Source: Candidatus Hermodarchaeota archaeon
GTDB taxonomy: Archaea; Asgardarchaeota; Heimdallarchaeia; Hodarchaeales; Hodarchaeaceae
Assembly: GCA_048886185.1 (NCBI GenBank)
Contig: JBHLKY010000011.1
Location: 90,001-122,000 of the forward strand
DNA: 32,000 nucleotides
Direction of reading: 5' to 3'
Shown here: positions 1 to 32,000 of the stretch, piece by piece
Layout of the letters: each line of letters opens with the position of its first letter
Position numbering within the stretch: the stretch's first letter is position 1
Notes under the pieces: generated by a model
Told to the model about the DNA's origin: nothing
The model's input: the letters and a program-made list of their open reading frames with translations, nothing else
Database searches by the model: none
Translations under genes and position numbers: made by a program

Positions 1-10
1 GACTCGGAAG

Positions 11-682
11 TTGAGAATAGATAGACATGGAATAACTATTTTAATTCTTTTAATAGTCCTTTTATGCTATTCTACCTTTGAATCTAGTGGTTATTCCTCA
101 GGAGAAACTGCTTATGTTCTTCAAGTCCACCAAGGAGTAGATAAACACACTGTATATCATGCTGAGCAATTCAAAGTGAGTCTTTCAATTAAGAATGTTT
201 ATGGCTTTGAGGATATTACTGATGTATCTATCAATGTAAAAATTCCTCAGGAGGTTGAATTTATGTCAAGTTCGAACGAAAAGCTTGATCCTCAAATCGA
301 TAAAGACACTGAAGAGTTTGATTTTTCGTTTGGAAAACTCCCCGTGGATGGAGTCATCAGTCTTTCGATAATATATAATGTTACATCAGAGGAGACGAAA
401 TCTATCGCGATCACATCTGTAAATGTTACTTATAAATTGGAGAATGGAATTACAGGATCAGTTTTAACGAATACAGAGGATATCCGCTTAAGCGGAAAAA
501 AAATAACAACAACGACAGAGGAACTTCTTCCTATCCCTCAGGGAACTAGAGATGAGATCGATTTGGGTTTAATAAAAATCCCAGCAACACCAGTTCTTTC
601 AATCACTGGTTATTTACTTCCGTTAATCTTTTTCAGCATCAGTATCATCTTTTTAAGACGAATTCGGTATGTAAATGCTTAA
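11..682 (+). CDS. Type I membrane protein: signal peptide, one Ig-like beta-sandwich (TRAP-beta/BatD/DUF11-like), C-terminal TM helix
   Basis: Hydrophobic N-terminus (ITILILLIVLLCY). Beta-rich core VHQGVDKHTV..FKVSLSIKN..ITDVSINVKIP..VNVTY. C-terminal TM (ITGYLLPLIFFSISIIFL) followed by RRIR. TTG start. Family call by eye only. Confidence 0.55.
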   Translation: MRIDRHGITILILLIVLLCYSTFESSGYSSGETAYVLQVHQGVDKHTVYHAEQFKVSLSIKNVYGFEDITDVSINVKIPQEVEFMSSSNEKLDPQIDKDTEEFDFSFGKLPVDGVISLSIIYNVTSEETKSIAITSVNVTYKLENGITGSVLTNTEDIRLSGKKITTTTEELLPIPQGTRDEIDLGLIKIPATPVLSITGYLLPLIFFSISIIFLRRIRYVNA

Positions 683-980
683 AATTGAAAATTTATTTGG
701 TAATTTCACTCTAAATCATAAATATCCTGGACGTATTGATTTTCCTATCATTTCTCCTAGATTGATACGAATTGCAGAAATCTCTAAAATAGTACAAGAT
801 ATTCATGGATAATTCCGTTCGAGTTTTTCTCTTTCATTACTATTAAATAGTTGAGAACAAAAATTTTCTAATATGAACTATAGTTATTTATTCTGTTTAT
901 ACTTTGAGTTCTGAGTAAATCTACTAGTTTCAATGGGAATATCTCAATGGTTATTAATGATGATGAATATTCATGCGTCT

Positions 981-2405
981 ATGAAGTCAGAAAACCATGG
1001 TTGCTTCATTCATCCCTATTTACCTCAAACAGAAGCTCAAATAGAAAAAATGCTTGAAACAATCGGTGTATCGAAGATCGACAAATTGTTCTCAAGTATT
1101 CCAACCAAATTACGCTTAAAAAAGGAATTGATGCTTCCTACTCCCCATTCTGAACAGGAAACTTTAGCCAGAATTCGAAAAATTCTCGAGCAAAATAGGA
1201 CTGTAGATTCATCGCTTTCATTTCTAGGAGCAGGGATATATCATCATTTCATTCCTGCTGTCGTTTCAGCTTTAATAAACAGATCAGAATTTTATACAGC
1301 TTACACTCCATATGCACCTGAATTGTCTCAAGGCATGCTTCAAGGTTTATGGGAATATCAATCGATGATTGCTGAAATCACAAGATTAGATCTTGTGAAC
1401 TCATCAATGTATGATATGGCGACAGCTTTGGGAGAAGCAGCCTTAATGTGTACAAGAGTAACAAATAAAGAAATTTTTATTGTTCCTTCTTATCTTCAAC
1501 CTGAAAGATTTCAAACATTACAGACATATGCTCAAGGACCACAGATTATTATTAAAAAATACCCCTTTGACAAAGAAACTGGTACTGCTGATTTAAATGC
1601 GCTATTCAAATTAGTTAAAAATCATGAAAATCAAATTTCTGGGATTTACATTGAAAATCCTAATTTCTGGGGACTTATTGAACAGAATGTTAATGAAATT
1701 GAGAAAATTGTTCACAATATTGATGCACTTTTTGTAGTTGGAATCGATCCGATTTCATTAGGAATTGTTAGTTCTCCTGGTGATTATGGAGCTGATATTG
1801 CCATTGGAGAGGGACAAACAATAGGATTACCTATGAATTTCGGAGGCCCATTACTCGGTATTTTTGCTGCCAAAAATGACCGCAAACTCACACGAGCCAT
1901 GCCTGGTAGAATTATCGGAATTACTACTGAAGTTAATTCGTCAAATAGAGCCTTTACTATGACACTTCAAACCCGAGAACAACACATTAGGCGTGAAAAA
2001 GCAACATCAAATATATGTACAAATAATGCTCTGTGTGCGATTGCTTCCACTATCTATTTGAGTCTTCTTGGACCAACAGGATTAAAAAAATTAGCTGAAC
2101 TCTGTATGTCCCGTACACGCTACCTAGTGGAGGAATTACACTCAATTGATGGGATAATCTCCCCCTATTTTTCCGGAGTACCTTTCAAAGAGTTTGTTTT
2201 TCAACTGGATAGCGCATTTTCTTCTCATGAATTTGATAATTTCCTTCAGAATGATAATATACAGGGTGGTTTATCGTTAGAACCATATTTCCCAGAATTG
2301 AAGCAATGCTATCTTTCATCGGCTACAGAAATGACATCTATTGAGACTATCGTTCAATTCACTCAAAAAATACGTGAATTCGTTTCAAGACATGAAGGCA
2401 TGTAA
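981..2405 (+). CDS. gcvPA: Glycine dehydrogenase (decarboxylating) subunit 1, glycine cleavage P protein alpha
   Basis: Motifs HPYLP, FLGAGIYHHFIP, EFYTAYTPYAPELSQG, NSSMYD, GQTIGLPMNFGGP, LQTREQHIRREKATSNICTN. Start uncertain among ATGs at 933-981; 981 preferred. Confidence 0.96.
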   Translation: MKSENHGCFIHPYLPQTEAQIEKMLETIGVSKIDKLFSSIPTKLRLKKELMLPTPHSEQETLARIRKILEQNRTVDSSLSFLGAGIYHHFIPAVVSALINRSEFYTAYTPYAPELSQGMLQGLWEYQSMIAEITRLDLVNSSMYDMATALGEAALMCTRVTNKEIFIVPSYLQPERFQTLQTYAQGPQIIIKKYPFDKETGTADLNALFKLVKNHENQISGIYIENPNFWGLIEQNVNEIEKIVHNIDALFVVGIDPISLGIVSSPGDYGADIAIGEGQTIGLPMNFGGPLLGIFAAKNDRKLTRAMPGRIIGITTEVNSSNRAFTMTLQTREQHIRREKATSNICTNNALCAIASTIYLSLLGPTGLKKLAELCMSRTRYLVEELHSIDGIISPYFSGVPFKEFVFQLDSAFSSHEFDNFLQNDNIQGGLSLEPYFPELKQCYLSSATEMTSIETIVQFTQKIREFVSRHEGM

Positions 2406-2406
2406 A

Positions 2407-3939
2407 ATGTTCAAACAAACATCTTGGGAAAAGACCCTGATATTTGAAAAATCGATGAAAGGAAGAATTGGTTCACAAGTTGGTGAGCTCTCTGAAATGG
2501 AAAGGCATCTACTTGAAAAGACAATACAAGGAGTTCCTCCCGAACTTCTCCGTAGAGAGCCCTTAAGTCTCCCAGAGCTTAGTGAACTTAGTGTTGTGAG
2601 ACATTTTACAAGACTATCCCAAATGAATTATGGAATTGATTCTGGATTTTACCCTTTAGGCAGCTGTACAATGAAGTATAATCCAAAGATTTGTGATCTT
2701 GTCACATCATTACCAGAGGTGCAAAATATTCACCCTTATCAACATCCAAATAGTGTGCAAGGATCACTTCAAATCATGTACGAATTATCAGCTTGGTTAG
2801 CTGAACTTTCAGGAATGAGTAAAGTGACTCTCCAACCAGCAGCAGGTGCTCATGGTGAATATACAGGGATGATGATAGTCCGTAAATATCATGCTTTAAA
2901 GGGAAATTTAGACAAAAAAAGGGAGATTATTGTTCCTGACAGTGCCCATGGAACAAATCCTGCCACAGTTTCGATGTGTGGATTTAAAACTGTTGTTTTA
3001 CCTTCTAATGAAGACGGATGTATTGATCTGGAAGCGCTACAAGTAGCAGTGACAGATAATACTGCAGGTATTATGCTTACTAATCCTAACACCTTAGGTA
3101 TTTTTGAACACAATAATGAAGAAATTATTAGAACAATTCATGATGTTGACGCTCTTGCATACTATGATGGTGCAAACTTCAATGCTATTATGGGAAAAGT
3201 TCGGCCTGGTGATATTGGATTTGATATTGTGCATTTTAACCTTCATAAAACCTTTGCCACTCCACATGGAGGAGGAGGACCAGGTGCAGGACCTGTTGGA
3301 GTTACCTCCCGCTTGGAATCATTTTTACCTGTACCCACCATAGATTTTGATCCCAACACCAAATCATACTTTTTTCAATATGATCATCCTCATTCAATAG
3401 GTAAAGTGAGATCCTATTTTGGGAATTTCTCAATCATACTTCGTGCCTATACTTATATCCTAAGATTAGGGTATGAAGGCTTAAAAGCTGCCTCAGAAAT
3501 GGCTGTTCTAAACGCAAATTATATGAAAACCCAGTGTCAGACATTAAAGGGATTTTCTGTCCTGTATGGAAAAGACTCCTTTTGTATGCATGAATTTGTT
3601 TTGTCTGCCAAGCCACTTCTTAAGGAAACAAATATTTCGGCTTTAGACGTTTCAAAATTCATTATAGATCAAGGTTTTCATCCTCCTACAATATATTTCC
3701 CCTTAATTGTCCCAGAGGCGCTAATGATTGAACCTACAGAATCAGAACCAAAAAAAATGTTAGATGATTTCATAGACATTTTGAAAGATGTTTCTAGATT
3801 AGGGTATTCAGATCAAGAGGATCAAAAAAGAAAAATCTTAGAAGCTCCTCATAACGCCTCTGTCAGGCGTGTTGATGATGTGAAAGCGTCTAGAAACCCC
3901 ATACTTAGCTATAGAATGTTAAAAAACCAGAAAGAATGA
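2407..3939 (+). CDS. gcvPB: Glycine dehydrogenase (decarboxylating) subunit 2, glycine cleavage P protein beta
   Basis: Motifs RHFTRLSQMNY, PLGSCTMKYNP, QPAAGAHGE, SAHGTNPA, PLP-lysine motif HFNLHKTFATPHGGGGPG, HPPTIYFPL, MIEPTESE. ATG 2407 lies 1 nt after the gcvPA stop and is preferred over TTG 2341. Confidence 0.96.
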   Translation: MFKQTSWEKTLIFEKSMKGRIGSQVGELSEMERHLLEKTIQGVPPELLRREPLSLPELSELSVVRHFTRLSQMNYGIDSGFYPLGSCTMKYNPKICDLVTSLPEVQNIHPYQHPNSVQGSLQIMYELSAWLAELSGMSKVTLQPAAGAHGEYTGMMIVRKYHALKGNLDKKREIIVPDSAHGTNPATVSMCGFKTVVLPSNEDGCIDLEALQVAVTDNTAGIMLTNPNTLGIFEHNNEEIIRTIHDVDALAYYDGANFNAIMGKVRPGDIGFDIVHFNLHKTFATPHGGGGPGAGPVGVTSRLESFLPVPTIDFDPNTKSYFFQYDHPHSIGKVRSYFGNFSIILRAYTYILRLGYEGLKAASEMAVLNANYMKTQCQTLKGFSVLYGKDSFCMHEFVLSAKPLLKETNISALDVSKFIIDQGFHPPTIYFPLIVPEALMIEPTESEPKKMLDDFIDILKDVSRLGYSDQEDQKRKILEAPHNASVRRVDDVKASRNPILSYRMLKNQKE

Positions 3940-3958
3940 AATATTTCCTATATTTCAT

Positions 3959-4612
3959 TTAATCTTCATTACTTCGCTCGTTTTGGTTTAAATGATTTTT
4001 AAGCATTTTATCAAAACTTGTCACAAGATCGAGTCTATTAAGAGAAAGTGTCAGATCTCCACGAGTTTTCTCTGTTATATTTCGCGCGAAGTCAGTTTTC
4101 TTACGTAAATTATATGTTAGGCCGTCGGGGTAGTCAATGGTAATCAGAAATGAATACAGCTCATCCATCATGTCCATTGCCCGAATTGCGCTCTTATTAT
4201 CGTTTTTCCTTAAGGAGTCAAGAACAACTCTCCTTAACTCACCAATGAAGTCAGGTATACCATGAAGATATGCTAAATATGGTATTCTTAGATCCGTGTA
4301 TGGGGGAAAAGATTCTTTCTGAAGAAACGTAAGAAGAAAAATTGATTCTGCATATTCTTGATTGCAAGCTAGGATCATTCCAAAAGGGGAAGGACTCATT
4401 TGTTCAGCCAAATCATTTATCCTAGTAATTAGAGTAGAATTTTCCTCGATAATTCTTTTCGCCTCATCCACTTCCTTTCGATGTAAGTGGCGGATAGCAA
4501 TCGAAGAATTACGTATTGAAAGTCGGCCTAGTTTGAGAAGTTCCTCTCGAGCCTCATTATCAATATCTAATTTCTCTTGGATTTCTGAAAACATTTTTTC
4601 TAAGTCAACCAT
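3959..4612 (-). CDS. Translin/TRAX (C3PO-like) family endoribonuclease
   Basis: All-helical, 217 aa. Contains REELLKLGR..IR.S..AI..LHR, QEYAE (catalytic ExxE), YLHGIPDFIGELRR and LRKKTD. Confidence 0.88.
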   Translation of the reverse strand: MVDLEKMFSEIQEKLDIDNEAREELLKLGRLSIRNSSIAIRHLHRKEVDEAKRIIEENSTLITRINDLAEQMSPSPFGMILACNQEYAESIFLLTFLQKESFPPYTDLRIPYLAYLHGIPDFIGELRRVVLDSLRKNDNKSAIRAMDMMDELYSFLITIDYPDGLTYNLRKKTDFARNITEKTRGDLTLSLNRLDLVTSFDKMLKNHLNQNERSNED

Positions 4613-4666
4613 TCGAATTCCCTTATTCTTATTATGTTCTCCCCCGGTGGTTTCCTTTTAAATGTG

Positions 4667-4801
4667 TGCGGGGGGTGAGATTTGAACTCACGAACGCCTA
4701 TGCGACTGGATCCTAAGTCCAGCTCCTTTTGTCGGTATTTGATGAAAAAGAATCATCAATCCTTTATATATGTACCTTTGACCTGGCTGGGAAACCCCCG
4801 C
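4667..4801 (-). tRNA. tRNA-Leu(UAG) with a 50-nt intron in the D-loop (position 21/22, 4777..4728); CCA not encoded
   Basis: Spliced: GCGGGGG TT TCCC AGCCAGGTCAA|AGGA G CTGGA CT-TAG-GA TCCAG long variable arm GTGAG TTCAAAT CTCAC CCCCCGC A (85 nt). All stems pair. A relaxed bulge-helix-bulge motif brackets the insert. Confidence 0.93.
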
Positions 4802-4804
4802 TTT

Positions 4805-5116
4805 CTAGAGTTCTATATTTATTCCAACAGCTTGACGAATTAGTTCTGTGAGGGGATCTTTATTATCTTCGTATTTTGTTGGAAGTTCCATTATAATTGG
4901 AAAAGGATTTTTTGCCATAAATTCAGCTATTTGTTGATGATAACGTTCAGCGATGTCAGGAGTAATTAGAATAACACTTATATCTTTTCGTAACCATAAC
5001 TTGGATAAAATCTCATAAGGGTCTTGTTGACTTCCCTCTAAAGGGAAAACTTCTCCAATTCCAGCCAATTTAAGCCAAGTACAGGTTTCGGGATCACCAA
5101 TAGCAGTTATGTAGAT
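4805..5116 (-). CDS. atpF: A/V-type ATP synthase subunit F
   Basis: ITAIGDPETCTWLKLAGIG ... ISVILIT ... PIIMELP ... LIRQAVGINI. The conserved N-terminus lies upstream of the TTG at 5068. Best start is ATC 5116, 7 nt after SD GAGGTG. Confidence 0.88.
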   Translation of the reverse strand: MYITAIGDPETCTWLKLAGIGEVFPLEGSQQDPYEILSKLWLRKDISVILITPDIAERYHQQIAEFMAKNPFPIIMELPTKYEDNKDPLTELIRQAVGINIEL

Positions 5117-5130
5117 GCTGATTCACCTCA

Positions 5131-5445
5131 TCATTCTTCCAAAATGGAACGTGTCACAAAATCAATAGCCTCAGCCATATTTTTGGAAGCTCGGGCTTTT
5201 AATTCTTCTTTTTGATTTTTTACTTGAATTTCAATCTCCTTGATATCAGTCTGTAACTTTTTTTGAATCTTATTGATTTGATCAGTCTGCGTATCTGATT
5301 TAGCAGCTCTTGCTTCTGCAAGCAATTGTTTAGCTTCTGAACGTGCTTCTTCAATTATCTTTTGGGCTTCTAGATTAGCGTCGTTAATTATTTTTTCAGC
5401 TTTTTTCTCTGCATCCCGAATCAGATGTAATAAGTCATTAGTCAT
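5131..5445 (-). CDS. atpH: A/V-type ATP synthase subunit H (G-like peripheral stalk)
   Basis: 104-aa coiled coil, IRDAEKKAEKIINDANLEAQKIIEEARSEA ... NMAEAIDFV. Directly upstream of subunit F. Confidence 0.8.
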   Translation of the reverse strand: MTNDLLHLIRDAEKKAEKIINDANLEAQKIIEEARSEAKQLLAEARAAKSDTQTDQINKIQKKLQTDIKEIEIQVKNQKEELKARASKNMAEAIDFVTRSILEE

Positions 5446-5476
5446 TGTTTAACACCCAAATTTCGGTTATGAGAAA

Positions 5477-5551
5477 TGGGTCGGAGCAGATTCGAACTGC
5501 TGACTTCTTGGGTGTAAGCCAAGTGTCATAACCAGGCTAGACCACCGACCC
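5477..5551 (-). tRNA. tRNA-Val(UAC), intronless, CCA not encoded
   Basis: GGGTCGG TG GTCT AGCCTGGTT ATGAC A CTTGG CT-TAC-AC CCAAG AAGTC AGCAG TTCGAAT CTGCT CCGACCC A. Confidence 0.97.
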
Positions 5552-5718
5552 TTTCTACACAAGATCGAAAGATTTATTCCTTTTAAGACCTGTATTAGCT
5601 TTAATAGAAAAGGAATTTATAATTTATCGCTTTTCATAGCTTACTCTTCAAAATATCAAAAAAAAATTTTCAACTTAACTTTAGAATATTATTTTACTAA
5701 AGAAGGGTAATTAATAAA

Positions 5719-6786
5719 ATGGGTACACAAATTGGACAATTGATAGCTAAAAGTCGGCATGAGATTGAATATTCTGATTTATATGGAATGACCGTTGGTA
5801 TCGATGCGTACAACATGATTTACGCCTTTTTGGCTCCAACTAGGTATAGACAAAGTGGTGGGGGATATTTAACAGACTCGGATGGTAATGTTACAAGTCA
5901 TCTCTCTGGTCTCTTCTACCGAATGACAAATCTATTACCATACAAAATTCGTCCTGTTTTCATTTTTGATGGAAAACCACCAACATTCAAGGATAAAGAG
6001 ATTGAAATCAGAAAAGATCGAAAAAAAGAAGCAGAATTGAAACGAAGAGAAGCCTTTGCAGCAGGAGACCTTGATAGTGCAATGAAATTTGCCACGATGA
6101 CTACAAAAATAACACCTCAGATAATTTCTGATGCAAAACGACTAATTGAGTGTTTTGGGCTTCCAATAATTCAAGCTGCCTCTGAAGCTGAGGCTCAAGG
6201 GGCATTTATGGTACAAAAAGGAAAACTCAACGCAATGGCTTCTCAAGACTATGACTCCTTCTTATTTGGAAGTCCTGAAGTTATTCGCAACTTAACTGTG
6301 ACAAGAAGAAGAGTAGCAACGAAAGAAGGAAAGCTCGAATTAAATCCTGAACGAATCATACTTGATGAACTTCTTAGAGAATTACAACTTGATAATAGAG
6401 ACCAATTAATAATGCTTGGTCTTCTAGTTGGAACTGATTACAATCCAGGAGGAATAAAGGGAATTGGACCAAAAACAGCTTTGAAATTGATCCATAAATA
6501 TAGAAATCTAAACTCCCTCCTTGAATATTTAGAGGGGAATTATTCCATCAATGAAATTTTCCCACATCCGCCAAGAGGATTACTAGACTATTTCAGGTCA
6601 CCTGAAGTGGAAGAAGAAATTAAATTTACCATTCGGAAACCGCAATTTCCAAAAATTATTGAATTCCTTGTAGAAGAGCGTGATTTCAATAAAACTCGAA
6701 TCGAACATGCCTTGCAAAGAATGGCTTCTAAAAAACGTAAGATCAGCCAAAAAATTGATCAGCAGGCACTTGACAAATTCTTCTAG
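5719..6786 (+). CDS. fen: Flap endonuclease 1
   Basis: IDAYN, SHLSGLFYR, FIFDGKPP.FK, SEAEAQGA, SQDYDSFLFG, GTDYNPGGIKGIGPKTA (H3TH), C-terminal PIP box QQALDKFF. Confidence 0.97.
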   Translation: MGTQIGQLIAKSRHEIEYSDLYGMTVGIDAYNMIYAFLAPTRYRQSGGGYLTDSDGNVTSHLSGLFYRMTNLLPYKIRPVFIFDGKPPTFKDKEIEIRKDRKKEAELKRREAFAAGDLDSAMKFATMTTKITPQIISDAKRLIECFGLPIIQAASEAEAQGAFMVQKGKLNAMASQDYDSFLFGSPEVIRNLTVTRRRVATKEGKLELNPERIILDELLRELQLDNRDQLIMLGLLVGTDYNPGGIKGIGPKTALKLIHKYRNLNSLLEYLEGNYSINEIFPHPPRGLLDYFRSPEVEEEIKFTIRKPQFPKIIEFLVEERDFNKTRIEHALQRMASKKRKISQKIDQQALDKFF

Positions 6787-6798
6787 ATTAATTCAGTT

Positions 6799-7467
6799 TT
6801 AAACTCCATATTTTCCTCTCAAAGGCACAAAAGCAACAGATGATAATTTTTCTTCTTTTAACTCAGTTTCAGTGATTTTCCGAAAACGAGTCATCTGCTG
6901 CCAGAATCCTGGTCGGCCCAAAGGCATTACCAAGGTACCTTTAATCTGAAGCTGTTTGATAAGAGGAGGAGGGACTGTGGGACCAGCAGCAGTTAAGATT
7001 ACTCGATCATAAGGAGCTTCATCCTCATAACCAAGGGTTCCGTCTCCTTCAATAACAGTAATAGCATAATCAAAACCAGCGCGAGCGATGTTTTCTCTGG
7101 CAAACTCTACTAATTTCGGAACAATCTCTATGGAATACACATGACCAGGAGCATCAGCAGCTGCTACAATTGCTGCAATGAGGGCAGCCTGATAGCCAGA
7201 TCCAGCTCCTATCTCAAGAATTTTTTGACCAGGGGCAAGTTCGAGATAATCTAATATCATTATGGTCATATGTGGAGCAGAAATCGTTTGACCAGTATTC
7301 ATTAACGGTAAAGGATGATCTACATAAGCAGAGGAAGCCATATTTTTAGGCACAAATTTTTCACGTGGAACTCGCATGAAAGCATCAAAAGCTAGCTCAT
7401 TACTAACATATCCTCTTCTTCTATAATAATCAATTAATTGTTCCTTTACTGCTTTATAGTCGATCAT
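6799..7467 (-). CDS. pcm: Protein-L-isoaspartate O-methyltransferase
   Basis: VPREKFVP, AYVDHPLP, GQTISAPHM, LEIGAGSGYQAA, GDGTLGY...APYDRV, QLQIKGTLVMPLG, VAFVPL. ATG 7467 follows SD GAGGG. Confidence 0.96.
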   Translation of the reverse strand: MIDYKAVKEQLIDYYRRRGYVSNELAFDAFMRVPREKFVPKNMASSAYVDHPLPLMNTGQTISAPHMTIMILDYLELAPGQKILEIGAGSGYQAALIAAIVAAADAPGHVYSIEIVPKLVEFARENIARAGFDYAITVIEGDGTLGYEDEAPYDRVILTAAGPTVPPPLIKQLQIKGTLVMPLGRPGFWQQMTRFRKITETELKEEKLSSVAFVPLRGKYGV

Positions 7468-7511
7468 TAAAATTTCCCTCAAGCAGAGATAAATTTAACT
7501 AAAAGACTATA

Positions 7512-8561
7512 TTAGTTGATTTGTATGTCAACATTAACCTGAGCTCGAGAAGGAGAGATTTCTCTCCCCACTTTAAAGTATAGTTCTTTATAAGAATTAA
7601 TGTTTACTAGTTTTTTTGCGAGAAGCTTTTGAAACTGTTTTTCAGGATTCTCCATTTTTGAAATGAACTGGTAAAAATTAATTACTCCCCCCTTTTTCAA
7701 TAATCTAATAGCATAGGGAAGAAAATTCACAGCTTGCTGTGGAAGATTGATGATTACTCTATCAAAAAGGCCCTGTAATCTTAAAATATTTCGAGAATCC
7801 CCTATAATCGGATAAATAGTTCCTCGTAATTTATTTCTCCTGATACTTCTTTGTAATGCATAGATTGCATAAGGATTGATATCAATAGCCACAGTATTAC
7901 TTAAAGCGCTTTTTGCACAATGCAATGCAAAGCTACCAACACCCGTAAATAAATCAAGAATTTTTTCACCTGGGTTAACAGACATGGCAACGCGATGATG
8001 TTCTTCGGCCAAACGTGGATTAAAATATGCTCTTAGATCAATAAAAATCATTACACCATATTCTTGGTGCCAGCTTTGCCAGATTTTCTCCCCAGCCAAA
8101 TGTTCAGTAGGATACACTCGTTTTGTTCCTTCAACAGCATCGCTCTTGTTTAAGACAGCCTTGATTCGTTTAGAGTGAGATAAAATCAATTCCCCTACTC
8201 GTTTACGAAAAAAAAGGGAAGAACTAGCTGGATTCAACTTCAATATTGCAATTTCCCCTAGCTGGTCGAATTTTATGGAGAGCTCTTCTAAATTAACATT
8301 TGGAAATTCCTTTCTAAGAGTTGTTGTAATTGACTCTTGTTCTGATCGGCTTGTAAAATATGATTGCTGAAATTTAAATGGAATGTCCCTTAATAGCTCA
8401 GGAATCGGTCTAGAATCAGTAATGGGGAAAAACACGAATCCTTCACTTTTAAATGGTTTTTTATACCGAATAAGAATATTAGAATTAATCAAACGAAGAC
8501 GTACTATCTCTGCTGTTTCGAGGGGAACACCAACTCCTAATATTGTTTGTTCGCCTTTTAT
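7512..8561 (-). CDS. trm5: Trm5/TYW2-family tRNA (guanine37-N1) methyltransferase or wyosine biosynthesis enzyme
   Basis: D1 domain GVGVP...AE.VR..L, KFDQLGEIAI, YFNPRLAEEHHRV, LDLFTGVGSFA, DINPYA, RVIINLP. Start uncertain: the only canonical in-frame start upstream of the D1 motif is TTG 8615, inside the tRNA. ATA 8561 used provisionally. Confidence 0.82.
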   Translation of the reverse strand: MKGEQTILGVGVPLETAEIVRLRLINSNILIRYKKPFKSEGFVFFPITDSRPIPELLRDIPFKFQQSYFTSRSEQESITTTLRKEFPNVNLEELSIKFDQLGEIAILKLNPASSSLFFRKRVGELILSHSKRIKAVLNKSDAVEGTKRVYPTEHLAGEKIWQSWHQEYGVMIFIDLRAYFNPRLAEEHHRVAMSVNPGEKILDLFTGVGSFALHCAKSALSNTVAIDINPYAIYALQRSIRRNKLRGTIYPIIGDSRNILRLQGLFDRVIINLPQQAVNFLPYAIRLLKKGGVINFYQFISKMENPEKQFQKLLAKKLVNINSYKELYFKVGREISPSRAQVNVDIQIN

Positions 8562-8584
8562 TGAATCAACGCTCCAGATAATAA

Positions 8585-8688
8585 CGGGCGCAGAGGGACT
8601 TGAACCCCCGACCAACGGGTTTCTTTAGAATAATTAAATAGATTAATCTCTAAGAGCCCGCCGCTCTACCTTGCTGAGCTATGCGCCC
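8585..8688 (-). tRNA. tRNA-Lys(CUU) with a 30-nt canonical 37/38 intron (8650..8621); CCA not encoded
   Basis: GGGCGCA TA GCTC AGCAAGGTA GAGC G GCGGG CT-CTT-A|intron|A CCCGT TGGTC GGGGG TTCAAGT CCCTC TGCGCCC G. BHB with bulges TAG and AAA. Confidence 0.95.
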
Positions 8689-8882
8689 TTTATTTGGTGA
8701 TATTCCCTATTCAACTGGTGCTATAAAAATAATAGGTTTTCCTATTTAAAAAAAATTCAAAGAAAATAAATTAAAATGGTAAGGAGGTATATTATTTTTG
8801 CACAGAAAAATACTACGAGCAATTACCCGAAAATTATTAATCTTTTTAATCATGAGTATATTGTTCATATGGATGAAAATTC

Positions 8883-9596
8883 ATGGTAAAAAATAAGAAT
8901 AATGTTAATACTAAGCTTACTGACTATCTAAACTTACTTATCGCCATAGGGAAGATGGGAGGTACTCGTCGCCCAGTATTCACTACAACAAGTGAGTTGG
9001 GAAATATAGTAGGTATTTCACAGCAGAGTGCTTCAAGAAAATTAACAAGAATGGAAAATGTAGGCCTTATTGTTCGTGATTATAGGCAACGAGGAAATAT
9101 GATTAAGATTACCCCCAAAGGAGTTTCATCACTTGAACGAGTGTTTACAGATCTATGGATAGTATTAACAGCTGAAGGTAAAGAATTAGGAGAGAAAATG
9201 ACGATATCAGGGACTGTTACCACAGGAATGGGTGAAGGAGCGTATTATATGAGTCAGAAAGAATATCAAAATCAATTTACCTCAATTTTAGGTTTTATCC
9301 CTTATGCAGGAACTCTGAATTTACAACTTCTAGAAGATTCTAGCATCAGAAATTTTGAAATGTTATTACGAAGCCCTTCTGCATTCATAAAAGAGTTTAC
9401 AAAAGATGGGAGAAGATTTGGAAAAGTTTTTGTTTGGCCCACAAATATAATAATTGGAAAAAAAAGAATAATTTCAGCCTTAATTCATCCTGATCGAACC
9501 CATCATAATAATCAAATTGAACTAATCGCTAAAGAACACATAAAGACAACTTATGGAATAAAAGATGGAGATGTCTTGAAGATTGTCTTACGTTAA
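8883..9596 (+). CDS. ribK: CTP-dependent riboflavin kinase with N-terminal winged HTH (RbkR-like)
   Basis: HTH TTSELGNIVGISQQSASRKLTRME. Kinase motifs GTVTTGMGEGAYYM, LGFIPYAGTLN, PDRTHH, IELIAKEHIK..GIKDGD. Confidence 0.93.
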   Translation: MVKNKNNVNTKLTDYLNLLIAIGKMGGTRRPVFTTTSELGNIVGISQQSASRKLTRMENVGLIVRDYRQRGNMIKITPKGVSSLERVFTDLWIVLTAEGKELGEKMTISGTVTTGMGEGAYYMSQKEYQNQFTSILGFIPYAGTLNLQLLEDSSIRNFEMLLRSPSAFIKEFTKDGRRFGKVFVWPTNIIIGKKRIISALIHPDRTHHNNQIELIAKEHIKTTYGIKDGDVLKIVLR

Positions 9597-9618
9597 CTTG
9601 AAAACAAAGTTGAATTCA

Positions 9619-10293
9619 TTACTCAAATGAATGTTCATCAAGCTTCTTAAACTTTAAAGAAGATTTTTCATTAGGGATTCTTGCTTTTAATTTTATAACT
9701 TCGATATTTTGTAATCCGTGGTCACCTAATAGAGTCAATAACTTATTTTCTGTAAGAGATTGATCATATCCCAATGCAATTACATCAGGCTTAACATTTA
9801 TAACAATATCAAGGAATCTTGTGGGATCAGATACTCCTTTTTGTACAATATCAACGATATCAATATGTGAGAGTAATTCAATTCGATTTGACTGAGAATT
9901 GAGAGGGGGACGTCCTTTATTTACTTCAACGGTTTCATCAGAAGCTACAACAACAAATAGTATATCTCCTATACCTTTTGCTTCCTTCAAAGTCTTTAAG
10001 TGACCTAAGTGAAAAATATCAAAAACTCCTCCCGTTAAAACGATCTTTAGGTTATTCCTACCCCCTGATGATATGATATAATGGTCTGGAGGCTTTGACA
10101 CTCTTTTTATCATTTGAAGACTTTTAAGTACGGACAGAAGGGCAAGTGCCTCATCCTGTGACCGTTTTAAACTAGTACCAAAATCAGAGACATTAAAATG
10201 CCCTTTCTTGAAAGTCAACAGATATGCTGTTTTTAAAAATTCCTTCAGTAACATCTGATAAACCTGTTCGGAAGATTTTGATTCGCTTTTCAT
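9619..10293 (-). CDS. ribL: FAD synthase (cytidylyltransferase-like) with N-terminal winged-helix extension
   Basis: GGVFDIFHLGH (HxGH), VVVASD, KGRPPLN, KPDVIALGYDQ, SS near the C-terminus. The first ~80 aa are wHTH-like. Convergent with ribK. Confidence 0.8.
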   Translation of the reverse strand: MKSESKSSEQVYQMLLKEFLKTAYLLTFKKGHFNVSDFGTSLKRSQDEALALLSVLKSLQMIKRVSKPPDHYIISSGGRNNLKIVLTGGVFDIFHLGHLKTLKEAKGIGDILFVVVASDETVEVNKGRPPLNSQSNRIELLSHIDIVDIVQKGVSDPTRFLDIVINVKPDVIALGYDQSLTENKLLTLLGDHGLQNIEVIKLKARIPNEKSSLKFKKLDEHSFE

Positions 10294-10365
10294 CTCAATT
10301 AACCACCAATCGATAAAGACATTAGAATCTTATTTTAACTATACATCCAAAATTTGTATTAGTAA

Positions 10366-11184
10366 TTACCGATTTTCTCTTGGATTTGAGAAATCGATAT
10401 TCCATAACATTTTTAGGGCTTCTTTCTCGGTAAAATGGAGTATATCTGAACATATAATCAGTGATTGAGGAGGTCCAATGTCTTTCCACATAATTGCTCT
10501 AATTTTTTCTGTCTTACCAGCTGATATAAACTGATCATCAGAACCAATTTTAGCCAAACCCACAACTAAACTATCCTTAGTAAAGATTCCTTCTTGTTTT
10601 TTCTCTTCTAGTTCTAATAAATATAAAATTGCTTCGCTAATAGTGAGAAAATCTTCTGTAATTGTTTCAATATCTAAAAGAACTAAAGTATGCGCTTCAA
10701 TTCTTTTATTAAGTTTAATTACTTCATAAGGAAACTCACTAGGATTATTAGGAAAGGGACAAGTGACAGTTCGGCCAAAACGATATGCTGATAACCCGGA
10801 AACAGAGATTGCAGCTGTAAGAATAGATGCATTATGTACAATTTTACAAGTAAATCCTTTTTGCAATGCAGCCAATCTAAGAGAATTATGTGTCGTTGCT
10901 ACAAAAGGATCTCCAGGAATTAAAAGAGCCACTGATCTTCCTTTTATTTCTTCTAAGAATAAATGATCAGTTTCTTCTAGATCTCTTCGTGTAACAATAG
11001 AAATATCAGGCATTACTTTCTTTAGGAGTGGGGGAATATCTTCAGAAATGAAATTAGTATATTTTTCAATGTAGACCTTGTCCATTCTTCTTAAAATCTC
11101 AAATGTCTCCATAGTGCAACTTTGTAACCCTAATAACCCTATTCCAATGAAAAAGAGCTCTGTTTCAGCTTTAGGCACTTTCAT
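10366..11184 (-). CDS. dph5: Diphthine synthase
   Basis: LFFIGIGL, VYIEKYT, GDPFVATTH, VHNASI, GLSAYRFGRTVT, HTLVLLDI, GPPQSLII, LHFTEKEAL. Confidence 0.95.
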   Translation of the reverse strand: MKVPKAETELFFIGIGLLGLQSCTMETFEILRRMDKVYIEKYTNFISEDIPPLLKKVMPDISIVTRRDLEETDHLFLEEIKGRSVALLIPGDPFVATTHNSLRLAALQKGFTCKIVHNASILTAAISVSGLSAYRFGRTVTCPFPNNPSEFPYEVIKLNKRIEAHTLVLLDIETITEDFLTISEAILYLLELEEKKQEGIFTKDSLVVGLAKIGSDDQFISAGKTEKIRAIMWKDIGPPQSLIICSDILHFTEKEALKMLWNIDFSNPRENR

Positions 11185-11267
11185 TCATCTTTTTATGATT
11201 ATTGTATAGAATCTTGTGTACATAGAAATTATTCAACCTTTTACTGAAAAGAAAAAGGTTCTCAAAG

Positions 11268-11750
11268 CTAGAGTTTACCCTCCCAAATTGAATCACCAAG
11301 ATAATGAACATTAAGGATGACTCTCCCTTTTAAAGTAGGAAGCTCTACAGAAGAGTTTAAGCTTTTTCCAAGAGCTATTATTGCATTTTGAGGATTAGAA
11401 ACCATAATGATGCTACCAGCATTGAATTCACGATCTATGGAAGCAATTCCTTGGGCAAAAATATCTGCACCATTTAAAATATGATGAACTGCTCCTTGAT
11501 CAACCTTAACTACAGGAAAACCAATATAAGGATGTTCCCTGATCAACTGGATTGTTGGTAAATATTGATTCTCAAATTTAAAAAAGCGAACTTCATAATT
11601 GCGATTAAAAAGTAAGCAAACAGACTTTTCATTATTTTCGGCAATAAACTGGAAATTAGCTTCCAGAGTCTCTATTGAGATTTTTGGCGCAAATATCAGT
11701 GGTAAAATTTCTCTTCTGAGTCTTGATCCAATTTCTTTTTTGGAAGGCAT
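11268..11750 (-). CDS. DUF1947/PUA-domain RNA-binding protein (MCT-1/Tma20-like)
   Basis: YLPTIQL..., VKVDQGAVHHILNGADIFAQGI, AIIALGK, GRVILNVHYLGDSIW. ATG 11750 preferred over 11765. Confidence 0.87.
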   Translation of the reverse strand: MPSKKEIGSRLRREILPLIFAPKISIETLEANFQFIAENNEKSVCLLFNRNYEVRFFKFENQYLPTIQLIREHPYIGFPVVKVDQGAVHHILNGADIFAQGIASIDREFNAGSIIMVSNPQNAIIALGKSLNSSVELPTLKGRVILNVHYLGDSIWEGKL

Positions 11751-11774
11751 GAAAATTCCATTCAATCAGTGGCT

Positions 11775-13709
11775 TCAGTTAAACCGTAACGTTTCCAGAT
11801 TCAGGGGAACATCAACTTTAACATGATATCTTTTTGATATTGCTTGAGCTAAAGATTGAGATTTTTTCCGCTGACCATGGATTAAAACAACTCTTTCAGG
11901 CTTAGGACTTAGCTCCCTGAAATAATTCATTATCTCAGCCCTATCTGAGTGACCGCTAAATCCATCGATTTGATGTATATCCATTTTTACTTGAAGCATT
12001 TTCATTCGACCTTCTTCAATACTACGTATTTCCTTCACTCCAGAGGCTATACGTCGACCTAAAGTTCCTTCAGCTTGGTATGATACGAAAACAATCGAAT
12101 TACGCGAATCCTCAGCCATTTCCTTGAAATATTCTACAGAATTTCCTCCAGTAAGCATACCAGAGGTAGCCATTATAACTACAGGTTTTCCAGTCAAGAT
12201 TGAGTGCCTTTCATTGTGGTCATCTACAGTGTTGAATATTTCGCTTAAAAATGGATTATTGCCCTCATTGAATATTTGATCTTGTAAATATGAAGACAAG
12301 TACTCTGGATGACATGAATGTATAGCAGTTGCTTCTGATATTAAACCATCTAAATAAATTGGAACATCCACGAGTTGACGCTTTCGATAATAGTTTGCTA
12401 AAACGACCATTAATTCCTGAGGCCGTCCAACAGCTAAACTGGGAATCAGTACTTTTCCCCCACGTCGTACTGTTTGATTGATAATCTTGACGAGTTGAAT
12501 TTCTGCGTCATTGCGTTTGGGCATTATGTCTCTAGGTCCACCATAAGTAGATTCCATGATAATGGCTTCGAGGCGGGGAAACTTAGTGTTGGCTCGATCT
12601 AATAACCGAGACCTTTTTCCTTTGAAATCATTAGCTATTGCTATATTGTATTTCCCATCTCCAATATGCATATGCATAATAGAAGAGCCAAGAATATGTC
12701 CTGCTGGGGTCATTGTTAAACGTACATCATTACTTAAATCTGTTACTTCCCCATAGCGACGTGTAATTGTATGTAAAATCATTCTTCTAATATCCCGCTG
12801 ACTGTAGGGGACTAATTTATTTTCTCTTCCTGCAACTTCAATGTAATCTTTTTGAAGTAGTGTCATGAGAGACAACGTAGCATCATTAGCGTAAACAGGT
12901 CCCCTATATCCCCATTTAAACAAAAAAGGAAGCATTCCACTATGGTCAAGATGTGCGTGTGTAATTAACACAGCATCTAACTCTGCAATATTAAATTCAG
13001 AAACATTGAAAAATGGAAAAATCTGATCTGGTTCACGAGATCCCACATTTGTCCCACAATCAACTAAGATCTTCGTTTCTGCAGTTTCTAAAAGAAAACA
13101 TGATCTTCCAACTTCGGAAAACCCCCCTAAACCCGTTAATCGAATATATTCGTCCTCAATAACCCTTGGACGATGAATACGTTTCCCAATGTTGAGTAAT
13201 GCATGCTTACGGATTTCTGATTTATTTGTGAGAGTACTTCGAATGGAATTTATTAATTGTGATTGAATTGGAGGAGACCTAACAACACGTGGACGCCACG
13301 AGATGTCCGAAGCGATTTCACGTAAGGTTGCTCCACTACGCCCAATAACTGCTCCTGGTTTCTTCGCTTCAATAATAGCTTCCCCCAGCTCATCATCGAA
13401 GATTATATTAGTAATTTCAGCATTTTCGGGAACAATTTCCATGATTCTAGCCACAGCTTCATCTTTAGCCCTCCGTACCGACACATCTGACCTAATAACA
13501 ATTCTCTTGCGGAGAGATTTTGCTAAACTCTTAACAATATCCCCATCTTCCATAAGAACAGTGGGATTCAACGAATAAATTACAACGAATGGTCCTTCAA
13601 AAACAACCTTTGATACTTGAGCATTCGGTGGTAACTCACTGATGAGATCTGCTTTTAATTGATCAATAGCTAATTCACGACTGAATTGCTTATCTTTTTC
13701 TTTAGTCAT
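11775..13709 (-). CDS. aCPSF1: Beta-CASP ribonuclease aCPSF1 (KH domains + metallo-beta-lactamase/beta-CASP)
   Basis: N-terminal KH (AKKPGAVIGRSG), LGGFSEVGRSC, THAHLDHSG, AGHILGS, ESTYGG, AVGRPQE, SGMLTGG, GFSGHSD. ATG 13709 follows SD GAGG. Confidence 0.96.
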   Translation of the reverse strand: MTKEKDKQFSRELAIDQLKADLISELPPNAQVSKVVFEGPFVVIYSLNPTVLMEDGDIVKSLAKSLRKRIVIRSDVSVRRAKDEAVARIMEIVPENAEITNIIFDDELGEAIIEAKKPGAVIGRSGATLREIASDISWRPRVVRSPPIQSQLINSIRSTLTNKSEIRKHALLNIGKRIHRPRVIEDEYIRLTGLGGFSEVGRSCFLLETAETKILVDCGTNVGSREPDQIFPFFNVSEFNIAELDAVLITHAHLDHSGMLPFLFKWGYRGPVYANDATLSLMTLLQKDYIEVAGRENKLVPYSQRDIRRMILHTITRRYGEVTDLSNDVRLTMTPAGHILGSSIMHMHIGDGKYNIAIANDFKGKRSRLLDRANTKFPRLEAIIMESTYGGPRDIMPKRNDAEIQLVKIINQTVRRGGKVLIPSLAVGRPQELMVVLANYYRKRQLVDVPIYLDGLISEATAIHSCHPEYLSSYLQDQIFNEGNNPFLSEIFNTVDDHNERHSILTGKPVVIMATSGMLTGGNSVEYFKEMAEDSRNSIVFVSYQAEGTLGRRIASGVKEIRSIEEGRMKMLQVKMDIHQIDGFSGHSDRAEIMNYFRELSPKPERVVLIHGQRKKSQSLAQAISKRYHVKVDVPLNLETLRFN

Positions 13710-14167
13710 TGATTTCTGCCTCACTAATAATACTTGATCTTTTATAGGATCTGGGGGAAAATCTAGTCTATTGATATGTGGAAGATAGAACTACTCTACA
13801 AAAGGAGTAGATTTGAAATATTATTTACAACCGCTTATATTGCGTAGATTATGGTCGTATCTTTCCGTAAAACAGGAGATACTCGTTTTTAAATGTTGGT
13901 ATAAAATCTATTTTAGTATTGCAAGTTTAAGATTCTGTTATGAATATAAATCTGGAGAAATATGTCAATGTTTTTTTACAACACCAATGTTGGAGCTTTT
14001 CACGTTTCTATTTTAAGCTTGAAACTGGAGACGATTATATACTATATTACCCACTGAAGGCTTGTATTAAGAGGTGATTGAGAGTCAATTGTAAAAATTA
14101 CAAGAACTAATCTGTTTGATTCAACTTAATAGGAAGAAGAATTATTTCTTACTAAAATTCCCTTATA

Positions 14168-14224
14168 CACTCATACACACACAGAGTTTATAAATATTAG
14201 TGTATGTGTGGATTTATAAATATT
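14168..14224. promoter_or_regulatory. Candidate egsA promoter: duplicated TATA-like 12-mer, with an 11-bp inverted repeat enclosing the first copy
   Basis: TTTATAAATATT at 14187-14198 and 14213-14224. CACTCATACAC (14168-14178) and GTGTATGTGTG (14200-14210) pair at 10 of 11 positions. Confidence 0.5.
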
Positions 14225-14270
14225 GTGTTAATGTTTCCAAATGGGAGTTTGCTACTAGGACAGTAGTGAA

Positions 14271-15353
14271 ATGTCAAGATCAGAAATTCTCGAATCGGTG
14301 GTACCAAGATCAATCATTATTGGAAAATCGATCACACAAAGAATTCCCAATGTTGTTCAGTCGCTTGGATTAAAACAGAGGATAATGATTCTTACAGGCC
14401 CTCATACACGATATATTGTTGGAGAAGAAATCTTCGAAGCTCTAACCAATCAAGGAATGGATTGCGAAGTTACTATTATAGAAGATTCTTCTCTTGAGGC
14501 AGCTAAAAGTTATCTCGATGTAGTAGAACAGTACAAACCTAATGTTCTAATTGGTGCTGGTGGGGGAAAAAATATCGATGTATGTAAATTCTGTCTTCAG
14601 CGCTTCTCTGAAAATATCGAGATGATCTCTGTTCCGACTGCGACCCCACATGATGGACTTGCGTCTCCTTTCATCTTTTTAAATGATCCTACTGAAAAAT
14701 TTATAGGTGAATGTCGTCCTCCAATAGCCGTGATTGCTGATGTGGAGAAAATCTTGAAACATCCAGATTTAGTCCGTTATATCAGAGCAGGTGTGGGTGA
14801 CACTATTGGAAAGATAACAGCTATTTGGGATTGGAAATATGCTTGGCGTATAAAGTCAGAAAAATATTCTCGTTTCGTAGGGGGTGTTTTGGAAAACGCA
14901 GATACTCTTTTCCAAAGTCAAGTGTCAGAAGCTTTAATTGATACTGACCACGCAGTTCAAGTAGTATTAAAGGCACTTCTGATTGCTGGGGTGCTAATGG
15001 GAACTTCAAATGACATACGTGTTGGCTATGGTTCTGAACACATGTTCTCAGCAGCTTTAGCAGCAGAAACACCAAATGCAGATATCCTTCATGGTGAACG
15101 AGTTGCTTTAGGTACAATTATGATGATGAGGTTGCAAGGACAAGATAAACATCTAACAGATGTCCTGAAAAATGTTGGTAGTCCAACGAATATTGATGAA
15201 CTAGAGGAGAAAATTCCACCCGAAGCAATTGTTACAGCACTACAAAAAGCTCACAAAATCAATTCAATGTACACAGTTCTTGGACGAACAGGGTTGACAA
15301 AAGAAGCTGCACTTAACTTAGCACAAATATCAGGAGTTATTAGACCCCCATAA
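14271..15353 (+). CDS. egsA: NAD(P)-dependent glycerol-1-phosphate dehydrogenase family protein (divergent substrate site)
   Basis: GAGGGKNIDVCK, PTATPHDGLASP, P.AVIAD, AGVGD, GSEHMFS, LHGERVALGT, RTGLTKEAA. Metal ligands D/H/H are retained. Confidence 0.82.
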   Translation: MSRSEILESVVPRSIIIGKSITQRIPNVVQSLGLKQRIMILTGPHTRYIVGEEIFEALTNQGMDCEVTIIEDSSLEAAKSYLDVVEQYKPNVLIGAGGGKNIDVCKFCLQRFSENIEMISVPTATPHDGLASPFIFLNDPTEKFIGECRPPIAVIADVEKILKHPDLVRYIRAGVGDTIGKITAIWDWKYAWRIKSEKYSRFVGGVLENADTLFQSQVSEALIDTDHAVQVVLKALLIAGVLMGTSNDIRVGYGSEHMFSAALAAETPNADILHGERVALGTIMMMRLQGQDKHLTDVLKNVGSPTNIDELEEKIPPEAIVTALQKAHKINSMYTVLGRTGLTKEAALNLAQISGVIRPP

Positions 15354-15444
15354 GTAACATTTAAAATTGTTGATTAGAACATCTTTTCTAGTACCTTTTT
15401 AAAACAATAAAACTAAAATTCTTATAAAAAGGAAACATTCTACT

Positions 15445-16182
15445 ATGGGATCTGAGGCTGAAAGCCCTATTATTGGTATCATTATAAGTAGCTTTGCTGA
15501 TGCAGGTCCACAAGTGATCTATAATTCAACAAAAGAATATATTTCTGAAGATCATGCATTAAATCTCTCTATCCGGATCATGACTGTTATTGGGGAAGAA
15601 ATCAGCCATGATCTTTATGGTCCTTTACCTGTTCCCTCAAATGATGAGCTTCTTTGCCTAGCATACGTTTTTCGCGTTGAATCGACTTATACTATTGATC
15701 CTCGGTTGAAAGAACGTCCAAGTGTCATTAGTATTATATTTAGAAGAGCATTTAAACGAGAAATTTCTCGTGCACAGGGAATCATCTCTTCCTATCTTTC
15801 CCAAATAACAGCTAAGAACTTCAAGAAAGAAGAAGATCTGATATTCGAGAAAATGGAAGATATTCATAAACGTTTATCAGCCCTTATTGCAACAAATCCA
15901 GTTGTAATCTATATTGTTCAAGATGATCACATTCGAGAACATACAGGGAGCCTTGATGTCCCAACAGATGCGTTTGTTATTGCAGATATGCAGCAAAATG
16001 TCTTTTATATAATATACGAACCATACTTGTCACCATTGCGAAAACGGCAAGTTGTGATCCTTGTTGACGGATTAAATGAGAAAACATACAGAAGACGATT
16101 CAATAAACAGATTATTGACTCTGAAGAAGAAGCTGCACGACTTTTAAATTTCTATGGATTGAAACACCCGAAGCAATTTTGA
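15445..16182 (+). CDS. Hypothetical protein: N-terminal longin/uDENN-like domain plus C-terminal gelsolin-like domain
   Basis: Residues ~8-150 fit longin b-b-a-b-b-b-a-a (SF.D.GP, GPLPVP, DPRL). Residues ~152-242 fit a gelsolin repeat pattern. Fold calls by eye. Confidence 0.55.
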   Translation: MGSEAESPIIGIIISSFADAGPQVIYNSTKEYISEDHALNLSIRIMTVIGEEISHDLYGPLPVPSNDELLCLAYVFRVESTYTIDPRLKERPSVISIIFRRAFKREISRAQGIISSYLSQITAKNFKKEEDLIFEKMEDIHKRLSALIATNPVVIYIVQDDHIREHTGSLDVPTDAFVIADMQQNVFYIIYEPYLSPLRKRQVVILVDGLNEKTYRRRFNKQIIDSEEEAARLLNFYGLKHPKQF

Positions 16183-16198
16183 AAAAGGGTGATGAGTA

Positions 16199-16591
16199 AT
16201 GAAACTAGATAGTGCTTATGGAATCGAACTAGATAGCCTTAAAGATCTAATAAGGTTGATTTCAAGTTCTAGCCCTGATCGTCCTTCAATTATTTTCAAG
16301 TGGGATTCAGAAAACAGTACACAGGTTTATTATGGATCTTTTGCTATCTTCCCGGGATATTATGATTATAAAGCATTACCTGTTCTGTTTTTTATAGTAC
16401 GTGATTCCTCGATTGAAGAGGAGAACCAATCACTAGTCCGTTACGATCTACAAGCTAGAGACAACCAGATGTCATTCTTAACTCACATTCAAGATAAAGA
16501 CCTTGATCAAGTTCATACGGGTCTTGTGCGTTTTATCCCTATTGTAAAGTTAAAAAAAGCTCCCAAGATCTTTACTGACTTGATATTTTAG
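16199..16591 (+). CDS. Hypothetical archaeal protein (130 aa)
   Basis: SD GGGTGA, 16 nt after the upstream stop. Patterned sequence SLKDLIRL..YY...LPVLFF..FIPIVKL resembles small conserved TACK-type hypothetical proteins. Confidence 0.7.
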   Translation: MKLDSAYGIELDSLKDLIRLISSSSPDRPSIIFKWDSENSTQVYYGSFAIFPGYYDYKALPVLFFIVRDSSIEEENQSLVRYDLQARDNQMSFLTHIQDKDLDQVHTGLVRFIPIVKLKKAPKIFTDLIF

Positions 16592-16602
16592 AGGGTCTTT
16601 TT

Positions 16603-17388
16603 GTGCTTAAAGAAGGAGATACTGTTCGGATAATTGAATTATCACAGCATAATCCCAAATCTTGGATTATAAACCTCGTTAAAGATGATGAACTCTCAAC
16701 ACACCTTGGGAAAATACCTCATAATAATTGTATTGGTAAAAAATATGGAGATTTTGTCAAAGTATTGAAAGGAAAAGTTATCCTTTCAAGAGCTTGTCCC
16801 CGTGATTATTTACGACATTTTCGACTCAAAACACAAATTCTTTATGAAGATGATTGTGCTATCGCCTGTAGTTTAGCTGGCCTTGCATCTGGAATGAAAG
16901 TTGGGGAAGCTGGAACTGGATCAGGAGCTCTAACGACTTTTCTAGCCCATAATGTCCACCCAAATGGGCATGTGTTTTCATTTGACATAAAAGCAGACCA
17001 CTTAGCTAATGCTCAAAAAAATTTAGCTCAGACAAGTTTATTAAAATATATTACTTTTAAACTTCAAGATATCCGTTCTCCGCTAGATTTAAGGGACTTA
17101 GATGCCTTCTTCTTGGATTTTCCGACCCCTTATGAAGCTATTGATAATATTGCTCCTGTTCTAAAAGGAAGTGGACATCTAATCTGTTTTGTACCAAACT
17201 GGGGGCAAGTTGAATCAACTGTTGCCGAAATACGTAAGAATCCTTTTTTTGTCCTTCTAGAAACATTTGAGATAACAAGACGAAATTTCTTTGTAAACCC
17301 AGATAAACATATAATGCGCCCAGTTTTCCGTGATCTTGTGTATTCGGGGATACTTATCCATGCTATTCGGGTTTACTCTAGTAAATGA
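16603..17388 (+). CDS. trmI: tRNA (adenine57/58-N1)-methyltransferase, TrmI/GCD14 family
   Basis: STHLGKIPH...IGKKYG, R.KTQILY..D, EAGTGSGALT, LDFPTP, FVPNWGQV, MRP. GTG start after SD GAGGG. Confidence 0.88.
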   Translation: MLKEGDTVRIIELSQHNPKSWIINLVKDDELSTHLGKIPHNNCIGKKYGDFVKVLKGKVILSRACPRDYLRHFRLKTQILYEDDCAIACSLAGLASGMKVGEAGTGSGALTTFLAHNVHPNGHVFSFDIKADHLANAQKNLAQTSLLKYITFKLQDIRSPLDLRDLDAFFLDFPTPYEAIDNIAPVLKGSGHLICFVPNWGQVESTVAEIRKNPFFVLLETFEITRRNFFVNPDKHIMRPVFRDLVYSGILIHAIRVYSSK

Positions 17389-17397
17389 GATGAAGGC

Positions 17398-18297
17398 ATG
17401 ATAAAAATTCCTAGAACAGTATACGAAAAATTCTTACGTTTTTCTTTAGAAAATGCAAACCCATTAGACTCAAGAAATTGGAAAGAAAGCATAGGATTAA
17501 TCCTGGGACGGATCTCAGAACATGAAATATTAATAACAGACATTGTACCTATCGGGTCAGGAACAGCTGTTTTTGTTGATATTACAGACTATGAGAGAGT
17601 GTTCTCATTAATTTCAGTTGACAGAATTCAGGAAGGAGAAGTCATTGTTGGGTGGGCACATACTCATCCAGGACTTGGTCTATTTTTATCAGGTATAGAT
17701 ATCCGTACACAACAGATGTATCAACAAATGCATCCAAAAGCTTTTGCTCTTGTAATGGATCATACAAAAATAACTAATGAATTTTCTGGATTTAATATCT
17801 ATCGTCTTAAAGATTATGGAGCTCATCCCAGAACTGTTGAATATTATTTTGATGAGTCATTCGATTTCCTAACGACAAGAGAAAATCTTACTTCGGAATT
17901 ATATCTAGTTCCAGAAGTTCCTATTATCATCTCTGAATCTGAAGTCTCTTGGAAAGGTATTAGAATAAAGATCAGTGGTGATAAACAAATTCCAGTAAAT
18001 CAGCCATTTCAAGTAAAGATCTCACTTTTTTTACCCTCTAGTCAGTTCATTCACATAAAGTATCAGTTAAAGACTCATAAAATAATGGAAAATCCTTTCT
18101 TGGAAAAGTTAATTGATAGAAGAGCCATTTATCATGAAATGATATCTACAGGCCCATTGAGTACCTTTACTTTTCGTTCAAAAGAGATAGGAACAGCCTA
18201 TTTGCGAATTGAGAATCTAACCCTATTAAATTACCAGCAAAAACAACAAGAAATGCCTGATATGTGTTTTTATACTCAAATACGGGAAAACTATTAA
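17398..18297 (+). CDS. JAB1/MPN+ (JAMM) metallo-isopeptidase, Rpn11/CSN5-like, with a C-terminal beta-sandwich
   Basis: ESIGLILG and the intact motif WAHTHPGLGLFLSGID (H-x-H-x7-S-x2-D, 17653-17700), then QQMYQQMHPKAFALVMD. The last ~120 aa are beta-rich (QIPVNQPFQVKISL). Confidence 0.85.
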   Translation: MIKIPRTVYEKFLRFSLENANPLDSRNWKESIGLILGRISEHEILITDIVPIGSGTAVFVDITDYERVFSLISVDRIQEGEVIVGWAHTHPGLGLFLSGIDIRTQQMYQQMHPKAFALVMDHTKITNEFSGFNIYRLKDYGAHPRTVEYYFDESFDFLTTRENLTSELYLVPEVPIIISESEVSWKGIRIKISGDKQIPVNQPFQVKISLFLPSSQFIHIKYQLKTHKIMENPFLEKLIDRRAIYHEMISTGPLSTFTFRSKEIGTAYLRIENLTLLNYQQKQQEMPDMCFYTQIRENY

Positions 18298-18311
18298 AAA
18301 TATCATCTTAT

Positions 18312-19049
18312 TTATGATATTTGTTTGTATCTACGATCCCCATATTTCCCGAAGAGAATTAAAGCAATGAAAATAATCAAGAACCCAAAGAATAGATAAA
18401 CTAATATATAAGGAGGTGTAGGGTAGCTCCTTACTAATTCAAATGTTACATTTCTATAATAGTAAGCGATTTGTTCTCTTTCATCTCCTTGATATATGTG
18501 ATATTTAACACGGAAGACAAATTTGTATATCCCGTAAGTGACTAATTCTAAAGCAGGAACAGTCACAACCTCAGACTTCGATGAGTTTGGTTGAAGTACA
18601 AAGTCAATTATATTATACTTGGTATTTTCTGGGTCATAATATAATGAAAGAACTATTGTACGGTTGAGTATGTCATTCTCTCCAGAAATAACAGTGTAGA
18701 TGTCTACGGCAAACTCGTGGATAGCTAGTCTTATAGAATCTCCAATAGCAGTGGAATAACTTGCATTTATCCTTAAACTTGTCCCATTCAACAATTGAGG
18801 TAGCGGATTTTCTTGAAATTCAGGACTCGGTGCCTCTGAAATTAGTTCCTCTAAAGATACAAATTTATTTTGCACTTTCGCTTCGATATTCACCAGATCA
18901 ATCACCAACCTCCCTCCATTAGTATTAGGTTTAGTAGTTGACGCTTTAACAGCAATTGGGGCACCAGGGTGATTTAATCCACAAGAAATGACAATTATCA
19001 ATAACAAACTAAGAGAGAAAGCTTTTGATTTTGCAAATAATTTTATCAT
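18312..19049 (-). CDS. Type I membrane protein: signal peptide, Ig-like domain (TRAP-alpha-like), C-terminal TM helix
   Basis: Signal FSLSLLLIIVISC. Beta-rich ectodomain ending YKFVFRVKY..YYRNVTFELV. TM YILVYLFFGFLIIFIALILF, basic tail KYGDRRYKQIS. ATG 19049 follows SD-like AGGTTGA. Confidence 0.55.
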   Translation of the reverse strand: MIKLFAKSKAFSLSLLLIIVISCGLNHPGAPIAVKASTTKPNTNGGRLVIDLVNIEAKVQNKFVSLEELISEAPSPEFQENPLPQLLNGTSLRINASYSTAIGDSIRLAIHEFAVDIYTVISGENDILNRTIVLSLYYDPENTKYNIIDFVLQPNSSKSEVVTVPALELVTYGIYKFVFRVKYHIYQGDEREQIAYYYRNVTFELVRSYPTPPYILVYLFFGFLIIFIALILFGKYGDRRYKQIS

Positions 19050-19289
19050 TCGTTTTTTCAACCTTAAATAATCTTACTAAACACCCTGATTTTTCAGTTG
19101 AGCATTTGAACTTTTATTTCTTTTTGGAATATAAGTATTAAAGCTGATTGGATCCGTTCTCGCTATTTAATGCTTTCCACTCTATTAAAGTCCATACTCT
19201 CCAATGATTCAAATACATCAAAACAACTTAGAACATATCCTCTAACAGCTGAAGTTTTAAGATAGTTAAAAATTTATTTAATCCTAATT

Positions 19290-19907
19290 TCAACTTTTAA
19301 AGAGTATTTCATGTACTCTATCACGGATGATTTCCTCCCGACGGTCAAATCTTGCTTCAATTGTATTCAGTACCGACAATGGTCCTTTACTAATTATTAC
19401 TCCTCCTTCTATTACTTGATCCTCAGACGTCAATATTCGAATAGAAGTGTTCGTTTTAGTTTTTTCTGCAATTTTAGATTCCAATTGCATGATATCGATT
19501 AAGGAGACATCCTCAGCAGCAACATTGACTGCTAATTCTCCCCCTCCAAGTGAAACTCCTCCTTGGAGTATTTGATTGATTAAACCAGACCTATACTCCT
19601 CTGATTTTTTATCTTTCCATTCACGAATCCTTTTCAAACTCTCTGCATATACTTTCTTTAATAATTCTTCTTTAACATCATTCATTTCAATTTTATTTCT
19701 GATTCGCAATCGAGATAACTCACGTTGTGCTTTTTGTTCTTCTTCTTTCTCCTTTTTCTCCAATACAGCGCGATTTATACGTTCTTTTTCACTTCTAGCC
19801 TGATCAAGGATTTTAGAAGCTTCTTGTGCTGCCTTTTGGATTATATCCTTTGCCTGCTGATTAGCTGTTTGAATAATCTCATTCTCAAAATTGTAGATCT
19901 CGGTCAT
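19290..19907 (-). CDS. atpE: A/V-type ATP synthase subunit E
   Basis: Coiled-coil N-terminus IIQTANQQAKDIIQKA, KEELLKKVY.E, C-terminal GGVIISKG..SVLNTIEARF. Confidence 0.87.
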   Translation of the reverse strand: MTEIYNFENEIIQTANQQAKDIIQKAAQEASKILDQARSEKERINRAVLEKKEKEEEQKAQRELSRLRIRNKIEMNDVKEELLKKVYAESLKRIREWKDKKSEEYRSGLINQILQGGVSLGGGELAVNVAAEDVSLIDIMQLESKIAEKTKTNTSIRILTSEDQVIEGGVIISKGPLSVLNTIEARFDRREEIIRDRVHEILFKS

Positions 19908-20290
19908 AATCTGTCCTTTCTTTGGCTAATAGATTGTTTGATAATCTCTTTTACTATAGACGTTATTAGTTGTGTACTGATTTGTTAAAAACCCCTCTAA
20001 TGCTATTATATAATTTTCAGCTTTATTAAGTCAAAGAGGTATGTAATAGACTTAGTTCCAGGCCTAATTCTTCTTGATTATAATCCTTTTTATCACTGAG
20101 GTAACGATTTGGATTGTGAAATTTTGATTTGGTAAACATATAGGAAATGTAGAAGGACATAATTTCAAACTTATCAGAGAATTTGATCTATTTTTCCTTA
20201 AAAAGGAGAGAAACTCGTCTTTAATAGGAATAAGAAGGAATAATACAAACCTAATTCTCTGCTGTAAAGGAGAAAGTTGTCATAGGAGTT

Positions 20291-21319
20291 TCAATCGAGT
20301 TGAATGATTGGATAATCTTGTTGCACCAATTCTTCTACAATTGTTTGAATTTTAATTTGTGCTTCTTTTACCTCTTCTAGCTTAAAGAATTTACCTAACT
20401 CTTTCTCAACAAAATGTTCTGGCCCTTTCTTACCATCTTCTGATAAGATGAGTAAAATTTCCTTTTCGATGATACCACGAGAGAATTTTGCTTTTATCTG
20501 ATTAAAGATAATCTCATGAGCTAATAAGATTTCCAATTGTCGTTTATCAATTCGATTTATTACTTCTTCCGTAAGAACTAATATAGAGAAAATCTCTTTA
20601 ACATGATTAACAGAGTTTAAAGTGAAGATAGGCAAGTAGATTGGTTCAAAGCGGCTTTCCAAACTGGTCTGAAAAAGAAAAGGATCGACAGTAATTCTAT
20701 AATTACTTACGATCTGAGAATATTCCTGAAGATGCGAATGGATGTTTGATAAGGCACTTTTAGCTTTTCGATATTCTACCAATTGCCTCATTCGCTCCAA
20801 TTTTACTTTCTCGTTAATTTTTGTTGCAGGAATTATTTGAAGCCCCATTCTAACTTTCATTCTTAATTGTACTTCAATTTTTTCAGTGAAATCCTCAAAG
20901 GGTATGATTTCTCTCTTCTTATTACGAATAGGGTGAATTCGTTTTATAGCTTCAAATGCTTGAATTTCTGCTTCGAATATTGATTTTCCATTACAAAAAA
21001 TCTCCTTTGTTAAAGCAGCAAAATATTCCATACCTGTTTGCAGCGCAATCGAATCTAATGATTGGAATATAGGTATAGAAAAAGCAATTAGAAGGAAATC
21101 TTTTCCGTGTTGGGGGATAATATGAAAATAAAAAGGACTGATTTTTCTAGTCTCTCTTTGTATCAGGCCATTCACTCCAAAGAATCGTACTTGATCAATT
21201 AAATCAATTAACTCTTCATATTGAATAGCTGCCCTCTCGAACTCCATCACCATCCACTCTTCTATTGCTAGACGAGACTGAAACACTTGACCCTGCGGGA
21301 CACTTTTAGGAGAATTCAT
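20291..21319 (-). CDS. Hypothetical protein with a degenerate M48-like zincin motif (HEIIF)
   Basis: 342-aa ORF. ILVLTEEVINRIDKRQLEILLAHEIIF matches the M48 active-site helix context but lacks the second His. Confidence 0.6.
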   Translation of the reverse strand: MNSPKSVPQGQVFQSRLAIEEWMVMEFERAAIQYEELIDLIDQVRFFGVNGLIQRETRKISPFYFHIIPQHGKDFLLIAFSIPIFQSLDSIALQTGMEYFAALTKEIFCNGKSIFEAEIQAFEAIKRIHPIRNKKREIIPFEDFTEKIEVQLRMKVRMGLQIIPATKINEKVKLERMRQLVEYRKAKSALSNIHSHLQEYSQIVSNYRITVDPFLFQTSLESRFEPIYLPIFTLNSVNHVKEIFSILVLTEEVINRIDKRQLEILLAHEIIFNQIKAKFSRGIIEKEILLILSEDGKKGPEHFVEKELGKFFKLEEVKEAQIKIQTIVEELVQQDYPIIQLD

Positions 21320-21386
21320 AAGAGTAACTATTCCCTATTTTAAGGATATTAATGGAATTAATAAATAATTTAGCTAGTTCTACTTG

Positions 21387-22532
21387 TTAATACCTTTTAC
21401 TTGCATGCCGATAAGCGATGCTAAACAGGAATAGGAAAATACCAAAAGCCATAATCATTGCTGTAGATCGGCTAATGGTCTCCAATTCCCCAGAAGCAAA
21501 GTTAACGATTTGGAAAATAACAAGAGTTAGCCATCCTATAATACTAGTATCTTCTGTGGTCGTTAATCCTTTCCAATACCTCACAATTAGCATTAAAACT
21601 CCTAATATCACAGCACCAATATGAAATATTTGAAGAAAAGCTTCTGTTGGAAAGACATCTGCTGGAACAACTAAATAAATAAATTCTAAAAATAAGAAAA
21701 ATGCAGCAGAAACAAGAGTTATGAGGGGACCAGGGATTTTAACAGTATGATCAACTTGATGAGCACCTTCATAGATTAAATACAAAATCCCTCCTATCGT
21801 TGCAGAATCGGCTAGAATTAATGCTGACGTATAAATAACATCAATTTGGGTTTGCCACATTTCAATCATTTGTAAGAAAAATCCAATAATCCCAGATTGT
21901 TCACCAAACCAATCATATCCAAAATAGAATCCAATAACTACAAGTAATGGTAAGGGTAAATACAAGAGAGTTAACAATAAGGTTTTCCTTTGTCTAGAAA
22001 CCACTTTTCCTTCATCACGCCATTTAAATAGATATACAGCAATAAAATAACCACCAAACAACGAAATAAAAGGAGTTATTATAGGAAATAGGAAGATAAT
22101 GCCTATAATAAAATTGAATCCGTAAAATGCCTTTATAGTTGTTGGTAATCGCCAAATTTCGCGTCCAAAGGATTCATACGCATCACCAATTTGATAACGA
22201 CGCCCATAAGTCCAAAAGAGAAAGGGCACAGCCATTATCATCGGACCAACACCATAAATTATAATATCAGATAAAATACGTAAATCTCCAACCAAAAACC
22301 AAATAACTCCATCCACAAAGGCAAAAGACAGTAAATAAAAGTATATTGGAATTAAAATAAACTGTAAAAGCACTATAAAACGTCCATAATGAATATAGGT
22401 TTCATAATCACTCAATAAAATCTCTGCTCCTAGTACTTGTCTATTTTGCATAAGGGAATGCATCATCCTTTTTAAAAACATAACTCTTGAGTCGCTTAAG
22501 AATAGAAAATTAGGGTTATTTTTAAGAGTCAA
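21387..22532 (-). CDS. Polytopic membrane protein of unknown function (~10 TM helices)
   Basis: Many 18-24-aa hydrophobic segments with short basic loops. Start may be TTG 22532 or a downstream ATG. Confidence 0.8.
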   Translation of the reverse strand: MTLKNNPNFLFLSDSRVMFLKRMMHSLMQNRQVLGAEILLSDYETYIHYGRFIVLLQFILIPIYFYLLSFAFVDGVIWFLVGDLRILSDIIIYGVGPMIMAVPFLFWTYGRRYQIGDAYESFGREIWRLPTTIKAFYGFNFIIGIIFLFPIITPFISLFGGYFIAVYLFKWRDEGKVVSRQRKTLLLTLLYLPLPLLVVIGFYFGYDWFGEQSGIIGFFLQMIEMWQTQIDVIYTSALILADSATIGGILYLIYEGAHQVDHTVKIPGPLITLVSAAFFLFLEFIYLVVPADVFPTEAFLQIFHIGAVILGVLMLIVRYWKGLTTTEDTSIIGWLTLVIFQIVNFASGELETISRSTAMIMAFGIFLFLFSIAYRHASKRY

Positions 22533-22574
22533 ACCTTAAAATGCTCAAATTAATTATTTCGGAAGAATTAAACG

Positions 22575-22886
22575 ATGAGTGGATCTAAAGAAGATGAGAA
22601 GTTTCCCTATAAATCAGAATATTACCATTTAATAAAGGGAAGAACTATCTCACGGCGAGGTAGATGGTGGACTGCTGTATTACTAGTTCAAAATGTCGAT
22701 GATGCTAATAAGAGAGTGGTCGTTATTCAACGATGGCAAAAACGAAAGAGAGCAGATCCTAATGCCGAAGGAAACATCTCCAGCTATTGGGCACCGGCGA
22801 AGTCATTCACACTTAATTCTAGTAACCCCTGGGGGATCCTCAAAGATACAATTGAAGAATGGCTCTCAACAAACGACTGGAAATAA
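22575..22886 (+). CDS. Small basic protein, possibly PC4/Whirly-like nucleic-acid-binding fold
   Basis: GRTISRRGRWWTAVLLV...VVVIQRWQKRK...W..AKSFTL...WGILKDTIEEWL: beta strands plus a C-terminal helix, rich in Trp/Arg/Lys. Confidence 0.6.
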   Translation: MSGSKEDEKFPYKSEYYHLIKGRTISRRGRWWTAVLLVQNVDDANKRVVVIQRWQKRKRADPNAEGNISSYWAPAKSFTLNSSNPWGILKDTIEEWLSTNDWK

Positions 22887-22970
22887 ATGTGACCTCTTTT
22901 TAATAATGTCAGATTAAAAAAAGTGTAAAAGGTAAATTCACGATCCAAGGGATCCGAGAAATAAATACTT

Positions 22971-24302
22971 TTACGCAATTTTAATATACTCATAGGCTTT
23001 TCTGGCTGACTCAAAACCATAATGAATGGTCTGGTAGTCAGTACGAAATTCAGCAACTTCATTAGCAACTTCAATAGGATCTTTTTGGTCAAAGAGTACA
23101 GATTTAAAGAATTCAGCAATCCTCTCCATTTCTTTTTCCTTCATTCCCAATCGAGTTATTTCTTGGGATCCAATACGAATTCCTCCAGGATTTTTATAAT
23201 GGCGCTTTTCGATAATATCCCATGGGAGGAGATTGCGATTAGCAACAAGATTAGCAGCTTCTAATCGTTGTTCGACATCTGCACCTAATCCAATTGTGTC
23301 TTGGAAATTACTTATATCAACTAAAAGGGTATGAGACTCTGTAAAACCTTTATCGGGACATACTACCTGAAAACCTCTCTCATATAATGCTTGACCCAAT
23401 GCTTTAGCATTTGAAATCACCTGTTTAGAATAAGGTACACCAAACTTCTTAAATTCCGCAGCAGCGATTGCAAGACCTGCAACATGCATTAAATGGTGAT
23501 TTGATGTAGTACTAGGAAAAGCAGCAGATTTAATCTTCTCAGCTAATTCGTCATGAGCAGCTAAAACAATACCTTTTTGAGGACCAGGAAAAGTTTTATG
23601 AGTAGACATAGTCATTGTGTCAGTTCCTTCTCGTAAAGGATCTTGGAATAGTTTAGCTGCAATCAATCCAGCAACATGAGCTGCATCATAATTCACATGT
23701 GCTCCGACTTCATGGGCAATTGGGGCGAGCTCCTTAACTGGATGAGGAAAAAGAAAAACACTTGCCCCAAATTGGATGAGCTTAGGTTTTATCTCACGAA
23801 TGGCCTTAATAGAAGCATCAACATCAATATTTAAACCGTAACGATCAAATGGAAGATATTGTACATTCAATCGAGCAACTGCTCCAGCTGTTCCTCCAAT
23901 GAATGTTCCAGTTGAAGCTTTTAGAGGCCCAGAGCTGATATGACCACCTACAGGGATAGATATCGCCATCATTTTATCATTGGCCTGAGTAAAAGCAGTG
24001 TAAACCGTTAAATTAGCAACCACTCCAGAAATGGGCCGTGCATCTATGAATGGTGCATTAAAAATTTCTTTTAACAGCTTTAGGCATAATTCTTCTATTT
24101 CATCAAAGTATTGATTTCCAGGATATACTCGTTCACCAATCCAACCTTCTGCATACCGATGAACTAGATCAGAAATAGCTGCTTCTCGTACTGCTGGGCT
24201 TGTCACATTTTCACTCGCGATGAGTGGGATTGCTTTACTCCAATAATTATGATGGTTTTCTAAAATCGATCTAATTTTCATAAAATCAGGATCAAGAGAC
24301 AT
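22971..24302 (-). CDS. glyA: Serine hydroxymethyltransferase (archaeal type)
   Basis: LIASENVTS, RYAEG...R.YPG..Y.DEIE, RPISGVVAN, GGHIS, YDAAHVAGLIA, PLP motif STHKTFPGPQ, SNHH, GIRIG.QE.TRLGM. Confidence 0.96.
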   Translation of the reverse strand: MSLDPDFMKIRSILENHHNYWSKAIPLIASENVTSPAVREAAISDLVHRYAEGWIGERVYPGNQYFDEIEELCLKLLKEIFNAPFIDARPISGVVANLTVYTAFTQANDKMMAISIPVGGHISSGPLKASTGTFIGGTAGAVARLNVQYLPFDRYGLNIDVDASIKAIREIKPKLIQFGASVFLFPHPVKELAPIAHEVGAHVNYDAAHVAGLIAAKLFQDPLREGTDTMTMSTHKTFPGPQKGIVLAAHDELAEKIKSAAFPSTTSNHHLMHVAGLAIAAAEFKKFGVPYSKQVISNAKALGQALYERGFQVVCPDKGFTESHTLLVDISNFQDTIGLGADVEQRLEAANLVANRNLLPWDIIEKRHYKNPGGIRIGSQEITRLGMKEKEMERIAEFFKSVLFDQKDPIEVANEVAEFRTDYQTIHYGFESARKAYEYIKIA

Positions 24303-24455
24303 ATACTTTTCACCAATCGCATCCTCGTGATATTTCTCATTATTTGTATGCTATGAATGTGATGATCCAGTAACAGTGAAAATTTAAAAAAATTCTCAAG
24401 ATAGTGTTAGTGGTTATAAAGAGGAACACAAAGAGAATTGATTTGGTGATCACTT

Positions 24456-25592
24456 GTGAAAACCCAACTTTATGATTGGCATGCTAAGAATGGGGATATA
24501 ATCGATTTTGCAGGATTTAAAATGCCGGTTATGTATAAATCCATTAAGGAAGAACATTTAGCTGTAAGAAACGCTGCTGGTATCTTTGATGTATCACATA
24601 TGGGTCGGATGTGGATCGAAGGAGACGACGCGGAGAAATTCTTAAATTTACTTGTACCAAGAGATCTTTCAAAGACAGAGATCGGCAAAGCATCATATAC
24701 TTTTATGTTAAATGAACAAGGAGGCTTTCGAGACGACCTAGTTTATGGTAGAATCGATAAAAACAGATGGTTGCAAGTTTGGAATGCAGGAAATTTAATC
24801 AAGATTCGATCGTGGATGGATACTTTCAAAAAATTCCTTGATCAATTTATTGATCTTGACCTCACATTAGTGGACATCTCATTGAATTCTGCAATGTTCG
24901 CTTTACAAGGGCCAAAGGCGCAGGATGTGCTATTAGCTGCTTTTAATGAGGATATCAAACCTCCAGATCCTTGGCGTGTTTTTTCAACAACTTTTGATAA
25001 TATTGACCTAATACTTTCTGGAACAGGTTACACTGGAGAAAAAGGATGTGAGATTATTGTACTGGACACAACCCTTGAAGATCCATCAAACGCTGAAAAA
25101 ATTTGGGAACTCCTTATCGAGGCAGGAAGCAAACCATGTGGATTGGGAGCTAGAGACTCTCTTCGGTTAGAAGCAGGTTTAGCTCTTTATGGAAATGATA
25201 TTGATGAAACAATTTCTCCTCTCGAGGCTGATTTGTTCTTTCCACCATTTATTCACATGGAAAAATCCTATTTCATTGGAAAAACTCAACTTGAGTATTT
25301 CTCTAATAGTAATCCTAATCGATTCCGTGTTGGATTTAGGGCTCATAAAAAAGGACCTAGTCCAAGATCTGGAATGGTTCTCTTTAAAGAGGGACGAGAA
25401 ATTGGTGTGACCTCATCTGGGGGATTTTCACCTCTTTTAAATTGTGGGGTTGGAATGGGATATGTACTCCCAGGCATGAAAGAAGAAGGAACTTCCATTC
25501 AATATGAAGTTCGTGGAAAATTACATGAGGCTGAGATCGTTAAATTTCCCTTATACGATACTGCTAAATATGGTAAAAATAGGAAAATTTAA
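24456..25592 (+). CDS. gcvT: Aminomethyltransferase, glycine cleavage T protein
   Basis: KTQLYDWH, FAGFKMPVMY, EEHLAVRNAAGIFDVSHMG, ALQGPKA, GYTGEKG.E, GLGARDSLRLEAG..LYGND. GTG start after SD GGTGA. Divergent from glyA. Confidence 0.96.
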   Translation: MKTQLYDWHAKNGDIIDFAGFKMPVMYKSIKEEHLAVRNAAGIFDVSHMGRMWIEGDDAEKFLNLLVPRDLSKTEIGKASYTFMLNEQGGFRDDLVYGRIDKNRWLQVWNAGNLIKIRSWMDTFKKFLDQFIDLDLTLVDISLNSAMFALQGPKAQDVLLAAFNEDIKPPDPWRVFSTTFDNIDLILSGTGYTGEKGCEIIVLDTTLEDPSNAEKIWELLIEAGSKPCGLGARDSLRLEAGLALYGNDIDETISPLEADLFFPPFIHMEKSYFIGKTQLEYFSNSNPNRFRVGFRAHKKGPSPRSGMVLFKEGREIGVTSSGGFSPLLNCGVGMGYVLPGMKEEGTSIQYEVRGKLHEAEIVKFPLYDTAKYGKNRKI

Positions 25593-25670
25593 ATTTATTC
25601 TACCAAGGTGAACATAAATATCAAATAGTAACATATTGAACTAATCTGTAATCTCTGCTAAAAAGAAAAG

Positions 25671-28600
25671 TTATTTCTTCTTCTTTTTTTCAATTTCTCC
25701 AACTTTTCCACTTATACCACCCAATTCAGATAAGGCATCTGAAAATAGATCAGCAAGATCAGGGATTTTTACTTGAGATTCTTTTGTTTCTTCAGGTTGA
25801 GTAATTTCATTATAATCGACTTTAGGTACATCAAAGATATCAGTTGTGACAGTTTCTTCTTCTTTTGTTAAGGCATCAACAACAGAGTCAAATGTAGTAG
25901 TTTTCTTAGTAGAAATAGTAGAAGGTTTTGAAAGGGCTTCCTCAAGAATACCTCCTGCTATATCTTCAGTCGCTTCCTTGGTCTTTTGCTCTTGTACCAA
26001 TGATTCAAGAGGTGTTAAATCAGGGGTTGCATCTGGTACAACATTGGGGAGTTCTTCTGTTTCAGTAAGCTCTTCCTTTGATGGAGGGAGTGTTCCCTTT
26101 TTCCATAGTCGTCCGAAGCTATCAACCTCCCATTCATCCTCTTCTAGTGTTTCCTCCTCTTTTATTCCCAAATCTGATTGCGATTCAATAGAAGGGCTTT
26201 CTATTCTTGGAATAAATAATGAATCCATCTCTGCTTCAGATAGAGCAGCATCTTTCACTTTGGGAAATTCCTCTTTAATAAAGGTCTCTTCTATGACTGG
26301 GGGAACATCTTTTAAGGGAGGAAGGGGTTCACTTGGAGGAGTTTCTTGCCTTGGAGAAACTGTTGAAGAAAAAAGAGTTCTTATCTCTTCATCTGTTAGG
26401 GCTCCAGGTTTTGGGATTTCTGGTTCTTCACGAACTCTAGTTTCAACAGTTTCCTCTAGATCAGGAATTCCTGATTTTTCGTCACTAGGAGCTTCTGTAA
26501 GACTTGGTTCAAAAGATTTAGCAAGGGGAACCTCATCTAGAACAGGAAATATCTGATCTTTTGCAGTTTCTTTAGGGATTTCCTCACCGAATTCTTTAAT
26601 TACACTTGCGAACTCTTCATCAATCTTATCATCTAATAGTTCTTGAGAAGGTTCAAGAAAGGTGACAACAGGTTTTGGAGGTACAATTGCTTCTGTTTCA
26701 ACAAGCTCAGGAATAGGTTCTGGTTCTTCTTCCAACTCAACAGCTTCAACTCTCTCAAATGTTTCTGAAACATGAGCCATTCGTTGTTTTGCTAAGATCG
26801 AATACTCCTTGCTAAATTTCTTAGGCCTAATATCCAGTTTTTGCACATATTTTTGTATTAACTCGATTCTTTCCACATCTTTAACCTCCTCAGCATGTCG
26901 TAATAGAAAGACTATTATTCCTCCAAGGTCTTTCTCTTTATCTATCATCGAACTTAATCGAGTTAAGTAATCAAGATATGTATAAGCAATTTTGAGATTA
27001 TCTGTTTTAATAGCAACCTCAATAAGATTGTATGCAACATCAAATAACTCATTAAGATCCTGCAATTCCTCAAATTTCTCTAATGTCTGCTGGAATGAAG
27101 CAAAAGCAGCAACATTGTTATTAGCAATTAAATATTCTGTTAAATGGAAGAGTAATTTGGCTTCATGTTTATCAGCTTTAAATTTCTGACAGATCTTTAT
27201 ACCTCTCTTAAATGTTCTAATTACTCTTTCAGGAGAGGGAATATTCTTTGCCAGATTTGTATAGGCTGCCACAACTCCATCAAAGTCATTCAAACTTCGA
27301 TAATAAGTTGAGGCTTGATAAACATACTCAGAGGCTAAATCTGGGTTTTCTGATGCTACATAAACTGCAAATTTTTCTGCGATTTTTCCAGCAAGTAAAT
27401 TTCTGTCTCTTCCGAATTTTTTCTCTGAAGTAATCATAGTAATAATACGATCAGCATACTCTCGTGCATTTTCTAGTAATGATCTTTGAATTAACTCATT
27501 AATGAAATTAACGGAAGAGGGAATTACTTCAGAGACAGGTTTCTCACTTCGTTCTAAAACTATAGCCATCAGACGTGAGGCATAAGAAATGAGATTAATG
27601 TCTAACATCAGAGTCGCATATTTATTGGCAATTCGGTCTCCTTCGTCCAGCCATCCCTCACCATAAACGGAATTGACAAAATTGATAATAGCTTCTGCTA
27701 TTTCATTAGAGACTTCATCGAGAGTAAGCATATGATCAAATATGACTTCTGAAAAAGAAAACCAATCCTCAAAAGGAGGCTTCAGCACCAGGGAAGCTGT
27801 TGAGAGAAGCTGCACATCTGGGTATTTACGTAGCAGTTCGTCAAGATATTTTTTCACAATTTTCTTAAAATCATCCTTCTCCCCCCGAATCTCCATAATT
27901 CGTTGAAAGACTTGAAGCGCAGACTCTTTATCTTCTTTTTCGTATATTGAGTTAAATATCATTTGTAAAAATTCAAGGGCTTTTCCTACTTGGTTTTCCT
28001 CTTCGAGTAATGCTGCCGTTTCTAGTGCAAATTTGGTTGATGTTGTGGTATCCCCCCTATCTAAGGCATTTTTGGAGTATTCTTTGATTGCGGTTATAGC
28101 TAGTTTATATTTTTGATGGCTACGTCCAAACCGGAGAATTAGATCTGTCATTCGATTCGCGTCTTCAAACTGTTCAAATTCTATGAACTTATCTCTAATA
28201 TCCTCTAAATACTGAATAACCTTTCCAATGTCCCCTAATCGCTCATAGTATCGAGCATTCTGAACACTAAAAATATAAGCGTCCTGAAAATTTCCCTGTT
28301 CTAGTAATTTGTCAATAAGTGGAGATACAATGCTGATTGATTTTTTATAGTCCTCCACCTTCTCAAGTTCTTTGAGGATCTCATCAATTATTCTTTGGGC
28401 AAGTTCTACAGAATGGTCAAGCATTCGCTTCTGGAATGAAATTAATATATCAATTGCACCCTCAATATCGCCCATTTCACGATAAGTAACAGCTATTTGT
28501 CGAATATAATATTCTATTAAATCAAATCTTTCAGATTTTTCTACAAGATGATCGATAAAACGGCCCATGCCATCAATTGCTCTAGTATAATCTTTTTGGG

Positions 28601-31169
28601 TTTTTTGAAGAGTTAATAGTTGATTTTCTATGAATGCAGCGCGATCTAACTCATTAGAGTCTTGTAAGTCCTTTATAAAATTTTGTATCACCTTATAATC
28701 AGTATGTTCAGTTTGAATCATTAAACTTGAGCAATATTTCATATATTCGAAAACCATATCCCTTTGATTGTATTCTTGAAGTTGTTTAATGAATATTTGA
28801 CAAAATTTAATGACTTCTTCAATCTTTTGTCCAGTTAAGAGTCGTGAAAGTTCCTGATTGACCATCTCTTGCGCCGATAATGTCGCATGGCTTTCAAGAA
28901 GATCATTTACATATTCAAGAACAATCTTTTCTCGTTTTTTGGCGTCCCCGATTGTCTGAAGTGCAGCTTGAATATAGGCTTTGGCTTGATCCTTTAAGCC
29001 TAATTTTCCATATAAATCACCAATTATTAGATGTTTTTCCACACGACTTTTATCATCTGTTTCATAAGCCTTATTAACAAGAGATTCAATAAATTTTATG
29101 TAATCTTGTGCAGCATTTGTTTCCTTGATATCTACTAAACCCCTGACAATATTTACGCTAAAGTCAATAGCTTCAGTGATTCTTTCTAATTCGTAGAATA
29201 ATTTTATTGCTTTATTCCCGTATTCACAGGCTTTTACATAATTCACTGAATCCAGTAAGAATTTTGTTGAATCAACAGCAACCTCTAAAGCCCTCTCCCT
29301 TCTATTTTGAGTTTCTAATGTAATTATTAGCCGATCAATATATCTGCTGTATGTTATCTTATCATTCGTTTCTCTTAAAAGATCCAAAGTGTTCTCAAGA
29401 GATTCAAGTAATTCGAAATTTGCATTTCGTTCTTCTTGTGACTCAAAAGCCTGATCCAAAAGATAAATTATGTCTTTATGATAAATCTCTTTTTGTCTGG
29501 GTGTTATTTGATCAGAATCTATTATAGCCATTTGCTTGATGGTGTAATGGGCATACCGAACAGCATTCTCCTCCATAACAGAAGGTAATCGTGCACTTTT
29601 ATAGAAGTCAACTTGTTTTCGTCCAAGAGTTATGACTTGCTTGAGAGTTTCTGCATTAAATTTCACAGTTAAAAGATGATCTAATATTAATCCGCAAAGA
29701 TTTGCTGCGTTTAAATGTTGTCCTTTCCTCTCCAAACTATTCACGGAATCTAAAACAAATTCCAGGGAAATTGCAGTATCTATTTCTAACAATTCTTGAG
29801 TTAGGGAATTCCTAAGTTTTGTTGCATCTGTATCTTTCTTCTGTTCTTCGTAATATGCAAGAAGTTTCTTCCCAAATTGGATTATCCCCTTTAGATTTTT
29901 CTCTTTTCGAAACCTTTCAAGTAGAACTTCTGTTATTTGACCAGCGGCTTTCAAATCACCTTTAGCTTCTTGTTGTTCAATGATTTGCATGAAATGACCA
30001 ACAGCCACATTCAGTATTACATCACCTATAGGTCGCTTAGCAAGTTGTTGAATTACCAAAAATACCTTTTCAGAAGCATCATAGAGGTAGCTAAAGGATA
30101 TCTGAGGAATTTCTTGATTTATTAACCGAGCTATCTCATCTTGATCCAACTTGACTTCAGTTACCTCTGAGAGGGAACCAGTTCTTGCTCTAAAACGGAG
30201 GTACCATGAATCCATTTGGCGTAATATGATACAGACAGCTCCCCCAGATTGTTCAATCTCAAATTCTTTAACAGGAAGAGGGTGACCTTCATTTACAAAT
30301 GACGTGACTTTTGATATAAATTTATCGAAATCTTCAGCCTTAGAATACTCAGACACATCTAAAGAAGACAAATCGACCATGACTATTTCATCTTCAGGTA
30401 TTTCTACTGCTGAAGTAGAAGTCATATGTTCTTCAGTACCTATTCTCATTGGAGTTATTTCATCAGTTATATCGGTTTCTAGATGCTCTTCAGGATGCAA
30501 AAGGATATTTTGAATAGTTTCAGCAGTTTCATAGATAGCTGAGAAAGACAAAAACTCTATTCCTGATCCACTTATCAATGCAACAAGATTATCTTCGTTG
30601 ATATTTTCTTTAGCGAACTTTTTCCGAATTATGGGCGAATCATTCTGGAATAAAATTATTGCGTATTTGCCATCAACGGAATAATATACTCCAGCATAAC
30701 CGCCTTTAGAATAAGGCATTTTAAACTTCTTTAACAGTTTATCACCATACTCAATTGAAATTCTTGCCTCAGGTTCAGTAACTACTGCTGCATCAGTTGA
30801 TACTTCTTCAGTCAGTATTGGAGTCGGAGTTGGTTCAATTTCATCACGATCTATCGTGGATGGTTGTGAAATATCTTCCTCCATAACAATAATTTGTTGT
30901 AATTCATCTTTAACAGTCTGTAGTAGCAATTCCGCAACATCAAAGATAGCAGAAAAACTGAAAAATTCTACACCTGCATCACTCAGTAAATCGACCATTT
31001 GGTCAATAGTTAATTGTGAGTGTGATATTGTACTAGTCTTAATAACACGCTCGTTTTGAAAAAAAGTGAAGACATATTCTTGTCTACTTAAGCTTTCCCG
31101 AATCTCACATTCAACGCCTGAAGTAGAGGGTAGCTCAAGCCTAATCTGTTTCTCTTCTCGAGTTGCCAT
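25671..31169 (-). CDS. Giant 1832-aa protein: three N-terminal ~80-aa repeats, SNAP/TPR-like alpha-solenoid, acidic disordered tail
   Basis: Uninterrupted ORF, ATG after AGGGA. Internal repeat FSAI[FY][DE].AE / FSYLYDASE. Recurrent helix pairs (e.g. IGDLYGKLGLKDQAKAYIQAAL, IAVTYREMGDIEGAIDIL). E/P/T/S-rich last ~360 aa. Confidence 0.85.
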   Translation of the reverse strand: MATREEKQIRLELPSTSGVECEIRESLSRQEYVFTFFQNERVIKTSTISHSQLTIDQMVDLLSDAGVEFFSFSAIFDVAELLLQTVKDELQQIIVMEEDISQPSTIDRDEIEPTPTPILTEEVSTDAAVVTEPEARISIEYGDKLLKKFKMPYSKGGYAGVYYSVDGKYAIILFQNDSPIIRKKFAKENINEDNLVALISGSGIEFLSFSAIYETAETIQNILLHPEEHLETDITDEITPMRIGTEEHMTSTSAVEIPEDEIVMVDLSSLDVSEYSKAEDFDKFISKVTSFVNEGHPLPVKEFEIEQSGGAVCIILRQMDSWYLRFRARTGSLSEVTEVKLDQDEIARLINQEIPQISFSYLYDASEKVFLVIQQLAKRPIGDVILNVAVGHFMQIIEQQEAKGDLKAAGQITEVLLERFRKEKNLKGIIQFGKKLLAYYEEQKKDTDATKLRNSLTQELLEIDTAISLEFVLDSVNSLERKGQHLNAANLCGLILDHLLTVKFNAETLKQVITLGRKQVDFYKSARLPSVMEENAVRYAHYTIKQMAIIDSDQITPRQKEIYHKDIIYLLDQAFESQEERNANFELLESLENTLDLLRETNDKITYSRYIDRLIITLETQNRRERALEVAVDSTKFLLDSVNYVKACEYGNKAIKLFYELERITEAIDFSVNIVRGLVDIKETNAAQDYIKFIESLVNKAYETDDKSRVEKHLIIGDLYGKLGLKDQAKAYIQAALQTIGDAKKREKIVLEYVNDLLESHATLSAQEMVNQELSRLLTGQKIEEVIKFCQIFIKQLQEYNQRDMVFEYMKYCSSLMIQTEHTDYKVIQNFIKDLQDSNELDRAAFIENQLLTLQKTQKDYTRAIDGMGRFIDHLVEKSERFDLIEYYIRQIAVTYREMGDIEGAIDILISFQKRMLDHSVELAQRIIDEILKELEKVEDYKKSISIVSPLIDKLLEQGNFQDAYIFSVQNARYYERLGDIGKVIQYLEDIRDKFIEFEQFEDANRMTDLILRFGRSHQKYKLAITAIKEYSKNALDRGDTTTSTKFALETAALLEEENQVGKALEFLQMIFNSIYEKEDKESALQVFQRIMEIRGEKDDFKKIVKKYLDELLRKYPDVQLLSTASLVLKPPFEDWFSFSEVIFDHMLTLDEVSNEIAEAIINFVNSVYGEGWLDEGDRIANKYATLMLDINLISYASRLMAIVLERSEKPVSEVIPSSVNFINELIQRSLLENAREYADRIITMITSEKKFGRDRNLLAGKIAEKFAVYVASENPDLASEYVYQASTYYRSLNDFDGVVAAYTNLAKNIPSPERVIRTFKRGIKICQKFKADKHEAKLLFHLTEYLIANNNVAAFASFQQTLEKFEELQDLNELFDVAYNLIEVAIKTDNLKIAYTYLDYLTRLSSMIDKEKDLGGIIVFLLRHAEEVKDVERIELIQKYVQKLDIRPKKFSKEYSILAKQRMAHVSETFERVEAVELEEEPEPIPELVETEAIVPPKPVVTFLEPSQELLDDKIDEEFASVIKEFGEEIPKETAKDQIFPVLDEVPLAKSFEPSLTEAPSDEKSGIPDLEETVETRVREEPEIPKPGALTDEEIRTLFSSTVSPRQETPPSEPLPPLKDVPPVIEETFIKEEFPKVKDAALSEAEMDSLFIPRIESPSIESQSDLGIKEEETLEEDEWEVDSFGRLWKKGTLPPSKEELTETEELPNVVPDATPDLTPLESLVQEQKTKEATEDIAGGILEEALSKPSTISTKKTTTFDSVVDALTKEEETVTTDIFDVPKVDYNEITQPEETKESQVKIPDLADLFSDALSELGGISGKVGEIEKKKKK

Positions 31170-31191
31170 CTAATATCCCTTGGAAATGGTG

Positions 31192-31211
31192 ATTGGTTTC
31201 TAGATACCAAT
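31192..31211. promoter_or_regulatory. Near-perfect 20-bp palindrome (candidate operator) 23-42 nt upstream of the giant gene
   Basis: ATTGGTTTCTAGATACCAAT: 9 of 10 symmetric pairs match. Confidence 0.45.
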
Positions 31212-31713
31212 ACAAGTGAAAATGTAAAAAAACTATTCTCTAAACGCTCTTTCTACTCATTATTACTTCACACATTCCCGTTCTAAAAGTTTTCCAATTT
31301 CAGTGAAAAGAACCAAAAGGATTGAAAAGAATTTATTCCAAGAAAATACCTATTAAATTATTCGCTGCTTAAGAAATCTTGAATCAAAGCACCCAAAATT
31401 TTCTGATAATCATCTTCTGGGGAAAATCAGTTGAATGACTTCTAGAAAATATTCAGAGATTTTTTGCTGCATATTGATTCGGAATAACTTTAATTTACAG
31501 TTAATAAAATTCTCATATTTCCAGAATTTTACAGCTTATTGAACTATAAGAATACTTAGATTAGTTAAAAAAGGTGTAATCTCTTGAAAGGAGAGGACAA
31601 GATGAAAGCTTATATGTTAGCTATTTTTTAATGATTACACGTGAAATTTTCTCTTTTCTTTTTCATTTTTAATGTAAGTGGTCATATAACGAACCCAGGA
31701 TAATACAATCTTA

Positions 31714-32000
31714 TTAACATATTGATTTTTCAACATAGATTTGCACAAGATTCACAATTGTTTCAACAGCTTTCTCCATGGCAATAACAGGAATGAATTC
31801 TTTTTTACTATGAAAATTAATAGAACCAGCAAAGATATTAGGTGTAGGAAGTCCCAAATAACTCAAACGTGCACCATCCGTACCACCACGGACTGGTTTT
31901 CGGATCACTTCTACTCCAGTACGTTTGATCGCTTCTTCTGCATATTCAACTACATGAGGAACTTTATCAAGCTGATATTTCATGTTCCTATATTGTTCCT
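31714..32000 (-). CDS. pepT: Peptidase T (tripeptide aminopeptidase, M20B), C-terminal part; gene runs off the window edge
   Basis: EQYRNMKYQL, RKPVRGGTDGARLSYLGLPTPNIFAG..NFHSKKEF. The frame stays open to base 32000. Confidence 0.92.
   Translation of the reverse strand, partial: EQYRNMKYQLDKVPHVVEYAEEAIKRTGVEVIRKPVRGGTDGARLSYLGLPTPNIFAGSINFHSKKEFIPVIAMEKAVETIVNLVQIYVEKSIC

Follow-up and report, generated by a model that had tools for sequence, protein, structure and literature searches.

A reading frame of 245 residues in a Hodarchaeales genome, P0001, encodes a soluble protein that joins an N-terminal longin domain to a C-terminal gelsolin domain, and both halves are conserved. This two-domain architecture is secure. 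With some reserve, we favour the reading of P0001 as a two-domain regulator of the longin-GAP type, acting on a Rag/Arf-like small GTPase encoded elsewhere. The DNA analyzed (GenBank GCA_048886185.1, contig JBHLKY010000011.1, positions 90,001-122,000, forward strand) is a stretch of 32,000 nt with a low GC content (about 0.35), referred to here as the window, and the features of P0001 within it are the following:

15445 to 16182, plus strand: P0001, the longin-gelsolin gene, an open reading frame from ATG to TGA (245 aa)
15466 to 15894, plus strand: GP-motif (GAP-type) longin domain, residues 8-150, from VIA-align, Foldseek and Atlas matches
15505 to 15510, plus strand: the GP motif G21-P22, with which strand beta2 begins in the model (codons checked)
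15697 to 15705, plus strand: D85-P-R87, in the beta4-beta5 loop, with R87 as candidate arginine finger
15898 to 16158, plus strand: divergent ProGel-like gelsolin domain, residues 152-238, from VIA-align and profile hmmsearch

The reading frame is as the initial annotation of this DNA had described it. P0001 is a genuine gene and not a chance frame, since its homologs (about 245 aa, 56-87% identical) form 46 clusters and 51 columns of the ortholog alignment are invariant. All of these homologs come from Hodarchaeales/Heimdall-type MAGs, under the names Hodarchaeales, Heimdallarchaeota or Promethearchaeota, and the majority residue reaches a mean per-column conservation of 0.79 over residues 8-150 and of 0.71 over residues 152-238. 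Of 21 genomes sampled from the same genus-level group, 19 carry a strict ortholog. Three other families within the class have full-length relatives at 27-35% identity, and the P0001 query found no match at E <=1e-20 in two further families. Searches of Pfam, NCBIfam and PDB sequences with the single protein returned noise only, and the assignments below rest on structure comparison and on family profiles.

An AlphaFold2 model built from a 31-sequence alignment (pLDDT 82.4, pTM 0.69) has the order beta-beta-alpha-beta-beta-beta-alpha-alpha over residues 9-150 and beta4-alpha-beta-alpha over residues 153-236, thereby reproducing the secondary-structure elements and the domain boundaries that had been read from the sequence in the initial annotation. 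That annotation had also proposed that each domain be compared separately with known folds. The comparison, by Foldseek and by VIA-align (a structural search of the model, all-against-representatives), upheld both of its fold assignments, with best Z scores of 13.2 for the longin and 10.8 for the gelsolin half, to which the profile searches that rank ProGel first can be added.

For the longin half (residues 4-155), the best VIA-align match is the Lokiarchaeota Roadblock-Longin protein, chain 8yqg_B (Z 13.2, 140 residues), followed by C9orf72-SMCR8 (11.6), FLCN (11.3), Lst4 (11.2) and NPRL2 (10.2), so that 8yqg and the GAP longins span Z 10.2-13.2 across 130-140 residues. SNARE, adaptor, TRAPP, Mon1-Ccz1, DENND1A and roadblock chains score Z 7-9.4, DENND1A reaching 7.5 with the longin part alone aligned. 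Foldseek gives NPRL2 at E 1.7e-5 for this half, ESM Atlas matches fall in NPRL2, C9orf72 and SMCR8 clusters, and the two resources agree on these three proteins and on archaeal Arf-fused proteins. According to PMC12290439 (Traffic 2025), a GP motif at the junction of a loop and strand 2, beside the arginine finger, is a feature that only the GAP longins SMCR8, C9orf72, FLCN and NPRL2 have; the longins of FNIP2, NPRL3, adaptin, TRAPP and DENND are reported there to lack it, and one class of Heimdall-type longins to carry both the GP motif and the arginine finger. In P0001, strand 2 of the model opens with GP and R87 falls in the beta4-beta5 loop; its longin is therefore placed among the “GP-motif” Asgard longins.

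The F-x-x-x-GP and D-x-R motifs named in the initial annotation are thus present, as F17-x-D19-x-G21-P22 and D85-P-R87, and they are conserved. G21 and P22 are invariant in 31 orthologs and in 39 diverse GP-longins, while D85 and R87 are invariant in the orthologs and at least 90% conserved across the 39 family members, in which G59 is also invariant and P60 and P62 are at least 90% conserved. R87 would be the putative equivalent of FLCN R164, NPRL2 R78 and SMCR8 R147. The description of the domain as “uDENN/folliculin-type” holds in its folliculin part and fails in its uDENN part: the combination of GP and arginine belongs to the GAP longins, which score Z 10-13, whereas DENND proteins are reported to lack GP (PMC12290439) and DENND1A scores 7.5. 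A DENN protein was likewise considered for P0001 as a whole and rejected, as the chain ends after one gelsolin domain and has no cDENN or dDENN.

At the level of sequence, these relationships are distant. The Pfam models Folliculin (PF11704) and NPR2 (PF06218) do not match P0001 at E up to 10, and Folliculin matches one of the 39 GP-longin family members (E 0.15). A longin profile (A3) run against PDB sequences places the Lokiarchaeota longin 8yqg first at a non-significant E of 0.13, and NPRL2, FLCN and SMCR8 are absent from the matches listed for it; in the profile alignment 8yqg, the closest solved longin, has no arginine aligned to R87. The PAS/GAF-fused “NPRL2-like longins” that Liu et al. 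described and the longin of P0001 are members of one family. The partners of the 39 family members include gelsolin-like domains, TPR-like regions and PAS/GAF, or are missing altogether in single-domain proteins. Proteins P0092, P0100 and P0108 from other genomes are PAS-longin and PAS-longin-GAF-GAF fusions within the GP-longin family, and fit the description by Liu et al. of an NPRL2-like longin fused to signalling domains.

Residues 152-238 form one gelsolin domain, a divergent one whose nearest counterpart is the Asgard ProGel type. Thorarchaeota ProGel is the best VIA-align match (Z 10.8, rmsd 2.6 A, 85 of 88 residues), ahead of adseverin (9.8), gelsolin (9.6), villin (9.1) and the Sec23 gelsolin module (8.2), and some 20 chains of gelsolin, adseverin, fragmin, villin and Asgard 2DGel score between 8.3 and 9.8. 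These matches agree with the gelsolin/cofilin fold, in which a mixed sheet lies between a long and a short helix. This assignment does not depend on the model alone, because two profiles, built from 21 divergent full-length relatives and 36 C-terminal domains (A2 and A5) and run against 177,635 PDB sequences, rank ProGel first over the whole domain (E 2.1e-4 and 6.8e-4), with villin next at E 0.03-0.06. Aligned by hhalign with the ProGel-like protein of the same genome, the gelsolin-domain profile finds the right register with weak scores (E 0.028, probability 1.8%), and Pfam Gelsolin (PF00626) does not match P0001. The W-x-G signature, which in gelsolin domains follows the central strand and which the initial annotation had reported as missing, is indeed lost, P0001 having VFYIIYEP where ProGel has IYLWRG in the profile alignment.

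The case for a GTPase partner comes from the relatives of P0001 in its own genome. HMM searches of all open reading frames in the 4.84-Mb assembly recovered seven GP-longin genes, three of which encode a gelsolin-like C-terminal domain: P0001 on contig C11, and paralogs on contigs C28 and C30. The C28 paralog (L017:1453-2487; 344 aa, hhalign E 4.7e-13), which carries an extra C-terminal region, converges with the gene for a 301-aa Gtr1_RagA GTPase (C28:6842-7747), only 25 nt apart. The C30 paralog (264 aa, hhalign E 3e-5) has the same two domains as P0001 and stands in a co-directional run of genes for a 334-aa GTPase (C30:10318-11322), a weakly Gtr1-like protein of 318 aa, the paralog itself and a 309-aa Gtr1_RagA GTPase (C30:7592-8521; E 2.9e-34), with gaps of 10-20 nt (L018:122-2837; C30:7592-11322, minus strand). 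Among C28-type relatives, a Gtr1_RagA gene is adjacent or one gene off, P0074 repeating the longin/GTPase pairing and P0088 nearly so. In total, four of the seven GP-longin genes have a small-GTPase ORF within 2 kb, there being 67 such ORFs in the 4.84 Mb; these neighbourhood counts are not independent, since all GTPase-linked genomes sampled are relatives. The relatives of about 250 aa in Wukong-/Loki-type genomes have no GTPase neighbours.

Three further observations on these genes can be recorded. The C-terminal region of the C28 paralog, of about 90 aa, is winged-helix-like. About 12 of the 67 small-GTPase-like ORFs, which were collected by iterated search, are 285-334 aa long and combine a GTPase with an extra domain. 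A 763-aa protein with a C-terminal GP-longin (C14:22214-24505, minus strand) lies 33 nt from a small-GTPase ORF of 214 aa (C14:21537-22181, plus strand).

GP-longins are also tied to gelsolins, and in two ways: by fusion, as in P0001, and by neighbourhood. On contig C22, a GP-longin gene of 312 aa (C22:64948-65886) is followed after 115 nt by the gene for a canonical two-domain gelsolin (Pfam E 5e-23), the pair occupying L019:1186-2124 and L019:2239-3288. The two are neighbours at 16 of the 17 places, spread over 15 of 16 genomes of the genus, down to 53% identity. The C22 longin protein consists of an N-terminal region of about 100 aa, the GP-longin and a coiled coil, and the gelsolin downstream of it has a long Pro-rich tail. 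The two-domain longin-gelsolin family itself extends to Wukong-, Loki- and Odin-labelled MAGs, where it is annotated throughout as “hypothetical protein”. In a tree of 65 longin domains, the gelsolin label is clustered, with 11 changes as against 21.9 when shuffled; starred branches force at least three changes of that label, so that the fusion may or may not have a single origin, and the labelling may have overlooked divergent C-terminal domains. P0001 orthologs and a relative at 42% identity form a supported clade of their own in the longin tree, apart from the clades of C28 type and C30 type.

We propose, as the most likely function of P0001, that it regulates a small GTPase of the Rag/Arf-like kind whose gene lies elsewhere in the genome, with R87 inserted as an arginine finger that would speed up GTP hydrolysis. 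The protein is possibly dimeric, as other longin GAPs act in pairs, and the gelsolin-like domain would be a second module, docking the regulator on actin or binding another partner. In this proposal we infer the GAP activity, the target GTPase, the dimerisation and any binding to actin. An adaptor between GTPase signalling and the actin or coat machinery, the role put forward in the initial annotation, is plausible, and the position of the sister paralogs in Rag-GTPase operons supports the GTPase side of it. Against the regulator reading count the failure of Pfam Folliculin, NPR2 and Gelsolin to match P0001, the lost W-x-G, the missing arginine at the aligned position of 8yqg, the missing GTPase neighbours of the relatives of about 250 aa, and the immediate neighbours of the gene, which are an orphan, TrmI and JAB, with no GTPase, actin or gelsolin nearby. 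A further step would be that the gelsolin-like domain binds Asgard actin, in which case the family would represent a pre-eukaryotic coupling between Rag/Arf GTPase inactivation and actin, and the neighbouring GP-longin and gelsolin genes its unfused form; we offer this step tentatively and consider it rather unlikely.

Two other roles for the same architecture must be weighed. P0001 might be mainly an actin regulator, a two-headed bundler or capper in which the longin only dimerises or localises the protein and no GTPase takes part. The match to the gelsolin fold, with ProGel as first PDB sequence hit, would agree with this, as would the presence in the genome of one Asgard actin (C2:134554-135660) and three canonical gelsolins, the dimer named in the entry title of the Lokiarchaeota longin structure, and the finding that ProGel, which has no calcium sites, still sits on actin (PMC7444086). 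However, P0001 has lost the W-x-G and escapes Pfam Gelsolin, the binding of ProGel to actin is itself weak (Kd ~337 uM; PMC7444086), and the sister paralogs lie in Rag-GTPase operons, not beside actin, so that we judge a role centred on actin to be unlikely.

We give the same small chance to the idea that P0001 does bind a small GTPase and is not a GAP, serving instead as a platform, GEF or effector in the manner of TRAPP, Mon1-Ccz1 or Ragulator-type longin/roadblock proteins, with the gelsolin-like domain contacting the GTPase or its roadblock. There is a precedent for such a contact in Sec23, the gelsolin module of which touches Sar1. The arginine finger of Sec23 may also lie in that module, an idea to which no weight is given here. 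The Sec23 module matches P0001 at Z 8.2, Mon1-Ccz1, TRAPP and roadblock chains match the longin half at Z 7-9, the Rag operon context of the paralogs is compatible with either reading, and most proteins with longin and roadblock domains are GEFs or platforms (PMC12290439). What speaks for a GAP is the pair of GP and conserved arginine, which PMC12290439 reports for GAP longins only and not for those of TRAPP, adaptin or DENND, together with the structural scores of the GAP longins (Z 10-13), which lie clearly above those of the GEF-type longins (Z 7-9).

The surroundings of P0001 differ from those of its paralogs. A gap of 91 nt, rich in A/T, separates the gene from the upstream G1P-dehydrogenase gene and, judged by its sequence, probably holds the promoter of an operon with these elements:

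15396 to 15444, plus strand: A/T-rich intergenic stretch with TATA-like runs TTTTTAAAA and TTATAAAA, upstream of the P0001 ATG; probable promoter
16199 to 16591, plus strand: P0002, an orphan of 130 aa, 16 nt after the P0001 stop and preceded by a Shine-Dalgarno-like GGTGA site
16603 to 17388, plus strand: tRNA methyltransferase of TrmI/GCD14 type, after an 11-nt gap (Pfam GCD14, E 1.1e-29)
17398 to 18297, plus strand: JAB/MPN metalloprotease, after a 9-nt gap (Pfam JAB, E 1.2e-12), the last gene of the operon

The window was searched for GTPase, actin and gelsolin genes, and none was found. Its housekeeping genes include those for aCPSF1/FttA, a G1P-dehydrogenase-type Fe-ADH, TrmI, A-ATPase subunit E, FEN1 and glycine cleavage P. 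The JAB/MPN protein is extended at its C-terminus by about 180 residues that match no Pfam model, and three ORFs downstream, all on the minus strand, are Pfam-less: 18312-19061 (249 aa), which has hydrophobic segments at both its N- and C-terminal ends, 20291-21319 (342 aa) and 21387-22532 (381 aa). P0002, which always directly follows P0001 in Hodarchaeales, was considered as a second longin or roadblock subunit and rejected: structural matches to its model (pLDDT 82) go no higher than Z 5.0 (ribosomal eL38), Foldseek gives nothing at E <=0.001, and the model resembles well only one Atlas cluster, which is unnamed and drawn mostly from Bathyarchaeota (TM 0.69 over 109 residues).

A role set by the operon itself, in which P0001 and P0002 together would regulate or target the JAB/MPN or TrmI protein as a complex and the two folds would be interaction modules only, is very unlikely. 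It would fit the short spacing of the four genes (16, 11 and 9 nt, with Shine-Dalgarno-like sites), a P0001-P0002-TrmI-JAB order kept across Hodarchaeales down to 59% identity, with adjacent locus tags in many MAGs, and an order of G1PDH, P0001-like gene and TrmI that survives at 42% identity. But within one taxonomic order, genes may keep their arrangement by descent alone, the locus at 42% identity has no P0002, more distant members of the family stand beside other genes, and no pathway on record joins the activities of a longin-gelsolin protein, P0002, TrmI and JAB.

Eukaryotic cells couple their small-GTPase switches to actin and membranes, and the origin of this wiring is an open question. 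If P0001 is a regulator of the kind favoured here, small-GTPase switching and the actin skeleton may be connected through it in these close relatives of eukaryotes, a candidate link that can be tested. Longin and gelsolin are each known as eukaryote-like modules of the Asgard archaea; here they are fused in one polypeptide, and the fusion is spread over several Asgard lineages, with paralogs in Rag-GTPase operons and related longins beside canonical gelsolins. The initial annotation had noted no described protein with this pairing, and full-text literature searches, which covered PMC12290439 (a study that includes 15 Asgard longins) by its main text, found no paper describing it; in the texts of the longin papers so covered, gelsolin is not mentioned. 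Peculiar to the C11 copy is that it is the best conserved of the three longin-gelsolin genes in the genome, has no GTPase neighbour and stands in a different operon. Small, soluble and easily expressed, with clear point mutants in R87 and G21/P22, P0001 could be used to ask if the GAP activity of longins is older than the eukaryotes and if it was linked to actin.

Four known systems invite comparison. As in Sec23/Sec24, a gelsolin-fold module (Z 8.2) would be part of a regulator of a small GTPase, there Sar1; P0001, however, lacks the zinc finger, trunk, beta-barrel and helical domains, its match falls below those of true gelsolins, and its sequence profiles point to ProGel and villin, not to Sec23. 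The Lokiarchaeota Roadblock-Longin protein (PDB 8yqg) is the best structural match of the N-terminal half, but there the longin is partnered by an N-terminal roadblock, as against a C-terminal gelsolin in P0001, and the D-x-R loop is not kept in the profile alignment. With the Asgard mini-gelsolins, for which Akil et al. 2020 (PMC7444086) gave the architectures ProGel, 1DGelX and 2DGel only, P0001 shares a single domain of the gelsolin/cofilin type, of about 88 residues, ProGel being the best match; in P0001 this domain sits behind a longin, has lost the W-x-G, escapes Pfam Gelsolin and is a putative actin binder. A parallel to the favoured reading is offered by FLCN, NPRL2 and SMCR8, the catalytic longin subunits of eukaryotic GAP complexes, and by the GP-motif longins of Heimdall type in PMC12290439. 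No second longin subunit was found for P0001, and its GAP activity is putative; in place of the DENN domains of FLCN and SMCR8, or of the C-terminal domain of NPRL2 type, it has the gelsolin domain. Shared are the longin fold (Z 10-12), GP where strand 2 begins and a conserved arginine in a loop of that domain, and the sister paralogs of P0001 are encoded with GTPases of the Rag type, which are the clients of FLCN and NPRL2.
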